A stretch of 64,000 bases of DNA from an uncultured Methanoregulaceae archaeon (GTDB taxonomy: Archaea > Halobacteriota > Methanomicrobia > Methanomicrobiales > Methanospirillaceae): NCBI GenBank assembly GCA_963705255.1, contig OY970061.1, positions 1,024,001 to 1,088,000 of the forward strand. The letters are read 5' to 3'. The stretch's first letter is position 1. Each line of letters opens with the position of its first letter. A model generated the notes under the pieces. It did not search any database. It was given only the letters and a program-made list of their open reading frames with translations, and was not told the origin of the DNA. The position numbers and the translations under genes are program-made. Below are positions 1 to 64,000 of the stretch, one piece after another.

Positions 1-1130
1 GCTGCGTTCCTGTGAGGGGTAACCTGTTCGATCTCGTTGGCTTTTGCCTTCTGTACAATGACAAGGGATTCGAGCAGGTCGTCAAACCCCGTGGCAAAGA
101 CCGTCCCTTTCGATACGGTGTTCAGCTGGTGGCCTGCACGTCCGACCCGCTGCACCAGCCGGGCGACCTCCCGGGGAGAACCGAACTGGACGACATGATC
201 GACCCGCCCGATATCGATCCCCAGTTCCATCGACGAGGTACAGATAAGGGTCCGGATCTCGCCCCGTTTGAACCGCTCTTCGGCATCGATCCTCACTTCC
301 TTTGAGAGCGACCCGTGGTGGACTTCGACATCTCCCCTCTCGAATAGTGCGTGTCCCAGGGCCTCGGCAGTCACCCGGGTGTTGACAAAGACCAGGGTCG
401 ACCCCTCCCGTTGTAGCGCTTTTGAAAGCTCTCTCACCTGGTGCTGGAAATCATCGCCAACGAATTTTACCACGATCTCCAGTTGTTTTGCCACCGGGAC
501 CTGCACGACAGAAAATTTCCGGGCCCCGCACAGGAACCGCGCCACATCCCCGGGATTTCCGACCGTTGCCGACAACCCGATCCGCTGGAACTCGCCGGCA
601 TGGACAACGAGCCGCTCCAGTGCAACCGAGAGCTGGGCCCCCCGCTTGCTTCCGGCAAGCTCATGAATCTCATCGATGATCACATACTTCACGTTTGCCA
701 GGTGCTTCCGGAGCCGTTTTCCCATGAAGAGGGCCTGGAGGGTCTCGGGAGTCGTGATCAGGAGATCGGGAGGAGAAAGGGCCTGCTTTCGCCGTTCTGA
801 AAGAGGCGTGTCCCCGTGGCGGACCCCGGCCCTGAGGCCCAGTTCGCTGCACCACCACTGCATCCGGGAAAGGATATCGCGGTTCAGGGAGCGGAGCGGG
901 GTGATGTAGAGCGCCTTGATCCCGCCGCCGGCAGGCAGGGAGAGCAGGCGGTCAAAGACGGGGAACATGGCACTCTCGGTCTTGCCGGTACCCGTTGGTG
1001 CGATCAGGACGACGTTGTTCCCGTCACGGATGAGGGGGATTGCCTGTTTCTGGGCGTCTGAAAGGGCGGTAAAACCGCGTTTGCGGATGCACGCCTGCAC
1101 TTTTGGATCGAGAGCTTCAATCTCCTTCAT
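1..1130 (-). CDS. lhr: Lhr-family DEAD/DEAH-box helicase (5' part; runs off the window)
   Basis: Manual minus-strand translation from ATG 1130: MKEIEALDPKVQACIRKRGF...APTGTGKT (Walker A), YITPLRSLNRD, RHGDT, ITTPETL, IIDEIHEL (motif II), GLSATVG, HHGSLS, TSSMELGIDIG, QRVGRAGH. Not in the ORF track. Confidence 0.93.
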   Translation of the reverse strand, partial: MKEIEALDPKVQACIRKRGFTALSDAQKQAIPLIRDGNNVVLIAPTGTGKTESAMFPVFDRLLSLPAGGGIKALYITPLRSLNRDILSRMQWWCSELGLRAGVRHGDTPLSERRKQALSPPDLLITTPETLQALFMGKRLRKHLANVKYVIIDEIHELAGSKRGAQLSVALERLVVHAGEFQRIGLSATVGNPGDVARFLCGARKFSVVQVPVAKQLEIVVKFVGDDFQHQVRELSKALQREGSTLVFVNTRVTAEALGHALFERGDVEVHHGSLSKEVRIDAEERFKRGEIRTLICTSSMELGIDIGRVDHVVQFGSPREVARLVQRVGRAGHQLNTVSKGTVFATGFDDLLESLVIVQKAKANEIEQVTPHRNA

Positions 1131-1872
1131 CGGTATCGATCGTGCTCAGGGGACCGATGTACGTCCCGTCGGCAAGGATGATCTCGGCTTCGTCCTGTTT
1201 CATGCACCGCGAGAGGGGCGAGAACGGGTTCTTCGTGATCTGGAGGATATCATAGCCGGCAATTTCGTTGAACGAAGGTACGAACAGGACGCGGGTGGGT
1301 GTTCCCGGGCCCGCAGGTTCCTGCAGGCCAAGTCTCTCCATATCGAGCCCGGCCCGGAGGTATGCCGGTGCCTGGAGCGCACAGCCGACATCATCCCTGA
1401 GGGAGAGGAGCGGGTGGTGGTGACCGACAACCATCAGGTGCCCTGATAGTGCCGCAGACGGGTACATGTGCCCGTGCAGGTACCCGACACCATCGATAAC
1501 CGCACCCTCTTTCGGCCTGAGCTCGTCTTTCCGGACGAAGCGCTCGATGCCGATATCGTGATTGCCGGGGAAGAGCACCAGGGGAATGCGGTCCCTGATC
1601 GACCTGAGGATTCCGGGCATCTCATAGAACTCCTGACGGGTGAGCGACGGGATGCTGTGCTTCACGTCGCCGAGCAGCACAAGAGCGTCCGCATCCGCCC
1701 GGTCGATCACTTTCAGGAGGCGTTCGAGCCTGTCGGCACTCCTGCTCCGGAAATGCAGTCCGTGTGCACGGAGGTCGGCCTCGATCCCGAAGTGGAGGTC
1801 GGCGACGATGAGCAGTCGCTCTTCCCCTTCAATCACGAGAGCCGGGCCATCACCGATAAATTCCAGTTTCAT
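1117..1872 (-). CDS. Metallophosphoesterase (calcineurin-like, Lhr-associated)
   Basis: ADLHFG, LLGDVKH, PGNHD, HGH and GHHHP metal-binding motifs; overlaps the lhr start. Confidence 0.88.
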   Translation of the reverse strand: MKLEFIGDGPALVIEGEERLLIVADLHFGIEADLRAHGLHFRSRSADRLERLLKVIDRADADALVLLGDVKHSIPSLTRQEFYEMPGILRSIRDRIPLVLFPGNHDIGIERFVRKDELRPKEGAVIDGVGYLHGHMYPSAALSGHLMVVGHHHPLLSLRDDVGCALQAPAYLRAGLDMERLGLQEPAGPGTPTRVLFVPSFNEIAGYDILQITKNPFSPLSRCMKQDEAEIILADGTYIGPLSTIDTDEGD

Positions 1873-2642
1873 AACCGTTTGACAAACCCCTTCTGGGGCT
1901 GGTAACACTCGTCTTCAACGATAAGTGATTCAATTGCTGACAAGACCGCGTCCCCGGGGATACCCCGGAGGGACGCAGCCCCGATGATCTCTTCAACTGC
2001 AATTCCTCTCGGCCCGCTCTGCACCTGCATCAGTTCAAGCACCAGTGCGCGGGCATCAGGCCGGCTCTCCGGTGGATTTGTGCCATCGGGACAGGTGCTC
2101 CGGACCGCTCCGTCAACCATCAGGAGCAGGTCCTCAAGCACGGCCGCGGTCACGGCATAGTGGCGGTATGCACGCGTGACCCGCGCATCCGTGCATTCTC
2201 CCTCAAGGGCACGGGACATCTGCTCAAGTCGTCCGAGCGTCGCTTCGGCAGTACCGAGGGTTATCCTGTCGCGCGTGGCACGGTCGATCACCCGGACATA
2301 CTCCGGGCGGACAGAGAGACTGACCGTCTGGTTCTTCTGGTATATCTGTGCCTGCCCGGTCAGGGATACGAAGGATGGCACGGGAATTTTTCTGAACGTT
2401 TCAGCAATGGCCGTACTCCTGCCCCCGCTTACGACATCGAATGCACCGGTGGGATCTGCCACCCGGCACCGGATCATATCCCCGGAATCGTTCACTTCGG
2501 TCAGGGCACCGGCAAGGTACATGAGGCGGCACCATGCACCACCCGGGGTAACCACCGCCGGAGGGGACCCGGGGTCACCACAGGGTGCCGACAGGGTCGA
2601 ACGGCTGAACTCGCCGGCAAATACTCGTGCTGTGCCTTCCAT
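1869..2642 (-). CDS. OB-fold RPA-like/RPA-associated protein with C-terminal winged-helix-like region
   Basis: ARVFAGEF...VVTPGGAWCRLMYLAGALTEV...RVADPTGAF pattern typical of archaeal RPA-associated OB proteins. Confidence 0.7.
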   Translation of the reverse strand: MEGTARVFAGEFSRSTLSAPCGDPGSPPAVVTPGGAWCRLMYLAGALTEVNDSGDMIRCRVADPTGAFDVVSGGRSTAIAETFRKIPVPSFVSLTGQAQIYQKNQTVSLSVRPEYVRVIDRATRDRITLGTAEATLGRLEQMSRALEGECTDARVTRAYRHYAVTAAVLEDLLLMVDGAVRSTCPDGTNPPESRPDARALVLELMQVQSGPRGIAVEEIIGAASLRGIPGDAVLSAIESLIVEDECYQPQKGFVKRL

Positions 2643-2787
2643 ACTCCGTAACAGGATTGTGGCGGGGAGATATTCAAGATATAGTCAGTGCCAAGCGGCT
2701 GAAAAGTCCTTAACAGCTTATTCATGTCGTATGATAATACAGAGCACGATCCGGGAGCCATCAATCCGCAATCTGTACGGACATTTT

Positions 2788-3395
2788 GACACTGAAGAAG
2801 ACAGGGATCCAACCAGAGATTGTATTGACAGATCATGACGATGAGAGAAAAGGTACTCTGTAGAGAGCCTGTCAGTGTCCATTTTTTGTAAAATACTTGA
2901 AGAGGCTATGAGGGTGACCCCCTCTCTCATGTCGCAGAACTCTGACGAGTTCTTCTCCAGTCTACTCTTCCCTTCGGGAACAGCAGTCTCCCCGGAGGGG
3001 GAGGCAGCGAAGATGCGAATGCATCTTCTCGATATCGTAGTCTGATGACTACTCAATCAGCCCAAGGGGTGCATCCCCTTGAATCTCTGAGAGGTCTTCA
3101 GACCTCGAAGAGGAGAAGGGAGGCAAGAGCCGACCTTCGACCCGTCTATTAGTCCCCCGTTCTCTTGAGAATTTCTCGCTAACCTTCTGAGTGACTATCG
3201 CATTATGGAGGAAATCTGCCGTTGCCCAAGGCAAGGGCAGATTCGAGAAGATGCGAGAGCATCTTCGCTGTGCCCTGGTGGCAGGCAATTCGAAGAACGC
3301 TGACGCGTTCTTCTCTTGTCTCCATGACTTCGTCATGTCGACATCCCCAAGAGCGTCATGACATTGTTCCAATGATTTTTACAGAGCCAAAAAAG
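2788..3395. repeat. Dense hairpin/palindrome array (structured ncRNA or REP-like cluster)
   Basis: About 12 short near-perfect stems, e.g. GAAGATGC-gaat-GCATCTTC 3009-3028, GAAGATGC-gaga-GCATCTTC 3247-3266, GAAGAACGC-tgac-GCGTTCTTC 3292-3313; enclosing pair TCATGACG 2833-2840 / CGTCATGA 3354-3361. Confidence 0.75.
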
Positions 3396-3419
3396 GCTCC
3401 TCTCGTAGTCCAGGACCCT

Positions 3420-3929
3420 TCAGATGACAGGTGGTTTGAGTGTCGGGTCAAGGGCAGTTGCATTCGAATATGCTGCTCTTGCCTCTTCAAGCCTTCCAAG
3501 GTTCCTGAGCGCATTCCCCTTGTTGAACCACGCGATAGACTGCAGGGTGGTCATGTTGCCCTTGTAGGAAAGCGCAGCGTCAGCTGCGGTAATAGCTTCG
3601 TTGTTCCGACCGAGTTCCACGAGTATCCCGGCCCGGTTTGCCTGGATGAGTGGGATGAGCGAAGTGGCGTTCAGGGTAAGGGCCTGGTCTGCATCAGACA
3701 GAGCTTCACTATAATTACCGGCGTTGGCCAGGTCGACACTCTTCGTATACAATGCCCCGGCCTGCTGGAATCGGGTGGCTTCGTCTTTTGGCGATGGCGG
3801 CTGGAAGGTCAAAAAGATCGCTGCCACAATCACAACTGCCGCAACCACACCGGCTACAAGCAGGTAATTCCGGATTTTTCCGGGGGATTTTTTTGGAGCG
3901 TTATCTGCCGGTTTTTTGGAGGGTTTCAT
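3420..3929 (-). CDS. Membrane-anchored TPR protein
   Basis: Basic N-terminus plus hydrophobic TM segment, followed by TPR motifs (AWFNKGNALRNLGRLEEA). Confidence 0.85.
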   Translation of the reverse strand: MKPSKKPADNAPKKSPGKIRNYLLVAGVVAAVVIVAAIFLTFQPPSPKDEATRFQQAGALYTKSVDLANAGNYSEALSDADQALTLNATSLIPLIQANRAGILVELGRNNEAITAADAALSYKGNMTTLQSIAWFNKGNALRNLGRLEEARAAYSNATALDPTLKPPVI

Positions 3930-3977
3930 CCTTCACCGGTATGTGAGTTATCGGTATTAAAGGAAATGAAAAAAGAG

Positions 3978-5000
3978 CTATTTTTTCCAGAGAATCACCG
4001 CGACAGCGCCGATGATTCCTGCAACTGCAAGTACGGCCGGCAGGGGCGCATAGGTCGTCTTCTTTGCGACCGGCGAGGTCGTTGCGACCGTCGTGGCCTG
4101 GAAAGTCGGCGTTGTTGTGGAAGCAACAGGCTGCGTTGTCAGTACCGGTTGGGGGCCCGTCGTCGAAGGGACTGCGGTCTGATCGCTGACAAAGGTGACG
4201 TTCGCTGTCGTTGACAGCAGCCCGGGATAGTTCACCGGACTGCCCGGATAACTGTCCTGCATGCCGTTGAGGTTCTGGGTTACGGTAAACGTGTAGGTCC
4301 CAAGGGGATAGATGATATATCCCTGGGCATTGCGGGCCAGGCGGTCCCATGCTTCCCCCTGGCTCCAGAAGTAGGGAGACGATGGGATGGGCGGGTTGGT
4401 ATTCACGATAAGGAGAGGTGCACTGGAATTCCCGGCATCTCCGGTATAGATGGTGGTTAACGTCTTTCCATTGGGATCGGTGAGCGTGAACGTATAGGGG
4501 GAATCGGCGGGATTGGAGTTGGGCCTGTTCAGCGGGCTGAGTGCCGCGGCAAGGTTCGTATCGATCCGGTACGTGACATTTGACGACACGGGAACGGACT
4601 GGCCTGTCACGTCACTGTTGTTGTCAAGATCCCAGACCTTGATATCTATCTGGGGTTCGTTCACCGTGAAGGCGGTATAATAGGGTTTGCTGTCCACGCA
4701 ATACCAGGAACCGGTATACCCGGAGAATATGTCCGGGCTGAAATTGAAGTGATATATCCGGTATGAATCCGAACCGATAGCATAAATCGTGAGATTGGTC
4801 ACTGCCGGTACGCTGTTGATGTCGCTGCCGTTCTGCCACCAGGCTATCGTATGGCACCCGTTGAGTCCGGAGGAGATATCCACATTATTTTCTCCGATGA
4901 ATACCGGGGCACCTGCAGAAATTTTGCTCAAGCTGCCCGCCACTGGTGAAGCGACAAGAAGGATTACGATAAGAGCGGGCAAAATATATTTTCCGTGCAT
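3978..5000 (-). CDS. DUF3821-like secreted cell-surface glycoprotein with Thr-rich linker and C-terminal TM anchor
   Basis: Signal peptide, GAPVFIGENNVDIS motif, several N-x-S/T sequons, Thr-rich tail, KKTTYAPL-hydrophobic-KK anchor. Confidence 0.7.
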   Translation of the reverse strand: MHGKYILPALIVILLVASPVAGSLSKISAGAPVFIGENNVDISSGLNGCHTIAWWQNGSDINSVPAVTNLTIYAIGSDSYRIYHFNFSPDIFSGYTGSWYCVDSKPYYTAFTVNEPQIDIKVWDLDNNSDVTGQSVPVSSNVTYRIDTNLAAALSPLNRPNSNPADSPYTFTLTDPNGKTLTTIYTGDAGNSSAPLLIVNTNPPIPSSPYFWSQGEAWDRLARNAQGYIIYPLGTYTFTVTQNLNGMQDSYPGSPVNYPGLLSTTANVTFVSDQTAVPSTTGPQPVLTTQPVASTTTPTFQATTVATTSPVAKKTTYAPLPAVLAVAGIIGAVAVILWKK

Positions 5001-5147
5001 GAAAGTAATTTCAAAACCATTATGATAAACATTATGACATTTATTAAAAACAGCGGGCAATTTTCCCATAAACACAGGTTTCTCAAGGAAAGAGATCCAA
5101 TACGGTTCACAGGAACCCATATGTCCTGCCCGATGAGATGATACATC

Positions 5148-6116
5148 ATGGATGATACCCACACCATCTGGATAGAGAAATACCGTCCTGCGAAGCTGGC
5201 TGATATTGTCGGGCAGGACGAGATAGTGGAGCGGTTGTCATCGTACGTTAAAAGCGGTAACCTGCCGCACCTCCTTTTTACCGGCAGCGCGGGCATCGGA
5301 AAGACTACGGCCGCGGTGACGCTGGCCCGCGAATTTTTCAGGGATTCATGGCAGATGAACTTCCGGGAACTGAACGCTTCGGATGAACGGGGTATCGATG
5401 TTGTCAGAAACCAGATCAAGCAGTTCGCCCGGACCACCCCCCTCGGGGATGCCACCTTCAAGATCCTCTTCCTGGATGAAGCCGATGCCCTGACGATCGA
5501 TGCCCAGGCAGCCCTGCGCCGGACCATGGAGAGTTATGCCCAGACCTGCCGGTTCATCCTTTCCTGCAACTATTCATCGAAAATAATCGATCCGATCCAG
5601 AGCAGGTGCGCCATCTACCGGTTCAAGCCACTGGGGGCTGAGGCCATAAAAGAAGAGATACGCCGCATCGCAGCCCGGGAGAATCTTTCCATAACCGGCA
5701 GCGCGATGGAGGCCATCGTCTACATTGCGCAAGGCGACATGCGCAAGGCGATCAACGCCGTGCAGGGCGCAGCGATACTCAATACTGCCATTGACGAGAA
5801 GATGGTGTACGCCATAACCTCGACCGCCCGGCCGGACGAGATCGACGAACTTCTCACCCTCTCGCTCAGCGGGGACTTTGATGCAGCGGAGTCGGTCCTC
5901 GCCCACCTCATCCACGAGCGGGGAATTGCTCCGAACGAGCTGATAAACCAGTGCTACCGTGCGCTGGTGAAACGGGACGTGGACAGGAAGCTGAAAGTTG
6001 AACTGATCGACCACATCGGCGAGACGGACTTCCGCCTCTCGGAAGGGGCGAACAGTGACATCCAGATGGAAGCGCTCATCGCGCGTTTCGTCCTTTCCGC
6101 GCAGAAGAACCGGTGA
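5148..6116 (+). CDS. rfcS: Replication factor C small subunit
   Basis: [32 protein letters not shown] motifs. Confidence 0.97.
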
Positions 6117-8233
6117 GTCAAACTATGGAGAATACCCCCTCTCTTCAGGATACGGATAAGACCGCGGACTGGAGCAGGCTGCTCAAAAGCAAATACAAAA
6201 AGGAGCTGGGGGAACTCTCCCGCGAATATCCCCACAAGCGGTCCCTTTACATTGATTACCGGGATGTTATCCGTGCCCATGGTGGTACAAAACTCGCGGA
6301 TGAACTCCTGGAGAATCCCGGAAAAGTCCTCGAGGATGTCTGGGATGCAATAAAAAACAGCCAGCTCGTCAGGACCAAAGACGGGAAAGAGCCAAAAGGT
6401 ATCAATATCCGTTTTACCAACCTCCCGAAAAAGACCGGCATCCGGCTTATCAGGTCAGATGATATCAACACCTTCGTTTCCGTTGAAGGCATCCTCCGCA
6501 AGACCACGGAGGTCCGGCCCCGCGTTGTCGAGGCAGTCTTCCGCTGTCCCGCCGGGCATTTCACGATAAAAAAGCAGAAATACGGGAAATTTATCGAACC
6601 GGACGGATGCGCCACAGACGGGTGCACGTTCAAGAAACTCGAGCTGGTGCCAAAACGGTCAAAATTCGTGGATTCCCAGAAGCTCCGGATCCAGGAGTCC
6701 CCGGAGGGGCTGCGCGGGGGGGAACAGCCCCAGACACTTGATATTGACGTGACCGACGACCTGTCCGGGAGGGTCTCACCGGGAGACCGGGTCATCATCA
6801 ACGGCATCCTCCGTTCCATGCAGAGGATTGTCAGAGGTGAGAAGAGCACGGTGTTCGACATCTTCCTCGAATGCAACTCCATCGAGATTGCAGAAAAAGA
6901 GTTTGAAGAGGTGGACATCGACGAGAAAGCCGAGGACGAGATCAGGGCCCTCAGCAAAGACCCGATGATCTACCGGATGATCACCCACTCGATTGCACCC
7001 ACGATCTATGGCAGTGAAGACGTGAAACAGGCCATCGCACTCCAGCTCTTTGGGGGTATCGCAAAGGAGATGCCCGACGGCACCCACCTCCGGGGGGATA
7101 TCCATGTCCTGCTCATCGGGGACCCGGGCATTGCAAAAAGCCAGTTGCTGAGGTACGTGGTAAAACTCTCCCCCCGCGCGATTTACACAAGCGGCCAGTC
7201 ATCCACTGCAGCCGGGCTCACGGCAACCGCGGTGAAGGATGAGTTCGGGGAAGGCCGCTGGACTCTCGAAGCGGGGGCACTCGTGCTCGCGGACATGGGC
7301 GTTGCAGCAGTCGACGAGATGGACAAGATGGAGAAAGGTGATCGGTCCGCACTCCACGAGGCCATGGAGCAGCAGTCCATCAGCGTGGCAAAGGCGGGTA
7401 TAACCGCAACACTCAAGTCGCGGTGTGCACTCCTCGGTGCGGCGAACCCTAAGTATGGCAGGTTCGATATGTTCGGGGACATCTCGGACCAGATCAATAT
7501 GCCCCCGTCACTGCTCTCCCGGTTCGACCTTATCTTCATCATGACAGACCAGCCCGAACAGAAACGGGACCTCGCGATCGCCGAACACATCCTCAAGGCT
7601 CACAGCACAGGCGAACTGATCGCCCAGCACAAGAAGACCCCCATCCCGGGGGTCACGGACGATTACATCCAGCAGCAGCTCAAACCCGTGATGCCGGACA
7701 TCGACCCTTCCCTCTTCCGCAAATACGTCGCGTACTCGAAACGTTCCTGCTACCCCATACTCTCACCGGAAGCACAAGAGGTCCTTGTCGCATACTATCT
7801 CAAACTGAGAGGGATTGCCGAGCCCAACAAACCCGTGCCGGTGACCGCCCGCCAGCTCGAGGCGCTCGTGCGGCTTGCGGAAGCAAGCGCGCGGATCCGC
7901 CTGTCAGATACAATCGAGCAGAGCGACGCAGAACGGGTGATCCATATCGTGGATGCCTGCCTGCGCCAGATCGCGTACGATGCGAAGACGGGGACGTTCG
8001 ATATCGACAAGGTCGTCACAGGCATCTCCAAGGAGAAACGTGACATTGTGCGGGTGATCAAGGACGCCATCCGCGACATTGGCGGAGAGGGAAGGCGCGC
8101 CGGGATTGACCAGGTCATCGACGCGGCCAGTTCCAAGGGGTTCGCGCGGGAAAAGGTCAAAGAAGGGATTGACATGCTTCTCCGGCATGGAGAGGCCATG
8201 GAACCGAAATCAGGGATAATCCAGTTGATATAA
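6113..8233 (+). CDS. mcm: MCM replicative helicase
   Basis: [37 protein letters not shown] motifs; no intein seen. Confidence 0.98.
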
Positions 8234-8242
8234 GGTGCAGCT

Positions 8243-8596
8243 ATGGGAAGTGACAGGGAGCAGGCAGTTTTTGAAGCAGGGATCAAACTGGGAGCGCTCT
8301 ACCACCAGTGGGTTGGTACCCCAATCTCGCGCGGATCCGCGTCCAGCATCGAAACTGCAATCGAACATGCTGTCATCCTCCAGCCATTTGTTGAAGAGAT
8401 CACGGTGCGCCTCGATCGCAGCCGGATGACCGGGAACAGGTTCGGGTACAGCGAACTCTCAGGACTGATGTTTGACGTCGAGATCGTGACCCGGGTTGGG
8501 TTTGCCTATTGCAGGGCCCGGCTCAGCCCCTCGGGTGGTTATCCCCTTATGCAGATTGCGGAGTGCAATGAGATCCCCGAAATTTCCCGTCACTGA
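8243..8596 (+). CDS. mptD: Archaeal dihydroneopterin aldolase
   Basis: FEAGIKLGALYHQWVGTP and FGYSEL...YPLM signature of the MptD/DUF381 family. Confidence 0.88.
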   Translation: MGSDREQAVFEAGIKLGALYHQWVGTPISRGSASSIETAIEHAVILQPFVEEITVRLDRSRMTGNRFGYSELSGLMFDVEIVTRVGFAYCRARLSPSGGYPLMQIAECNEIPEISRH

Positions 8597-9398
8597 CGAC
8601 CACATCCATATCGATCCGCTCAATGGCCGCGGCATGGAGGCCGCCAAAGACTTTCTCCGGGCTGGGGGGACCCACCTGTTTCTGGTCTCGAAACCCTCGT
8701 GGTCGTTATCGGTCCACCCGGTATCGGGTATGGATTTTACCCGTGTCTTTGACGAAACGATCCGGATCGCCGGTATGATTGCCGATACCGGCGTTGTTGT
8801 CTACCCGGTACTGGGCGTGCATCCTGCTGAGATCAGCCGCCTCACCGACCGCATGTCCCTGGAAGAGGCGGCAGGCGTCATGAAAGGCGGGCTTGACTGC
8901 GCTGCACGGTATGTACAGGAAGGAAAAGCAGTTGCACTGAAAAGCGGGAGACCTCATTATGATGTGAGCCCCGAAAGCCTCGCAGCATCAAATGATGTCC
9001 TCGCGCACGCCCTCGCACTCGCGCATGACTGCCGGTGCGCCCTGCAGGTCCATGCCGAGAGCGGACCATGTGCGGATATCGCGGATATGGCACGACAGGC
9101 CGGAGTAACGACAGACAGGGTGGTGAAACACTATGGTTCCCCGGATACACCGCTGCACCCTTCCCTCATTGCAAAACACGAAGCCATCCCCGGCCTTGTC
9201 CGGTCGATGCGGCCATTTACCATGGAGAGTGATTACATGGACGAGAACTCTCGTCCCGGTGCAGTGACAGGCCCAAAATCAGTCCCCCGGTATACCAACA
9301 AGCTCCTCGAATCCGGACAGATCACGGAAGAGGACTGTTTCCGGATCCATGCGGAGACCATCGGGAAAGTCTACGGAGTTACCATTCTCCTGCCGTGA
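8568..9398 (+). CDS. TatD-like metal-dependent hydrolase (archaeal)
   Basis: DDHIH, GVHPAE, KSGRPHY, QVHAE, VKHY, MESDYMDE motifs. Confidence 0.85.
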   Translation: MRSPKFPVTDDHIHIDPLNGRGMEAAKDFLRAGGTHLFLVSKPSWSLSVHPVSGMDFTRVFDETIRIAGMIADTGVVVYPVLGVHPAEISRLTDRMSLEEAAGVMKGGLDCAARYVQEGKAVALKSGRPHYDVSPESLAASNDVLAHALALAHDCRCALQVHAESGPCADIADMARQAGVTTDRVVKHYGSPDTPLHPSLIAKHEAIPGLVRSMRPFTMESDYMDENSRPGAVTGPKSVPRYTNKLLESGQITEEDCFRIHAETIGKVYGVTILLP

Positions 9399-9452
9399 CC
9401 GCCCCTGCCACAGACTCACCTTTTTTTATGCCGGCCATCCAATGAGCTATCA

Positions 9453-9746
9453 ATGTTTTTGAAGATCCATCGCTCGCCCGGCATGGGCGATGTTGTTGCC
9501 GTGTGCGATCGCGAACTTATCAATACGACGATACGCCATGACAGGATAACCGTCACCGTCACGGAAGCGTTCTATGGCAACCGCCCCGCAACCGAATCAG
9601 AGATCCGGGACGCCCTGACAAAAGCGGGCAACATCAACCTCATGGGGGAACGGGCCGTTGCTCTCGCCATTGAACTGGGACTTATCAGCCGGTCCGGCTG
9701 CATCATGATCGGGAAAGTGCCGCACGCACAGATCTACCAGCTATGA
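9453..9746 (+). CDS. DUF424 family protein
   Basis: VVAVCDREL...FYG...INLMGERAV...GKVPHAQ pattern; neighbour of NMD3. Confidence 0.85.
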   Translation: MFLKIHRSPGMGDVVAVCDRELINTTIRHDRITVTVTEAFYGNRPATESEIRDALTKAGNINLMGERAVALAIELGLISRSGCIMIGKVPHAQIYQL

Positions 9747-10789
9747 CCCCGAGCATAAAGGACAATTTCTGCCCGAAATGCGGCCAGCCATCCGATAGTA
9801 CCGGGTTATGCACCCGGTGCAGGATCGGCAGCACTCCCTGGTTCACCTGCGACAGCCGGGTGAAAAATATCCTGTGCCCGAGCTGCGGGGCAACAAAAGA
9901 GGTGAATACCTGGACGGACAGCACCCGCGAACGGAGCGAACTGGCACCTGAACTTGCCAGGAGTGCCGTGCATTTCCATACGGATGCCCGGAAACCCTCT
10001 ATAGCGGTGACCGTTGAGGATATCAGCGTCAACCGCTCACGCGCAAACCTTACAATCCATGCAACCCTGTATAATAAACCGGTGGAGGGGACGTGCAGCG
10101 TCGAGATCCTCTGGCACAAGGAACAATGCGACCGCTGCAACCGCATCAGCGGGAGTTATTACGAGGGAATCGTCCAGGTGCGCGCCGAAGGGCGGATCCC
10201 GGGCACGTACGAGATCCAGACGGCCGCGTCCATCGCCCATCAGGTGGAAGACACCCTCCAGTCCGGGGGAGAACGCCTCTCATTCATCTCGGATATAACC
10301 GAGATCCGTGACGGGCTTGATATCGTCATCGGCTCCCAGCATATCGGGCTGCTCATCTCGCAGGGGATCGTTGCGCAGCTCGGAGGCAGGTACAGCTCGC
10401 ACCCGAAACTGGTGGGCGAGAAGAACGGCAGGCAGCTCTACCGGATCACCTATCTGGTGAGGTTGCCCCGTTTCCAGAAGCACGATGTGGTCAGATCCGG
10501 AAACCGGTATTACGAGGTGGAAAAAGTTGAATCCCACCACGTCCGCACCTTCGATCTCCGCGACGGCCAGTCAAGATCCATCCGGGAAAACGATATCGGA
10601 AGGATCATCGGCAATGCCCGGAATGCCGAACCGGCTCTGGTAGCCTTCGCGCACGGAGATTCTGTTGGCATCCTTGACCCGGGAAACCAGCAGACCCGTG
10701 ATTTAAGGCGGCTGCCGTGGACAACTATCAGGGCGGGAGACCACGTGAATATCCTCAGGGACGGGGATGAGCTCATCATTGTCAGGTAG
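9743..10789 (+). CDS. nmd3: NMD3 family ribosome-biogenesis protein
   Basis: Four CxxC pairs, YYEGIVQVRA, KLVGEKNG..LYRITY. Confidence 0.9.
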   Translation: MTPSIKDNFCPKCGQPSDSTGLCTRCRIGSTPWFTCDSRVKNILCPSCGATKEVNTWTDSTRERSELAPELARSAVHFHTDARKPSIAVTVEDISVNRSRANLTIHATLYNKPVEGTCSVEILWHKEQCDRCNRISGSYYEGIVQVRAEGRIPGTYEIQTAASIAHQVEDTLQSGGERLSFISDITEIRDGLDIVIGSQHIGLLISQGIVAQLGGRYSSHPKLVGEKNGRQLYRITYLVRLPRFQKHDVVRSGNRYYEVEKVESHHVRTFDLRDGQSRSIRENDIGRIIGNARNAEPALVAFAHGDSVGILDPGNQQTRDLRRLPWTTIRAGDHVNILRDGDELIIVR

Positions 10790-10791
10790 CC

Positions 10792-11671
10792 ATGCGGGTA
10801 AGGGAAATACCGAGGGACAAACTCAGGGAGATCCGTTCGGCGGACTGGGTCGACCGTACCGAGGAGTCCCTTTGCCGAAGGAGATCGTGCCTGGGTACCG
10901 GTACGACCGGGTGAGCCGTTTGACCATGACCTCGGTAAAAGTCCCAACTATACCGGGCGCGGGTTCGTCATGATCGGCGACATCGCCGTTCTGCACGGCA
11001 AAAAGCCATCCTTTCCTGAAATTGAGGAGATTGTTCGATTCCGCAATCCCCGCGGGGTTCTCTGGATAGCGGCGCTCAGCGGCATGACAAGGACTCCGGA
11101 GACCGAGGTGCTCTGGGGCGAGGCGGGGGAGGTACGGCACCGGGAAAACGGGTACACCTTCATCCTCGACCCCCGGACCGTGATGTTTGCGCAGGGAAAC
11201 CGGAACGAGAAGATGAGGCTTGCACGGCTGGTGAGGAGCAGCCCGGGAACCGAACGGGTGGCCGACATGTTTGCCGGTATCGGGTACTTCTCCATTCCCC
11301 TTGCGGGAGCGGGGGCAGAAGTCCACGCAATGGAGATCAATCCGGTCCCGTTTGAATTCCTGAAGCGCACCATCCGGGAGAACGGGTTTTCCGATCGCAT
11401 AACACCAGCACTGGGAGATTGCCGGGACCTCCTGTCAGGAACCTATAACCGGATCGTGATGGGGCATTTCGATGCAATAACCATGCTTCCCCCGGCACTC
11501 GGGCATGTCGAGAGCGGGAGCATCATCCACCTCCATAGTATCGGCACGGTAGAAGACCGGATCCGGGAGTGTGCCGAAGGGGCAGGTTTTTCTGCAACTA
11601 TCCAGGTACATAAAGTAAAGAAATACCGCCCGCATGCATGGCATGTGGTGCAGGACGTGACCCTTTCATGA
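10792..11671 (+). CDS. Met-10+/Trm5-Taw2 family tRNA-modifying SAM-dependent enzyme (frameshift near 10860)
   Basis: VMFAQGNRNEK, DMFAGIGYF motifs; N-terminal MRVREIP... from ATG 10792 joins RSPFAEGDRAWVPVRP... via a 1-nt shift. Confidence 0.8.
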
Positions 11672-12822
11672 CAGTCCTCCAGACACTGAACGGGAAACAG
11701 ATCGTTGTTGCGGTGACCGGCAGCATCGCTGCCGTCGAAGTGGTCAGGCTCATCCATGCCCTGAGGCGGCGCGGTGCGGCAGTCCAGGCGGTGATGAGCC
11801 CTGCCGCAACAGGTATCGTGATCCCGGATGCCCTGACCTATGCCAGTGGCAGGGAGACGATAACCCGGCTCTCCGGCATGGTGGAGCATGTCATGTACTG
11901 CGGGGATGAGGGGACTGCTGATCTCCTGCTGATTGCACCCTGTACCGCAAACACCCTCAGCAAAATTGCCTGTGGTATCGACGACACCCCGGTTACGACG
12001 TTTGCATCCACCGCTCTCGGAAGCGGTATTCCCCTGCTCATCGTTCCTGCGATGCACCACAGCATGTACCGCCACCCGGCAATCCTCGCAAATCTCGATG
12101 CGGTCCGGCGGTGGGGGGCAGGGATTGTCGAACCCCGCATTGAAGAGGGGAAAGCAAAAATTGCCGGCAACGATGAAATTGTCCTCAGGTGCGAGAGGGC
12201 TGTGCTCGGATCGCCACTGAAGGGAAAAAAGGTGCTTATTACAAGCGGGCCATGCCGGGAACCGGTGGATGATGTCCGCATACTCACCACCCGTTCGAGC
12301 GGGCAGATGGGGAGGGCACTCGCCCTGCAGGCATTCCGGCTCGGGGCTGATGTCACGGTTGTCCACCGGGATACGTTTCCCTGCATGAACAACATCCACG
12401 TTGAGACAGCGGCTGACATGAGCTCTGCCGTGCTCAGCTACCTTTCAGAAAATAACGGGGCTGACATCTATATCAGCGCCGCTGCCATCTCTGACCTGGC
12501 CCCGGTGATGATGAACGGGAAGATACCCGGCGGAAAGGCCGTCAGGCTTGAACTTGAACCGCTTCCCAAACTGCTGGACCGGGTGATGCAGGACTATGCT
12601 CCCCTGACCATTGCATTCAAACTGGGCAGAAGACCCGAAAAAAAGGCAAAGGCCATGATCGATCATGGTGTGGCGATGGTCCTCATGAACGCTCCGGAAA
12701 CGATGGGACGGGAAACCGGGGAGTATGTTCGGCTGGATAAGCTGGGTACGGAACGGTTGCAGGGCTCCAAGGACGAGATTGCAGCACGGGTGTGGGAGGA
12801 GATTCTCAGGGGGCATCTCTAG
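11668..12822 (+). CDS. coaBC: Phosphopantothenoylcysteine decarboxylase/ligase
   Basis: VTGSIAA, APCTANT, PAMH, ITSGPCREPVDDVR, SSGQMG, AAAISD. Confidence 0.95.
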   Translation: MTVLQTLNGKQIVVAVTGSIAAVEVVRLIHALRRRGAAVQAVMSPAATGIVIPDALTYASGRETITRLSGMVEHVMYCGDEGTADLLLIAPCTANTLSKIACGIDDTPVTTFASTALGSGIPLLIVPAMHHSMYRHPAILANLDAVRRWGAGIVEPRIEEGKAKIAGNDEIVLRCERAVLGSPLKGKKVLITSGPCREPVDDVRILTTRSSGQMGRALALQAFRLGADVTVVHRDTFPCMNNIHVETAADMSSAVLSYLSENNGADIYISAAAISDLAPVMMNGKIPGGKAVRLELEPLPKLLDRVMQDYAPLTIAFKLGRRPEKKAKAMIDHGVAMVLMNAPETMGRETGEYVRLDKLGTERLQGSKDEIAARVWEEILRGHL

Positions 12823-12967
12823 CCCGCCGGGTTTACATCCCGGGAGTCTGCAAGTTATTCCTGAACCTATTTTATCTCTATATTTGCCAGATTTTATCTA
12901 TCTGCCACTCTTGAAACCCCGGAATCTTCTGGATATTTTTATTAAGTGTTTATGTAAATACTGATAC

Positions 12968-13396
12968 ATGCCAGCCATGAAAAGGAGTGACGCAAAACCG
13001 TTGCAGGGCGGGTCCACGTTCCCGATTCCCATCTTCTACAAGCTGATGATAAGCATGCTCTTCGTGGCCACAATTCCCATCATTCTTCTTGAGATCGTCT
13101 ACCTGGGAGGGACGGCGAGCATTGTGGAGAACATCGGGCTCACCGGCAGCATCCTGATCATCACCCTTATCACGCTGACGGTAGTCATCATGTGGAGTTT
13201 CTTCCTTGCGAGCAGCATCACCAATCCTATCGTACGGTTATCAAAAATAGCCACCAGCATGAGCACCGGCGAGTTCACGAACCCGGAAATTGAGCTGCTC
13301 AGCAATGACGAGATCGGCGAACTCCAGACCGCCTTCAACCGGATGATCAATACCTACAAAATACTTGACACCCTTGCCAAGGAAGATAATGAATAA
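12968..13396 (+). CDS. Small 2-TM HAMP-domain protein
   Basis: Two TM segments then ITNPIVRL...NDEIGELQTAFNRM HAMP consensus; no output domain. Confidence 0.85.
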   Translation: MPAMKRSDAKPLQGGSTFPIPIFYKLMISMLFVATIPIILLEIVYLGGTASIVENIGLTGSILIITLITLTVVIMWSFFLASSITNPIVRLSKIATSMSTGEFTNPEIELLSNDEIGELQTAFNRMINTYKILDTLAKEDNE

Positions 13397-13488
13397 CCGG
13401 CTGCAGCCCGCCCTGTTCCCCTTACCCGCATGGTACTCCGGGATCATTCCGTGAATATGCAGATACAATCTCATGATGAGGACGATCA

Positions 13489-13836
13489 ATGCTCAAGGAG
13501 ATCCTGAACAAATTCCTGATCCTGAATGGTGTCCAGGCCGCGGTAGTCATCCAGGAAAATGGTGAGATAATCGAGAGCATGAAATCGGGAATCGTCATCG
13601 ACAGGAACCTCAGAACTGCCCTTTCCGCAATCATGATCGATACCAGGTCAGCGGCAGCCGGGTACAGTAGTGCCCCGCTATCCATGGTATTTGCCGAATA
13701 CTCGGACAAATTCCTCATCCTCGGGCCTCTTGCAGAAGAATTTTTCCTCGTCATTATCGCAAAAGGCACCGCAAATATCGGCCAGATATCCTATGAAATG
13801 AAAAAGAACCAGGAGGCTATCGTCTCTCTCTTATGA
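13489..13836 (+). CDS. Roadblock/LC7 (MglB-like) protein
   Basis: LNGVQAAVVIQENG...ANIGQI pattern, 115 aa. Confidence 0.8.
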   Translation: MLKEILNKFLILNGVQAAVVIQENGEIIESMKSGIVIDRNLRTALSAIMIDTRSAAAGYSSAPLSMVFAEYSDKFLILGPLAEEFFLVIIAKGTANIGQISYEMKKNQEAIVSLL

Positions 13837-14648
13837 TCGAACTGTTACCGGAAGGAAAAAGTATCGGGTGGATGCAGGCGCCTCCGCAATGGATCTTCAC
13901 TCATACCGTACGGTTCGTCGGCATAGTAAGGGTCGTAATCCAGGACGGGGAAGGATTTATCCTGATAAGAAGAGGCAGGCCTCTTGCATATTATTTCAGA
14001 CACGGCCGGATCGAGCTGCGCGGGCACGCGGCACTCGACTATTTCAATTCACACCCGACCATAGAATTCAACCTCTGTAAATATACCCCGGAAGAACTGG
14101 GCCAGGCACTCAGGATCTGTAACATCGACGAACAGGTTCCCGAACCTGATCTCGTGACGCCAGGGGCTGAACCATACGCTGTACCCGCACCGGAAAAGGT
14201 GACCGTTCCCGTTACGGATTCACCGGAAAAAACGTCACCGGATACGACAGAAAAAGAGGTGATGATCCCTGTTTACGAAAAGCCCGTCATCACGCCTCCC
14301 GCAACCCTGGATGAACCGGACATGAAGCTACTCGGACAGATCAAGAAGCTGAACGGGATTGTTGCCATTTCGGTATTTGACGAGGAAAGGAATATTATCC
14401 TGGTGGGTGACGTCGAGGTTGAACCTTTATTGAACCTTGCAAGAAAGATGCTTGAAACCACCAAAAAGATCACCCCTTGCCTGGACTGGGGATCTTTTGT
14501 CCACATGACTCTCCAGATCCCCGAGGCGAACGTGATCATCGCGCCCTACCGTGACTACCACATCTGCCTGCTTACGACACGAACGATCAATATCGGGCAC
14601 ATCCGGAGAATTCTCCGGGACCTCCAGCAGGCCAGAGAGTCGCAATAG
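13833..14648 (+). CDS. DUF2226-like N-domain + acidic/Pro linker + roadblock-like C-domain
   Basis: MIELLPEG...LRGHAAL N-domain; C-terminal LNGIVAISVF...INIGHIRRIL roadblock-like segment. Confidence 0.65.
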   Translation: MIELLPEGKSIGWMQAPPQWIFTHTVRFVGIVRVVIQDGEGFILIRRGRPLAYYFRHGRIELRGHAALDYFNSHPTIEFNLCKYTPEELGQALRICNIDEQVPEPDLVTPGAEPYAVPAPEKVTVPVTDSPEKTSPDTTEKEVMIPVYEKPVITPPATLDEPDMKLLGQIKKLNGIVAISVFDEERNIILVGDVEVEPLLNLARKMLETTKKITPCLDWGSFVHMTLQIPEANVIIAPYRDYHICLLTTRTINIGHIRRILRDLQQARESQ

Positions 14649-14761
14649 GCCTTGGATCTCAGGACCCGGGAATCATGGTATCCGTTTATGCATACCTTTT
14701 TCCCTTTCGGGATTCCTTAAAGAAAGAAAACGCCCTAACTGATCATGTACGATCCGTGTCC

Positions 14762-15630
14762 ATGAGACCAATTTCAGTGACAGCCTTCTGCCCGGGGCAT
14801 ATTTCCGGCTATTTCAGACGGGTTGAGGGGAAGACAAAAGCCACGACCGGCAGTATGGGAGCCGGTATAGTCATAAGTGAAGGCGTCACGGTCACGGTTT
14901 TTCCATCGGACACTCTGTCGGTCCGTATCACGAGAAAAGACAGGGACGGGAAAGAGATTTCTGCAGAATCCGGCTCACCGCCCATCTCTTTTGTTCTCAA
15001 TCGAGCTGGGTGTGACTGCAGCTGTCACGACAGAATGCCGGCTGCCTATCGGGGCAGGGTTCGGGCTCTCGGCGGCTGCCCTTCTCGCGACGCTGACAGC
15101 GGTTGACCGGCTCTGCGGGCTGAGGCTTTCAGCCCACGATATCGCATTATATTCCCATGAAGCGGAGGTGACTCACCGGACCGGTCTTGGAGACGTCGCT
15201 GCCTGCCAGGGAGGCGGAAGGGTAGTACCGACGGGGACCGGGCATCGATGCTGAGATCGAGCGGAAGTTTGACCTGCCTGACCCACTCTATGCAGTATCT
15301 TTCGGGCCAATCTACACGCCGTCAGTTCTCGGCTCTCCCGAACAGATGGCGCGCGTGTCCAGGGCATTTCCCATACTGGAACCGGATGATGCCGGGGATT
15401 TTTTCCGCTTGTCACGACAGTTTGCCGGCAGGAGCGGGCTGATAACCCCGGAGGTTCAGGAAGTGCTCAGGATCTTTGATGACCGAAACCTTCCGGCGAG
15501 CATGACGATGCTGGGGAACGGGGTTTTTGCCTATGGCCGTGATTCGCGGGAACTGCTCAGGCCCTTCGGGGAAGTGTTCGAGTTCGGGATGGGATGTTCC
15601 GGGGTAAGGATTGTCGGGGAGACGGTATGA
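14762..15630 (+). CDS. pok: Pantoate kinase (GHMP family), broken by about 2 frameshifts
   Basis: AFCPGHISGYF, GSMGAG, LPIGAGFGLSAAA, TGLGDV, SMTMLGNGVFA spread over three frames; adjacent to pps. Confidence 0.88.
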
Positions 15631-16358
15631 TACCCCCGGATCATCCCCGGTACCGCTCGCTTGTCGTCCGCGAGCGGCTTGCCGGATCTGCACGGAAGGG
15701 GGTCGTCTCATGGGAAGGCCTTACCGCCCACGGGCGCGGGGAGGCCTTCGATTACCTGCTCGGTGAGAGAACGACTGCCAGCGCTCTCCTTGCCGAACGG
15801 ACCGCAGCAGGACTGCTGCTCTCTGCCCGCCACCCGGTCATTTCGATCAACGGGAATACGGCGGCCCTCGCAGCAGGCGAGATTGCAGCCCTCCAGAAAG
15901 CCTGTGGGGCCCTCGTGGAGGTGAACCTTTTCCACCGCACTGAAAGGAGGGTAAAGATGATAGAAGACCTCCTTACGGTAGCGGGGGTCGACGTGTTTTC
16001 CGGCAAAGCGGAACGGCTCCTCCCCCTTTCCCATGACCGGGCATGGTGCCGTCGCGACGGGATGTATTCTGCCGATGTCGTTCTGGTCCCGCTGGAAGAC
16101 GGGGATCGGTGCGAGGTGCTTGCCGGAATGGGAAAAACAGTCATCGCTATCGACCTCAATCCACTGTCCCGCACAGCGCGTACCGCAACCCTTACAATTG
16201 TCGATGAGCTGACCCGGGCCCTTCCGCAGATCACCAGTGCCTGCAGGGATCTTTCCCAGGCGGGCAAAGAGCTGTCCCCGGTGCCTGTAGATAATCATTA
16301 TCTTTTGTCAGAGGCAATACGTGAGATGACGGCGAGGTTGTCCCATGCTCTGGATTGA
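15627..16358 (+). CDS. pps: 4-phosphopantoate--beta-alanine ligase
   Basis: IPPDHPRYRSL, AHGRGEAFDYLLGE, ISINGN, VPLEDGDR, IDLNPLSRT. Confidence 0.95.
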   Translation: MIPPDHPRYRSLVVRERLAGSARKGVVSWEGLTAHGRGEAFDYLLGERTTASALLAERTAAGLLLSARHPVISINGNTAALAAGEIAALQKACGALVEVNLFHRTERRVKMIEDLLTVAGVDVFSGKAERLLPLSHDRAWCRRDGMYSADVVLVPLEDGDRCEVLAGMGKTVIAIDLNPLSRTARTATLTIVDELTRALPQITSACRDLSQAGKELSPVPVDNHYLLSEAIREMTARLSHALD

Positions 16359-17340
16359 GAAATACCGGCCAAAGGAATTTTCCGACATAGTGGGGCAGGA
16401 CCCGGTCATCCGCCAGTTGTCCTCCTTTGCCGGATCAGGCATGGTCCCCCACATCATTCTCACCGGACCCCACGGGACCGGAAAAAGTGTGACAGTCGAA
16501 TGCTTTGCAAAAGCGGTCTACCGGGAGAACTGGGAGATGAATACCACAGTCTTTCCGACAGCCGATCTCTTCCTCCAGGGAAAGGCATTCCTGGAGACCG
16601 ACGAGCGGTTCGCACATCTTTACCAGAAGAACCAGTCCCTGATCAACAATTTCAAGTACATCATCAGATGGTATGCGTCCCTGCGCCCGCTGGATGCCGA
16701 ATTCAAGCTGATGGTCTTTGAGGACGCCCACGCACTTTCCCGGGAGGCCCAGCAGGCCCTGCGGAGGATCATGGAGCGTTCAAGCGGCACCTGTCGTTTC
16801 GTATTCACGACAACTAACCAGAGTGCACTGATCCCGCCGCTCACATCCCGCTGCCTTCCTCTTTTTTTTGTTCCCATCGAGCCTCCGGTCATTTTTCGCT
16901 ACCTTTCAGTTGTCAGGGAAAAAGAAAGTCTCGCCAGGCATACGTGTTCGGATGATGAACTCGAACTCATCGTGGAGGCCGCTACCGGGGACATGCGCAG
17001 GGGACTCCTCCTCCTGCAGGTAGCCCTTGAGACAGGACGCTGTGAGGATCTTTTCGGGATCGCCCAGTCCGAAGCAGCAACGGTCACCTCGGCAGCGATC
17101 ACTGCACTGAAAGGCGGGGATGTGCGGGGAGCCATCCGAAAGCTGGAGTCGCTTATGATCGACTATGGGCTCTCCGGGAGCGAGGTCTTTACCGAGATCC
17201 GGGCGGTACTCAAGCGCGAATACAACCATCCTGCACTTGCAATCGCCCTGGCAGATGCAGAACACCGCATGCTCCACGCAAATAACGAATTTGTCCAGGT
17301 CGGGGCTTTCACGACAGGCATACAACAGGTCTTCCCATGA
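16345..17340 (+). CDS. Second RFC small subunit (RFCS2 type)
   Basis: WIEKYRP, GPHGTGKS, QQALRRIME, SRC; divergent Walker B (EDAH). Confidence 0.88.
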   Translation: MLWIEKYRPKEFSDIVGQDPVIRQLSSFAGSGMVPHIILTGPHGTGKSVTVECFAKAVYRENWEMNTTVFPTADLFLQGKAFLETDERFAHLYQKNQSLINNFKYIIRWYASLRPLDAEFKLMVFEDAHALSREAQQALRRIMERSSGTCRFVFTTTNQSALIPPLTSRCLPLFFVPIEPPVIFRYLSVVREKESLARHTCSDDELELIVEAATGDMRRGLLLLQVALETGRCEDLFGIAQSEAATVTSAAITALKGGDVRGAIRKLESLMIDYGLSGSEVFTEIRAVLKREYNHPALAIALADAEHRMLHANNEFVQVGAFTTGIQQVFP

Positions 17341-18065
17341 GTTCGATAAAACAGGAAAAGATCAGGGACCACTACGACACGATCGCCGACAGCTATGATC
17401 ACCATTACGACCATCCCCGGGGCAGGAACTACCATTCACATATCAGCAGTTACCTTATCAGGGCCCTTCCGCCCGGGGGAAAACTTCTCGATATCGGGTG
17501 CGGGACAGGTCTGTTTGTCGAGAAATATATCAGGCATGGGGGCAGTGCCACGGGGCTCGACATCAGCACAAAGATGATTGAGCAGGCGCGCTCCCGTTGC
17601 GACTGCTGCGAGTTCACGGTCGGCACCGGGGAGAAAATTCCGTTCCGGGATTCTTCGTTTGATGCAGTGTCGAGCCTCCTCGTATTCAGTTACCTCAGAG
17701 ACCCCGCCGCGATGCTGTCTGAAACGTACCGTGTCCTGCAGCCGGGTGGTGCAGTTGCGATCTGCACGCTTGGGAAGAAACTGCTGACACGGGGAATTCC
17801 GGCGATATACCAGATCAGCGAGAAGATGAGAGTGAAGCATGTCGTGATGAAAGATTTTGGCGAACATTATTACAACGAGGAGGAGATGAGAGACCTTTTT
17901 ACCCGGACCGGATTTGAGGATATCCAGGTGAAATGGTGTTCCTTTGCTCACATTGACATGATCGACCCTCTCTTCCAGCTCGCAAAAAAAGTCGAACCTT
18001 TTGTTGAGAAGCGGGTGCCGCAGCTTGCATACAATATCTTCGTAAGCGGAAAGAAACCGGAATAA
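17337..18065 (+). CDS. Class I SAM-dependent methyltransferase
   Basis: LLDIGCGTG, PFRDSSFDAV, RVLQPGG. Confidence 0.88.
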   Translation: MSSIKQEKIRDHYDTIADSYDHHYDHPRGRNYHSHISSYLIRALPPGGKLLDIGCGTGLFVEKYIRHGGSATGLDISTKMIEQARSRCDCCEFTVGTGEKIPFRDSSFDAVSSLLVFSYLRDPAAMLSETYRVLQPGGAVAICTLGKKLLTRGIPAIYQISEKMRVKHVVMKDFGEHYYNEEEMRDLFTRTGFEDIQVKWCSFAHIDMIDPLFQLAKKVEPFVEKRVPQLAYNIFVSGKKPE

Positions 18066-18069
18066 AAAA

Positions 18070-19398
18070 TCAGGAATCCTTTTTTTTCAGGTTCGCAAGG
18101 ACCCGCCGTTTCTTCTCAATCGCTGCCTCCGATGCCCTGAGTACTCCCTCCTTCATCTCTTCGAAATCGCGCATTTCGGTGTCCACAACCTTTTTCACCG
18201 GGGTGTACGCGGATTCCCTGAACCGCGGGGAAAAGTCCCGCTCCCGCCCATCGACAAGCAGGACAGACTCAGGTTTTCCGGGTTCCACGTACCCGATATT
18301 GTGCATCGCAACCCCGGCCGAACGGACAACCCTGCAGACCTCATCCGCGGCATTCCGGGGGGCGACAACAAGCAGGGCATCAAGTGAAACCCCGAGATAA
18401 TCGATCTGCAGTTTTTCCAGCATGTCGCGGACATGCGGTTCAACCAGCCCCCCAATCGCGGATTCATCGATCACGATCCGGCAGCCTGCTGTTTCCGCCA
18501 TCTCGAATACGTCCCCCCGGAGCCCGCCATTGGTCACGTCTGTCATCGCGTGGATTCCGGCAAAGGCCCTGCTCTTCATCAGGGTTTCGCATGCTGTCAG
18601 GAAGTTCAGGTTGATAGTCCGTTCTACGACTTCAGAAAACCCCGAATATATCGCTGCAGTCGCAATGGTCCCCCCTCCTGCACCTTCGGTCATCAGCAGG
18701 ACATCCCCTGCCTGCGTCGATTTACGGGCAGTGAGATGTTCAGCGACACCGACTGCCCCCACGCACCCGGTGAGCCGGCTGCCAAGTACCATATCGCCGC
18801 CGATACGGAGCGTTGAGCCGGTGACGAGCGGTACGTCCATCGCTTCACCTACCGTCGTGATACCGGCAGTGTAATCAAAGATCTTTGCCACATCGCCGTC
18901 GTCTGCGATGTGAATATCCGAGAACAGCATGATCGGTTTTGCACCCATTACATAGATGTCACGGAGTGTTGCGCGCGTTACATGGAACCCGGCAAGGAAC
19001 GGGTAATCCGAGAGGCGGGAATGCATACCGTCAACGGTACAGATAATGTATTTGCCTCCGGCGCACACGGCACCGGCATCGTCCATCTCGTCCACCCCAA
19101 CCGATGCGGAAGTCTTTCCGATGATACGGGCAATCTGGCGGTGGGCAAAAAAATCCCCTTTCCCCCGGGACCCGACACCAAATTCTCCCATCCGTACACC
19201 GGCCGGTTCGTATTCGAAAAAGTCACCTGAGAGCCCACGGGTATTTTTCACCTCCTCGATTACGGCGCGGGCAAATGCGGATGCATACGAGGGATTGACA
19301 TCTTTTATCCCGAGGACATGATCGACCAGGTTTTTTTGTATCGCATTTTCATCTTTTCCGTCGGCAATTTTCCTGCGGACGTACTCCTCAACATCCAT
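18070..19398 (-). CDS. AIR-synthase/HypE-related protein (methanogen type)
   Basis: GVGSRGKGDF, DGMHSRLS, AMTDVTNGGLRGD PurM-fold motifs. Confidence 0.85.
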   Translation of the reverse strand: MDVEEYVRRKIADGKDENAIQKNLVDHVLGIKDVNPSYASAFARAVIEEVKNTRGLSGDFFEYEPAGVRMGEFGVGSRGKGDFFAHRQIARIIGKTSASVGVDEMDDAGAVCAGGKYIICTVDGMHSRLSDYPFLAGFHVTRATLRDIYVMGAKPIMLFSDIHIADDGDVAKIFDYTAGITTVGEAMDVPLVTGSTLRIGGDMVLGSRLTGCVGAVGVAEHLTARKSTQAGDVLLMTEGAGGGTIATAAIYSGFSEVVERTINLNFLTACETLMKSRAFAGIHAMTDVTNGGLRGDVFEMAETAGCRIVIDESAIGGLVEPHVRDMLEKLQIDYLGVSLDALLVVAPRNAADEVCRVVRSAGVAMHNIGYVEPGKPESVLLVDGRERDFSPRFRESAYTPVKKVVDTEMRDFEEMKEGVLRASEAAIEKKRRVLANLKKKDS

Positions 19399-19466
19399 AA
19401 CGTTCTGTACGTGAACCAGCCATAAAAAGACGGAGGATCACGTGACCACCGCGCCGGGTGCAGTTA

Positions 19467-20435
19467 TTACCTGAGAAGAACCCCAAAAACATCGGAGAAA
19501 CAGCGGAGAGCATCGTCGAATTTTCCGATTTTCAGGAGGGACAGTCCCTTCACGATGCTGGTACGGACATCTTTTACATCGATATAATATGCCTGATCGA
19601 ACGCCCGGGCTGACTCCTCGAGCTTTCCGAGCATGAAGCAGGAGTTGCTCATCACGACCCAGGCATCGGCGATCGAGGGATCGCGTTCGAGGGCCTTTTC
19701 GAGAGCACGGATCGCCTCGGGGTGTTTTCCGATCATGGAGAGGGCAAGCCCTTTCCGGTAAAGTGCTTTTGCGTTTTCCGGGTCTATTGCCAGCGCGCGA
19801 TCAAGAACCTCGAGGGCTTCAGCATACCGTTTCAGGTTGATCAGGGCAACACCTTTTTTGATCAGTGCGGAAAGGTAGAACGGGTATATCCGGAGAGCGC
19901 GGTCGTAACATGAGATCTCTTCGGCATACCGTTTCAGTTTTCCATACGCAAACCCCTTGTTTACCCACGCAGAAAGGTACCGGGGCCGTATCTCCAGAGC
20001 CCGGTCGCAGCAGTGGATCTCTGCATCGAACCTTCCGAGCATCCCCACAGCTACACCCTTATTATTCCAGGCAGTTGCATTCTCGGGATCTATCTCCAGC
20101 GCTCTCTCACAGCATTTCACCTTGTCTTCAAACCGGTCGAGCATGCCATAGGCAAATCCCTTGTTATTCCAGGCATCGACGCAGTCCGGATCGAGTTCGA
20201 TTGCTTTGTTGCAGCACTCGATCTCGTCTTCGTACTTGCCCAGTTTCCCGAGTGCAAACCCCCGTCCCACCCATGCAAGTGCAAGGCCGGGGTCAATGGC
20301 AAGGGCGAGTGAAAACGAGGTAAGCGCATCCTCGTGTCTTCCCTCACGTCCAAGCGAAAGGCCCTCAAGATAAAATTCCCTGCCTTTCTGATGGGGGTCC
20401 TGACTCTCTTCTGACATGGAAAACATCGAATGCAA
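19467..20435 (-). CDS. TPR repeat protein
   Basis: About 8 repeats of AWxNKG...A...DP. Confidence 0.92.
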   Translation of the reverse strand: MHSMFSMSEESQDPHQKGREFYLEGLSLGREGRHEDALTSFSLALAIDPGLALAWVGRGFALGKLGKYEDEIECCNKAIELDPDCVDAWNNKGFAYGMLDRFEDKVKCCERALEIDPENATAWNNKGVAVGMLGRFDAEIHCCDRALEIRPRYLSAWVNKGFAYGKLKRYAEEISCYDRALRIYPFYLSALIKKGVALINLKRYAEALEVLDRALAIDPENAKALYRKGLALSMIGKHPEAIRALEKALERDPSIADAWVVMSNSCFMLGKLEESARAFDQAYYIDVKDVRTSIVKGLSLLKIGKFDDALRCFSDVFGVLLR

Positions 20436-20625
20436 TTCCTATGGATGAGCGCTCGTAATAAAAGGATCTTAGTGCCCGTGATATTTATTTTCACGGATTG
20501 GTCTCTGCAGCCGCTATTGCCCGACAGCGGTACAGATACACGGAATGATTACCCGGAAGCCAGGTTCTGCCGGATTCAGCTGAAAAACCCAATTTTTTAT
20601 ATATTTTTGGCATAAACTTTCAGAT

Positions 20626-20856
20626 ATGCCTGCGGGACGACCAAAAAAACTGAATAACTATGAACAGATAAAAGTGAGAAAAATCCGGAAGATTTTATCT
20701 GAAAGTAATATCCGGAAATTCGACAAGGTCAATGATTCTGCGCTTCTGAAGACAATTTACATCGATCCTTCGGGGAAAATTTTTATATGCCATGATTTCT
20801 ACGAAAATTCGATGAAAGAGATTTCTGCAATAGTTTCGGGATTTATTGAAAAATAG
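20626..20856 (+). CDS. Small basic hypothetical protein (N-terminal GRPKK motif)
   Basis: 76-aa ORF downstream of TATA-like TTTTATATAT; MPAGRPKK start. Confidence 0.55.
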   Translation: MPAGRPKKLNNYEQIKVRKIRKILSESNIRKFDKVNDSALLKTIYIDPSGKIFICHDFYENSMKEISAIVSGFIEK

Positions 20857-21292
20857 GTGCCTATTTTTGACTCGGGAAACTTGTTGGAATATTCTCCTCC
20901 CCTTTCACGAATACCGGTTTCATATCGTCCATCGTCTCTCCAGAATGGCTGATATCGCGAGGCCGGGACAACGGTCGCACTGCCGGGTATAATCCCTCCG
21001 GTAAAGGATGCCTTTTTGTAAAGGAGATCCCGGACAGACTGATCGAACAGGTGGTATCGTTCCTGCACTACTGATTAAATGAGAATACAATCCTGCATTA
21101 TTTGCGAGGGATACCCGGGTCCACAGCCAGGATCTGGACACAAATCACTATACGAGACAGGGGGAGTTCATTCTGCCGAAGGATTAGGGTTACCCGGCTC
21201 CCTCTGGCACAGAAGTGCCACTGCTCCTTTACGGTGTAAATGCCAAAACAATTTCGGTATATTTATAATATATTGCGAATGAAACTGAATTC

Positions 21293-21880
21293 TTGAAACC
21301 CCAACATCCCGAGGATACCGGATCGTCAAGCCCCCTGGGAACGATCCTGATGGTCATGATCACCATCGTGCTCGCAGCACTCGTCCTGCTCGTTGCCCTC
21401 CAGCTGCCGGGCCTGTCGTACGACCCGACGGTTCCAACCGTGTTTGAGATCACAAAAATCAAGGATATTAAGAATGGCGTGCTGAATTACGATAGTTACA
21501 TGGTAGTAAAAAACTGCGGGAGTTCCAGTTATTATAACTGGAACCTTTTCGTCCTGACTTATGTCAACGGAGCGCAGATACCTGCGGAGATACCAACCTT
21601 AAATGCCAATGCACAGGCCGCCGACCACATCCACCATGGCGTCCAGAATCTTGGGGGATTCGGATCGGAAGGGACAAGGAAAAAAGGCGATGCACTGTGG
21701 GTACCGGGAGCATCCCTTTCGATCGATTACAAGGATGGCACATTCCATCCGGGCGACATGGTCACCATCGAAGTCTACGACAACACGACAAAACAGATCC
21801 TCTCGCGCGACACCTGGCCGCATAAAGACGATCCCGGGGAGAAATTGATGAAACAATATCTCAATCATCGAGGCGCTTGA
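21293..21880 (+). CDS. Archaeal type IV pilin (class III signal peptide)
   Basis: [26 protein letters not shown]-terminal pilin helix; [14 protein letters not shown]-terminal motif; start codon uncertain. Confidence 0.8.
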
Positions 21881-22052
21881 AGACGCCTTTTTTCACCTTG
21901 AGGATCTTGCACTCAGGACAGCGCCATGTATCAGGAATGTCCTCAAAGGCCGTCCCGGGCGCAATCCCGTTTTTGGGGTCTCCCTTGGCCGGATCATAGA
22001 TATAATGGCATTCGAGGCATACCCACCGGGCAAGTTTTGTAACATGTGTCAT
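21861..22052 (-). CDS. Rubredoxin
   Basis: [16 protein letters not shown]...[17 protein letters not shown]. Confidence 0.95.
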
Positions 22053-22152
22053 GATAATACAATTCCTGAACATGTGCCGGATGTATCATTTGATTCACCC
22101 TCCAATCATATGAAAGCATCTCTCATAGCAGCCGGAACGTTCATGGAGCATT

Positions 22153-22722
22153 TTAACAGGGATTGCGGGGATCAGGGGCAGCACTCCGGGCGCAGAGCCG
22201 TGCCACGCGCAATGGTTCGGGGATCTTACCTTCAAGGGTAAAGTCGTTACACAATACTGCCGCATCCCGGTGTTCAATGCCCCATGAACGGATGAAGATG
22301 GTCTGGTGCGTCCGCAGCGCAACCGGTGAACGTTTCCCGAGCTCCATGTACCGGGTCACCCGTGTCAGGTCGTCAGGAAAATGACGGCGGATATCCCCGA
22401 GCAGTCCGTCGGAATCCTCGTAGGTGACACAAATAACCGGGAGGCCGGTCTTTTCATGAATCACAACAGGGCTGATAACGTTAAACCAGGCGATGACGCA
22501 ACCGGACAACATAACCACGTTAAGATCGCTCCGCTCAAGGTCCCGGATCATCGCAAGTATTGTGTCGGTAGCATCCACCCCGCCAACAGTCACTGTGCCA
22601 AACGAGAAGCCGTCAATGCGGAGATCTTTTCGCATCACCACGCCGGCAAGGGTGGACAAGGTTCGCCCGGAATAACTTTCTGCTATACCGAATGCCCGCA
22701 ACCCTTTTTTCGGGACATGCAT
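22153..22722 (-). CDS. DUF99 family protein (endonuclease V-like fold)
   Basis: GIAES, TVGGVDATD, GCVIAWFNVI, IPEPLRVA. Confidence 0.85.
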   Translation of the reverse strand: MHVPKKGLRAFGIAESYSGRTLSTLAGVVMRKDLRIDGFSFGTVTVGGVDATDTILAMIRDLERSDLNVVMLSGCVIAWFNVISPVVIHEKTGLPVICVTYEDSDGLLGDIRRHFPDDLTRVTRYMELGKRSPVALRTHQTIFIRSWGIEHRDAAVLCNDFTLEGKIPEPLRVARLCARSAAPDPRNPC

Positions 22723-22760
22723 AGAAGCACTTATGATAACCGATTAAAAATACTATACCA

Positions 22761-23684
22761 ATGAAATTCAACAAAGACGAGGTCTGCATCCTCATCCCCA
22801 CGCTCAATGAAGGTCCCACTATTGGAACTGTTGTCAGGGAATTCAAGGGACTCGGATACGACCATATTCTCGTAGTTGACGGGAAGAGTACCGATAACAC
22901 GGTAAAAATTGCCCGGGAAGCCGGGGCAAATGTCCGCACACAATCGGGCGTGGGCAAAGGCAATGCAATTATCGAGGCTTTTGAAGTCATCGAGCAGCCT
23001 TATATTCTCATGGTTGACGGTGACGGCACCTACTCGGCAAAAGATGCGGAAAAGATGCTGACCCCCCTGTTCCTGGGATTTGACCAGGTCATCGGGGATC
23101 GCCTCATCAACGCAGAAGAAGGCTCATTCTCTGGGCTCAACCTCTTTGGCAACCATATGCTGAACCTCCTTTTCAAAGTGGCCCACAGCAGGGACCTTCA
23201 TGATATCCTGTCGGGATACCGCGCCTTCACCAAGTTAGCGGTCCAGCAGATGCATCTGAAAGAGAAAGGGTTCGAGATCGAAACGGAAATCTCAGTTGAG
23301 TCCGTGCGGAACGGCCAGAGGATCATGGTCGTCCCCATCCGGTATTCCCGGCGCCCGGGGACGGCGACAAAACTTTCCCCGTTCCATGACGGTATCAAGA
23401 TTGTGAGCACGATATACCGGCTTGCACGGGTCAATAACCCCATGTTCTATTTTGGCATGATGGGCATTTTCACATCCCTCTTGGGCATCCTCACCGGGAT
23501 TTATGTCGTGCAGGAGTGGCTGCACGGGATCAACCACATTCCCCTGACGATCCTCACGGTGCTGCTTATCGTCGTTGGTATAGAAATTTTCATGTTCGGT
23601 ATGATCAGCGATATGCTTCTTGTCTTCCACCGGGAAATTATCCGTGAGATCCAGCTCCTCCAGTCCCCGAAGTCTCCGAAGTAA
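22761..23684 (+). CDS. aglJ: GT2 dolichol-phosphate glycosyltransferase, AglJ-like
   Basis: LIPTLNE, VVDGKSTD, DGDGTY, DILSGYRAF, GFEIETE, KLSPFHDG plus two C-terminal TMs. Confidence 0.82.
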   Translation: MKFNKDEVCILIPTLNEGPTIGTVVREFKGLGYDHILVVDGKSTDNTVKIAREAGANVRTQSGVGKGNAIIEAFEVIEQPYILMVDGDGTYSAKDAEKMLTPLFLGFDQVIGDRLINAEEGSFSGLNLFGNHMLNLLFKVAHSRDLHDILSGYRAFTKLAVQQMHLKEKGFEIETEISVESVRNGQRIMVVPIRYSRRPGTATKLSPFHDGIKIVSTIYRLARVNNPMFYFGMMGIFTSLLGILTGIYVVQEWLHGINHIPLTILTVLLIVVGIEIFMFGMISDMLLVFHREIIREIQLLQSPKSPK

Positions 23685-23707
23685 TCTTTTCTGCCTTGTC
23701 CTGAAAA

Positions 23708-23724
23708 TTTTTTTAATACCACAC
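23708..23724 (+). repeat. Left direct repeat of AT-rich cassette (TTTTTTTAATACCACAC)
   Basis: Identical 17-mer at 25017-25033; extends to 20/21 with the following xGTT. Confidence 0.85.
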
Positions 23725-23973
23725 GGTTGATTGTTAATTATTTAAAAAATAATTTGAATAAAGTTCAATTTCCCCATAGCAGCACTTTAACACCGATGGT
23801 GCGATGCTCTTTTCTGAAAAATCTTAAGTACTAGCGAAAGTGCAATCAATTTGACACTGTTTTTTTCATCCATATACAAATGTGAATAACGACATCACAC
23901 ATTCGATTAAACAATACGTTTATTATTCACCTAATTATAATTGCATTGAATAGCAGATTTGCTGGAATCCCCA

Positions 23974-24528
23974 ATGCCAGATGAAATTCCCCAAATAGAT
24001 GAAAAGTGCGACGAGGAAACTATAGCAAAAGATGAGCTTATTCTAAATTTGATTTCACGTCGTAATGATGCGGAATTTGAAAGAAATAACATTCTTGACA
24101 ACAAAGCAAGTGGCATTATTGGATTTGCTGGAATTATTATCGGTCTACTTGGAACTATAATTTCATTTTTATTAGATAAATTAACTCAGGGATCATCTCT
24201 TTTAATTTACTATAACAGTTATCGAGTAATTTTACTATTTGGAATTTTGTTTTTAGCAGCAGCAATAATCTTATGTTGCTATGCATATTCGATTAAAGTC
24301 TATACGATAGTTCCAAAAACAGATATGTTAATTGAAAATTATGCGAGGGATAAAAAAAAGAATAAATGCACTGTTATTCGTGTTGTTGGTCAAGAAATTT
24401 CTCTAGGAATCTTAAAAAATGCTGCAATTAATGATGAAAAAGCGAAATGTGTGAAGTATGGATTACGATTATATGCCTTTGGAATGGCATTAACCGTACT
24501 TTTTTTTATAGGTCTTTTAATGGTTTAA
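23974..24528 (+). CDS. 3-TM membrane protein resembling Pycsar/CBASS-type membrane effectors
   Basis: NILDNKASGIIGFAGIIIG (TM1), second TM, KNAAINDEKAKCV then TM3; AT-rich codon usage; family similarity judged by eye. Confidence 0.6.
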   Translation: MPDEIPQIDEKCDEETIAKDELILNLISRRNDAEFERNNILDNKASGIIGFAGIIIGLLGTIISFLLDKLTQGSSLLIYYNSYRVILLFGILFLAAAIILCCYAYSIKVYTIVPKTDMLIENYARDKKKNKCTVIRVVGQEISLGILKNAAINDEKAKCVKYGLRLYAFGMALTVLFFIGLLMV

Positions 24529-24540
24529 AGAGGTCAACTT

Positions 24541-24684
24541 ATGGAGAAAGAACAGGTTATTGGTAAAAAAGCACCGCCGGAAAAATCCAGTGATACCCAA
24601 ACAGTGTCATGGGGCACTAATGATCGAACATTAAGAGATGTTCAACTGAATAAACAACCTATTCCGAAAAGAGGGAAGAAGTAA
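24541..24684 (+). CDS. SWGT-motif peptide 1 (47 aa)
   Basis: MEKEQVIGKKAPPEKSSDTQTVSWGTNDRTLRDVQLNKQPIPKRGKK*; SD-like GAGGT upstream. Confidence 0.8.
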   Translation: MEKEQVIGKKAPPEKSSDTQTVSWGTNDRTLRDVQLNKQPIPKRGKK

Positions 24685-24816
24685 ATGGCGGAGAAAGAAA
24701 AAACCGATGAGAAGCCAAAAACAGAATCATGGGGTACTGAAGATCCTAAGATTAGAGAAGATCGAGCGTTATCAAGAAATGAGGAGCGCAAGAAGAAAGA
24801 ACTAAACGAAGAGTGA
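24685..24816 (+). CDS. SWGT-motif peptide 2 (43 aa)
   Basis: MAEKEKTDEKPKTESWGTEDPKIREDRALSRNEERKKKELNEE*; ATG directly follows the TAA of peptide 1. Confidence 0.8.
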   Translation: MAEKEKTDEKPKTESWGTEDPKIREDRALSRNEERKKKELNEE

Positions 24817-24820
24817 TCAA

Positions 24821-24955
24821 ATGACTGACGAACCTAAAAAAAGGCAGGAACCAACTAATACAACAAGCTGGGGAACAGCTGATCCAAGTTTGAGAGATGA
24901 AATCAAAGAAGCAAGAGTTCCTCGAAAACGTGATCCCAATGAAATAATCAAATAA
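24821..24955 (+). CDS. SWGT-motif peptide 3 (44 aa)
   Basis: MTDEPKKRQEPTNTTSWGTADPSLRDEIKEARVPRKRDPNEIIK*; SD-like GAGTGAT upstream; T-rich tract downstream. Confidence 0.8.
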   Translation: MTDEPKKRQEPTNTTSWGTADPSLRDEIKEARVPRKRDPNEIIK

Positions 24956-25016
24956 TCTTCTTTTACAATTTTTATAAATGTTTAATTATAGATATTTCAA
25001 AAATTGGTTTTCTATG

Positions 25017-25033
25017 TTTTTTTAATACCACAC
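25017..25033 (+). repeat. Right direct repeat of AT-rich cassette
   Basis: TTTTTTTAATACCACAC identical to 23708-23724; composition returns towards genome average after it. Confidence 0.85.
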
Positions 25034-25328
25034 TGTTACGGTAAATACCTTGAGAAATAACCGGAATGATGGTAGGGCAGTGCTGAACCCGCCTGTCTCG
25101 TATGGAGTGGGTGGGACTCAGGAATATAAAAAGCAACAGAGGTGAAAAAAGTCATCGGCTGCAGCATTTCTTGCACGCTTTTATGCATACCGGAGAGCGC
25201 CGGTTCAGGTGAGCAATGCGGGATAAAGCGAGGGGAATCGATGTTCGTTCGCAAAGAGAGAGAAGAACAATTTCCGGATTGGGATTTTTTCCGAAAACCT
25301 TTTTTGTGTATTTCCTAAAGAATTACTT

Positions 25329-25547
25329 ATGCAGTCGATAGATGGGTATATCGGGTATACGCGTCGGGAATATTGTAATGATGTGAAATGCCCGATACAA
25401 CTGCTCCTGAATAACGAAGTGGAAAAATCTCCCAAATATGAAGAAATCCGGGCGATTTGTGCTTCCAATTGTCTCCACAGCACCCATGAATTTCACCACT
25501 GGTTGACAGGGAAGGGATATCTCGTCGTCAGACCGGAGCACAAATAA
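25329..25547 (+). CDS. Small Cys/His-rich putative metal-binding protein
   Basis: YC-x4-CP, IC-x3-C, HEFHHWL; first gene of the lsrF-ADH unit. Confidence 0.7.
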   Translation: MQSIDGYIGYTRREYCNDVKCPIQLLLNNEVEKSPKYEEIRAICASNCLHSTHEFHHWLTGKGYLVVRPEHK

Positions 25548-25597
25548 CCCCAGCTTTTTATACATTTGTGTATCACTAATTCTCGTGAAGTGTCCCC

Positions 25598-26422
25598 ATG
25601 GTACATGCATATCTTGATATTGGAATCCAGAGCCGGATGAACCGGATAATCAATCCGAAAGATAACCGGGTAGTGATGCTTGCGATAGACCATCCCTATT
25701 TCCAGGGACCGACAACGGGCCTCCGCACCATGAGTAACACCATAACAACACTCCTCCCCTATTGCGATTGCCTGATGACGACACGCGGGGCAGTGCGGTC
25801 CAATATTGCGCCCGAAAATGTCGGGTCAAAACCCATCATGTTACGTGTTACCGGGGGAAACAGCGTCTTAAATGAAGAGTTAAGTGATGAAAAGCTCACG
25901 GTTACAATAAAAGAAGCCATCCGGATGGATGCGGCCGGTGTCGCGGTCAGTGTGTATATAGGCTCTGCCAATCAGCAACAGACTATTCTCAACCTCACCG
26001 ACATGATCAACCAGGCCGGCGAATACGGAATTCCCGTTCTGGCAGTAACAGCCGTGGGGAAAAACATGGCCCGGGATTTGCGCTATCTGGCGCTTGCATC
26101 CCGTATCTGCCAGGATGCCGGGGCCCGGATTATCAAGACTTATTATTGTGAGGAATTTTCCCGGCTTGTCGACTGGGTTTCCCCGACTGCTGTCGTGGTT
26201 GCAGGAGGGAAATACTCAAGTCCTCCTGACGCTCTCCAGATGGCCTACGACTCTGTCCAGGCCGGTGCTGTCGGAGTTGATTTCGGACGAAATATTTTCC
26301 AGGATGCCAATCCTGTCGGCATGATCAAAGCCATTGGTTCAATTGTCCATGGAAATCATACCGTAAAGGAAGCCCTGGATATTTACAATGCATGCTTACC
26401 CGGTGCATGCAAGCTCGACTGA
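25598..26422 (+). CDS. lsrF: LsrF-like thiolase / class I (DhnA-family) aldolase
   Basis: MLAIDHPYFQGPTTGL, LAVTAVGKNMARD, IIKTYYC, VVAGG, GVDFGRNIFQ. Confidence 0.82.
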   Translation: MVHAYLDIGIQSRMNRIINPKDNRVVMLAIDHPYFQGPTTGLRTMSNTITTLLPYCDCLMTTRGAVRSNIAPENVGSKPIMLRVTGGNSVLNEELSDEKLTVTIKEAIRMDAAGVAVSVYIGSANQQQTILNLTDMINQAGEYGIPVLAVTAVGKNMARDLRYLALASRICQDAGARIIKTYYCEEFSRLVDWVSPTAVVVAGGKYSSPPDALQMAYDSVQAGAVGVDFGRNIFQDANPVGMIKAIGSIVHGNHTVKEALDIYNACLPGACKLD

Positions 26423-26464
26423 TTTTTTATCTCTTAAACAGTTACTCTCCACTCGTGAACAGGA

Positions 26465-27517
26465 ATGAAAGCAGCGGTCTATTATAAGAACAGTGACATC
26501 CGCACCGAGGATGTTGAAGATCCGGCAGTCGGACCAGGAGAGATCAAGGTCAGGATCATGGCGTGCGGAGTGTGCGGGTCGGATGTCATGGAATGGTACC
26601 GGATTAAGCGTGCGGGAAGGCCCGGCGGGATCGGGGCCTTTGGGCATGAATGCACGGGAATCATTGCAGAAGCCGGTCCCGGCGCAGACAAAAAATGGAA
26701 GGTGGGAGACCGGGTCGTGGTCACCCATCATGTACCATGCACTACGTGTAATGCCTGTATACGCGGGCATACGACCGCATGTGACACGCTGCAAAAAACC
26801 AAATTCAAGAATGCGTACGGGGCGTTTGCGGAATATGTGGTGCTGCCCGCAATCAACGTGGACCGGGGTATATTACGCCTCCCCGAATCGGTTTCTTTTG
26901 ATGCGGGAACCTTTGTTGAACCCCTCGGGTGTGTAGTCCGCGGGCAGCAACTGGCTCCGACCTCGGATGGCCGGTCAGTCCTTATCATTGGCGCCGGGAT
27001 CACCGGACTGCTGCATGTCCAGGCAGCCCGGCTGAACGGTGCGGGATTTATTGCTGTTTCCAACCCGAGTCCTGATCGGTTGAAGGCCGCCCGGAAATTC
27101 GGTGCCGATGCAACCATTTCCGCTACGGAAGATGTTCCCGGAAGGTTTAAAGAATTAAATGGCGGCCTGGGCGCAGACACCGTCATCATGACCGCACCGG
27201 TTCCCGTCTGCGTGAAACAGTCGCTTGACGCAGTCGGACCCGGGGGTACGATCTTATTTTTTGCCCCCACAAATCCTGAGATCCAATCCGAAATCAATCT
27301 CTGGAACCTGTGGCAGAAAGAGATCACAATCACCCATTCCTATGCTGCCGATCTCCATAACCTGACAACTGCCCTGAAATGGATCCAGTATAACCGGATA
27401 AATGTAGCCGATATGATAACCCATGTTCTTCCCTTACAAGAAACGGCTGAAGGTTTTCTCCTGACTGCCCGGCACCGGGACGGTAGTTTAAAAGTTATCA
27501 TCCATCCACAGGAATAA
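26465..27517 (+). CDS. Zn-dependent medium-chain alcohol dehydrogenase
   Basis: CGVCGSD, GHE, CxxCxxC..C structural Zn, GAGITG. Confidence 0.92.
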   Translation: MKAAVYYKNSDIRTEDVEDPAVGPGEIKVRIMACGVCGSDVMEWYRIKRAGRPGGIGAFGHECTGIIAEAGPGADKKWKVGDRVVVTHHVPCTTCNACIRGHTTACDTLQKTKFKNAYGAFAEYVVLPAINVDRGILRLPESVSFDAGTFVEPLGCVVRGQQLAPTSDGRSVLIIGAGITGLLHVQAARLNGAGFIAVSNPSPDRLKAARKFGADATISATEDVPGRFKELNGGLGADTVIMTAPVPVCVKQSLDAVGPGGTILFFAPTNPEIQSEINLWNLWQKEITITHSYAADLHNLTTALKWIQYNRINVADMITHVLPLQETAEGFLLTARHRDGSLKVIIHPQE

Positions 27518-27811
27518 CATCTTTTTGCTCCATTATCTGCATTGTGGTCTGATGCATTCGCGGGACGGTTGGAATAGCAGCTCATTTCAGATTACGAAGA
27601 AAACGATCTCATCGGGTCCCGACCGTGCAGAAGAACCGGTTCCCGGATATTCTTTAAAAAAAAGTTTTTAGGCCTTTTTTTACCTTTCGCGGGAATGCAA
27701 GAGATTATTACTACTTCTGACATAACCCCTTTTTATACAGGATCGCACTCATCTCGCTTCTCCGGCATTCCGTTGCGAACGAAATGCGGCCCTGGATTCA
27801 GGATGTGAATC

Positions 27812-29402
27812 GTGAATCTGCGACAACCCAATGCAAATGAGGCAACAGGTACCATAAACCGTTCGAGAAATGTCTCCCCAATGTCCGGGATCTGTTCCCG
27901 GTGTATTGACGGGTGCAAGGGAAACTGCGAGTTATGGCTGTCATCATTCCGGGGGAGGGAAGTACCTCTATCCCGGACCATTCGGGGAAGTCACTGCGGG
28001 GGCTGACAAGAATTATCCCGTCGACTATTCCCACCTCAACATCCAGGGGTATGCCGTCGGTGCCAAAGGTATGCCTGAAGGTGTAGAGGCAGGTCCTGAT
28101 ACCGCGGTCTTCTCATCGGTCAATACCGAGACATCGTACGGGTGGAATCTCAAAGTAAAGATGCGCCTCCCCATCTTTACCGGTGCTTTGGGTTCGACTG
28201 AGATCGCACGGGTGAACTGGGAGCAGATTGCAATTGGAGCAGCGATTTCCGGAATAACCTGTGTCTGCGGTGAAAATGTCTGTGGTGTTGACCCCCAGCT
28301 TGAACTGGACATGAATGGAAAAGTGAAAAAATCGCCGGAAATGGACAGGCGCGTGGAAATTTACCGCCGTTTTTCTGAAGGATACGGTGAAATGCTGGTC
28401 CAGATGAATGTCGAGGACACACGGATCGGTGCTGCTGAATATGTGGCGAGCAGGCATAACTTGGAAACGATCGAACTCAAATGGGGCCAAGGTGCAAAAA
28501 GTATCGGGGGTGAGATCAAAGTCCCGACTCTGGAACGCGCGGCCGAGTTGAAAAAAAGAGGGTATATCGTACTACCGGACCCGACGGTGAAAGTACATCA
28601 GATATCCTTTAAATCAGGTGCCGTAAGGGAGTTCGAACGTCACTCAAGACTAGGGTTTGTGACCCGGGAGGGATTTCTGGAAGAAGTTGATCGTCTCCGG
28701 GATATCGGCTTCAAACGGATCACCCTGAAGACCGGGGCCTATTCCGCGGTGGAACTTGCAATGGCCATCCGGTATGGAGCAGAAGCAAAGATAGACCTGC
28801 TCACCATCGATGGGGCCTCGGGAGGTACGGGTATGAGTCCGTGGCCGATGATGAATGAGTGGGGGATCCCCACTTTTTACCTCCAGTCACTGATGTACGA
28901 ATTCTGCGAGCGGTTGAGCCGCAAGGGTATGAAAGTCCCGGATATCGCGATGGCCGGGGGGTTCACGGATGAGCCAAACGTCTTCAAGGCACTGGCCATG
29001 GGAAGCCCTTACGTTAAGGCGGTCTGTATGGGGAGGGGCCTGATGATTCCCGCGATGGTGGGAAAAAATATCGGCAAGTGGCTTGCTGCCGGTGAACTGC
29101 CGAAAACCGTCTCGAAATACGGGACGGTTGCAGAAAAGATATTTGTCTGTTATGAGGATCTGAAGCAGAAATATGGAGAACGTATGAAAGAAATACCACT
29201 CGGCGCACTTGGCATGTATACCTTTGCCGAGAAGTTCCGGACCGGTTTCCAGCAGATTATGGCAGGAACCAGAAATTTCTCCATACCGTATGTTTCGCGC
29301 CGGGACGTCATGGCGCTTACCGAGGAGGCTGCAACTATTTCCGGTATCGCCTACGTAATGAAGGCTTATAAAGATGAGGCGCTTGAAATTCTGCTGGACT
29401 GA
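27812..29402 (+). CDS. FMN-binding glutamate synthase family protein (stand-alone type), frameshift near 27965
   Basis: N-terminal SGICSRCIDGCKGNC...SFRGREV joins LYPGPFG in another frame; ELKWGQGAKSIGGE, TIDGASGGTGMSP. Confidence 0.88.
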
Positions 29403-29450
29403 TGAACATCAGGCTCTGAATTTTTTAGCGAACCACTATTTATATACCGA

Positions 29451-30599
29451 TTATTTATTCACTGTCGGCCCAATACTGAACGCTTCCAGAAGCCGTAGTG
29501 TGATACGGGTACCAAGTGTCGGCTGGATCGACTCCAGCCAGAGGAAGAAACCCACCCGGGACGGGGTCGGGCGCTCGAACTTGAAATGGCCGTCTTTATG
29601 CTGGATCATTTTATGATACTCTTTTTTCTGCCGCGAACGCAGGTAGATGATAATCTCGTAACCGGGAAGATCGGTGGCGATGATAGCTTTGGTATAATAT
29701 TTTGAAAAATCGGCAAACTCGATCTTCCTTCCCTTCACACTCAACCCGTAAATATCACAGAGGGATTTTACCGATTGCGGAAATATCCCCCCGTAGAGCA
29801 CTTTTTTTACCAGCTGGCCCGTCTGGTCTGATATCTCCGGGTGCATCCTGCCACCGGATTTGCTGATCTCGGAGAAGATACGGTCTCGGACTTCATCATG
29901 ATATTGCTTATAATCAAAGGGTCTTTTGATAGGAATTTCGGTTGCCCGTATCAACTTCGGGTGGTTCTCAGGAGTATTGTAGAGGATTCTAGGACGGTAA
30001 TGTTTGACAAGCGACTTGATCTGCTCGCAGGAGCTTGTATGGATGATCGCATTGGTCTTGTCCTTTGCAAGCCGTTTGACAACGGAATAATTCGATAAAT
30101 CGAACGAGGAGACCAGCAGAAAAGGTGTTGTCTTCTGTGCGTAGAGGTAGCCAAGGAGTTTTTTCTTGAATGCAATCTCCTGCTCGAACTCTTTCAAGTC
30201 TGAAGGAGAGGTCACGACTTCGGCAAATGCCACATGGTTATCGGAATCTACGAGAAGAAGATCAAACTCCGCAAGGTCCTGGCCATTGCCCCTCACCGTA
30301 ATATCCCCGTATTTTGAATAGAAAAGCCCGTTCTGGCCAAGCCTCACTTCTTCCCGCTTTCTCGGGGCATCGGCACCTTTCATGGCAAGGTATTTGATGC
30401 GGTTTGATCTCTTGGAGATCTCAAGAAACATCTCATACACGATTGCTTCAAACCAGCGTCCTTCGGCGGTCCGCATCGGTTCAATGTCAGGAGAGAATAA
30501 TTTTCTGCGTTCAACCTTGTTCATGTGTCTCGTGGCGTTGAGCGCAATTGCCGCATTGGGTTTGAAATTTTTAAAATTGGAACTCAGCCACGGTATCAT
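29451..30599 (-). CDS. Hypothetical protein with PD-(D/E)XK nuclease-like motif
   Basis: GRWFE...AEFDLLL...FAEVVT; long clean ORF. Confidence 0.6.
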   Translation of the reverse strand: MIPWLSSNFKNFKPNAAIALNATRHMNKVERRKLFSPDIEPMRTAEGRWFEAIVYEMFLEISKRSNRIKYLAMKGADAPRKREEVRLGQNGLFYSKYGDITVRGNGQDLAEFDLLLVDSDNHVAFAEVVTSPSDLKEFEQEIAFKKKLLGYLYAQKTTPFLLVSSFDLSNYSVVKRLAKDKTNAIIHTSSCEQIKSLVKHYRPRILYNTPENHPKLIRATEIPIKRPFDYKQYHDEVRDRIFSEISKSGGRMHPEISDQTGQLVKKVLYGGIFPQSVKSLCDIYGLSVKGRKIEFADFSKYYTKAIIATDLPGYEIIIYLRSRQKKEYHKMIQHKDGHFKFERPTPSRVGFFLWLESIQPTLGTRITLRLLEAFSIGPTVNK

Positions 30600-30796
30600 G
30601 ATACAGTAAAGAATTACTGGTCTAATAGTAGATAACAATCTGCTTTGCTGCCGATTAGTCGTATTTTCACCGCATCTAGATACTTATAGAAAAATATATA
30701 TGTACATGCAAGATATTGCCTTCGTACCTCAGGACAGCATTCATTTCTGTATTCAAGAGGACATAAGAAGGGAAAGGGAAGGCGAGGGGATACTTG

Positions 30797-31153
30797 ATGG
30801 TTACTGTAAAAAAAGTGAGTGGCTCAGTATCATTGCCCCGGTATTTCATGCCGGATGCATCAGAATCGGACTACCTGGAGATCCTCAACCAGGTTCAGGA
30901 ATGCCCGAGCTCCCAGATAGGAAATTCCTATTTTTATATCCGGACTAGTGATGGATATGTATCCCTGTGCCGGATAATACCCGGTGCCGGGAAAGTGTTC
31001 TTCCATGAGATCGTGGATCATCAGAAATACGGAATTTCCGATGAGGATATCAAGAGGGCAATTTATGAGGACCAGAATACCTTTACGTTGCCAGGTCATC
31101 ATCCGGTTTCATCTCATATCGAGATGAAATTACATGCTTTCTTGGGATTATAA
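30797..31153 (+). CDS. Hypothetical protein
   Basis: ORF with purine-rich upstream region; no motif recognised. Confidence 0.6.
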   Translation: MVTVKKVSGSVSLPRYFMPDASESDYLEILNQVQECPSSQIGNSYFYIRTSDGYVSLCRIIPGAGKVFFHEIVDHQKYGISDEDIKRAIYEDQNTFTLPGHHPVSSHIEMKLHAFLGL

Positions 31154-31259
31154 CAATCTTTCCCGGTTTACCTGCAATATTATAAACATAATTTTGACTC
31201 GATTTTCGTAAAAGGGATATGATCCAGATTGATACCGGAGCTTCAGATTGAAACAACCT

Positions 31260-31598
<339 letters not shown>

Positions 31599-31604
31599 TC
31601 AAAA

Positions 31605-31982
31605 TCAGCACCGCTCTCTCTGCTAGGAGATGTCGAAACCGGCATATTCCTCCTCTTCAGTTACGCGAAGGCCAATAGTTTTGTCGATAATGATTGCAAG
31701 TATGTATGTTATAACAAACGCATAGATAAGGGCAGCGAAAGTACTTGCAGCACATGGTACAAACGAATGGATGTTTCCTCCCAGAAACCCCGATGCTCAA
31801 TTGACCGCTACTGCCAGCAAAGATGACGGTGCCGAGTGCACCGTTGACAAACGACAGGGTGATCATGTCGAAGTTCTTCCAGCGCACCAGCCCACTATAG
31901 AAAATGCCCACCCCGGCGTCATGATCATCACGAGCGCCGTTGAGGCAAGAATCCATGCTGTTGCTCCAGAATCAATTGCCAT
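31605..31982 (-). pseudogene. amtB: Ammonium transporter remnant (large internal deletion, frameshifts, premature stop)
   Basis: MAIDSGATAWILASTALVMIMTPG/VGIFYSGLVR.KN (Amt N-terminus) fused to ...YILAIIIDKTIGLRVTEEEEYAGFDIS* (Amt C-terminus) in about 380 bp. Confidence 0.9.
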
Positions 31983-32155
31983 CTAAATCACCGGTAAGAA
32001 CTAACCATGATATATGGGTATGGATTTTAAAGAAATTTCCTGTGAACACGGTGATCTTTTAGCTGGATTGTGAACAAGAATCATTGATGATACTCCCGTC
32101 CACCGATACCGTACGACATGTCGAGAAATTGATGGCTGGGTAAAAAAATTAATAA

Positions 32156-33481
32156 TTAGTAGGTTGCCAGGTACCGGTCGAGTTCCCACGGGTGGACTGC
32201 AAGACGGAACGCATCAGTCTCCGCCTCTGAGATACGTGCGAGGTTCTCTACGATATGGCCGCCGAGTGCATCGCAGAGCACGTTATCCTTCATAAGGTAT
32301 GCCTGTGACTCCGCGAGGCTTCCGGGCAGCATCTCAATCTTCATCTTCTTGCGCTCCTTGTCGCTCAAGTGGTAGATGTTGACGTCCGTGCTATCCGGTG
32401 GCATGATCTTGTTCTTGATACCATCAAGACCTGCTGCCAGCATGCAGGCAAACGTCAGGTACGGGTTGCACATCGGATCGGGGCTCCGGAATTCTGTGCG
32501 GGTACCGTTGCCCCGGGCGGCGGGGACCCGGATTAAGGCTGATCGGTTAGTGGTGCTCCACGAGATGTAACACGGAGCTTCGTAACCGGGAACGAGGCGC
32601 TTGTACGAGTTGATGGTCGGGTTTGCGACCCGGGTTATTGCTTTGGCATGCTTCAGGAGACCCCCGATGTAGTAAAGGGCGGTCTGGCTGAGCCCCTTCT
32701 CCGAATCCGCGTCGAAGAAGGCGTTCTTGCCACCTTTTGACAGGGAGCAGTGCGTGTGCATGCCACTGCCGTTGATTCCGGCAACGGGTTTTGCCATGAA
32801 CGATGCATGGAGGCCGTACTTCAGGGCGATCGCCTTTGTCGCAAACTTCTGGGTGATGACCCGGTCGGCGGTGGTGACGGCATCTGTATACTTGAAGTTG
32901 ATCTCGTGCTGACTCGCCGCGACTTCGTGGTGGGACATCTCGATCTCAAACCCCATCTGGGTCAGCGAGAGCACGATCTCTCTTCTGACATTCTCAGAAG
33001 CATCATTCGGCGCGAGATCGAAATACGCCCCGGTATCCGAGAACTGTGTCGTCGGCTTACCATCGACACGGTTAAACAGGAAAAATTCGAGTTCAGGGCC
33101 GGTATTGAAGGTGTACCCCATCTTCGCGGCTTCCGCCATGGTCTTTTTGAGGGCATACCGGGGATCGCCTTCAAACGGCTTGTTGCCATAGGTGTAAACA
33201 TCACAAACAAACCGCGCAACTTTTCCCTCGGACGGTCTCCATGGCAAAACCGCGTACGAGGCCGGGTCTGCCTTGAGAAGCATATCTGATTCTTCAATCC
33301 GGGTAAACCCATCAATGGAAGACCCGTCGAACCATGTCCCCTCGGTCAGTGATTTTTCAGCCTGCGCTACGGGTACCGCCGCATTTTTCGGCATGCCCAG
33401 AACATCTATAAACTGAAGACGGACGAATTTTACATCATCAGCCTCAATTTTTTTGAGCAACTTGGATACGTCTGTTGACAT
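32156..33481 (-). CDS. glnA: Glutamine synthetase type I
   Basis: FDGSSI, GPELEFF, HHEVA..QHEI, KP..GINGSGMHTH, NSYKRLVPGYEAP, EFRSPDP. Confidence 0.97.
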   Translation of the reverse strand: MSTDVSKLLKKIEADDVKFVRLQFIDVLGMPKNAAVPVAQAEKSLTEGTWFDGSSIDGFTRIEESDMLLKADPASYAVLPWRPSEGKVARFVCDVYTYGNKPFEGDPRYALKKTMAEAAKMGYTFNTGPELEFFLFNRVDGKPTTQFSDTGAYFDLAPNDASENVRREIVLSLTQMGFEIEMSHHEVAASQHEINFKYTDAVTTADRVITQKFATKAIALKYGLHASFMAKPVAGINGSGMHTHCSLSKGGKNAFFDADSEKGLSQTALYYIGGLLKHAKAITRVANPTINSYKRLVPGYEAPCYISWSTTNRSALIRVPAARGNGTRTEFRSPDPMCNPYLTFACMLAAGLDGIKNKIMPPDSTDVNIYHLSDKERKKMKIEMLPGSLAESQAYLMKDNVLCDALGGHIVENLARISEAETDAFRLAVHPWELDRYLATY

Positions 33482-33599
33482 AAGAAAAAAAGTTCCACCC
33501 AATCACATTTATATTTTCTGAACTAACTTCAATAAAGAATGCTCACATTCAATTTCCATGACGTTTTAGTACTATAGATCATTCCGATTTGTGATTACA

Positions 33600-34649
33600 A
33601 TGTGCGGTATAATTGGTGTCATCGATAAACGCCGTCAGTGCATGGACGGCAGCAGCATACGGAACTCGCTCGCTATGATGGACGAGCGTGGCAATGGCGA
33701 AGGGGCCGGTTATGTAGCCTACGGGATTTATCCGGACTTTGCAGATTCCTATGCCCTCCACGTATTTTTTGACGATGTCCACGAAAATAAACCGGTACTC
33801 GATAAAGAGCTCGAGAGATGGGGCAGCGTCATCCACGATGAAGAGATCCCAACCTATGCTTCACGAATAAAAAAGGTGCACACACCATGGAGATATTTTT
33901 TTAAACCCGATCCCGGGCTTGCGCCCGAGAGGAATACATCAGCCGATGACATCATCATGCACATCGTAATGAGTGTCAACTCGGCACCCAACGGCATCCT
34001 CATTTTTTCATCCGGTAAGAATCTTGGGGTATTCAAGGCATCCGGGTGGCCGGAAGAAGTGGCTGACCTGTACCGCATCCAGGACTACGAAGGATATCTC
34101 TGGCTCGGTCACAACCGTTACCCCACCAACACCGCCGGCTGGTGGGGAGGGGCGCACCCTTTCAACCTTCTCGGGTGGAGTGTCGTCCATAACGGTGAGA
34201 TCACATCTTATGGCACCAACCAGCGCTATATCGAGAGTTACGGGTACAAGTGCACCATGTTTACCGATACCGAAGTGGTTGCGTACCTCATTGACCTGCT
34301 CGTGCGCAAACACGGGCTCTCAGAAAAGATGGCGGTGCGTGCGCTCGCGCCCCCATTCTGGAATGAGATCGACCGGATGCCGGCAAAAGAACAGGAACTG
34401 AATCGTGCCATCAGGCTGACCTATGGATCTGCGCTCATGAACGGCCCGTTCGCGATCTGCGTTGCCAACGAGCATGCGCTTGTCGGTTTTACTGATCGCA
34501 TCAAGCTGCGACCGCTCGTCTCCGGGGAACACGGCGACCGGCTCTACATCTCCAGCGAAGAAGCGGCAATCCGCCGGATCGAACCGCACATCCGGGACGT
34601 CCACATGCCAAAGGCAGGCGAGCCGGTGATTGGGAGGGTCATTGCATGA
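33600..34649 (+). CDS. Glutamate synthase glutamine-amidotransferase subunit (class II GATase)
   Basis: MCGIIG N-terminal Cys, HNRYPTNT, GAHPF, VHNGEI, DTEV. Confidence 0.92.
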   Translation: MCGIIGVIDKRRQCMDGSSIRNSLAMMDERGNGEGAGYVAYGIYPDFADSYALHVFFDDVHENKPVLDKELERWGSVIHDEEIPTYASRIKKVHTPWRYFFKPDPGLAPERNTSADDIIMHIVMSVNSAPNGILIFSSGKNLGVFKASGWPEEVADLYRIQDYEGYLWLGHNRYPTNTAGWWGGAHPFNLLGWSVVHNGEITSYGTNQRYIESYGYKCTMFTDTEVVAYLIDLLVRKHGLSEKMAVRALAPPFWNEIDRMPAKEQELNRAIRLTYGSALMNGPFAICVANEHALVGFTDRIKLRPLVSGEHGDRLYISSEEAAIRRIEPHIRDVHMPKAGEPVIGRVIA

Positions 34650-36157
34650 CCATCGGTAGTATCCCCCTCAGGTTCAAGGTGGAGATCGATCCCGAGCTCT
34701 GTATGCTCTGCGGGCGTTGCGTGGAGAACTGTTCGTACGGAGTGTACCGGATGGATGGAGATAAAATACGGGTTAATTCACGCAATTGTGTTGCCTGCCA
34801 CCGATGCACGGCTTTCTGCCCCCGGGACGCCATCAGCATCTACGAAAAACCCACGGACTACCGGAGCCACCCGGTCTGGACGAGGGAGATCCGGGAAGCG
34901 GTCTTCAACCAGGCCAAGACCGGTAAGATCATCCTCGCCGGTATGGGAAATGTCCTGCCCTATCCCATGATCTTCGACCGGCTCCTCCTTGATGCCTGCC
35001 AGGTCACCAATCCGAGCATCGATCCACTCCGGGAGCCGATGGAGCTCCGCACCTATATCGGAAAAAAACCGATCGCACTCTCCCTTAAGGAATATCCCAA
35101 CGGGGATGCAGACCTTCTCACAAAGCTCTCCCCCAATCTCCAGATCGAGACCCCGATAATGATCGGGCACATGAGCTATGGCGCGATCAGTCTGCCTGCC
35201 CAGCAGGCACTGGCAAAAGCGGTCAGCCGCATCGGTACCTTCATGGGAACCGGGGAAGGAGGGCTTCACGAATCCCTCTACCCATACCAGAAAAATATCA
35301 TCGTCCAGGTTGCCTCGGGACGATTCGGGGTCGACATCAATTATCTTGAACGCGGTGCGGCCATCGAGATCAAGATTGGGCAGGGAGCAAAACCGGGTAT
35401 TGGGGGGCACCTCCCAGGAGAAAAAGTCTGTGCTGACGTTTCCTGTACGCGGATGATTCCTGAAGGCAGCGATGCTATCAGCCCGGCACCCCACCACGAT
35501 ATTTACAGCATAGAGGATCTCAAGCAGCTCGTCCGCAGCCTGAAGGAAGCGACCGAATGGAAAAAGCCGGTCTTCGTAAAGATCGCAGCGGTGCACAACG
35601 CGGCCGCAATAGCTGCCGGAATTGCACGCTCGTCTGCAGATGCAGTTGTCATTGACGGGTTCCGCGGGGGTACAGGAGCTGCACCTGTTGTTTTCCGGGA
35701 CCATGTGGGAATCCCGATCGAGGCAGCAGTTGCCAGTGTGGATGCCAAGCTCCGTCAGCAGGGAATACGGAACGAGGTCTCGATCATCGCGAGCGGCGGT
35801 ATCCGGCAGAGCGCAGATGTGGCAAAGGTCATCTGCCTCGGTGCCGACGCGGTTTATATCGGGACATCCGCTCTCGTAGCCATGGGATGCCGGGTATGCG
35901 GGACCTGCAACCGCGGACAATGCGCATGGGGCATTGCCACCCAGAAACCTGAACTGACAAAACGGCTCGACCCGGAGACCAACGCAGTCCAGGTCGAGAA
36001 CCTTATCCACGGGTGGACGCTGGAACTCGCGGAACTTATGGGTGCAGCAGGCATCAACAGCATCGAGAGCCTGCGCGGAAACCGCGATCGTCTCCGTGGG
36101 TATATGCTGGACGAGGGCCTCCTGAATGTCCTTGACGTCAAGACCATGGGGGCGTGA
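34646..36157 (+). CDS. Archaeal glutamate synthase FMN subunit with N-terminal 2x[4Fe-4S]
   Basis: Two CxxCxxCxxxC motifs, MSYGAIS, EIKIGQGAKPGIGGHLPGEKV, SPAPHHDIYSIEDL, C-x5-C-x4-C. Confidence 0.95.
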   Translation: MTIGSIPLRFKVEIDPELCMLCGRCVENCSYGVYRMDGDKIRVNSRNCVACHRCTAFCPRDAISIYEKPTDYRSHPVWTREIREAVFNQAKTGKIILAGMGNVLPYPMIFDRLLLDACQVTNPSIDPLREPMELRTYIGKKPIALSLKEYPNGDADLLTKLSPNLQIETPIMIGHMSYGAISLPAQQALAKAVSRIGTFMGTGEGGLHESLYPYQKNIIVQVASGRFGVDINYLERGAAIEIKIGQGAKPGIGGHLPGEKVCADVSCTRMIPEGSDAISPAPHHDIYSIEDLKQLVRSLKEATEWKKPVFVKIAAVHNAAAIAAGIARSSADAVVIDGFRGGTGAAPVVFRDHVGIPIEAAVASVDAKLRQQGIRNEVSIIASGGIRQSADVAKVICLGADAVYIGTSALVAMGCRVCGTCNRGQCAWGIATQKPELTKRLDPETNAVQVENLIHGWTLELAELMGAAGINSIESLRGNRDRLRGYMLDEGLLNVLDVKTMGA

Positions 36158-36903
36158 AGGTGACCACGGTAACTATTGATGCGAAAGACCTGCATTACAC
36201 CCCTCTGAACCAGAGGATACGGAAGGCCATTGCTGAAGGGGCAACGAAGATTGTAATCAACAATGTCCTCGGCCAGAGATTTATTGGTGACGGGCTGAGA
36301 GGGGACGGGGTCGAAATTACCGTGAACGGTGTACCGGGAGGGGATCTTGCGATGTTCATGAGCGGCCCAACCATCATCGTTCATGGCAACGCCGACCATG
36401 CACCGGGAAATACGATGGACAAGGGCAGGGTCATCATCCATGGCAGTGCCGGTGATGCGGTAGCCCACAGCATGAGGGGGGGATGCATTTATGTACGCGA
36501 TAATATCGGGTACCGGGGAGGTATCCACATGAAACAGTACATGGAGAAGCGCCCGATCGTGGTGGTTGGCGGATCAGCCCGGGCATTCCTTGGTGAATAC
36601 ATGGCAGGAGGGCTCCTCATTGTCCTGGGATTGGGGGGGGCCACGCCAATCTCGGAACAGGGAGTCGGGAGCGGTATCCATGGAGGGGAGATCTTTGTTC
36701 GGGGGAAGGTTGACGGCCTCTGCCTCGGTGTTGGTGCAAAACAGATGCCAGTCACTGACGAAAAGAGGGCGATGATAAAACCGATCATTGAAGATTTTGC
36801 AAAATGCTATGGAATCGACCCGGCTCCCCTGATCGCATCAGAATTCACGCGCATTGCGGCCGCGAGTGCACGGCCGTTTGCAAGCAAATATACATGGGAG
36901 TGA
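36154..36903 (+). CDS. Glutamate synthase GXGXG (domain 3) subunit
   Basis: GQRFIG, GNTMDKG, GEYMAGG beta-helix repeats. Confidence 0.92.
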   Translation: MKVTTVTIDAKDLHYTPLNQRIRKAIAEGATKIVINNVLGQRFIGDGLRGDGVEITVNGVPGGDLAMFMSGPTIIVHGNADHAPGNTMDKGRVIIHGSAGDAVAHSMRGGCIYVRDNIGYRGGIHMKQYMEKRPIVVVGGSARAFLGEYMAGGLLIVLGLGGATPISEQGVGSGIHGGEIFVRGKVDGLCLGVGAKQMPVTDEKRAMIKPIIEDFAKCYGIDPAPLIASEFTRIAAASARPFASKYTWE

Positions 36904-36908
36904 GGGCT

Positions 36909-37931
36909 ATGGCAGCAAAGAGTTATCTCGATTTGAAAAACGAGGTCTGGGATACCGGCAGGTGCTCGGGATGCGGTGCATGCGTGGCGGTCTGCCCTGC
37001 GGATGCATTGTATTTTGAAGAAGGGGAGATGGTGACTTCTCCAAAGAGCAACGGCTACTGCAAACAGGCAACTGACAGTGTCAGTTGCGGGGCATGTTAC
37101 TCGGTCTGCCCCCGCATTGGAGACCAGCCTGCCGAAACGCTTGGAAAATACCTCGAACTGGTGAGCGCAAAAGCGTCTATCGACATTCCGCACCGGCAGA
37201 GCGGCGGCGCAGTCACCGCCATCCTTGCCAACGCACTCGATGAGGGACTGATCGATGCCGTTGTCACGGTCACCGAAGATCGCTGGACCCTCAGACCCGC
37301 TTCAGTAATTATCACAAAATCCGATGTTCTCGTGCAACAGGCCGGCAGCAGGTACAGCTGGTGGGTACCGCTCCTCGCCGCACTGAAACACGCGGTGGTG
37401 GAACGAAAGTTCAAAAAGATTGCAGTCATCGGTGTACCATGCGCCGTACAGGCTGCTGCACGGATGCGGGAGAGCAACAACGATCTCCTGAAGCCTTACG
37501 CCCGGTCGATCCGGCTCATCATCGGGCTGTTCTGTACCGAGGCCTTCGATTATACAGCGCTTGTGCAGGGAAAATTAAGAACCCATTACAAGCTTGAACC
37601 CCACGAGATCCGGAAACTTGATGTGAAGGGCAAACTCGAGGTCCTCAAACAGGACAACAGCACGCTTGTCGTACCGCTCGCTGAACTGGAGACCTGCATC
37701 AGGAAAGGCTGCCATTTCTGTACAGATCTTACCGCGGTCCTCTCGGACATTTCTGCAGGTGCTGTCGGAAGCCCGGGCGGTTCAACCACGCTTGTCGTTC
37801 GTACCCATACCGGTAAGGGATTTGTCGACAGCGCGATCCGGAACAAGAAACTCTCTCCCACCGGTTCTCCTGATATGGCTGCCATCGTAAAACTGGCTGA
37901 GGCCAAGATCAGGAAAAACACCCAAAAATAG
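36909..37931 (+). CDS. FrhB/FdhB-family F420-binding subunit with ferredoxin domain
   Basis: CSGCGACVAVCP, QSGGAVTA, IGVPC, IGLFCTE, GCHFCTD..DISAGAVGS. Confidence 0.92.
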   Translation: MAAKSYLDLKNEVWDTGRCSGCGACVAVCPADALYFEEGEMVTSPKSNGYCKQATDSVSCGACYSVCPRIGDQPAETLGKYLELVSAKASIDIPHRQSGGAVTAILANALDEGLIDAVVTVTEDRWTLRPASVIITKSDVLVQQAGSRYSWWVPLLAALKHAVVERKFKKIAVIGVPCAVQAAARMRESNNDLLKPYARSIRLIIGLFCTEAFDYTALVQGKLRTHYKLEPHEIRKLDVKGKLEVLKQDNSTLVVPLAELETCIRKGCHFCTDLTAVLSDISAGAVGSPGGSTTLVVRTHTGKGFVDSAIRNKKLSPTGSPDMAAIVKLAEAKIRKNTQK

Positions 37932-38057
37932 TTTCTTTGAACCGGTTTACATCAACCTCGTTCCCTCATTTTCTCGCAGGCAAGGGGATTCATATACTTT
38001 TATAATTGTATATTGTAGATATACACCCTTGTCCCTGACAATAAGGAAGATATCTCC

Positions 38058-40328
38058 ATGATAAAGATACTGTATGTCGATGACGAACCGGTGTTGCTCG
38101 ATGCATGCAGACGGTTTCTCGAACGTACCGGGCTGTTCCTTGTTGAGACTGCACTGAGCGGGGAGGAAGCCCTGCAAAAAGTGCGTACAGGGGCCTATGA
38201 TGCCATCATTTCGGATTACCAGATGGCTGATATCGACGGGCTCGCTCTGTTAAAAATTATCCGTGATAAGATTCCGGATCTGCCATTTTTAATCTTCACT
38301 GGCAAAGGGCGCGAGGAGGTGGCAGTAGAGGCATTCGAGCACGGTGTAGATTTTTATGTCCAGAAGGGCGGGGACCCGAAGACCCAGTTTGCCGAATTGG
38401 CCCATAAAGTGCAAAAAGCGGTTGAGAGCCATACGATCAAACGGGAACTCTCCGCGACTGAAGAAAAGTTCCAGAATTTTGCCCGGAATTTTGAGGGAAT
38501 CGCTTTTCAGATGAAAACGGATGGGACTTGCCTGTTTCTCGAGGGTAAAATACCGGATATTACCGGGTATACCCGTGAAGATATTCTTTCTGGAGCAACT
38601 CCCGTCATTTCCATCATTCATCCTGATGATGAAACTGAGTTCCAGAAAGGGGTAAAACAACTCGGTATTGTTCCGGGATTCATTATTGATTCCCTTATCC
38701 GGATTGTCAGGAAAGACCGTGGCATCCGCTGGCTCCATGCTATCATCCACAATATCTGCGACAATACCGGGACCATCCTCTATATCCAGGGTGCATTGTA
38801 TGATATCACCGAACTTAAGACCGCGCAGGACGAGATTGCAAAAACCGAAGCGAAATGGCGCTCCATTCTCACAAAAGCACCCGCCACCATATCCGTTCTC
38901 GACAGGAAAGGGAACGTGTTGTTCCTCAATAAATTGCATCCTCCCAAAAAAGCGTCTGATATGGTCGGCACCAGCGCTCACGAATTTCTTGCGCCCGATC
39001 AGGAACAGGTCCTGCAATCGGTACTTGACAGGGCTTTCAGTCTTGGTGAGGTTGTGCGGTTTGAGTCTTCCGTGAAACTCGGGGACACGGTCACAGAGTT
39101 GCTGTCCCACCAGGTCAGCCGGATTTTGTGGGACGGGGAACCCGCCGCTCTCGTTGTTTCAATGGTCACTACCGAACGAAAGTGGCTGGAGCAGAACCTC
39201 CGGGAGAGTGAAGAGATCTATCGTGCTATTGTAAGCGCCTCCGGTGATGGTATTGCCATTCTCGATAAATCAGGACTCATCACCTTCGGCTCTCCGAGGA
39301 TATACGATATTTTTGATATTCCACGGGAGAAGAAGATGACCGGCGTTTCTGCCCTGAACTTTGTGGACCCGGCCTTCCGCCGGATGGCAACGCAGAGAAT
39401 TACCAAGAATTTTTCCGGGGATTCCGGACCAGAAACATATGAATACCTGCTGAGGAAGGATGACGGGACCCCGTTCTGGGGTGAACTGATAGCTAGTCCA
39501 CTGCTTGATGACGCTGGAAACGTTACCGGCCTGCTCGTACTCATCCGGGATATCACAAAACGGAAGAACTACGAGAAAGCAATAGCCGACAGCGAAAAAA
39601 AATACCGGACAATCATCGAGAACATGCAGGATATGTTCTACCGGACAGACCTCGACGGGAACGTCCTGATGATAAGCCCACACGGCGCAAAACTTGCCGG
39701 TTATGATTCGCCAGAGGAGATGATTGGCCTGAATACAGCCCGGGATATTTATATGGACCCTGATGAGAGAGAACGCTTCGTCGCATTACTTGAAGAGAAA
39801 GGATCCGTAACGAATTATATTACCACTCTTAAAACGAAGACTGGGAGACCTGTTGTAGTCTCGGCGAGCAGCCAGTTTTGCTTTGACGATTCGGGAAAAA
39901 TCGTGGGTGTGGAGGGAATTCTTCATGACATCACCGACCTCAAGAGAACGGAGGACAGGCTCAGGGAGAGCGAGAGCAGGTTCAGGGCGATCTTTGAATC
40001 TGCAGAAGATGCAATTTTCATCAAGGATGCACAGAGCAGGTACACCCTCGTCAACCCTACCATGGAGCATCTCTTTTCAAAAACTGCAAACCAGCTGCTG
40101 AACATGACAGATACGGATCTCTTCGGTCCCGGTATTGCGCCCGAACTCCGCGCTGAAGACCAGCGCGTCCTGCGGGGCGAGGTCATCCGGCAGGTGAACA
40201 CCCTCCCAATCAACGGGGAGAAGCGGAAATTCCATATTGTAAAGGTCCCGATACGCGATGATAGTGGCATTATCACCGGTATCTGCGGGATCTCCCGTGA
40301 AATCAACGGGACCGGAGTATCCAAGTGA
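38058..40328 (+). CDS. Receiver + multiple PAS/PAC signalling protein (no kinase domain)
   Basis: LYVDDE, ISDYQM, FTGKG, YVQK receiver followed by about 5 PAS/PAC units ending in DIT motifs. Confidence 0.9.
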   Translation: MIKILYVDDEPVLLDACRRFLERTGLFLVETALSGEEALQKVRTGAYDAIISDYQMADIDGLALLKIIRDKIPDLPFLIFTGKGREEVAVEAFEHGVDFYVQKGGDPKTQFAELAHKVQKAVESHTIKRELSATEEKFQNFARNFEGIAFQMKTDGTCLFLEGKIPDITGYTREDILSGATPVISIIHPDDETEFQKGVKQLGIVPGFIIDSLIRIVRKDRGIRWLHAIIHNICDNTGTILYIQGALYDITELKTAQDEIAKTEAKWRSILTKAPATISVLDRKGNVLFLNKLHPPKKASDMVGTSAHEFLAPDQEQVLQSVLDRAFSLGEVVRFESSVKLGDTVTELLSHQVSRILWDGEPAALVVSMVTTERKWLEQNLRESEEIYRAIVSASGDGIAILDKSGLITFGSPRIYDIFDIPREKKMTGVSALNFVDPAFRRMATQRITKNFSGDSGPETYEYLLRKDDGTPFWGELIASPLLDDAGNVTGLLVLIRDITKRKNYEKAIADSEKKYRTIIENMQDMFYRTDLDGNVLMISPHGAKLAGYDSPEEMIGLNTARDIYMDPDERERFVALLEEKGSVTNYITTLKTKTGRPVVVSASSQFCFDDSGKIVGVEGILHDITDLKRTEDRLRESESRFRAIFESAEDAIFIKDAQSRYTLVNPTMEHLFSKTANQLLNMTDTDLFGPGIAPELRAEDQRVLRGEVIRQVNTLPINGEKRKFHIVKVPIRDDSGIITGICGISREINGTGVSK

Positions 40329-40387
40329 GAAAAACTCCGGAGAATCGTTCCCACAATCCTGCAGCTCTGCATGGAGGAAAAACCCGG

Positions 40388-41755
40388 TTATTTTTTCTGC
40401 TGGATCCGGACGAGCGGGGAACACCGCCCGAAAAACCCGGCAATAAACGAAGTGAATTCCGGGCTCCAGCAGTTCCTTCCCTCCGATACTTCCCAGTTGT
40501 TCTCCAGGGACTGGCGCACGTGGCGCCCGAGGCTCAACTGGAGAAGGGAGGGGGATGAGAGCAGGTCCTTCGCTTTCGTGTATTCCCGGGGGATTTCGGT
40601 CTCGTACCTTCCCTGCACAATATAGGGGCCTGGCAGAGCCGAGGTGATATGCTTTGACCGGAATTTTTCCGCATTGACGCGGTTCCAGACCGGTGGACCG
40701 ATATGGGCACGGATGAGAGGCAACCGTGAGACCATCAGTTCGAAGAGCAGCATGCACTTCTCCTGCTGCATGGCAAAATGGGCATGGTGCACGCAGAACC
40801 CGTTACGTTCGAGATGTTCGTGGATCGTAACCATACTGCGTTTCAGCTGCGGAACAACAACTTCCTCGATGTAGGGTGGTGTTTCAAACGTGATCGCGTA
40901 AAGATGCGTCCCACGCTGTTCTAGCAGGGCCTCAAGCTCTCCGGCCGAGATCGTCTGTTCATCCGGGATCGTAAAAAACAGGTCGGAGGGGGACTCAAGA
41001 TACCCCCGGGCGAGCTCCACGAATTCGACCATCCGGTCAAGTGATACGGCAGCTGCCACGTTCCGTCTCGGGTCGACCGGATCAATCACGACAAGAGGTT
41101 CGCCAAACACCTTGGTACCATGCTTTTCGAGATCTATAATTATATGTGGCCGCCATTCCGCGGCAGCTTCGAGGAGTTGCGTGAAGCCGCCGTATTGGAG
41201 TACCAGCAGCTCGCAGAGATAGCCGGAGAACCCCTCGGTCATCTGGTCAGAGCCGTAGATCCCGCCGGCTTTGGTGAACTGTTTAAGCAGCAGTACGTCA
41301 TCGATCAGGCCGTTGATCTTCTCCGTGATATACCGGGTATGAAAAGGCGTGCGGTCGACAGCACTCTGGATCTTCGTTGCGCTGTCCACAGCATAACAGG
41401 GCACCAGGTCAACATCCTCGTTGTCGATTGTGGCGCTGATGTACGGGTGCTCGGCATACTTCTCATGGAACCGGTCGGTGAAAGATGCCGCGATGCTCCT
41501 CGCGAGGGTGAGACCTTCCGTCTCGAGCTGCTCACGCGAAAGACCGGGGTCAAAGAGCAGGAAGACATCGAGGTCTCGGTCACCCCGTACCCACGTATCG
41601 CGTGCTACCGAACCCACAACCATTCCCTTCGCTTTCCCGCTCCTTTCGATGGCGGCCAGGAGTTGTTGTGCAAGATCGCACACATGCTCGCGTTCCTTGC
41701 AGGTCGGACGCAGAGATGCCAGGACTGCTTCTTCGTGGGGAAGCCGTTTCACCAT
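40388..41755 (-). CDS. cca: Archaeal (class I) CCA-adding enzyme
   Basis: GSVARDTWVRGDRDLDVF, YAEHPY, DLVPCY, SAVDRTPFH, GFSGYLCELL, DPVDPRRNVAAA. Confidence 0.96.
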   Translation of the reverse strand: MVKRLPHEEAVLASLRPTCKEREHVCDLAQQLLAAIERSGKAKGMVVGSVARDTWVRGDRDLDVFLLFDPGLSREQLETEGLTLARSIAASFTDRFHEKYAEHPYISATIDNEDVDLVPCYAVDSATKIQSAVDRTPFHTRYITEKINGLIDDVLLLKQFTKAGGIYGSDQMTEGFSGYLCELLVLQYGGFTQLLEAAAEWRPHIIIDLEKHGTKVFGEPLVVIDPVDPRRNVAAAVSLDRMVEFVELARGYLESPSDLFFTIPDEQTISAGELEALLEQRGTHLYAITFETPPYIEEVVVPQLKRSMVTIHEHLERNGFCVHHAHFAMQQEKCMLLFELMVSRLPLIRAHIGPPVWNRVNAEKFRSKHITSALPGPYIVQGRYETEIPREYTKAKDLLSSPSLLQLSLGRHVRQSLENNWEVSEGRNCWSPEFTSFIAGFFGRCSPLVRIQQKK

Positions 41756-42289
41756 GTGACCTCCAGCAGGTCTTCGTAGACAGGCCCGTGGGGGGTGAGC
41801 GTGCTCTTCTTGAGTTTCATGCCACTGATGGTGCAGCTGCCATAGGTAGTATCGTATATGCACCGGATCGCTGATACCAAGGATGGGTCTGGCGACTTCA
41901 CCCGTGCCACGGTCGCATGGGAGGTATACCTACGCGTTTCGCGTTCAAAGCCGAACGGGGCGAGGGCGTCCTCGATCCGCCTGAGGAGCTCCCCGCCATA
42001 TCCGGCATCATCGATAACGCACCAGACCGTCCGGGGCTGCCTTGGGTTGTTCAGTGCCACCCGCCCTGCATTGACCGGGAAAGTATGGAAGCTGAATCTT
42101 CTTCAGGGCGTCCATGACTGCCGGAAGGATCTTTTCATCGACTTCTCCTAGGAATTTTACCGTGATATGGATGTTCTTCGGCTCTACAAAGGTGAGGCGG
42201 GCGGAACACCCGCGGAGTCGCTCCTGTGCACGTTCAAGCCGTTCTCTCATCCCGCCGGAAAGTTCCAGCGCGACAAACACCCTGACCAT
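41749..42289 (-). CDS. thpR: RNA 2',3'-cyclic phosphodiesterase (2H family), frameshift near 42095
   Basis: MVRVFVA, HITVKFLGE in one frame; HATVARVK, STLTPHGPVY in another. Confidence 0.9.
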
Positions 42290-42420
42290 TATGGTACTAT
42301 TATTTCATTCTTCTACTAATGGTAATCGCTCCACTGGCCGCCAGCCATGGATGTACAAACCATGATTTTTTTATTCACATACTTCCAAATGGATAGATAA
42401 CAGAGTAAAGGGTGTTTTTT

Positions 42421-42690
42421 GTGCCGAAAAATCCGCAACTTATTGTTTATACGCTGGAACATTGTCCGAACTGCGAACTTCTGAAAAGTTTTCTGAAAAA
42501 AAGCGGGTGCCCGTTCACAGAGCGCGATCTCTCGACCGCCGAATCACTGACCGAACTCCGGATAAACGGCGTCTTTGTCAACGAGGCCCCTGTACTCCAG
42601 AAGAGTTCGGACTTCTACACTTCCGCTGACATTTTTCCGGCGGGCAAGCTGGACGGAGACCATATATCCAGGCTGATATCAGGTGAATGA
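42421..42690 (+). CDS. Glutaredoxin/NrdH-like redoxin
   Basis: CPNC motif, EAPVL; overlaps nrdD start. Confidence 0.85.
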   Translation: MPKNPQLIVYTLEHCPNCELLKSFLKKSGCPFTERDLSTAESLTELRINGVFVNEAPVLQKSSDFYTSADIFPAGKLDGDHISRLISGE

Positions 42691-44872
42691 TGGCACGCCG
42701 GGAGACCAAGCAGCTGACCTTCGACGGACTTGCCGTCCCGGCCCTCCCGTTCGTCAGGACGACCGACGGACACATTATCGAATGGAACCGCGATCGCATC
42801 GTCCGCCAGATCGTTGAAGAGACCAGGCTCGTCGAGACTTTCTACGGCTACGAGGGGGCGACGGAAGAAGTTGCGCAGGAAATTGCGCTGGATGTGGAGA
42901 CCCGTATAAAGAACATGGGCCTGAAGTCGCTTTCCGGCCCGCTTATCCGGGAGATTGTGAACATCACCCTTCTCGAGAAAGGGATGATCCAGTACCGGAA
43001 CGTCTCGACCCGGGTCGGTACTCCGGTCTATGACGCGCACCAGATCGATGTGGGCAGGGGGTTCGAAGCCCACGATAACGCCAACCTGCAGGAGAATGCC
43101 GAGACGTCCCACAAGAAAAAGGCGGACAAGATCTCAAAAGAACAGTACCTTCTCCAGCTCCCTCCGGACCTTGCCGACCACCACCTCTCCGGCGAGATGC
43201 ACATCCACGATCTGGAATATTTCGGCACCCGCCCATTCTGCCAGGACTGGGATCTGCGGTATTTCTTCTATTACGGGCTGATGCCAGACGGGAACGGGAC
43301 CAAGGCATCGGTTGCAGGCCCGGCCAAACGTGCGGAAGTCGCCATCCTCCACGCGGTCAAGGCCCTCGGCTCCGCCCAGACCAATTTTGCCGGCGGGCAG
43401 GGGTATTACAACTTCCTGACGTTCCTTGCACCCTACGTCGAAGGAATGGCCTACGACGAGATCAAGCAGATGGTGCAGATGTTCGTCTACGAGATGACAC
43501 AGATGATGGTGGCCCGGGGCGGCCAGCTCGTCTTCTCCTCGATCCAGCTCTCTCCCGGTGTCCCATCGCTCTGGCAGGACAAACCCTGCGTGTACAAGGG
43601 AAAGGTCTGGGACGGGAAATCTGCACCGAAACGGACCTATGGGGAGTTCGAGCGGGAGGTGAGACTCCTTTTCAAGGCGATCATGGAAGTGATGCTGGAA
43701 GGGGACTACTGGGGCAAGCCGTTCAACTTCCCCAAGCCCGAGATCTCCATCGAGCCGGATTTCATGACAGAACGAGAAGAGTTCAACAGGAATAACCCTG
43801 ACCTCCCGACCTACCAGGAACTCTACCTGATGACCTTTGAACTTGCGTCCAAGTTTGGCACTCCCTATTATGACAACCAGCTCCCTGCGTACCGGGGGGC
43901 GGGTAAAGGCATCTCCTGCTACCAGTGCTGTGCCTACCAGTTTTCGGCCGTTGCGGACGAGGATTCCGATTTCGACAGGAAACTGGTCTTTGAGGACGGG
44001 CGGCACTTTTCCATGGGGTCGTGGCAGGTGGTCTCGGTAAACTGCCCGCGGGCAGCGTATAATGCCGATGGCGATGATGCACGTCTCTTTGCCGAACTGA
44101 AAAAACTGATGGATGTGGCTGTCGAGATCTTCAAGATCAAGCGCCGCTGGATGGAGCTGATCCGGGCCAACAGCCGGATGCCATTTGCCATGCAGCGCCC
44201 CAAGGATCCGAACACTGCCGAACGCGGGGCGATTGCAGTCGACCTTGAGGGGCTAGTCTACACTATCGGTGTCGTCGGCGTTAACGAGATGGTACAGCAC
44301 CATACCGGCAAACAGCTCCACGAATCCAAAGAGGCGTTCAGACTTGCAATCCGGGCGATGACCGAGATGGAGCTCTATGGCCGTGAACTGTCGAGGAAGA
44401 ACAACATGACCATTGCCCTTGCGCGGACTCCGGCCGAGACTACCGGGCAGCGGTTTGCCGTCGCAGACCTTCTCGACCGCCGCTACCATGAGTTTGCAAA
44501 AAAGGTGATCAAAGGTGACCTCCAGGAGGGACTTGAGAGGCTCGGCACGAGCCGGGACCTCCCGATCTATTATACGAACGGTACCCATGTCGCACCCGGT
44601 GCGGATGTCCCGCTCACCAAGCGGATGGAGATTGAGCACGTCTTCTTCCCGATCGTGGACGGCGGCAATATCTTCCATATCTGGCTCGGCGAGGCCCGTC
44701 CCGATCCCCGAGGCCTTATGGACATGGCAATGAAGTCTGCCGGACTACCCAGATCGGGTACTTTGCCTTCACCCGGGACATCACCATCTCGCTCCGGCAG
44801 TTCCACGAGATGAAACCCGGGAAAAAGTCCATCAGCCAGTGGACCCCGTCGGATCTTCCGGCAAGAGCATAA
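42687..44872 (+). CDS. nrdD: Anaerobic (class III) ribonucleotide reductase catalytic chain; frameshift near 44735; no glycyl-radical C-terminus
   Basis: ATP-cone, HIHDLEY, RPFC, FNFPKPE, YQCCAY, RTPAETT, YYTNG, GGNIFHIWLGE; shifted tail ...GYFAFTRDIT...ARA* ends at 44872. Confidence 0.9.
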
Positions 44873-45070
44873 TTTTTCCCGTCCCGGGTCTCCTGCCGGG
44901 TCTGGGCATTGATCTCTGTAACCTCTGCCCGGAACCCTACATAATTAACCCGGAAAAAGTGGTGGTGAAATGGACCGGGTATCAGGAGACTCGCGTATCC
45001 CCTTGTATGATACCGGAAGGGAGCGCCGACAGTAACGTTCTGGATTTTTATCCGTTTTTATAAAAAAAGA

Positions 45071-45490
45071 TCAGGTCTTTTTCGCTTTTTTTAAGGTAAT
45101 ATCCATTACACCGCGATGAAGACGGTAATAGCTGTGGATCCGGTCAATGGGATGGTCAAGCATTATTGTTGTGGTGCGATCATCGACACAGATACGCACG
45201 CAGGTGATATCGATATCGGCAACCGGGATGTTCCGGGGATCCGCAGGCATCGTGGCGGTAATGAAAACCTGATCTCCAGACTCCATCACTTCGTACGGGA
45301 TTTCCCCGTCATCTTCCGGCGCGCTGGCCCGGTAAATTTCAGGATCTCCTCCAGACGGGTGCCGGGTAATGATCGTGTATCCTACGATACGCGCATGCTG
45401 ACTTTCCGGCATGTTTCTGACAATGTCCTCGACAATTTTTGCAAGGTTGTTGAACACATCATCATAGGGACCGTTCGGGTTATTCTGCAT
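45071..45490 (-). CDS. Hsp20/alpha-crystallin-like small protein
   Basis: IPYEVME...VFITATMP...GVMDITLKK; co-transcribed with ArsR-type regulator. Confidence 0.7.
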   Translation of the reverse strand: MQNNPNGPYDDVFNNLAKIVEDIVRNMPESQHARIVGYTIITRHPSGGDPEIYRASAPEDDGEIPYEVMESGDQVFITATMPADPRNIPVADIDITCVRICVDDRTTTIMLDHPIDRIHSYYRLHRGVMDITLKKAKKT

Positions 45491-46106
45491 GAACACCTCG
45501 GAGTATATATTGTTCCTTCTCCCTTTTCACAATCCCCCGATGCTCGAATCGTTTGAGTATATCCGTAAGGGGGTCACCGGGAATGCCGGTGACCTCCTTC
45601 AGCTCCGCAAGGGTCAGGGAGTCGTGCGAGAGCGCTATGATTACAGTAATCTCTCGTTCGCTCCTGAATAAATCCTTATGGTTGAAGGCAATGTCACTGA
45701 TCTTTGTCTCGATATCATGGTTGATCTGTTCGAGGTTTGCAATGATCTGGTCGTGTGCCTTGATCATGCGCCCGAGCATGGCGACAGAGTTTTTCAGTCT
45801 CTCGTTCTTTTCGTCGTCCTCGCTTGAGACTGCGGAAACAATACGCACTTCTTTGAGGCTGACATTGATGAGGATGTCGTTTGCCAGGTAGTAGTATTTC
45901 CGGCGGCGTTCATCCATCTGGAAGGAGAGTATGGCTTCGCGCTCCATCATCTGGAGATGGTCGATCACCGCTTTTGGCGAGAGCATGAGGGTATCGGATA
46001 TCTCCGTAACAAAACAGGGCTTCTGCCGAAGCAGTTCAATGATCCGCCTCCGGTTGCGGTTCCCGAGTATGTCGAGAAGGCGGGCAACCTCGCCAGTATC
46101 GTTCAT
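45480..46106 (-). CDS. ArsR-family regulator (archaeal heat-shock regulator HSR1/Phr-like)
   Basis: LDILGNRNRRRIIELL..KPCFVTEIS...PKAVIDHL...RRKYY. Confidence 0.85.
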   Translation of the reverse strand: MNDTGEVARLLDILGNRNRRRIIELLRQKPCFVTEISDTLMLSPKAVIDHLQMMEREAILSFQMDERRRKYYYLANDILINVSLKEVRIVSAVSSEDDEKNERLKNSVAMLGRMIKAHDQIIANLEQINHDIETKISDIAFNHKDLFRSEREITVIIALSHDSLTLAELKEVTGIPGDPLTDILKRFEHRGIVKREKEQYILRGVHAE

Positions 46107-46233
46107 CTTTACGTAATGTTAGTATGAAAATATTTAGGGTTTGTTCTCATGGGTTCTGATAAGTTGACGGGACTTTTGAGAAATGCATCAGTGATGGTGC
46201 ATGACGAGACTTCTTAAAAAAATCTAATTTGAA

Positions 46234-47088
46234 CTATAATTCAGCATCGAGAAGAATTTTAATTGGAATCGGATATGAAACTGGTTGATTTGTTTCACAG
46301 GAGAACACTCGAAATTGTGTAGATATCTCGTTACAATGATTACCTACCTTTTCCCAATTGTATCTTTCAGGTAATCCAATTAAGGTTATTCTAGGCGGGA
46401 TTCTCATCCGACCCGGATGTATTAATTCGTAAACTCCGGGTTTTATTTGAAGCAATCCCCCTTGTAAGTTCGGGATTGTTTCAAACAGATTAATCGTTAG
46501 CAATTTTCCGAGTGAATCGCGCAGTTCACTATCACGACCAAGAGTACCAAGATTTTGAATTAGCTGCCTCACATGGCACAAATAATATATTATATAGTTA
46601 CGAGATTGCTCCGCCATTGTGCACGATTCGTTTGTGAATATGGGGATGTTATTTAGCGAGGCTGACGAGGCAAGTCCCATGATCGTAGGGTGTCCCGTAA
46701 TATCACTAATTAATTGAATAATTGAATTTGGAACGTCGTTTTCATCCCAAGTTCTCCAAACAAAATCACGCCAATATTCTGGAACTTCTGTATTATCTAA
46801 TCTCACCACAAGTAATTTGAAACTATTATCATGTTCCTTAATCCCTTTTGCAATTTCCATTTCAAATTGAACACATCTACTTCTGCGTGCATTGAGTGAA
46901 TAAAGTAAAATATATCCTTTACTTTGTCTTAATCCCGATTCCAATTCACCCTTTAAATGATCGCCACCCGATAATAGACTTTCATCATACCATACAAAAA
47001 GACCGTTAAAAATTGCATTGTGGTAAATAAACCTTGCAAGTTCCTTGTTTGCTCCATTGTGACTTAGAAAAAAATCAAACTCGGCCAT
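46234..47088 (-). CDS. TIR-domain protein (AT-rich, stand-alone)
   Basis: FDFFLSH, VWYDE..L..GD, SRCVQFEMEIA with candidate catalytic Glu. Confidence 0.85.
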   Translation of the reverse strand: MAEFDFFLSHNGANKELARFIYHNAIFNGLFVWYDESLLSGGDHLKGELESGLRQSKGYILLYSLNARRSRCVQFEMEIAKGIKEHDNSFKLLVVRLDNTEVPEYWRDFVWRTWDENDVPNSIIQLISDITGHPTIMGLASSASLNNIPIFTNESCTMAEQSRNYIIYYLCHVRQLIQNLGTLGRDSELRDSLGKLLTINLFETIPNLQGGLLQIKPGVYELIHPGRMRIPPRITLIGLPERYNWEKVGNHCNEISTQFRVFSCETNQPVSYPIPIKILLDAEL

Positions 47089-47467
47089 TAGTTACGAATA
47101 CCATGTCTTCAAAAATATTTATTTCCCCTCTACTGCCAACCCGATCATCATCATCCACCGGTTACCGGAAAGATCAATTTAGTTACCCGCCATCTGTGCC
47201 GGTGTCATTCGGTGTCAAATTGAATCCCCAACATCCACTTTTTCATAGGTGACTCGGACTTACGATCCCCCGGAAAAATAACTGCCCTTAAAAAGCCCCG
47301 TTTGGCAATCTGAACCCATTTTGAAAAATCGGTTTTTTGAGGGTCGCATTTTTTCGCGAATTACAGCACAGTGATTTTGAATGAAGTCCATATTGTCCGT
47401 ATTTTGCTCATTTGAGGATCATTTCAGCCTCCGAAAAATGTCTCTTTATTGCCTTTTGGATGAGCGA

Positions 47468-47520
47468 TTGCTACCCGAAGGGTAGCAAGAGCTTGAGAAG
47501 AATGCCAGAGGCGTTCTTCG
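47468..47520. repeat. Two adjacent hairpins, one related to the 2.8-3.4 kb array
   Basis: TTGCTACCC-gaa-GGGTAGCAA; GA-GAAGAATGCC-aga-GGCGTTCTTC-G. Confidence 0.7.
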
Positions 47521-47811
47521 AACGATGATTGGGGTGGTTTTTCGGGTTTCTGGTTATCCTGAGAAATGGCGGGGTGAGGTATCCAGGGTCCCGGGTCAGA
47601 AAATGTACGCCGACCGCCACATACGATAACCGGGTAAAAGAGGATTCTCAATAAAAAGGTTCTGACGCAATGATGCGTGAATAATTGTTTTCCATTCACG
47701 CGATTGATCGACCGTGAAGTATCATAACCTTCTCATCCGGATTCGACAGGATTCCCCAAAGCATATTCCTCTATGGAGGCACATTTCCATCATCGATGAA
47801 AACCGGGAGGA

Positions 47812-49963
47812 TTATCTGATAAACCGGAACCTTCCCGGAGGCACGAGAATCTCAAACCGTTCACCTTTCCCCGGTTCTCCGGTTTCGGTTATTGTGATCC
47901 CGGTGAAACTGAGAAGCTCCCGGATCAGGAAGAGGTCATGCGAAATACCCGTAGTATATCCCGGATCGAAAATCTTCTCTTTTTCTTCCGCGGGGGACCC
48001 GCTGCTCTCATCCTGGTACACCAAGCGGAGGGAATCGTCGTCCATTTCTGCAGAGAGGCGGATCTTCGCAAGGCGTGCGCCTCCCCGCTTCAGGGACTGT
48101 TCCAGGAGGTTGTAAAAGACACGGGGGAGGAGAGGGTCTGCAAAAATCTCGATATTTTCCATATCTGCAGAGATATCCAGGGTATTTTCAGGAAGCAGTT
48201 CTGCCATCTCGTAAAACGTCCGGGAGACTGATTGCCATTTCGGAGAGATGAGGCCGACTTCCTGGAGTGCCCGCATGAACGCGATCTGGTTCCGGATGGT
48301 CTCAATCGAACCTATGGTCTTGTCGAAGAGTTGCTGCACCTCATCATGCGTGTTCTTCAGTTGTGCACGCTCCAGCTGGTTCACGATAACGGAGAGGTTC
48401 TCCAGGATATCGTGGCGGGTGATGCTGAACAGGAGGTCCATCTTGAGGTTGATATTTCCCGGGCTGATGTCTTCCGATATCCCCAGTATGTACCTGGGGT
48501 GCCCCTCCTGAATCAAAGACCGGAACAATGATGGTCCGGATAATCCGCCCGCGCATGTATTTACGGGATACAATCTGTTTCTGTCCATCTTTCCCGCTTA
48601 CCAAGACCCGTCGGTCTTCGTCCTCAATAGCGGAAACAACCTCTGCCGGAAACAGGTCGCGGTCGGTTTTTCCAATTGCCTGCGTTGCTGCAACATGGAA
48701 CAGCTCCTCACTGGTCTTGTTCCAGTAAATATATCTCCCGGTGTCAGCCCGTTTGATGAACACCGCAATCGGAAGATTGTCAATCATCTCATTCTGGAAC
48801 TTCTCGCCATCCTTGAAGTTCCTGATCGCACCCTTGAGCGAGTCCACCATCATATTGATGCTCTGCTCGAGGACAATGAACTCACGGATCTGCGGGGTCC
48901 CGATCCGGTGTTCAAGGTCCCCGCAGGCAATTTTGTTTGCATCCTCGGCAATTCCGGCAATCGGTCGTGTCAGGCGCCGGGACACGAGGAACGCAAGGGC
49001 ACAACCGACGGCGATTGCAGCAACCGCAAAAAGAACGTGGAAGACCAGCAGGCGTTCAAGGGCGTCCTGTATCAGTCCTGTATTATAGGAGATCTCGACG
49101 ATCCTGCTTGGATCGGATCCGTACTTCGCGTTCTCAAGGTCAATGAACAGATAGTGGGTTGTCCGTGAATGTTCCGGGTCCGGAACGACCAGGTCCTGGC
49201 GGGACTGGATAACCTGCTGGAGGTATCCTTCAACCTGGCCATCTGGCAGGCTGTTGTCGTCAACGCTACGTCCCATGGTATTGAAAACCTGGTATTGTTC
49301 GGCATAAGGATCTGATAATATGATGCCGGCGATATTTTTGCGGTCGTCCAGTTCCGCATTCATCTGGTCGAACGACGGGCTGGCGAGTCCAAGTTCGAGC
49401 ACGTAGCGATGGTCCGCCGTCGGCATATAAGCATATTTCCTGAACTGGCCGGACCCGAGGAATTCGTGTACTACGCGGTCCGGGAAGAAACCCTCGGACA
49501 ACCGGATTGTTGTCAGATATTTATAAAAATACGGGACCTGCCTAAAATCCTGGCCAAGTTCCGGTGCATAGGTCGTCTCGACAATGACCCCGGATTCATT
49601 GATCACGTAAATATCGAAACCCTCGCCAAGCTTGGTCTTGATCGAATCGAGGTCCATCCGGGCAGGATCACGGCCGACGCGCTCGTATTCATTATTCACT
49701 TCGTTGAGCCCGGCAAGCATCCGGTCATTCATGCTGTTGTCGAGAATATTCGCCGCGGTATCTGTAAGGCGCATCGCCTCTTCAACATTTCTCTCCGTCT
49801 GGACCTGCATATACGCGGATTCCTGATCGAACGTGTTTTTCGCATAAAAGTAGTAATTCGCCGTAAGAAAGCCGACAATAAAGACTACCAGAACGACCAT
49901 GAAGACCAGCAGGTACATTGAGAAAGACTGGCCTTTTTTTTCAGGAACTTCCTTCGGGCTCAT
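47812..49963 (-). CDS. Membrane sensor histidine kinase (TM-sensor-TM-HAMP-PAS-HisKA-HATPase), frameshift near 48505
   Basis: TM segments, HAMP, PAS in one frame; ITRHDILE H-box, ADPLLPRVFYNL, GERFEILVP in the next; N/G boxes degenerate. Confidence 0.85.
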
Positions 49964-50096
49964 GATATTCTTCCGCGGAGGTCCGCCCCCCATGGCAGAG
50001 CCACTCGTCCACAACCGGCACAGCCATGTCCGGTCCTGGGAAAATACCGAATACGAGTCATGCATTCAGGCAGGCCATGACGGGAAATTACGACGA

Positions 50097-51383
50097 TCAT
50101 TCAGCTCCTGCATCAGCGAGAAGCTGGAATATGATGTCGTAATTTTCATTCTTCTCGGTCCGGTAGCGGTGGACCGCCCAGACGAGACTTGAATCTCCGG
50201 AGGACTTGTACGGGGTGACTTTTTTTGCATGGACATTTGCCCCTTTGCGCAGGAGGAGATCGACCATCTCGACCTGCCCGTTCCATACCGCGGCCATAAG
50301 AGGAGTCTCACCGTCGTCGAGTTTCACATCGATATCGGCACCCTGCTCAAGCAGGAACTCGACACTCGTCGTATGGCCATTGATGGCTGCTGCGTATAGC
50401 GGGGTTATCCCCCGGGGGGATTTTTCCTGGACACCGGCACCGTGCTCGGCAAGGTTCCTGACAATATTGAGGTTGCCGATCCGTGCCGCGTGGGTGAGGA
50501 CCGATATCCCTTTGTTGTCCCTGATCCCGAGGTCAGCCCGGTTCTCGATCAGGAGATTCACGCACAGCTCTTTCTGGGGTTCGAACTGCGGTTTCAGCCT
50601 CGCTATCATAGGAGACGTCATGAAATCGGCCAGGGTCACCGAGGAACCGACGAGCCGCAGGTGGATGAGGTTCTCTACCAGTTCCCCGACAGTAGAGATA
50701 ACCGCATACATCAGCGCCGTTTTTCCTTCGGTATCCCGGAGGTCAATCGCAGTATTCTGTTCGAGGAGGACTTGGATGATCTGGTAATTCGCCATGCTCG
50801 CGGCAGCCATCAGCGGCGTCGTACCGAACATGTTGAACTCGTTGGGGTTGGCACCGGAAGAGAGGAGCATGTTGATGATCCGGACTGGATTGTAATCCGG
50901 GTGGTAGCGGGAATATCTGTACATGATCTCGATGAGCTTTTTGTAAAACTCGTGGTCAAGGTTGTCAAAAAAGATCGACGGGTTGGTGGAAGCCACGAGG
51001 AGGGGTGTCCAGCCTTCCTCGGTCTTCTGGGAAACACTTGCCTTATAGGACAGGAGCGCACGGACAGCTTCAAAATTGTTCTGCAGGCAGGCAAAGATGA
51101 GCGGGCTGTACCCGTTCGCAGTAGTGAGATTGGCATCAGCCCCTGATTCCAGAAGGACCCGGGCGATCCGGGGATCGGCACACATCATGGATTTGATCAG
51201 GGGGGTCTCACCATGGGGTCCGCGGTAATTGAGGTTTGCCCCCTGTGCAAAGACGGATCTCACCGAATTCAGATCGTTCTTTTCCACAGCTTCCATCAGC
51301 TGCATGTCCGGTGTGCGGGAAAACATCGGTCGCATCCCCGATATCTCATATTTTTCGAGGACCTTTGATAGAATTTCAGGCAT
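50097..51383 (-). CDS. Ankyrin repeat protein
   Basis: Repeated GxTPLxxA...LL..GA motifs (about 9). Confidence 0.92.
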   Translation of the reverse strand: MPEILSKVLEKYEISGMRPMFSRTPDMQLMEAVEKNDLNSVRSVFAQGANLNYRGPHGETPLIKSMMCADPRIARVLLESGADANLTTANGYSPLIFACLQNNFEAVRALLSYKASVSQKTEEGWTPLLVASTNPSIFFDNLDHEFYKKLIEIMYRYSRYHPDYNPVRIINMLLSSGANPNEFNMFGTTPLMAAASMANYQIIQVLLEQNTAIDLRDTEGKTALMYAVISTVGELVENLIHLRLVGSSVTLADFMTSPMIARLKPQFEPQKELCVNLLIENRADLGIRDNKGISVLTHAARIGNLNIVRNLAEHGAGVQEKSPRGITPLYAAAINGHTTSVEFLLEQGADIDVKLDDGETPLMAAVWNGQVEMVDLLLRKGANVHAKKVTPYKSSGDSSLVWAVHRYRTEKNENYDIIFQLLADAGAE

Positions 51384-51463
51384 TAAATACTAGATCTTTC
51401 GGTCTTTTATAACGTGAAAAATAATTTATATCTGATAAAAGGAGAGAAATATTCCTGATCGTA

Positions 51464-52065
51464 CTATTTCAGTGCTTCGGAAATTACCTCTTTTACCTTT
51501 TCGTCCTGTTCAATCTCCATGGCATCACTGAGGGCACCGGTCGCCCGGTCCCCCCGATTGCATCGAGCGCCCGCACCGCCATCATGCGGACGTACCGGTT
51601 TTCATCCTTCAGCAGGATGATCATCGGTTCAATTGCATCGGAATCCCCCAGTTCGCGGAGTCCTTTTGCGGCCATGTACCTGACATGTTCCCGGTTGTCC
51701 TTCAGCCCCTGGATCAGCGGTTTGACAGCTTTTTCATCCGCGATCCTTCCCAGCGCTTCCGCAGCCCGGTAGCGTGTCTCCCACCTGGGCTCTTTCATGG
51801 CGGCAGCGAGGGGTTCGATCGCTGCCTTCCCGATTGCAGACAGCGCAAGCGTCGCCTGTTCGCGCACGGATTTGTCAAAGTCGGCAAGCGCCTCGATAAG
51901 GGGCTGAATGGCCCGCGGGTTGCGCGCCTTCCCCAGAAGGTACGCTGCATACAGTCTTACCTCCGGGTCGGTGTTGTCCCGTAAGGTCCTGACCAGGCCA
52001 TCGATCTCCATCTTCTCGAGCTCATCCCCGCCTTCCGGTTTTTCAGGTGCATTTTTCTCTGTCAT
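51464..52065 (-). CDS. HEAT (PBS-lyase-type) repeat protein; frameshift in G-run near 51552
   Basis: VR..AA..LG...AIxPLI..L.D repeats; adding one G restores ...GGDRATGALSDAMEIEQDEKVKEVISEALK*. Confidence 0.88.
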
Positions 52066-52319
52066 AGTATCATCATCAAGTATCACCCGTTTTCTTATAT
52101 AAGGGCGATCCAGCGGACGAAGTGCTTGGGCATGAACATTGGTAATCAAAAGGGTACTTCCTGAACAGCTGATTCATTCAGGCGGAGGAAGATAATCCGC
52201 TGATCCCGTCAGTGCACCGGCCTGCAGCCATGCTGATGGAAAACGGGAAATACCCGATTACTTCAAATTTATTCGCAGTCTACGCTTTGTTTTTATATTT
52301 CTCCGGCCATGGTCAGTAT

Positions 52320-53258
52320 ATGAATTACAAAGTGATCGCATTCCTCATAGTCTGCATCGCGGTGATTGCAGCTGCGGGGTGCCTGGGACTCCCGTCCGGA
52401 AATTTTGTCAAGTCGTCCTCTTCACAGGAAGTTGTGACCGTCTCCCCGGATTCTGCCGGGAGTGGTCTTTCAGAAGAGAGGATTGTCTGGTCCGGCAGCA
52501 CCGGTACCCCTGCTGTTCCGATGCCTTCATCGGTTCCGACCCCCTCCCGGTCCAATACCGGTTCTGGCAGTACTGACACGAAAATTATCAGGACCGCCTA
52601 CCTGTCAGTCGAAGTGAAGGACGTCCCGGCTGCCGTGGATTCACTCACGGCCATAGCGACAGCCGAGGGCGGCTATCTCTCTTCTTCGAATGTCCAGAAG
52701 GATTCCAGCAACCGCGTCTCCGGTACCGTTGTTCTCCGTGTTCCTGCGGCAGTATTCGATGCTGCTGTCTCCGGAGTGAAGGCGGTCGGCGTCGTCAATT
52801 CAATCTCGACTCAGGGAGAGGATGTGACTGAAGAGTATGTCGACCTGCAGGCACAGAAGACATCGTACCAGAACCAGCTCGCCCAGTACAATGAGATCAT
52901 GAAAAAGAGCGAAAAGGTCGAGGATATTATCAAAGTCCAGGAACAGATCGATCTGGTACAGACCGAACTGGACCGGCTGAACGGGAGGCTGAACTACCTC
53001 AACAACCGCATCGACATCTCTACTATCACGGTGAATCTTCAGGAACCCGAGCCAGTTGGCAGCCAGTCGGAACATGATTTTGTCTCCACCATCAATGAAG
53101 GGATCTCCGGCTTCCTCGGCATGGTCGACGCGATTATCGTTCTTTTCTTAACGCTGCTCCCACTTATCATTATCGGGGGCATCGGCTACGAATTCTACCA
53201 CTGGTACAAGGGACGACAGGGCAGCGCTCCCATACGACGTGATGATAAAAAGGAATAA
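52320..53258 (+). CDS. DUF4349-family lipoprotein/membrane protein
   Basis: AAGC lipobox, KIIRTA, EDVTEEYVDL coiled coil, C-terminal TM. Confidence 0.85.
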   Translation: MNYKVIAFLIVCIAVIAAAGCLGLPSGNFVKSSSSQEVVTVSPDSAGSGLSEERIVWSGSTGTPAVPMPSSVPTPSRSNTGSGSTDTKIIRTAYLSVEVKDVPAAVDSLTAIATAEGGYLSSSNVQKDSSNRVSGTVVLRVPAAVFDAAVSGVKAVGVVNSISTQGEDVTEEYVDLQAQKTSYQNQLAQYNEIMKKSEKVEDIIKVQEQIDLVQTELDRLNGRLNYLNNRIDISTITVNLQEPEPVGSQSEHDFVSTINEGISGFLGMVDAIIVLFLTLLPLIIIGGIGYEFYHWYKGRQGSAPIRRDDKKE

Positions 53259-53265
53259 AACAGTT

Positions 53266-53894
53266 TTATTTTTTCTGCTGTTCTTCAAGCAGGACGCGGA
53301 TCTTTTTCAACTCGTTGATGATCAAGAGGTTGGTCGCCGTCGAACCTACCGCTGCCTCATCGGCCTGCCGGGCTGGAGATTTTTGGCCAGTGCCATCGCC
53401 AAGGGCACTGCACTGCCGGACCGCCGTACGGATGAGCTCGCGGAGTTCATCGGCATGCTCTATGGCCTCGATCCTGATCTCGGGCAATCCCTGTCCCGAA
53501 TACCCGGCGGTCTGGATCGAGATGCTCGAAATCTTCAGCCATCGCATGACCGGCCCCTGCCTGAGATCGATATTTGTAATCCGGTTGTACGGCACAATAC
53601 CGGTCGTGCGGAACCATACACCCCGTTTCCAGCGCATTTCGTCATCGTGGAGTTCATACCACATGCTGTCATAGTACAGGCGGGTCCAGAAAGCAAAAAC
53701 AACGGTGATACCGAGAATTCCGGCAAGAGCTGCGGCAAGGAGCAGATGATCAGGACCAGTTGCAACCAGGGCGGGACGATCGCAACAGCGAGAATAAAGA
53801 CCATAAAGAGGACAAAGTCGAGGATGAACCAGGATACAAGGGCCGGGGACGGCCTGAACGGTACATTGCGAGGGAACGGGTCGGATGGGGACAT
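53266..53894 (-). CDS. Bacterial-PH (bPH_2/YdbS-like) membrane protein, frameshifted
   Basis: TM N-part in one frame; RGVWFRTTGIVPYNRITNIDLRQGP...IQTAG in another. Confidence 0.8.
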
Positions 53895-53947
53895 AGTAGA
53901 TCAGATCTATATCAGAACAGGTTCAAAAAAGGGTATCGGGTAACCGG

Positions 53948-55624
53948 TCAGGATGTTTTCGTAGTCGTTTGTGCCGCCGCAGGCGTGGTCATGGCCGCAG
54001 TGATGCCGGCAGTTCCATTACCACTCTGGACCGCTCCCGTTGTGGTGGTCACCAGTGTCCCTCCACCGGTCTGCGCAGGTTGGGCAACGCCCGTTGTGGC
54101 GTCCGCTGAAAGAGTCACCGTACCATACCTTGTGCTGACGCTTCCCTGCGTAAGCAGCTTGCCGTCTTTGTAGATCTCGACGGTCAGGGCATGCGTTGTT
54201 GAACTGTCCAGCTTCTGGAAACTGGCCCGGATACTTCCGGTTGCATTCACTATCTCAAAGTACCTGTCGCCGGAGCTCTGCACGGTCTGCAGATCCGCCG
54301 GCATGCCGTAGGTCCCTTTGTACCCGCCAATATAGTTGACATGCACCTGGACTCCGGTCGGGGGGACGGGCTGCGTTGTTGTTGCGGCAATAATAAGAGT
54401 CGGAGCGGCTCCGACAGGGCTTGTTGTGGCGACAGCAGTAACCGTGGCGCTGGAAGATCCCTCCACTGCTCCCGCTCCTCCGGAGGTCAGCATCGGGAGG
54501 AGGAATATGGCTCCGGCCCCGACTGCGACAATGACGATGAGTATGGCGATGACGACGATGACCGTTCTTTTACCAAGCTTAAAGCCGGATCCCCGTCCGC
54601 GTTTTTTCGGCGCCGGGGGCAGACCCGTAGAGGTTTCGGGTGCCAGCTTCGGGGGTACCGGTACGCGTCTCTTTCGCGAGAAAAGCCGTGAGAGAAAGCC
54701 CTGTTTCGGCGGCTTCCTGGAGGACTGGCGCCCCTTGATAGGCTGGTCCCGGGCCATCGCATTCTGGAGGGGTGAAGGTTCCTTTCCCGGCCCTGCATCC
54801 CATGCGGGGATCTGCTGCGGAATTTCCTGAGGACGGGTCTCATCTGCCGGCCGTGCTCTCTGGGTTCCTGCCGGGGGAGAGGTGGCAGGGTACGGGGACG
54901 GCGAGGGCTTCATTCCGGCTGGCACGACAATAGGAGTCCCGCAACGGTTGCAGAATGCAGAGTCTGAGGAGACCTTGTTGCCGCACCGGGTGCAGAATAC
55001 ATGGGTGACTTGAGGTGGCACTACCGGTTCCCGTACCGGGGGTAGCGGGGGAGACGACTGGACCGGTGCGGGAGCCGGGGGCGGTAATGCAACAGACCCG
55101 GTCTCGACAATCCTTTTGAGAGGACGAACGCCTTCAATCTCCTTTTTCGGAGTTCCCTTTGCTGCAGGTATGGTCGGTGATGCCATGGTGTTGACCACCT
55201 CAATCCGCGGGGGGGAGACAGATTGTGATTGTTTCTGGGCCTGGTCCGCACCGGGGATGACCTTGCGGATGACTTGTTCAAAGGATGACGTCATATTTTC
55301 CGCGATGACCTGCTTCCATTCATCCCGTTCCCTGACCCGGTTCCCTCCTGCCTGGCGGGAGAAGGTCAGGATCATCTGCCGGGTTTCTCCGGGATTTGCC
55401 TCGATGGAGAGCGTGAGGGTCTGGTCCCGGATTGCGTTTTCGCCGCTTTCAACCTTTTTCAGGGTCTCCAGCAGGATCTCTTTTGGCGGAAGGAGATTTT
55501 TTACCCTATCAACAAGGAATATACGCTTGTTGGTGAGGATTCCCTCAAACGGAATAGACTTGACAAAGATCCCCTGCGTCCTCAGGAGGATTTTTTCGCC
55601 ACTGCGGAATTCTGGGTCGCCCAT
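53948..55624 (-). CDS. Membrane protein: PH-like N-domain, Pro-rich linker, zinc ribbon, TM, extracellular domain
   Basis: GILTNKRIFL, FCTRCG...FCNRCG, basic stretch + TM, Thr-rich C-terminus. Confidence 0.8.
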   Translation of the reverse strand: MGDPEFRSGEKILLRTQGIFVKSIPFEGILTNKRIFLVDRVKNLLPPKEILLETLKKVESGENAIRDQTLTLSIEANPGETRQMILTFSRQAGGNRVRERDEWKQVIAENMTSSFEQVIRKVIPGADQAQKQSQSVSPPRIEVVNTMASPTIPAAKGTPKKEIEGVRPLKRIVETGSVALPPPAPAPVQSSPPLPPVREPVVPPQVTHVFCTRCGNKVSSDSAFCNRCGTPIVVPAGMKPSPSPYPATSPPAGTQRARPADETRPQEIPQQIPAWDAGPGKEPSPLQNAMARDQPIKGRQSSRKPPKQGFLSRLFSRKRRVPVPPKLAPETSTGLPPAPKKRGRGSGFKLGKRTVIVVIAILIVIVAVGAGAIFLLPMLTSGGAGAVEGSSSATVTAVATTSPVGAAPTLIIAATTTQPVPPTGVQVHVNYIGGYKGTYGMPADLQTVQSSGDRYFEIVNATGSIRASFQKLDSSTTHALTVEIYKDGKLLTQGSVSTRYGTVTLSADATTGVAQPAQTGGGTLVTTTTGAVQSGNGTAGITAAMTTPAAAQTTTKTS

Positions 55625-55761
55625 GATACCACGTTCTTCCTTCTATCGCTAGAGGTTGTATCCGTGCCATGAAAAAGATATTTATCGAAAGAGAAGGGGA
55701 TGCCCCCCTCGATCACCCGATTCTTTTGGTTATTCACCAAAAAGAGAGAATTCGTGACCTT

Positions 55762-56190
55762 TCATTTTGGGAATTCTATAGAGTCCGGCAGTGCGCCGTT
55801 CTGGGCAAGCACTTCCCTGAGCTGGACTGAAGCCTGCATCTGCGACTTGATCTCTGACGAGATGGTGATCCCGCATTCTTTTGAAGCGGGGTCATCGGGA
55901 ATGCAGTTGCACAGGTCACCGGCAAGGCCCAGGTCGAACACGTACTTGATGATGTGGTTCTGGACAAACGTAAGTTCCGCCATCATCTTCAGGTTAGGGG
56001 TCCTTGTCCCGGCAAAGGTAAACCGGATCACATCTTCGAGAGGATGGGGGAACCCTTCCACCGACAATTTGATGAAGCATTCCACTTCAAAACGCTCGTT
56101 CTCGGTCCTTTTTACTGCCGAGTGCTCGATACTCATCATGAGGACACGGTCGGCAGGGATCAGGTGGATGTGATGATCCTTGTCGAGCAT
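55762..56190 (-). CDS. Hypothetical protein
   Basis: Clean ORF with CNC...C near C-terminus; no family recognised. Confidence 0.6.
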   Translation of the reverse strand: MLDKDHHIHLIPADRVLMMSIEHSAVKRTENERFEVECFIKLSVEGFPHPLEDVIRFTFAGTRTPNLKMMAELTFVQNHIIKYVFDLGLAGDLCNCIPDDPASKECGITISSEIKSQMQASVQLREVLAQNGALPDSIEFPK

Positions 56191-56326
56191 CGCTATGCTG
56201 GTTACTGGCAAAATCTTTCACCCCTGCTTGATCTTCTGCTGCAGGGAATAAAGCGCTTGTGCTTGGATTTTTGGGAACGGTGCTCAGCCACCAACAATTT
56301 AAATTTCCCGTGCCCCGGTGTACACT

Positions 56327-56956
56327 ATGAGGCAAAGATTCCTCCCGTGTGCTGCGCTGATGATGCTGGTCCTCTTTTCTGTCGTTTCAACGGGGTGCAC
56401 CACCACCCTGTTTGGGCCGGCGCCGCAGTATCACCAGCAGCCGGCAGCGACACCAGCGTTCGCGGTCCAGACCACTTCACCTGCCATCACAGACATTGCA
56501 CTCACTCTCTCCGACCTTCCCGGGGATTATCTTCTCAGGGACCGTTCCGTTGTTGCGTATGAGCAGGTAGGACAAGTCTTCCGCGAACTTTCCTGGCAGC
56601 AGGGGTACGAAGTATCGTTCTACCGCATGAACCGGGCAAAAGGTGACAATACGCTCGTCCGCCAGATGATCAGCATCTTTCCCGCGGATCGGGTCGATAC
56701 AGTATACGAAGTAGAGAAGGAATCCATGCTTGCACAGCCGGATGGGACCACGCGCTATGAGGTGCCGTTTCCGACCACCGGTGACGAAAGTATCGCTTTC
56801 AGGGAGAACGACCTAAATGCGCCTGAAAGAAATGTCACGTATTCGCTCCTGTTTGCCAAAAATAACGTGTACGAAACGATCACCATGGGCGGGACTACAA
56901 CCGACTACGAAACCCTCAAGGATCTCGCACTGAAAGCGGCCGGTAGGATACCGTGA
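56327..56956 (+). CDS. Putative lipoprotein
   Basis: Hydrophobic signal + STGC lipobox; ALTLSDLPGDY motif. Confidence 0.75.
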   Translation: MRQRFLPCAALMMLVLFSVVSTGCTTTLFGPAPQYHQQPAATPAFAVQTTSPAITDIALTLSDLPGDYLLRDRSVVAYEQVGQVFRELSWQQGYEVSFYRMNRAKGDNTLVRQMISIFPADRVDTVYEVEKESMLAQPDGTTRYEVPFPTTGDESIAFRENDLNAPERNVTYSLLFAKNNVYETITMGGTTTDYETLKDLALKAAGRIP

Positions 56957-57022
56957 TGCCGGCACACCGGAACGACGTTTTTAGTATTTTGGAAGGAATA
57001 GTAACTGAGAGGAACCATTCCG

Positions 57023-57493
57023 ATGGTCTTCACCTGCCGGCAGTGCGGTTCGTGCTGCATGTACCTTGGCGATTATATTGTGATCGAGCGCCAGACCGGC
57101 CCCTTCACGTTCGAATGCTGCTCGGTCTCGACAGATACCATGTTTACGGCAGAGGTCGACCCGGACAAGCGCCACCTCTTCCCGGATACCACGTTCCCGG
57201 AACGCCACCCGTCCGCCTGCCGGTTCCTCCGCCCGGACGGGGACCTGGTCCGCTGCACGATCCACCGGGACAGCCCGGCGCAGTGCAAATTCTACCGGTG
57301 TACGGTCATGCGGGTGACCGACCCCTCGGGCAAACCTGTCGGTACCGTGACCGGGACCCTCGCCCTTCATTCCGATAACCCAGCACTCAGGAAGATATGG
57401 GAGGTGGTGGAACGGCTCCGTCCCGGCCCGGATGCTGATGCCGAGCGCTGGATCGCAGTGTTCCTGCAGGAGAGAGGCTACCGGGTGGACTGA
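57023..57493 (+). CDS. YkgJ-family (CxxCxxCC) cysteine-cluster protein
   Basis: FTCRQCGSCC, CRFL, CTIH..SPAQCKFY. Confidence 0.88.
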   Translation: MVFTCRQCGSCCMYLGDYIVIERQTGPFTFECCSVSTDTMFTAEVDPDKRHLFPDTTFPERHPSACRFLRPDGDLVRCTIHRDSPAQCKFYRCTVMRVTDPSGKPVGTVTGTLALHSDNPALRKIWEVVERLRPGPDADAERWIAVFLQERGYRVD

Positions 57494-57544
57494 CCGGCGG
57501 GATTTTGAAAAACGAGCCTTGGAAAGGCGGGTCCTGTTCCCGCA

Positions 57545-58246
57545 CTATATCCCAAGGTAGGCCTTCTGGATATGGTTCTCGTGTAAGAGTTTCTTTGCCC
57601 CACCGGAGAGGACAATCCTCCCGTTCTCGAGAACATATCCCCGCTGGCACATGTCCAGCGCGTTTCGCACGTTCTGCTCCAGAAGAAGGATGGTCATCCC
57701 TTCCCGCCCGAGCTGCTCCAGCGCCCTGAAGACCTGCCCGGTGATGAGCGGCGAGAGGCCGGTGGAGGGTTCGTCAAGGATCAGCAGCCGGGGCCCGGAC
57801 ATGAGTGCACGGCCCATGACCAGCATCTGCTGCTCTCCCCCGCTCAGGGTACCGGCCTTCTGCCGTTCCCGCTCCCTGAGGATGGGAAAGAGCCCGTATA
57901 CCTTGCGCAGGAAAAACTCCCTCCCGCTTTTTCCTGAAGCACCGAGGAGAAGGTTCTCGAGAACGGGCATTTTCGCGAAGATCTCCCGCTTCTCAGGTAC
58001 GAGCGCTATTCCCTTATGGAAGATCTCGTATGGCGGAAGCCCGAGGATCTCTTCACCGAGGAACCGGACCGAGCCAGAGGCATTCCGGTTCAGCCCGGCA
58101 ATTGTCTCCACGGTCGTTGTCTTGCCGGCACCGTTCGGGCCGATGAGCGTCACCATCTCCTTTTCTCCGACACGAAAGTCCATGTCCCAGACTACATGGA
58201 GGTTGCCATGAAAGACGTTGAGGCCCGATATTTCCAGCAACGCCAC
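57545..58246 (-). CDS. livF: Branched-chain amino acid ABC transporter ATPase
   Basis: GPNGAGKT, LSGGEQQM, LDEPSTGLSP, LLEQN. Confidence 0.92.
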   Translation of the reverse strand: MALLEISGLNVFHGNLHVVWDMDFRVGEKEMVTLIGPNGAGKTTTVETIAGLNRNASGSVRFLGEEILGLPPYEIFHKGIALVPEKREIFAKMPVLENLLLGASGKSGREFFLRKVYGLFPILRERERQKAGTLSGGEQQMLVMGRALMSGPRLLILDEPSTGLSPLITGQVFRALEQLGREGMTILLLEQNVRNALDMCQRGYVLENGRIVLSGGAKKLLHENHIQKAYLGI

Positions 58247-58254
58247 ACCACCTC

Positions 58255-58990
58255 TCAGAAGATTTCCATATCGCCGAGGTAAGTATCAATGACCTGCCGG
58301 TTGTTCACCACTTCATAGGGTTTCCCCTCGGCAATCTTCTCCCCGTGATCCAGCACGACAATCCGGTCGGATACCCCCATGATGACGCTCATGATGTGCT
58401 CTATGATCATGACGGAAGTCCCCTGGTCACGGATCTTTTTTATCAGGCCCACCGCTTCGCTGCTCTCCCGGGGGTTCAGCCCCGTGATGAGCTCATCCAG
58501 GAGGAGGAGGCGGGGTTTTGAGGCAAGCGCCCGGGCAAGCTGCACCCGTTTGAGCTCGATGACGTTCAGGTTCCGGTTTAGCGTATCAAATTTCTCCTCC
58601 GGCAGGCCCACGTACCCGAGAATCTTGGCCGCCTCGCCCGCTGCCTCTTTCATTCCCGGCGGATGGCTGTTGCCAAAGAGTACCCCAATCATGACGCACT
58701 CCCGGGCCGAGAGGTTCGGAAAAGATTCCGCGATCTGGAATGTCTTTGCGATTCCTTTCCTGCAGATCCGGTCTGCTTTGAGGCCGGTGATATCCTCGCT
58801 GCAGAATGTCACCCTGCCCGAGGTTGGCGGGGTGATACCGGAGATGATATTCAGGAGTGTCGTCTTACCGGCACCATTGGGGCCAACCAGCCCGACGATC
58901 TCGCCCTCCCCGACAGTCAGGTCCACACCGCTGACGGCGCAGAGCCCGCCTATCTGTTTTGTCACTCCCGTCAGGTTGAGCGTGGTACCA
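58255..58990 (-). CDS. livG: Branched-chain amino acid ABC transporter ATPase (start uncertain)
   Basis: GPNGAGKT, AKTFQ, LLLDE, IEHIM, VLDHGEKIAEG.P..V. Confidence 0.9.
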
Positions 58991-59213
58991 CCCTGTGCTA
59001 ATTATCGACATGCATTAGGTTGCCGGACATGATATTAATAGATGCAGGATTTACCCACGGGAGGTTCAACTCCGTTCAGGGAGACGCTGGGAACGGGAGG
59101 CCGCAGGATACAGATTCCGGATCAGGTAAAAAAGGCAATGATTATATTATTTGACCCCGGACGTTCACAATGCCGTGCTATGGCATAGCAGGGGAATATC
59201 CGTGAACCAGCAC

Positions 59214-60530
59214 ATGAAATATACAGTTCTTCTCATCGCATTCGTCGTGTTTGGTGCCCTCATTGCAGGCTGCACCCAGCAGGCTGCGCCACAGGCGCAG
59301 TCCCAGCAGAATGCGGTCAAAGTCGGAGTCATCGCGTCACTGACCGGCCCGGCCAGCAACGTGGGGACGAGCATGTGGCAGTCTGCGCAGGTCGCAGCTG
59401 CCGAGATCAACGCAAACGGCGGTATCAATATCAAGGGAACCAAAGTCCCGATCCAACTGGTGGTCGGCGACGACGAGTCAACCCAGCAGGGCGGCCAGAC
59501 GGCAGCAAACCAGCTGATCACCGGTGATAAGGTTGACATCCTCGTCGGAGGGTACTCGAGCGCGGTCACCTCGTCGTACGAGCAGACCGTTGCCGAGTAC
59601 AAGATCCCGTATATCGTGACCGGTGCATCGAGCCCGATCATCACCCACCGGACCGACATCGACACCAGCTACATCTTCCACCACTGTCCCACCACCGACA
59701 CCTACGGGCAGTACACTACGACATTTATCGACCAGGTGGTCCGGCCCGCCGTCAACCAGAAGCTGAATGCCCCGGCCACGCGCCCGTTCCGCCTCGCCCT
59801 GATCTACCAGGATACCGCATTCGGCAAGGGTGTTCAGACAGCGGTGAACGCAACGATCACCAAGAACAAGCTGAACATCGTGCTCGTCTCCCAGCAGAGC
59901 TTCAAGATGGGAGAGAGCGACTTCCGGACGCCCCTGACCGCGATCAAGGCGGCAAATCCCGATGCAGTGTACATCGCTGCATTCCCGAACGAGGGCGCCC
60001 CGCTCATCACGCAGGCGCGGAGGGATATCGGGCTGAACACGATATTCCTGAATGTAGAGAACAATGACAACGCCCAGTTCTACAAGGACCTTGGCCAGTA
60101 CGGCGAAGGGTCCATCATCGAGAGCCGTTTCTCACCCTACACCGCACCGGCCGGTGCGGTCGCCGATGCCCAGAACACCTTCAAGAACAGCTATACTGCG
60201 AAGTTCGGAACGTCCCCGGATATGATGGGCGCATCCACGTATGAGGGAATTTACATAGCATCGAAGGCGATCGAGAACGCGGGCACGACCGACAAGGCCA
60301 CCGTAAGGCAGGCCCTTGTCAACCTGAACATGCCCCAGATCATCGAGGCCATGAAAGACGGGAAGATCTCGTTCTCGAGCGACTTCCGCGAGTCGCAGTT
60401 CGACCTGTGGATGGAGCAGTTGGCCTTCAATTCCACGATCGGCGAGTGCAGGCCGAACATCGTCTGGCCTGACAACCTGAAAGTGACCGGATTTACGCTC
60501 CCTGCCTGGTATTCTCCAGGCAGCGCGTGA
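59214..60530 (+). CDS. Liv-type ABC substrate-binding lipoprotein
   Basis: IAGC lipobox, VKVGVIASLTG, EINANGG, GGYSS, DFRTPLTAIK. Confidence 0.9.
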   Translation: MKYTVLLIAFVVFGALIAGCTQQAAPQAQSQQNAVKVGVIASLTGPASNVGTSMWQSAQVAAAEINANGGINIKGTKVPIQLVVGDDESTQQGGQTAANQLITGDKVDILVGGYSSAVTSSYEQTVAEYKIPYIVTGASSPIITHRTDIDTSYIFHHCPTTDTYGQYTTTFIDQVVRPAVNQKLNAPATRPFRLALIYQDTAFGKGVQTAVNATITKNKLNIVLVSQQSFKMGESDFRTPLTAIKAANPDAVYIAAFPNEGAPLITQARRDIGLNTIFLNVENNDNAQFYKDLGQYGEGSIIESRFSPYTAPAGAVADAQNTFKNSYTAKFGTSPDMMGASTYEGIYIASKAIENAGTTDKATVRQALVNLNMPQIIEAMKDGKISFSSDFRESQFDLWMEQLAFNSTIGECRPNIVWPDNLKVTGFTLPAWYSPGSA

Positions 60531-60578
60531 TCCATACCACACCTCTTTTTATTGCTGACTGACGGATTAGTGATCGGT

Positions 60579-61457
60579 ATGGTTGACCTCGGGATTCTGC
60601 TCCAGATCCTTTTCTGGGGGATATATGCAGGGTGCATCTACATCCTGCTCGCGACGGGACTGAACCTGATCTTCGGTGTCATGAAGATCGTCAATTTCGC
60701 GCACGGAGAGTTCCTCATGATCGGCGCATATATCACGGCAACCATCTTTTTCGCGACCGGGTTCAACCCCTACGCCATCATCGTTCTGTCCATGCTTGCG
60801 CTCATGGCCATTGGTGCACTCGTGGAGCGGCTCTGCTTCCGTCCAATCCTTGGCACGAGCAAGCTCAACGAGATCTTCCTCTCCATCGGCCTGATCTACA
60901 TCTTCCAGAACAGTGCCGCCATGATCTGGGGCGACCAGTGGCAGAGTATCCGGAGTCCGTACCAGGGGATAACGGTCCCGGTGGGGTCGCTCAACGTCCC
61001 CGTCGACTACCTCATCATCATGACGGTTACTGCCGTGATCCTTTGTCTGCTGTACCTGTTTTTAAGAAAGACGAAGACCGGCCGCCAGATGCGGGCCACC
61101 AGCCAGAACCGAAAAGGGGCGATGCTGGTCGGGATCAATGTCGAGCGGATGGACATCCTGAGCTTTTCCATCGGTTGCGCCCTTGCCGCAGCGGCAGGAA
61201 CGCTCTGGGTGGTGAGCGGTCAGGTCTTTAACCCGTACATGGGCTCCATTCCCGCGGTCAAGGCGTTTGCCATCATCATCCTTGGCGGCCTGGGGAGCAT
61301 CCCCGGCGCAATTGTTGGTGGCCTGCTCTATGGCATTGCAGAGAATGGCGCCGCGTATTTCCTTGGAGGGGTGTGGAAGGATGCGATCTCCTTTATCATC
61401 CTGATTATCGTGCTGATCGTAAAACCGACAGGGCTTTTCGGTGAGTCCGGGGAATGA
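60579..61457 (+). CDS. livH: Branched-chain amino acid ABC permease
   Basis: GLNLIFGVMKIVNFAHGE, GRQMRA, ILGGLGS, KPTGLFG. Confidence 0.93.
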   Translation: MVDLGILLQILFWGIYAGCIYILLATGLNLIFGVMKIVNFAHGEFLMIGAYITATIFFATGFNPYAIIVLSMLALMAIGALVERLCFRPILGTSKLNEIFLSIGLIYIFQNSAAMIWGDQWQSIRSPYQGITVPVGSLNVPVDYLIIMTVTAVILCLLYLFLRKTKTGRQMRATSQNRKGAMLVGINVERMDILSFSIGCALAAAAGTLWVVSGQVFNPYMGSIPAVKAFAIIILGGLGSIPGAIVGGLLYGIAENGAAYFLGGVWKDAISFIILIIVLIVKPTGLFGESGE

Positions 61458-61461
61458 CGGG

Positions 61462-62463
61462 ATGAAAATCAGCTGTGATCGTCTGGCCCGTTACACCCCT
61501 CTTGTCATTATCGCGATAGCGGCAGCCGTTCCTTTCCTGTCCGGTGACCTCTACCTCCTCAACATCCTCACCCTCATGCTCATCTTCATCATCTTCTCCT
61601 CCGCATGGAACCTCCTCGCCTACTCCGGGCAGGGCTCGCTTGGTCATGCAGCGTTCTTCGGGATCGGGGCGTATGCCTCGACCCTGATTGCCATAAAAAG
61701 CGGCATCCCGCCGGTCATCTCGATCTTTTTTGGCGCGGCCGTAGCCGCATTCATCGGGGTCCTTATCGGGCTCACCTGTTTCCGGCTGAGGGAATGGTTC
61801 CTTGCCATGGTCACCTTCGGCTTTGCCATCATCGTCCAGACGATCACGGTCAGCCTCCTCGCCCCGCTCAGCGGCGGCTGGGACGGGATGGCCTCCCCGC
61901 GGCTGGTGAGCCCCGCAATACCGGGATACCAGGTGATCGAATATTACGCTATCCTCCTCATCACGATCGGCAGTATCCTTGCTATCCATCTCATCCTGCG
62001 GTCCCGGATCGGCCTCGCCTTCTCCGCCATCCGGGAGAACGAGACCGAGGCACGGGCGGCAGGAGTAGACCCCGTACGGGTCCGGCTCCTTGCCTTTGCC
62101 ATCAGCGCCTATATCGCAGGTGTCGCCGGGGCACTCGAGATCCACTCCATCGGGTACATCACTCCGGAGATATTCGGGGTCGACATCTCGTTCTGGCCGG
62201 TCACCTACGTAATCTTCGGCGGCCTCGGGACGCTTGCCGGGCCCGTGATCGGGACCGTGGTCCTCATGTCAACGTGGGAAGGACTCAAGCTTGGCGGGTT
62301 CACCTTCGGGCGCTACATCATCGTCGGCGTCCTGCTGATCCTCGTGATCATCTTCCTGCCACGGGGGCTGGTCTCCCTCCCGGAAGAGATCAGAAAACGG
62401 GTTGCCGCGTGGAAGGAAAGGCGTGATCTCCCCGCAAAAACGGACAGGGTATCCGGGCGGTGA
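61462..62463 (+). CDS. livM: Branched-chain amino acid ABC permease
   Basis: GQGSLGHAAFFGIGAY, AIRENETEA, GGLGTLAGP, LPRGL. Confidence 0.93.
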   Translation: MKISCDRLARYTPLVIIAIAAAVPFLSGDLYLLNILTLMLIFIIFSSAWNLLAYSGQGSLGHAAFFGIGAYASTLIAIKSGIPPVISIFFGAAVAAFIGVLIGLTCFRLREWFLAMVTFGFAIIVQTITVSLLAPLSGGWDGMASPRLVSPAIPGYQVIEYYAILLITIGSILAIHLILRSRIGLAFSAIRENETEARAAGVDPVRVRLLAFAISAYIAGVAGALEIHSIGYITPEIFGVDISFWPVTYVIFGGLGTLAGPVIGTVVLMSTWEGLKLGGFTFGRYIIVGVLLILVIIFLPRGLVSLPEEIRKRVAAWKERRDLPAKTDRVSGR

Positions 62464-62713
62464 CCCCGGGGAGATACCGAAAGTTACAGAGACCGCGGGA
62501 TGCCCGGATTCTCTTCCCTCTCCTCAGGTTCAGCGAGAACCGATCATCCGCAAAGGATACCCTCCCGGGCTTTGTATCGCAACCGTATTCTCCATGACGG
62601 TAGCAGAAACCGGTTTTTTCCCCGCTGCCAGTTCATGTCCCGGTGTTTTGCACCCCGGTCATCTCGGTTTTCCCGGCTGCCCGTGTATCCCGGGCAGAAT
62701 TTTTGTGATACTC

Positions 62714-64000
62714 TTATTTCATGAAGAGCACGTCGTACCTTCTCCCACGTTTCCGGATGGCCACCATGATCAGGGCAAGGAGAAAAATACTGAATGCGAT
62801 GATAAGAATAGTTCCGGTAGTGCCGCCCGGGAATGCCGGCAACCGGATCCCCGTGGCGTTCCGGGCTAATCCGGTAGCCTGCGTTCCATTAATGGCTGCG
62901 GACGGAGACTGGCTTTTCACTGTGACCAGGCCGAATAGGGAAAGCCCGTGAGGCGAGGGGGCTTCGAATATGAGGTTTCCACCCGCATCAGTTCCGGCAT
63001 AGGTGGTCGCAAGAAGTTCCGTAAGTTTATCGTCACCGATCCGAACGACACGGACGGCAGGGATGCCGCCGTTCTGGTCCACCCAGCCTGGGGGGGTCGT
63101 CATGCGGACGACAGCGGGAGCGGTCGCGGGTATCCCGGATTTCAGGAATGTGGCCGTGTAGCCGACTGACGTGATACTCTGGTCTTTCTGCACTGCCGCC
63201 TGCTGGAATGCGGTACGGGTCTGGTCCGTGACCTGGTCGGATATCGTGACACCGATGTCGGCACGTGCCGGGATGGTCGGCAGGGATGCTTCTGCTGTTA
63301 CAGCGACCTGACCAATATTGACCTGTGCAGGAGCCGGTTGGACCACGAAATTGACATCCTGTACCGAGCCGGTGATCAGACCGAGGGATGTCTGCTGGAT
63401 ATTCTGGCCGTCAATGACCAGCACGTTTTGGGACCGGGAGGCGGTCACACGGTTCCCCCTGACATCGATTACGTAACCGGCATTTTGTGCCGTTATCCGG
63501 TTGAGCAGGAACGATTGCTCACCACCTGGGAGTGACAGGGCCTGGAACCCATCCGGTATGATACCTATTCTGATCGTGATGACATGGTTGGTCGGGGGGC
63601 TCACCGCCGGGATTTTCGGTGAAGGTCCCGGCGAAACCGGTGGTGCCCCGGTGACCGGGGGCCCTGTTATCACCTGCTGGATCAGGCCACCCCTGGACCC
63701 TGTGCTGCCGCCACTGCTGCTGAACACCGGTGTCGGGGGAGGAGTGGCAGTAATAAACCCGAACTTGGAGGTCGTATTCGTCCCTGACGAATTGGTGACA
63801 GACAGGTTAACCGTGTACATTCCGGCTGTGGTATACGTGTGATTTGCATCACGCTGGGTGGCGTCAGTCGTATTGAACCAGTTGCTGTCACCAAACGACC
63901 AGTTCCATACCGTGATGCCGGGAGAGGTTGACGAGTCGGTGAACTGGACAAAGAGCGGGATTGTCCCCGAAGTCGGGGACCCGGTGAAGTCAACGCCATT
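62714..64000 (-). CDS. PKD-domain cell-surface protein with C-terminal TM anchor (start beyond window)
   Basis: Frame continues to window end: FTGSPTSGTIPLFVQFTD...WNWSFGD...HTYTTAGMYTVNLSVTN (PKD); FEAPSPHGLSLF motif; TM + basic tail. Confidence 0.88.
   Translation of the reverse strand, partial: NGVDFTGSPTSGTIPLFVQFTDSSTSPGITVWNWSFGDSNWFNTTDATQRDANHTYTTAGMYTVNLSVTNSSGTNTTSKFGFITATPPPTPVFSSSGGSTGSRGGLIQQVITGPPVTGAPPVSPGPSPKIPAVSPPTNHVITIRIGIIPDGFQALSLPGGEQSFLLNRITAQNAGYVIDVRGNRVTASRSQNVLVIDGQNIQQTSLGLITGSVQDVNFVVQPAPAQVNIGQVAVTAEASLPTIPARADIGVTISDQVTDQTRTAFQQAAVQKDQSITSVGYTATFLKSGIPATAPAVVRMTTPPGWVDQNGGIPAVRVVRIGDDKLTELLATTYAGTDAGGNLIFEAPSPHGLSLFGLVTVKSQSPSAAINGTQATGLARNATGIRLPAFPGGTTGTILIIAFSIFLLALIMVAIRKRGRRYDVLFMK

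Follow-up and report, generated by a model that had tools for sequence, protein, structure and literature searches.

BOX and BIME sequences are repeats that combine a few short modules in variable number and order, and they are highly structured, intergenic and clustered. Pneumococcal BOX and enterobacterial BIMEs, both modular mosaic intergenic repeats, are named in the MITE review PMC10969869, which also covers the Correia elements of Neisseria, MITEs that carry promoters and have folding transcripts. In archaea, the closest described systems are IS5-family MITEs from Methanosarcina and Methanococcoides, which measure 140-252 bp and have 0-3-bp duplications according to the available text of Kamoun et al. 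(2013; PMC3852290). In this report we focused on a hairpin-rich intergenic locus of an uncultured Methanoregulaceae archaeon, within a 64-kb window (the whole stretch of 64,000 nucleotides that was analysed, to which coordinates without a prefix refer) of its 2.6-Mb single-contig genome, hereafter G000. We are highly confident that positions 2854-3388 are one 535-bp copy of a miniature inverted-repeat transposable element (MITE), the non-autonomous passenger of an IS5-family insertion sequence (IS).

Members of this family resemble the archaeal MITEs, as far as the text of PMC3852290 available to us extends, in that they are short, non-coding and multi-copy, have 15-17-bp inverted repeats and share their ends with IS5-family IS. 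They differ in their length (159-644 bp), in their 8-bp duplications and in an IS-unrelated interior of reiterated hairpin modules, and the family is absent from the MITE table in that text. Like BOX and BIMEs, this MITE is modular, structured, intergenic and clustered, but its mosaic is enclosed by transposon-type inverted repeats and comes with a duplication of constant length (8 bp), and the stem base of its modules is constant whereas the upper stem is variable (90 interiors among 163 paired units). With the Correia elements, as portrayed in the accessible part of PMC10969869, it shares terminal inverted repeats (TIRs) as boundaries, a copy number of about 100-150 or more, the lack of coding sequence, a capacity to affect neighbouring genes and stable stem-loops. 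The difference is that Correia elements fold mainly via their long TIRs, whereas this MITE folds via a dozen independent internal hairpins; a promoter function for a box in its left end is weakly suggested by the sequence. No description of the family was found in the available text of the literature searched, including PMC3852290, PMC10969869 and PMC13343696, and supplements or ISfinder may list it. It is a new MITE family of a known kind, well explained and in kind ordinary.

The locus itself is a stretch of 608 nt (2788-3395) between two minus-strand genes. On one side lies the gene for a 257-aa protein with no Pfam match (1869-2642, minus strand), the first of a minus-strand cluster in which a Metallophos protein (metallophosphoesterase, 1117-1908) comes next. 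On the other side is a gene for a 169-aa TPR-repeat protein (3420-3929, minus strand; Pfam TPR_2, E = 3.4e-17), the stop codon of which is 31 nt from the element, and RFC, MCM and TatD genes are found on the plus strand from 5148. The original prediction of a non-coding array of about a dozen hairpins upstream of this minus-strand operon describes the DNA well: the element lies 211 nt upstream of the operon start at 2642; direct reading finds all twelve listed stems, each where it was predicted or a few bases away; several were recovered by the repeat search as well, such as the arms 3213-3226/3230-3243 (93% complementarity); and the four internal ORFs (56-112 aa) have no Pfam match at E ≤ 0.1. 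Folding is equally clear. As single-stranded RNA, the 608 nt reach -244.8 kcal/mol on the plus strand, against a mean of -187.9 for 20 dinucleotide shuffles (z = -7.40), and -247.7 kcal/mol on the minus strand (z = -7.90), with none of the 20 shuffles as good on either strand. The whole 64-kb window gave no Rfam match at the gathering score, and at permissive settings the best matches in 2600-3500 (E = 0.097-7.6) were all far under the gathering scores. The recurrent CTGATGA loops might have belonged to a hammerhead or a C/D-box RNA, an idea that was rejected because no such Rfam match appeared even at E ≤ 10.

Strong folding and a position upstream of the minus-strand operon are what speak for one of the two explanations originally offered, namely a large undescribed ncRNA such as a protein sponge, if this is taken to mean a single gene peculiar to the locus and connected with the replication/repair genes beside it. 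That explanation is refuted on two counts, and we give it practically no credence: about 64 related loci exist in the same genome, and the closest genome, G130, has no copy at the orthologous site, in spite of 97% identity across the operon and the DNA immediately upstream of it. In place of a candidate large novel ncRNA we arrive at a well-supported mobile-element annotation, by which dozens of comparable hairpin arrays in G000 and its genus are explained.

The repeated nature of the locus was apparent from BLAST of the region against its own 2.6-Mb genome, which gave 99 matches and, in a separate run, 127 HSPs at the roughly 64 loci just mentioned. The repeated part corresponds to positions ~2853-3395, and 2643-2852 is single-copy DNA. 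The hairpin array predicted for 2788-3395 is present, but 2788-2853 belongs to the single-copy flank outside the element; likewise, the pair TCATGACG/CGTCATGA, which had been thought to enclose all stems, exists (2833-2840 and 3355-3362) but does not bound the element, since 2833-2840 falls in the unique flank and the true ends are the TIRs at 2854-2869 and 3374-3388. When the nine longest copies are aligned, they define a discrete element with inverted ends, a conserved inner module at each end and interior blocks that are present or absent. The TIRs of the aligned copies are 15-20 bp long, with the consensus GGCTCTGnAGAAATCC / GGATTTCTnCAGAGCC, the left end reading approximately GGCTCTGyAGAAATCC and the right end GGATTTCTrCAGAGCC. 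With nhmmer profiles of the two ends, 52 left ends and 49 right ends were detected; pairing them yields 39 elements, 159-644 bp in length, with boundaries extrapolated where an end match is partial. The target-site duplication (TSD) is 8 bp long. Its two copies agree at all eight positions in 12 of the 39 elements and at seven in another 10, so that 22/39 have at least 7/8 matches, compared to 3.7% for mismatched partners; the other 17, some of which have ends extrapolated from a partial match, agree at six positions or fewer. These 8-mers are 73% A+T (45% genome-wide) and mostly runs of A or T.

The copy in the window displays each of these parts. It is flanked by the 8-bp TSD copies AGAAAAGG (2846-2853) and AAAAAAGG (3389-3396), which match at 7/8 positions. 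Its left TIR, TACTCTGTAGAGAGCC (2854-2869, plus strand), is degenerate, differing at 4/16 positions from the family consensus GGCTCTGTAGAAATCC, and is supported by both the copy alignment and a pattern scan, while its right TIR, GATTTTTACAGAGCC (3374-3388, plus strand), has a single mismatch to the consensus. The end profiles match the copy at G000 1026856-1026933 on the left (E = 1.5e-16) and 1027316-1027388 on the right (E = 1.8e-16). Inside the left TIR is a conserved module (2870-2931, plus strand) comprising a T-rich/TATA-like box, CATTTTTTGTAAAATA, at ~2880-2895 and then GAGGGTGACCCCCTCTCTC at 2910-2928; this module is kept across the 52 left ends, and further genomes of the genus contain 2907-2928 at 96-100% identity. 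The conserved module of the right end (3341-3373, plus strand) includes CCCCAAGAGCGTC at 3345-3357 and continues onward. Between the two modules lies a mosaic interior (2932-3340) of about 12 hairpins made from 25-30-nt palindromic modules, among which are GAAGA/TCTTC-based units at 2932-2958, 3007-3031, 3243-3270 and 3290-3316, with stems that can be read in the sequence, and tandem-GA hairpins at 3084-3143, where pairing is kept by compensation.

Comparison with G130, which is 94-98% identical to G000 over syntenic stretches, indicates that the family has moved since speciation. At the site of a 255-bp copy (G000 869448-869702), G130 is empty and has a single CAAAAAC, in the context ...ATCAAAAACCGG..., where the occupied site in G000 reads CAAAAAAC, the 255-bp element and AAAAAAC. 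G130 also has no copy at the locus of G000 854814-855355 or at the window's locus, and at neither can a clean empty site be drawn, the surrounding spacer being diverged in G130. Around the window's locus, identity to G130 is 97% from the operon to ~2695 and then ends; because it extends that far, the insertion cannot have disturbed the upstream DNA closest to the gene. As a separate observation, within 2696-3720 G130 either fails to align or shows only weak similarity, both in the spacer (2696-2853) and in the 3' portion of the TPR gene, with 94-97% identity on both sides, which suggests local replacement besides the MITE insertion. We also noticed a 412-bp insertion relative to the closest species at G000:C1:846142-846553, exactly at the ATGA stop/start overlap of two genes, where ATGA is duplicated on both sides and both genes are left intact; it contains GAAGA hairpins and the GAGGGTGACCCCCTCTCTC module, without a recognisable TIR.

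The parent of the family was found through its ends. Of 60 other genomes in the genus, 50 contain the TIR motif GGCTYTGNNGAAAYCC; there are up to 86 occurrences per genome and 17 in G000, and the reversed control is found in none of the 61 genomes. Two TIR pairs about 990 bp apart in different species delimit loci that are 88% identical, with homology that begins and ends exactly at the TIRs. DNA searches found ten full-length copies of this 990-bp IS in 8 of 108 genomes of the genus, one with a perfect 8-bp duplication, but no full-length copy in G000, only a weak match of 48 nt. Pieces of its ORF match Pfam DDE_Tnp_1 (E = 2.4e-14) and score 152.5 and 141.5 bits against the "IS5 family transposase" model of NCBIfam, NF033579, which has a cut-off of 140, and the parent IS thereby shows the DDE transposase of IS4/IS5 type that marks the IS5 family. 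An 8-bp duplication and a size of about 1 kb would presumably fit an IS5 subgroup, and we claim none for this IS. Its frame of ~315 codons is broken, each time at a different place, in all seven full-length copies whose frames were read. Because MITE and IS have only ~20 nt in common at each end, the MITE is not a simple deletion derivative of the IS. Elsewhere in G000, DDE_Tnp_1 is represented by only two fragments, and neither ISL3 (PF01610) nor IS256 (PF00872) transposases gave a match.

An IS6-family parent was initially guessed from the 8-bp duplication and the ends starting with GG. The two DDE_Tnp_IS240 genes of G000 (394-396 aa) and 28 homologous loci in relatives were examined, none of which is flanked by the TIRs of the MITE, and the idea was dropped once the IS5-type IS with exact TIRs had been found. 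These paralogues (G000:C1:2147365-2148549 and 2152908-2154094) are 78% identical in DNA and combine a cysteine-rich N-terminal half with a DDE_Tnp_IS240 / rve_3 domain; among 150 further genomes from the family, 22 have homologues, and flanking inverted repeats were looked for and not found. In the window, 47131-47220 (minus strand) is a short fragment with two stops that resembles the C terminus of an IS240-type transposase, and it is located near a solitary GAAGA hairpin at 47497-47519 (G000 1071497-1071519).

These ends are also found beyond the genus: an exact 20-nt left end is common to Methanomicrobiales and Halobacteria. In a species-representative genome collection it was found at 36 loci, 25 in Halobacteria and 11 in Methanomicrobiales, the latter records coming from Methanoculleus, Methanogenium and MAGs. 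Only one of the 36 also carries the left module of our MITE. DNA searches of plasmid and phage collections returned nothing similar. Incidentally, a Natrinema plasmid (NZ_CP100757.1, 167300-169300) has a 1671-bp stretch with the same 20-nt end and an inverted partner with two mismatches, within which there is a 240-aa ORF but no transposase; this may be a haloarchaeal non-autonomous element that has the same TIRs and carries cargo.

Taken together, the element exhibits all the MITE-defining features tested, and its parent those of an IS5-family IS. It has TIRs at both ends, a TSD of fixed length (8 bp; 7/8 in the window copy), small size, multiple copies and no internal transposase gene, the ORFs of the window copy being without Pfam match; a 990-bp IS with the same ends is found in sibling species, not within G000; and insertion polymorphism with an empty site is seen in G130.

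What sets the family apart is its unusually modular interior, which has no relation to the IS. It is put together, as a mosaic, from hairpin modules of 25-30 nt. These recur across copies in varying combinations, mostly collinear and at times repeated or inverted. The commonest module is TCGAAGA-stem-loop-stem-TCTTCTC, with GAAGA/TCTTC as its stem base. A strict search for GAAGA/TCTTC hairpins finds 178 in the genome, compared to 0-8 for fourteen control 5-mers. Defined by their flanks instead (CGAAGA, 8-26 nt, TCTTCT), there are 223 units, of which 163 are paired, meaning at least three further contiguous pairs, a state reached by 2.5% after shuffling of the interiors; three control flank pairs occur 3-26 times and are never paired. 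The 163 paired units have 90 different interiors. The predicted unit (GAG..stem..CG, or else its reverse complement, placed either way round) is genuine and present genome-wide: 90 units point one way and 75 the other, both can be found within one element, and there is no bias with respect to gene direction (41 vs 49). Across 121 genomes of the order, TCGAAGA(8-26)TCTTCTC occurs 154 times in G000 (control, 1), 104, 42 and 27 times in three others, and 0-21 times in the remaining 117.

Many of these hairpins lie outside complete elements. Of the 178, 57 are inside the 39 paired elements and 121 outside, and of the latter 58 have both flanks repeated elsewhere, 40 one flank and 23 neither, which places 155/178 units in contexts that are themselves repeated. 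Only 7 of the 121 fall within gene calls, and some are members of another repeat family, the second one described below, whose TIR is diverged. Only 33/112 GAAGA-hairpin loci have a TIR-like site in each flank at a distance of up to 700 bp, by a pattern allowing up to three mismatches that is noisy (1308 and 1214 sites vs 628 for the reversed control).

Hundreds of short palindromes in both orientations invite comparison with REP sequences, and the second of the two original explanations was indeed that these are ssDNA hairpin elements handled by an HUH/RAYT-type enzyme, which we assessed as REP/BIME-like elements spread by an HUH tyrosine transposase of the RAYT/IS200 type. The likeness is real, because TCGAAGA..TCTTCTC is a short, asymmetrically flanked palindrome present in 154-223 mostly intergenic and clustered copies in either orientation, as expected of REPs. 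The label "REP-like cluster" thus remains apt for repeated, mobile, palindrome-rich intergenic DNA in which GAGAAGA..TCTTCG is a genome-wide hairpin repeat, but the proposed enzyme does not fit, and the odds on such a mechanism are very long. No Y1 or RAYT gene was found: Y1_Tnp (PF01797) has no match in G000, G088, G052, G044, G130 or G020, of which the first four are the hairpin-rich genomes examined (controls matched, in 6 of 14 genomes). The array has TIRs and 8-bp TSDs, which are not made by HUH elements and are marks of DDE cut-and-paste, and there is an IS5-family parent in sibling species. Moreover, most units are embedded in larger repeats, unlike REPs. These units are also far more variable in sequence than the REPs of one species are known to be.

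The hairpins of the interior keep pairing while their sequences diverge, and the modules persist in great diversity, which is of wider interest. In 26 aligned copies of 3084-3143, which contains two tandem G-A hairpins, 94.4% of cells are paired, as opposed to 83.0% in shuffles and 32-49% with slid partners. Eight of the 18 pairs have changed on both sides, and the covariation score was reached by none of 500 shuffles; these copies are paralogous, so that individual cells do not count as independent. What looks like selection for pairing could also arise from self-templated correction of palindromes. Modules also come and go as units. Orthologous copies in G000 (866965-867487) and G130 have both ends in common and differ by three blocks of ~290, 53 and 56 nt, each consisting of whole hairpin modules, which indicates that module turnover outpaces divergence of the DNA on either side. 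Modules thus undergo shuffling, duplication and block-wise loss, for which slippage or recombination at hairpins is the probable cause, and it is this traffic in palindromes that gives the region its appearance of a dozen-hairpin array.

Compensatory pairing revives the question of an RNA product in another form. The element, whether or not it is a MITE, might be a structured ncRNA gene with its TATA-like box about 30-45 nt inside the left end and a start near the GAGGGTGACCCCCTCTC hairpin, acting via its hairpins, for example as a protein-binding RNA. The left end is conserved well past the TIR, including the A/T-rich box at a fixed position and the next hairpin, folding is strong on both strands, and many stems have tandem G-A/A-G mismatches on one strand, all of which, like the compensation itself, would suit such a gene. 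Tandem G-A/A-G mismatches are a motif known from RNA-protein sites. However, the TATA match is weak, with TTTATATA matched by 22/45 left ends at up to two mismatches and by only 2 at up to one. Single mismatches in stems show no strand asymmetry relative to element orientation (12 G-T vs 8 A-C), and thus give no support to an RNA acting from one strand. Further arguments against an ncRNA gene are that units occur in both orientations per element and without gene-direction bias, that the window copy is absent from the orthologous locus of G130, that modules are freely gained and lost between orthologous copies and that no Rfam family matches. On balance we consider this reading very unlikely.

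The MITE annotation also adds a target preference for A/T tracts behind archaeal genes. According to a crude home-made gene caller (2372 calls), 37 of the 39 elements are clear of genes, and the remaining two extend into them by 4 nt and 195 nt, respectively. They reside in 19 convergent, 19 tandem and 1 divergent spacers, the corresponding numbers for spacers genome-wide being 304, 842 and 335. Gene 3' ends that face an element are a median of 31 nt away (31/57 within 50 nt), and gene 5' ends a median of 95 nt (3/21 within 50 nt). There is no preferred orientation with respect to genes, which read into the R end 31 times and into the L end 26 times. Oligo-T/oligo-A tracts behind genes are archaeal termination signals. 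These observations can be accommodated in a simple mechanism, in which the IS transposase would bind the common 16-20-bp ends and mobilise the MITE in trans through a cut-and-paste reaction that leaves an 8-bp stagger between the cuts, preferentially into oligo-T/oligo-A tracts behind genes. Such insertions would be tolerated because the target is duplicated and a T-tract stays beside the gene. We can only infer mobilisation in trans, because all seven IS frames read are broken and no full-length copy of this IS was found in G000. The family is probably immobile in G000 now, since no cognate transposase was found there.

Proximity to stop codons could also reflect co-option of the hairpin modules into 3'-UTR elements, with read-through transcripts in which the upstream mRNA would be stabilised or terminated. 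REP/BIME sequences in enterobacteria do stabilise or terminate upstream mRNA. The 31-nt median distance after stop codons, the strong enrichment between convergent genes and the presence of very stable hairpins on either strand are consistent with such a role, but the target preference for A/T runs explains the position without selection, orientation is unbiased, and units outside paired elements follow spacer types roughly as these occur (21 convergent, 19 divergent and 64 tandem). We regard co-option as unlikely.

A plain MITE model nevertheless leaves two observations unexplained, the compensatory pairing and the 121/178 hairpins outside paired elements. A bolder reading, to which we assign a slim probability, is that the hairpin modules are an archaeal counterpart of REPs recognised by shape rather than sequence, maintained and copied by a structure-specific protein or RNA-binding factor, with the MITE as a mere delivery vehicle. 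The GAAGA/TCTTC base, often flanked by tandem G-A, would be the constant part, the upper stem would vary freely but always be paired, and the IS5-type MITE would deliver cassettes of modules into the terminator zone behind genes. This reading draws on the compensatory changes at 8/18 pairs, the 90 interiors, block gain and loss between orthologs and lineage bursts.

Two further repeats in G000 deserve mention besides the MITE family itself. A second hairpin-rich repeat family of ~450 bp (G000:C1:69950-70500, 622310-622860 and 111850-112230) has a diverged TIR, GGCTCTGGAGAAmCGGACAT, and different modules, and one of its copies abuts a member of the MITE family. Finally, G000:C1:1668309-1668628 is a tandem array of ~6.5 copies of a 49-bp unit with 98% mutual identity, in which every unit has one GAAGA/TCTTC hairpin and the flanks are unique.

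What the first reader, a model, noticed from the sequence alone, without database searches (positions are those of the whole stretch)
23708..25033. Candidate new system: effector-like membrane protein plus three tandem SWGT-motif peptides in a direct-repeat-bounded cassette
Seen: a 1.3-kb AT-rich block holds a 3-TM gene (23974-24528) followed at once by three tightly coupled small ORFs (24541-24684, 24685-24816, 24821-24955) and a T-rich tract. All three peptides share TxSWGTxD[PR]x[LI]R[DE] inside otherwise divergent charged sequence. Knowledge: the LDxKA-TM1...NxxINxxKA-TM3 layout recalls Pycsar (PycTM/DUF5706-like) membrane effectors, but no cyclase or CD-NTase is present. Inference: the peptides may be ligands, antitoxins or sensors gating a membrane effector (a peptide-controlled abortive-infection or toxin-antitoxin module), or precursors processed or exported by the TM protein.
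Basis: partly seen in the sequence, partly recalled or inferred. Interest (0 to 1): 0.92.

Follow-up and report, generated by a model that had tools for sequence, protein, structure and literature searches.

The report
PycTM-like membrane protein with tandem micro-proteins
A 1.3-kb foreign DNA islet in a methanogen-type archaeon carries a membrane protein distantly related to phage-defence pore proteins plus three tiny charged proteins that always travel with it, a conserved gene set whose function has not been described.

Summary
Window 23708-25016 is a 1309-bp AT-rich insertion, and the two nearest relatives have the empty site. It holds a 184-aa three-helix membrane protein and three coupled ORFs of 47, 43 and 44 aa that share W-x3-D-x2-L-R.

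The linkage is conserved. All 10 loci with a strong homologue of the membrane protein carry 1-4 such peptides downstream on the same strand. In one sample of 401 genomes of the order, a peptide profile hit 6 genomes. These are the same 6 genomes that have the strong membrane-protein hits, and the peptide hits lie beside that gene.

The membrane protein is a remote relative of Pycsar PycTM effectors:
- PADLOC gives E=4e-5.
- 70 of 108 family representatives hit the PADLOC PycTM model.
- hhalign gives 54% probability, E=1.3e-4.
- It fails Pfam PF18967.

No PycC cyclase was found in this genome or in three other cassette genomes. Canonical archaeal PycTM genes had PycC adjacent in 6 of 7 loci.

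Best reading, at about 0.4 confidence: a cyclase-less membrane-effector module of the toxin-antitoxin or abortive-infection type, with the micro-proteins acting as cytoplasmic regulators. The function is untested. The peptides have no named relatives, and no paper describing this pairing was found.

The parts
23708..23770 (+). Left junction. It has a 21-nt direct-repeat core (23708-23728) followed by an AT-rich version of a ~55-nt intergenic motif; this distal half came in with the insert.
   Evidence: repeat D2, 20 of 21. (alignment with empty sites of G025 and G061). (the distal half resembles motif copies at other sites in the genus more than it resembles the resident copy).
23771..23821 (+). 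Fragment like the last 15 nt of tRNA-Glu(CUC) plus 36 nt of that gene's downstream flank. It is not a tRNA gene.
   Evidence: 90% over 51 nt to L029 2342-2392, where the tRNA-Glu lies at 2281-2356. There is a 28-nt match to this genome's own tRNA-Glu locus. ARAGORN finds no tRNA in the window.
23974..24528 (+). Gene for a 184-aa three-helix membrane protein, a remote PycTM-like relative (an alternative TTG start lies at 23959).
24541..24684 (+). Micro-protein 1 (47 aa), W-x3-D-x2-L-R motif, GAGG 8-12 nt upstream of the start.
24685..24816 (+). Micro-protein 2 (43 aa). Its ATG follows the TAA of micro-protein 1 directly and in frame. Its closest relatives are the second peptides of L001 (49%) and L002 (46%).
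24821..24955 (+). Micro-protein 3 (44 aa). Its closest relative is the last peptide of L001 (44%). The model shows coil 1-21, then a helix at 22-32 that starts right after the invariant D.
24956..25016 (+). T-rich tail of the insert, possibly an archaeal oligo-T terminator (inference from the sequence only).
   Evidence: sequence read directly. No archaeal terminator tool was available.
25017..25078 (+). Right junction: the resident copy of the intergenic motif, with the direct-repeat core at 25017-25037. It is continuous with the sequence found at the empty sites.

Best explanation
The region is a small horizontally acquired islet. It encodes one operon: a PycTM-like membrane protein followed by three translationally coupled, highly charged micro-proteins. 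The two kinds of gene form an obligate pair that has been inherited and transferred together across methanogen-type archaea.

Proposed mechanism, all of it inferred. The membrane protein is a membrane-perturbing effector of the kind used by Pycsar, but it has no cyclic-nucleotide signal. Its cytoplasmic helical part (the N-terminal helix plus the helix before the last membrane span) is instead occupied by the W-motif micro-proteins. These micro-proteins are mostly disordered and probably short-lived. While they are being made, the effector stays closed. When their synthesis stops, because of virus-induced shut-off or loss of the islet, the effector opens and the cell stops growing. That is toxin-antitoxin or abortive-infection logic.

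Shown here: the genes are real and coupled; the pairing is strict; the islet was inserted; the relation to PycTM is remote; no cyclase is present.

Inferred: membrane damage, binding of the peptides to the effector, and the direction of control.
For: 1. Strict pairing. All 10 loci with a strong homologue carry same-strand downstream W-motif peptides. The 10 are 8 genomes at E<=1e-30 to profile A4 and 2 metagenome loci at 61% and 58% identity. Peptide counts are 3, 3, 3, 4, 2, 2, 2, 1 and 3, 4.
2. The pairing holds in both directions. In one 401-genome sample of the order, the peptide profile hits 6 genomes. These are the same 6 with strong membrane-protein hits, always beside that gene, and 0 of the other 395 are hit.
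3. Pairing survives deep divergence and different flanking genes. Membrane-protein identity falls to 28-35%, and the motif variants follow the membrane-protein clades.
4. The paralogous peptides are old and kept apart. Peptides at the same position in different loci resemble each other more than their own neighbours: W2 to L001_2 49%, L039_2 to L040_2 60%.
5. Translation signals: 16 of 23 starts have an SD-like 4-mer, against a 14.6% background. Gaps between genes are 0-12 nt.
6. PycTM likeness. Passages of PMC11224242 describe PycTM as the membrane-disrupting Pycsar effector.
7. No cyclase. PF00211 gave 0 hits. A profile of 7 archaeal PycC proteins gave 0 hits at E<=1 in this genome and at E<=0.01 in G238, G054 and G117, and it rang twice in control genome G616.
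8. Conflict-type context of more distant relatives: they lie beside TIR_2, HicA/HicB and ParE genes.
9. Mobile, patchy distribution: 0 of 36 congeners. Empty sites occur in G025 and G061, and a contig of a related strain joins 23729 to 25038.
Against: - There is no functional, expression or binding evidence of any kind.
- Membership of Pfam PF18967 fails (1 of 108 relatives). The hhalign probability is only 54%.
- Three or four distinct antitoxins for one toxin would be unusual, and so would an antitoxin encoded after the toxin.
- Some relatives of the membrane module are fused to metallopeptidase-like or transglutaminase-core domains. That would fit a plain membrane anchor as well as an effector.
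- The defence-type neighbours belong to distant relatives that lack the peptides.
- The peptide profile was built from the very loci it then recovers, so divergent orphan peptides could have been missed.
- Several E-values against A4 are partly self-matches, because L001, L009, L003 and L005 are rows of A4.
Confidence: 0.4

Rival explanations
1. The roles are reversed. The micro-proteins are sensors or activators rather than inhibitors. They bind a viral component, or are cut by a viral protease, and the changed peptides then switch the membrane effector on. Several divergent peptides would broaden what can be sensed.
For: Several old, distinct paralogues are kept per locus. This fits diversified recognition better than simple neutralisation. 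The pairing and cyclase-less evidence is the same as for the best explanation.
Against: Nothing here points to a viral ligand. The conserved part of the peptides is one short shared motif, while the rest varies. That looks more like a common docking site than like varied recognition surfaces.
Confidence: 0.15
2. This is a membrane complex with a housekeeping or stress role and no part in conflict, for example a small channel or membrane-remodelling protein with accessory micro-protein subunits. It has simply been carried on mobile DNA.
For: There is no hit to any defence model above significance for the peptides, and only weak hits for the membrane protein. Relatives are fused to peptidase-like domains. 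Foldseek finds only generic long-helix folds, best E 0.21.
Against: The distribution is very sparse and patchy (6 of 401 in the order, 0 of 36 congeners). The module always sits in AT-rich foreign islets. The insertion is strain-specific, with empty sites in the nearest relatives. These are traits of accessory, selfish or defence genes.
Confidence: 0.2
3. The small ORFs are precursors of secreted or modified peptides (bacteriocin, RiPP or pheromone), and the membrane protein is their exporter, processing factor or immunity protein.
For: Tandem paralogous short ORFs next to a membrane protein is a layout seen in bacteriocin loci (general knowledge, recalled). Some relatives of the membrane module are fused to peptidase-like domains.
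Against: The peptides are 40-60% charged, 19 of 21 have no Cys, and none has a hydrophobic or signal-like stretch. The 1309-bp insert has no modifying enzyme, ABC exporter or peptidase. In one distant locus a similar motif sits on the probably cytoplasmic N-terminal tail of a two-span membrane protein, but the match is marginal, HMM E=0.13.
Confidence: 0.05
4. The small ORFs are chance open frames or the remains of a broken repeat protein, and only the membrane protein is a gene.
For: None beyond their small size. No RNA run was available.
Against: Conservation holds across 10 loci, with an invariant W and D, in AT-rich DNA where stop codons are frequent. SD-like signals are enriched. The frames differ between neighbouring ORFs, so they are not one broken gene. 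Public annotations already call some of them as hypothetical proteins.
Confidence: 0.02

Closest known systems
Pycsar (PycC cyclase + PycTM membrane effector)
   Same: The membrane protein has the same size and layout as PycTM: an N-terminal cytoplasmic helix ending in a D-x-K-A stretch, then TM1 and TM2, a helical insert, a second K-A stretch, and a last TM. PADLOC PycTM matches nearly full length at E=4e-5, 70 of 108 relatives hit the same model, and hhalign aligns 155 columns. It sits in mobile, patchy islets.
   Different: There is no cyclase next to it or elsewhere in the genome, whereas 6 of 7 true archaeal PycTM genes had PycC adjacent. It is below the Pfam PF18967 threshold. True PF18967 genes lie at other loci in genomes that have both kinds. 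The partner is an array of micro-proteins, not an enzyme.
Membrane-toxin toxin-antitoxin and abortive-infection modules
   Same: A compact, self-contained operon with a small membrane protein and co-translated small partners. It is mobile and sporadic. Distant relatives lie among HicAB, ParE and TIR genes.
   Different: There are two to four distinct protein partners instead of one antitoxin, and they are encoded after the putative toxin. There is no match to any TA family in Pfam, NCBIfam or PADLOC. Toxicity has not been shown.
SLATT / 2TM effector modules of CBASS-, DRT- and Thoeris-type systems
   Same: A few relatives give weak hits to the PADLOC 'Effector 2TM' and 'RTasSLATT' models: 1-2 relatives for each of four 2TM models and 2 for the main RTasSLATT model (one more hit a second RTasSLATT model), best E 8e-4. 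True PycTM proteins hit the same 2TM models strongly.
   Different: The window protein itself gives no such hit. None of the partner enzymes of those systems is present.

Membership tests
Pycsar system | A PycC pyrimidine cyclase encoded next to the effector | tested here: not met
   The insert holds only the four ORFs, and its flanks are a GT2 glycosyltransferase and a DeoC-type aldolase. PF00211 gave 0 hits in the genome. A PycC profile (A8) gave 0 hits at E<=1. The same profile rang twice in control genome G616 and gave 0 hits in G238, G054 and G117. The genome is one contig with estimated completeness 89.5%.
Pycsar system | Effector belongs to Pfam PF18967 (PycTM) above the gathering score | tested here: not met
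   No PF18967 hit at E<=10. The whole-genome scan with PF18967.5 does not hit this gene. Only 1 of 108 relatives hits at E<=0.01. A precomputed label 'PF18967.6' is attached to 7 of 8 close homologues in the protein collection; I could not reproduce it.
Pycsar system | Sequence-profile likeness to PycTM effectors over the full length | tested here: inconclusive
   PADLOC PDLC02364 E=4e-5, PDLC02363 E=2e-4, PDLC02365 E=0.011. True PycTM proteins score E=1e-27 to 1e-41. hhalign of A6 against A7: 54% probability, E=1.3e-4.
Pycsar system | Effector activated by cCMP or cUMP | not testable with these tools
   This needs biochemistry.
Toxin-antitoxin module | The toxin arrests growth and the cognate partner neutralises it | not testable with these tools
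   The co-folding job gave no verdict (see Tried and rejected). No expression data are available.
Toxin-antitoxin module | Tightly linked, co-transcribed genes that are always inherited together | tested here: met
   Intergenic gaps are 12, 0 and 4 nt. The pairing holds in 10 of 10 loci. In the 401-genome sample, 6 genomes are hit by the peptide profile and 0 of the other 395.
RiPP / bacteriocin precursor cluster | A leader-core precursor with Cys/Ser/Thr-rich or hydrophobic core, plus a modifying enzyme or dedicated exporter | tested here: not met
   The peptides are 40-60% charged and 19 of 21 lack Cys. No further gene lies in the insert. Pfam, NCBIfam and PHROGs give no hit below E=0.05 for the peptides; the best is a PHROGs excisionase match at E=0.086, taken as chance.
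Integrase-borne integrative element | A recombinase gene and att sites, often a tRNA 3' end | tested here: inconclusive
   The repeats are att-like and a tRNA-Glu 3' fragment is present. No recombinase lies in the insert or in the 19 kb around the G238 copy. No flanking repeats were found at L001, L002 or L009.

The most novel reading that the evidence does not exclude
This is a new class of archaeal conflict system. In it, an array of short-lived micro-proteins takes the place of the cyclic-nucleotide second messenger of Pycsar. A PycTM-type membrane effector is held in check by two to four distinct W-motif peptides, or is triggered through them. The cell's own ongoing translation then serves as the signal that is monitored.
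Probability: 0.3. Interest if true: 0.85.

Novelty: new variant of a known kind. Interest (0 to 1): 0.62.

Why it matters
Defence and addiction systems of methanogens are poorly charted, and micro-proteins are routinely missed by annotation. Here a membrane protein related to a known phage-defence effector has swapped its signalling enzyme for a conserved set of 40-50-residue proteins with one sharp motif. If the peptides control the effector, this would be a new way of gating a membrane effector, and a compact four-gene module of about 1 kb that is easy to test. Even if the role differs, the strict two-way linkage defines a new micro-protein family with an obligate membrane partner.

Tried and rejected
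- Co-folding of the membrane protein (A4) with a peptide (A5) gave no verdict: score 0.01, mark 0.32. It counts neither for nor against binding.
- Foldseek of the membrane-protein model against the PDB returned only generic long-helix proteins, best E 0.21.
- The ESM Atlas search with peptide 3 had a best score of 0.79, below the useful range.
- Pfam, NCBIfam and PHROGs gave no hit below E=0.05 for any of the four proteins; the best were Pfam DUF7723 at E=0.078 for the membrane protein and a PHROGs excisionase match at E=0.086 for peptide 2, both taken as chance.
- Rfam found no match on 22500-26500. No tRNA gene is in the window.
- Pattern scans of genome contigs and viral contigs with A1 found no confirmed relative.
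- The search for longer proteins carrying the peptide motif found none at E<=1, which is weak evidence.
- Sequencing runs: no RNA holder is listed. There are 4 DNA metagenome runs from one study, so nothing can be said about expression.
- Direct repeats around the cassettes of L001, L002 and L009: none found. I therefore dropped the idea that the repeat is part of the module.
- I considered that the three ORFs are one gene read through a stop, because ORF1 and ORF2 are in frame. I rejected this because ORF3 and the ORFs of L001 are in other frames and each ORF has its own start signal.
- The motif on the N-terminus of a convergent 132-aa membrane protein beside a 26%-identical relative (L004/L005, two records with the same ORFs over this stretch) is only marginal: HMM E=0.13 among 82 loci. 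I keep it as a lead, not as evidence.
- Papers: 'DUF5706' 0 papers. 'PycTM' 11 papers held, 10 listed; I read only passages of two of them. 'Pycsar' with 'standalone effector' 0 papers. 'SLATT', 'small ORFs', 'tandem': nothing relevant in the listing. 'Pycsar' with 'methanogen' 6 papers, listing only. None describes this pairing. Supplements were not seen.
Full report
**What is there.**

Window 23700-25040 is an AT-rich block. GC is 0.29-0.40, against about 0.51-0.57 on the left and 0.49-0.59 on the right. On the + strand it holds four ORFs:
- an ORF for a 184-aa protein (23974-24528; an upstream TTG at 23959 would add 5 residues);
- three small ORFs at 24541-24684 (47 aa), 24685-24816 (43 aa) and 24821-24955 (44 aa).

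The gaps between the genes are 12, 0 and 4 nt. The TAA of the first small ORF is followed directly and in frame by the ATG of the second, and the third is in another frame. A 21-nt direct repeat (20 of 21 identical) lies at 23708-23728 and 25017-25037. The three small genes form a 45-nt repeat family.

**The block is an insertion.**

The 3.66 kb spanning the block was searched in 41 genomes of the genus, and 38 matched. In the two closest genomes the left flank and the right flank abut, with a 45-56-nt overlap. These are G025 (93-94% identity) and G061 (80% on the left flank, 93% on the right). The query positions between the flanks (window 23753-25016) are missing in both. The alignment shows a single copy of the repeat sequence at these empty sites.

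The insert is thus 1309 bp long, 23708-25016. A low-depth contig of a related strain in a public metagenome run also joins 23729 to 25038, while other contigs of the same study carry the cassette unchanged. This is a weak hint that both forms co-exist.

The repeat belongs to a ~55-nt intergenic motif that recurs at other intergenic places in genomes of the genus. The left copy in the window is a hybrid. Its core equals the resident copy, while its distal half resembles motif copies found elsewhere. This pattern is expected if an incoming element recombined with the resident motif within the shared core.

Just inside the left end, 23771-23821 is 90% identical over 51 nt to the last 15 nt of tRNA-Glu(CUC) plus its downstream flank in a congener. 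There is a 28-nt match to this genome's own tRNA-Glu locus, 83 kb away. The window has no tRNA gene and the region has no Rfam match.

The insert has no recombinase. Three other cassettes show no flanking repeats. The repeat therefore records how this copy arrived and is not part of the module.

**The membrane protein.**

- Pfam, NCBIfam and PHROGs give no hit below E=0.05 for this protein or the peptides; the best, E=0.078 and 0.086, are taken as chance.
- PADLOC gives three PycTM models at E=4e-5, 2e-4 and 0.011, covering positions 23-149 of 160.
- The word-indexed protein search found only 7 relatives (58-87% identity), most carrying a precomputed label PF18967.6. I could not reproduce this label: PF18967.5 does not hit this gene in a scan of the whole genome.
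- A profile of 11 relatives (A4) run against 1.84 billion representatives finds 1739 clusters at E<=1e-3, 364 at E<=1e-10 and 51 at E<=1e-30. The family is large.
- I chose 108 of the 150 listed representatives. Of these, 70 hit PADLOC PycTM PDLC02364 and 48 hit PDLC02363, but only 1 hits Pfam PF18967.
- True PF18967 genes occur in 7 of 301 genomes of the phylum. In genomes that have both kinds, they lie at different loci from the A4 hits.
- hhalign of the 108-row alignment against these 7 true PycTM proteins gives 54% probability, E=1.3e-4, over 155 columns. The D-x-K-A stretch before TM1 and the K-A stretch before the last TM are aligned.

The AlphaFold2 model has mean pLDDT 71.8 and is made of long helices at 14-70, 77-106, 116-124 and 131-183. 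It has no meaningful PDB neighbour.

I conclude that this is a sister family of PycTM with the same architecture. It is not a member of PF18967 as curated.

**No cyclase.**

Canonical archaeal PycTM genes had a PycC gene adjacent in 6 of 7 loci, with PADLOC PycC E=1e-51 to 1e-98. The seventh locus is cut by a contig end. Four of those six PycC proteins miss Pfam PF00211, so the empty PF00211 scan of this genome is not enough by itself.

A profile of 7 PycC proteins (A8) also finds nothing in this genome at E<=1. It finds nothing at E<=0.01 in three other cassette-bearing genomes (G238, G054, G117). It does find two genes in control genome G616, one of them not in the profile. The genome is a single 2.6-Mb contig with estimated completeness 89.5%.

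**The peptides are real and tied to the membrane protein.**

Every locus with a strong homologue of the membrane protein has same-strand downstream small ORFs with the motif:

| Locus | Peptides |
|---|---|
| L001 | 3 |
| L002 | 4 |
| L009 / G054 | 3 |
| L037 / G238 | 2 clear, plus one degenerate |
| L038 / G117 | 4 |
| L039 / G077 | 2 |
| L040 / G137 | 2 |
| L049 / G643 | 2 |
| L050 / G672 | 1, about 530 nt downstream |

With the window this makes 10 of 10. In 9 of the 10, the peptides directly abut the membrane-protein gene. Some E-values against A4 are partly self-matches, because L001, L009, L003 and L005 are rows of A4.

None of the 33 loci with weaker hits (E from 1.6e-27 to 7.5e-4) has a peptide-HMM hit at E<=1. 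Several of those loci are cut near the gene.

In the reverse direction, a peptide profile (A5) was searched in six frames of 401 genomes of the order. It hits 6 genomes, which are the same 6 with the strong membrane-protein hits, always next to that gene. It hits none of the other 395. The profile was built from these loci, so divergent orphan peptides could be missed.

Within this genome, only the three cassette ORFs match the peptide HMM among 67,144 frames.

Other properties of the peptides:
- In 21 aligned peptides W and D are invariant and L nearly so. One clade has one extra residue between W and D.
- Motif variants follow the membrane-protein clades, which diverge to 28-35% identity.
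- Peptides at the same position in different loci are each other's closest relatives: 49%, 46%, 44%, 57%, 56% and 60%. The paralogues are therefore old and separately maintained.
- 16 of 23 starts have an SD-like 4-mer, against a 14.6% background.
- The peptides are 39-54 aa long, 40-60% charged, and 19 of 21 have no Cys.
- The model of peptide 3 is coil up to residue 21, with one helix at 22-32 beginning right after the invariant D (pLDDT 69).
- Public records call a few of them 'hypothetical protein' in Methanomicrobium sp. W14, Methanoregula sp. and Methanolacinia paynteri, so the host is a Methanomicrobiales-type methanogen.

**Context elsewhere.**

All cassettes are AT-rich (GC 0.25-0.40) within GC 0.5-0.7 flanks, and the neighbouring genes differ from locus to locus. 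The module is rare: 0 of 36 congeners, 1 other in 102 congeners, and 6 of 401 in the order.

More distant relatives that lack the peptides lie beside TIR_2, HicA/HicB and ParE genes. Some relatives are fused to metallopeptidase-like or transglutaminase-core domains.

**How it most likely works.**

By the positive-inside rule (my reading of the sequence, an inference), the N-terminal helix and the K-rich helical insert before the last span face the cytoplasm. The peptides have no export signal and should therefore meet that face.

I propose a cyclase-less effector module. The PycTM-like protein perturbs the membrane, and the W-motif micro-proteins dock on its cytoplasmic helices and control it. 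They most likely act as labile inhibitors, so that a stop in their synthesis releases the effector. This is toxin-antitoxin or abortive-infection logic.

The pairing, the mobility, the PycTM likeness and the missing cyclase are shown. Membrane damage, binding and the direction of control are inferred. I give this reading 0.4.

The rivals are:
- peptides as sensors or activators (0.15);
- a non-conflict membrane complex (0.2);
- secreted or modified peptide precursors (0.05);
- chance ORFs (0.02).

**Novelty.**

No paper in the held library describes this pairing (searches; passages read). PADLOC 2.0.0 has no model for the peptides. I rate it a new variant of a known kind, with a 0.3 chance that it is a new class of system.

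Noticed in passing
window 46234-47088 (-): A 284-aa TIR-domain protein (Pfam TIR_2, E=8e-12) lies in a second AT-rich patch of the window (GC 0.386 over 46001-47000). It is probably another acquired defence gene.
   Followed up: partly
window 23708-23770 and 25017-25078; L028 2442-2485; L031 2392-2431; L034 2284-2311; L035 2559-2585: A ~55-nt intergenic motif (T-run, then a conserved core, then an A-rich part) recurs at several intergenic places in genomes of the genus. It served as the insertion site here. It may be a promoter/terminator element or a recombination hot spot.
   Followed up: partly
L028 2442-2600 (G023:C445): Downstream of a family-B DNA polymerase gene, the same motif is followed by a tRNA-Glu 3'-end-like fragment with no tRNA gene, and then by an opposite-strand 221-aa ORF of unknown function. 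This may be another islet of the same kind with different cargo.
   Followed up: no
L076-L082; G616:C1:1571362-1572908: These are canonical archaeal Pycsar loci. L079 has a PycC gene on both sides of PycTM, and G616 has two PycC genes side by side. Four of six of these PycC proteins are missed by Pfam PF00211 at E<=0.001.
   Followed up: partly
P0098, P0117, P0130, P0138, P0142: Relatives of the membrane module are fused to a C-terminal zinc-metallopeptidase-like domain (Pfam M10 and related families, E=4e-6 to 2e-3) or to an N-terminal transglutaminase-core domain (E=4e-9).
   Followed up: no
L001 5485-6522; P0009; L083 8948-10129: In L001 the open frame of the membrane protein runs about 170 codons further upstream through extra hydrophobic segments, and P0009 (348 aa) has the same form. 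In G238 a separate 394-aa multi-span protein with no Pfam family lies just upstream in the same AT-rich island.
   Followed up: no
L004/L005 6564-6962 (-): Convergent to a 26%-identical relative of the membrane protein lies a 132-aa protein. It has a charged N-terminal tail carrying a W-x3-D-P-x-L-R stretch, then a membrane span, a proline-rich loop and a second span. The match to the peptide HMM is marginal (E=0.13).
   Followed up: partly
window 20600-20900: This is another short low-GC stretch (0.35) between genes. I did not examine it.
   Followed up: no

Follow-up and report, generated by a model that had tools for sequence, protein, structure and literature searches.

Three adjacent micro-ORFs at 24541-24955 of the analysed window, a 64,000-nt stretch of DNA from an uncultured Methanoregulaceae archaeon, are almost certainly real protein-coding genes. 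Comparative sequence analysis indicates that they very probably form a functional unit with the membrane-protein gene directly upstream, and that this unit is, with much the same confidence, a mobile cassette. We favour, at a probability of roughly 0.45, a model in which the peptides restrain a pore-forming effector within a module resembling toxin-antitoxin (TA) or abortive-infection (Abi) systems. The features of the cassette are as follows.

23708-23728 (no strand): left copy of the direct repeat, 21 nt, a target duplication; matches 25017-25037 at 20 of 21 nt
23729-23973 (+): AT-rich 5' part, presumed promoter, from the GC profile and a AATTATAA element ~35 nt before the ATG
23974-24528 (+): membrane-protein gene, 184 aa from ATG 23974; start in the ORF list, TTG 23959
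24541-24684 (+): micro-gene 1, 47 aa, motif SWGTNDRTLRD; SD-like GAGGT at 24530-24534, 6 nt upstream
24685-24816 (+): micro-gene 2, 43 aa, motif SWGTEDPKIRE; SD-like GAGGG before the start
24821-24955 (+): micro-gene 3, 44 aa, motif SWGTADPSLRD followed by EIKEARVPRKRDPNEIIK; SD-like GAGTGAT before the start
24956-25016 (+): T-rich 3' end, presumed terminator region; homology to sister genomes resumes only at 25017
25017-25037 (no strand): right 21-nt direct repeat, the second copy; the sister-genome match begins here

The genes of the cassette are tightly spaced. Twelve nucleotides separate the membrane gene from ORF1, the ORF1 stop abuts the ORF2 start (0 nt), and ORF2 and ORF3 lie 4 nt apart. 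The first-pass annotation had pointed out SD-like GAGGT and GAGTGAT elements and a TAA-ATG junction; all are found in the sequence, the junction at 24682-24687. The cores of ORF1, ORF2 and ORF3 (TVSWGTNDRTLRD, TESWGTEDPKIRE and TTSWGTADPSLRD) have in common the pattern M...T-x-S-W-G-T-x-D-x-x-[LI]-R-[DE]. Its codons, in the order ORF1/2/3, are TCA/TCA/AGC for Ser, GGC/GGT/GGA for Gly, ACT/ACT/ACA for Thr and TTA/ATT/TTG for Leu/Ile, while Trp (TGG), Asp (GAT) and Arg (AGA) are invariant, in agreement with the synonymous changes and fixed W, D and R positions listed earlier. DNA identity between the ORFs over the 45-nt motif stretch is 60-71%, and paralogue pairs show pS of 0.65-0.88 versus pN of 0.39-0.46. 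With motif residues fixed, codons changing synonymously and DNA this divergent, the proposal that the ORFs are conserved as protein rather than as DNA stands.

To place the motif in its genomic context, we scanned the whole 2.6-Mb genome in six frames (67,144 stop-to-stop frames of at least 20 aa). The pattern [ST]WG[TSE].D occurs four times, and three of these occurrences fall in 24541-24955; this clustering is not due to chance. A peptide HMM run against the same 67,144 frames gave no match at E < 0.7 beyond the three window ORFs, and an independent genome search returned the same three peptides and no others. Scans for tRNA genes and for Rfam families (E <= 1, over 20000-28000) gave no match.

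The cassette coincides with a low-GC patch (~30-37%, with 33% for the cassette itself) in surroundings of ~52%. The right flank is 91-93% identical to three genomes of the same genus, the match beginning exactly at 25017. In G092, G171 and G161 the site is empty: the flanks are contiguous and hold one copy of the repeat, and hence 1309 nt have been inserted with duplication of host sequence. The 15-nt core of the repeat is present in exactly 2 copies in the window, compared to 0 expected. A second cassette, at L032, is bounded by a repeat of 36-48 nt (L032:980-1027 and 2246-2293) with a spacing of 1266 nt. Among 13 loci scanned, flank repeats rose above those in shuffled sequence at the window and L032 only, the 11 others having none. 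Cassette GC is 31-38% in 11 loci irrespective of flank GC, which ranges from 32 to 62%. We found no recombinase gene inside the insertion. The host-derived repeats that bound the two cassettes differ greatly in length (21 versus 36-48 nt), and we can name no fitting transposition mechanism. A clean insertion that has an empty site but lacks a recombinase gene makes the mode of transfer of such mini-cassettes a question in its own right. Both the upstream PycTM-like membrane gene and the nature of the whole unit as a mobile low-GC insertion lie beyond what the first-pass annotation had described.

Linkage between the membrane gene and the micro-ORFs is seen at all close loci (19/19). Close homologues of the membrane protein have 1-4 micro-ORFs downstream in 8/8 genomes and 11/11 metagenome loci, so that similar peptides do exist elsewhere; in the metagenome set, 2-4 motif-bearing micro-ORFs lie directly 3' of the gene in 11/11. 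One of these 11 loci is a contig of genome G120, and some loci are identical over the cassette region (L014 = L015; L021 = L022 = L023; L019 = L024). A class-level survey found the membrane protein in 6/401 genomes, each with 2-4 micro-ORFs (6/6), and a genus-level survey found the cassette in 1/104 other genomes. At the phylum level, a homologue of the membrane protein (E <= 1e-3) is present in 24/401 genomes. Two of the new phylum matches reach E <= 1e-30; L032 has two peptides, and L033 has one, 530 nt downstream.

Beyond these loci, a distant clade of the membrane protein (E 1e-8 to 1e-12) is followed at 5 loci by 1-2 K/E-rich micro-ORFs that lack Trp. The micro-ORFs of these loci (L037, L038, L039, L041 and L054, in genomes G499, G680, G529 and G732) contain 'EPVEIKPDP[ED]L', and the deepest core common to the whole peptide family may be 'D-P-x-L'. 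In L038, L039 and L041 the micro-ORFs are followed by a HicB/HicA pair, and L041 also has a TIR-domain gene upstream. No comparable micro-ORF accompanies the distant homologues L034, L035, L036, L045, L048, L050, L051 and L053, and none was seen at L040 or L042; L043 ends at the membrane gene. Partial or fragmentary matches (L044, L046, L047, L049, L052 and L055-L058) were left out of this distant survey.

Searches with peptide profiles are insensitive: profile A3 matched G120 alone among the 401 class genomes, though 4 more of these genomes carry diverged peptides. Two weak family-level matches, in G034 and G053, were set aside as spurious, one lying inside a 459-aa ORF and the other in a 374-aa open frame. 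The peptide HMM found no further match at E < 1.7 in 4,772 frames of related loci. Nor did we find fused forms: in ~160 relatives of the membrane protein there is no extension carrying the peptide motif (best HMM E 1.6).

We aligned 32 peptides of 38-54 aa. Trp is present in 32/32, Leu or Ile 7 or 8 residues past it is nearly invariant, and Asp at Trp +4 or +5 is usual. The motif can be written W-x3-D-[P]-x-L-[RQ], with Asp 4 residues past Trp and Leu/Ile 3 past Asp; in two clades a one-residue insertion makes the Asp spacing 5. Outside the motif the peptides are K/E/P-rich and diverge fast, and several have Pro-rich stretches before the Trp. SD-like sequences lie upstream of most micro-ORF starts, and 19 loci that differ widely in sequence retain the frames, starts and SD-like elements. 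Most differences within the close clade (L019, L020 and L021) fall at third codon positions, and dN/dS there is 0.06-0.18 for the peptides versus 0.09-0.14 for the membrane gene. The corresponding values for L030 versus L031 are 0.48-0.49 and 0.29, based on small counts. Purifying selection in the close pairs, together with the unbroken conservation of Trp, upholds the view that the peptides are selected as proteins.

Two of the peptides also have positional orthologues. Peptide 2 has orthologues at L014:3678-3812 and L017:1070-1192, and peptide 3 at L014:3818-3952, L017:1335-1466 and L016:2442-2594. In L014 and L017 the counterparts of peptides 2 and 3 are reciprocal-best matches in the same array position (normalised scores 0.41-0.53), and hence the paralogues are older than these lineages, which fits the old duplication suggested by the first-pass annotation. 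Counterparts of peptide 1 in these two loci are less clear, with scores of about 0.2-0.27.

The same annotation had spoken of a variable array, and the copy number, mostly 2-4, bears this out, as do two unusual members. At L020:657-797, the third micro-ORF is a hybrid of the N-terminal half of peptide B and the C-terminal half of peptide A, which points to recombination between array members. The middle member in G120 (L005:1664-1801) has no ATG, GTG or TTG after the previous stop and shows a degenerate motif, NEWGNDENRVR. This copy is probably in decay, unless it starts at an upstream overlapping ATG at 1580. Synonymous divergence in the close clade suggests that arrays exchange members: dS is 0.23-0.43 for peptide A, higher than the 0.06-0.11 of the membrane gene next to it.

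The peptides have a mean GRAVY of -1.9 and 48% charged residues, and Cys occurs in 2/32 of them. They are probably cytoplasmic, since none has a hydrophobic or signal segment. An acidic leader and basic tail had been read into the window peptides; net charges of 0, 0 and -1 for the leaders and +5, 0 and +2 for the tails do not agree with this. For peptide 3 modelled alone, AF2 predicts a single helix, at residues 22-32 directly past the motif, and disorder elsewhere (pLDDT 68.5). Such predicted disorder with a short helix after the motif is typical of a short binding motif, not of a folded or secreted protein. No family for the peptides emerged from Pfam, PADLOC, NCBIfam or PHROGs, an excisionase PHROG at E 0.086 being at chance level, and the best score against the Atlas (0.79) was below threshold. 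The idea that the peptides mimic a membrane-protein loop (W-x-x-V-P...L-I-E-x-Y) was dropped, as profiles A6 and A4, when compared, showed no likeness (probability 0.05%). The expectation that the micro-ORFs would be missed by annotation was half right: the protein collection that we searched already contains all three, yet the NCBI entries for relatives from Methanoregula sp. and Methanolacinia paynteri give the name 'hypothetical protein'.

For the membrane protein, we took ATG 23974 as the start because homologues begin there (MPDE/MTD). A word-index search returned 8 homologues with 58-100% identity, and an exhaustive profile search returned 714 clusters at E <= 1e-3. AF2, given 150 relatives, predicts helices at 19-75, 79-110, 121-129 and 136-188 with a pLDDT of 93.8. 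From this model we infer three membrane spans, with the first and last helices reaching into a cytoplasmic bundle. PADLOC models of PycTM match the window protein at E values of 3.8e-5, 2.1e-4 and 0.012, and the alignment is nearly full-length, pairing window residues 46-184 with positions 23-149 of the 160 in the model. PycTM models also match 59/150 relatives (best 6e-8) and are the only defence models to do so, save for one 2TM 'Effector' match in 1/150. A precomputed PF18967 label is attached to 7/8 close homologues. In the Atlas, the neighbours of the window protein include Bacillota clusters of ~190 aa, and 10% of the members of one such cluster carry PF18967. The Pfam model PF18967 itself, however, does not match the window protein (E <= 10), did not pick out its gene in a PF18967 search of the genome, and matches 0/150 relatives at E <= 1e-3. 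Given PADLOC matches on one side and the missing Pfam match on the other, we call the protein PycTM-like, a weak likeness and not proven membership.

No Pfam SLATT family was detected in the 150 relatives (E <= 1e-3) or in the window protein (E <= 10), Foldseek found no solved relative in the PDB (best E 0.6), and cluster look-up gave no informative names. None of the viral contigs searched has the membrane protein, and tblastn of the window protein, P0115 and P0158 against phages and plasmids gave no match. At L014:2479-3519, the membrane protein (P0014, 348 aa) is in frame with an extra N-terminal hydrophobic domain of ~170 aa; this domain is unrelated to the separate membrane ORF upstream in G120.

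The cassette sits in varied surroundings. In the window it is flanked by genes of ordinary archaeal kinds, for a GT2 glycosyltransferase, an endonuclease dU and a DeoC-type aldolase. Neighbours differ among 13 loci scanned with Pfam, and no gene is common to all. TA, defence or mobile-type genes are close by in 7/13: HicB/HicA and a TIR protein at L038 and L041, PIN_12 at L028, UPF0175 at L022, RadC at L032 and Bro-N at L018. At L016 (103-1605, 2925-4634 and 4616-5284), DUF1156 lies on one side and Schlafen/AlbA_2-HATPase_c_4 and NOV_C on the other, a gene content that looks like a defence island. In the other 6/13 loci, the neighbours examined are housekeeping genes or lack Pfam matches, and hence the defence-island signal is modest.

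Several known systems resemble the cassette in part. Like the Pycsar effector PycTM (PADLOC PDLC02363-5; PF18967), the membrane protein is a small multi-helix protein (~160-190 aa) found in mobile, accessory contexts. In contrast to Pycsar, its partners are micro-peptides rather than an enzyme, and all cassettes that we found come from a single archaeal phylum. The cassette is not a Pycsar system, as judged by gene content, because the PycC cyclase is absent from the cassette, a PF00211 search of the genome, a single 2.6-Mb contig with a marker completeness of 89.5%, gave no match at E <= 0.01, and no cyclase is found among the neighbours of 13 related loci.

SLATT-type two-TM effectors, which function in CBASS, DRT10 and related signalling defence, combine a helical membrane effector with a separate regulatory or sensing component. 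The cassette likewise couples a small helical membrane protein to a separate component, but has no Pfam SLATT match and no nucleotide-signalling or reverse-transcriptase partner.

In classic type II TA systems, the antitoxin gene usually comes first and its product has a DNA-binding domain. The cassette resembles such systems in its adjacent, co-oriented and tightly coupled small genes, which are co-inherited, mobile and patchy in distribution, in its disordered partner protein, and in the other TA genes (HicAB, UPF0175, PIN) that adjoin it. Unlike them, it has the presumed toxin gene first, its 'antitoxin' comprises 2-4 paralogous peptides of 40-50 aa, and these peptides contain no recognisable DNA-binding domain. 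Within the portions consulted, the literature on PycTM, SLATT effectors and Methanoregula small proteins describes no PycTM-like protein with tandem micro-genes. What would set the cassette apart is the new type of partner that its small membrane effector has.

How might such a module work? In the model that we favour, an AT-rich upstream region would drive a three-helix PycTM-like gene and 2-4 translationally coupled micro-genes, ending in the T-rich segment. Using the Trp motif, the peptides would bind the helices of the membrane protein that lie in the cytoplasm and keep the protein inactive. If peptide supply or stability fell, for instance on viral shut-off of host expression or on loss of the cassette, the membrane protein would oligomerise and permeabilise the membrane, as reported for PycTM effectors. 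PycTM is described as a disruptor of membrane integrity that acts via pore formation (PMC11224242). The cassette would then be a cyclase-independent TA-like or Abi-like module. Binding, the direction of regulation, toxicity and a role in defence are what we infer here, and toxicity in particular is assumed by analogy. Co-folding of the membrane protein with peptide 3 (1:1) gave scores of 0.00 and 0.11 versus a mark of 0.32, which, from runs that did not include controls, speak neither for nor against binding. One caveat is that a simple antitoxin model leaves the upkeep of 2-4 diverged paralogues unexplained.

The same cassette could also follow the opposite logic. The peptides could be sensors, activators or decoys, such as bait aimed at a protease or binding protein of a virus, or else subunits that the membrane protein needs in order to assemble, and several diverged paralogues would then widen the sensing range. 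The variation in copy number from 2 to 4 and the hybrid in L020 are in keeping with this idea, as is the faster divergence of the peptides (28-57% amino acid identity versus 61-69% for the membrane protein) and the array exchange suggested by the elevated dS of peptide A. However, dN/dS is well below 1 in every pair, giving no sign of diversifying selection in what are small counts, and no viral partner is known. We consider this reading unlikely, though worth keeping in view.

A second alternative, to which we assign a similarly low likelihood, is that the cassette encodes an accessory stress or envelope complex, in which hydrophilin-like peptides are recruited to the membrane, and that it is only incidentally mobile and plays no part in defence or addiction. 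The extreme hydrophilicity, K/E-richness and disorder of the peptides would suit such a role, several insertions lie among housekeeping genes, and the PycTM likeness is weak. Against it are the very patchy distribution with empty sites in sister species, the TA or defence genes beside 7/13 loci, and the specificity of the PADLOC matches to PycTM.

The first-pass annotation had tentatively likened the micro-ORFs to RiPP precursors, and a set of several small paralogous peptides with a conserved core, next to a membrane protein, does recall such loci. The Trp core would in that case be modified by a maturase encoded elsewhere, and the product exported, perhaps through the membrane protein. Methanogens have many rSAM/SPASM genes, and finding one in this genome would therefore not tell the readings apart. 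The cassette, however, encodes neither a maturase nor a protease nor an ABC exporter, the insertion (23729-25016) is devoid of enzyme genes, and no maturase recurs beside the 13 loci. Because the whole cassette is transferred into unrelated neighbourhoods, no fixed partner enzyme accompanies it. The rarity of Cys and the high charge of the peptides argue in the same direction, and W, D and L, the sole conserved positions, resemble a binding motif with a helix cap. These data make a RiPP origin very improbable.

Equally slight is the chance that the ORFs are untranslated and the motif a by-product of a nucleotide-level RNA or DNA repeat in the 3' UTR of the membrane gene: a 45-nt direct-repeat family exists at the DNA level, but its copies are as little as 60-71% alike while motif residues are fixed, frames, start codons and SD-like elements persist in 19 loci, dN/dS is low (0.06-0.18), and Rfam gave no match (E <= 1, 20000-28000). 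Derivation from a broken longer gene, like the by-product of a DNA repeat, was ruled out, the frames differing both between ORFs and between loci.

Returning to restraint of the effector by the peptides, a broader version can be put forward tentatively, and we regard it as doubtful. The cassette may represent a new mobile class of immune or addiction systems, in which disordered Trp-motif micro-proteins, present as an array, take the place of a cyclic nucleotide in gating a PycTM-type effector. Small helical membrane effectors with tandem micro-ORFs would then make up a cross-domain arrangement that includes Bacillota and has this cassette as one branch, overlooked because the second component lies below the usual limits of gene calling and annotation. 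If the favoured model is right, a membrane effector of the type used in nucleotide-signalling phage defence could be controlled by tiny proteins alone, and methanogenic archaea would have a compact candidate for defence or addiction. A conserved archaeal family of 40-50-aa proteins with a clear partner is in any event a tractable test case for micro-proteins. Even if the function turns out to be mundane, this remains a new, well-supported small-protein family that is nameless in annotation.

Two features just 3' of the insertion were noted in passing. The ~280 nt at 25040-25320 are of higher GC, hold no convincing ORF, have no Rfam match at E <= 1 and are conserved in sister genomes. Next to them, at 25329-25547 (+), is a 72-aa Cys/His-rich ORF (CNDVKCP...CASNCLHSTHEFHHW), for which Pfam and NCBIfam gave no match. 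It belongs to the native region, which is 91-93% identical in sister genomes, and may encode a small zinc-binding protein.
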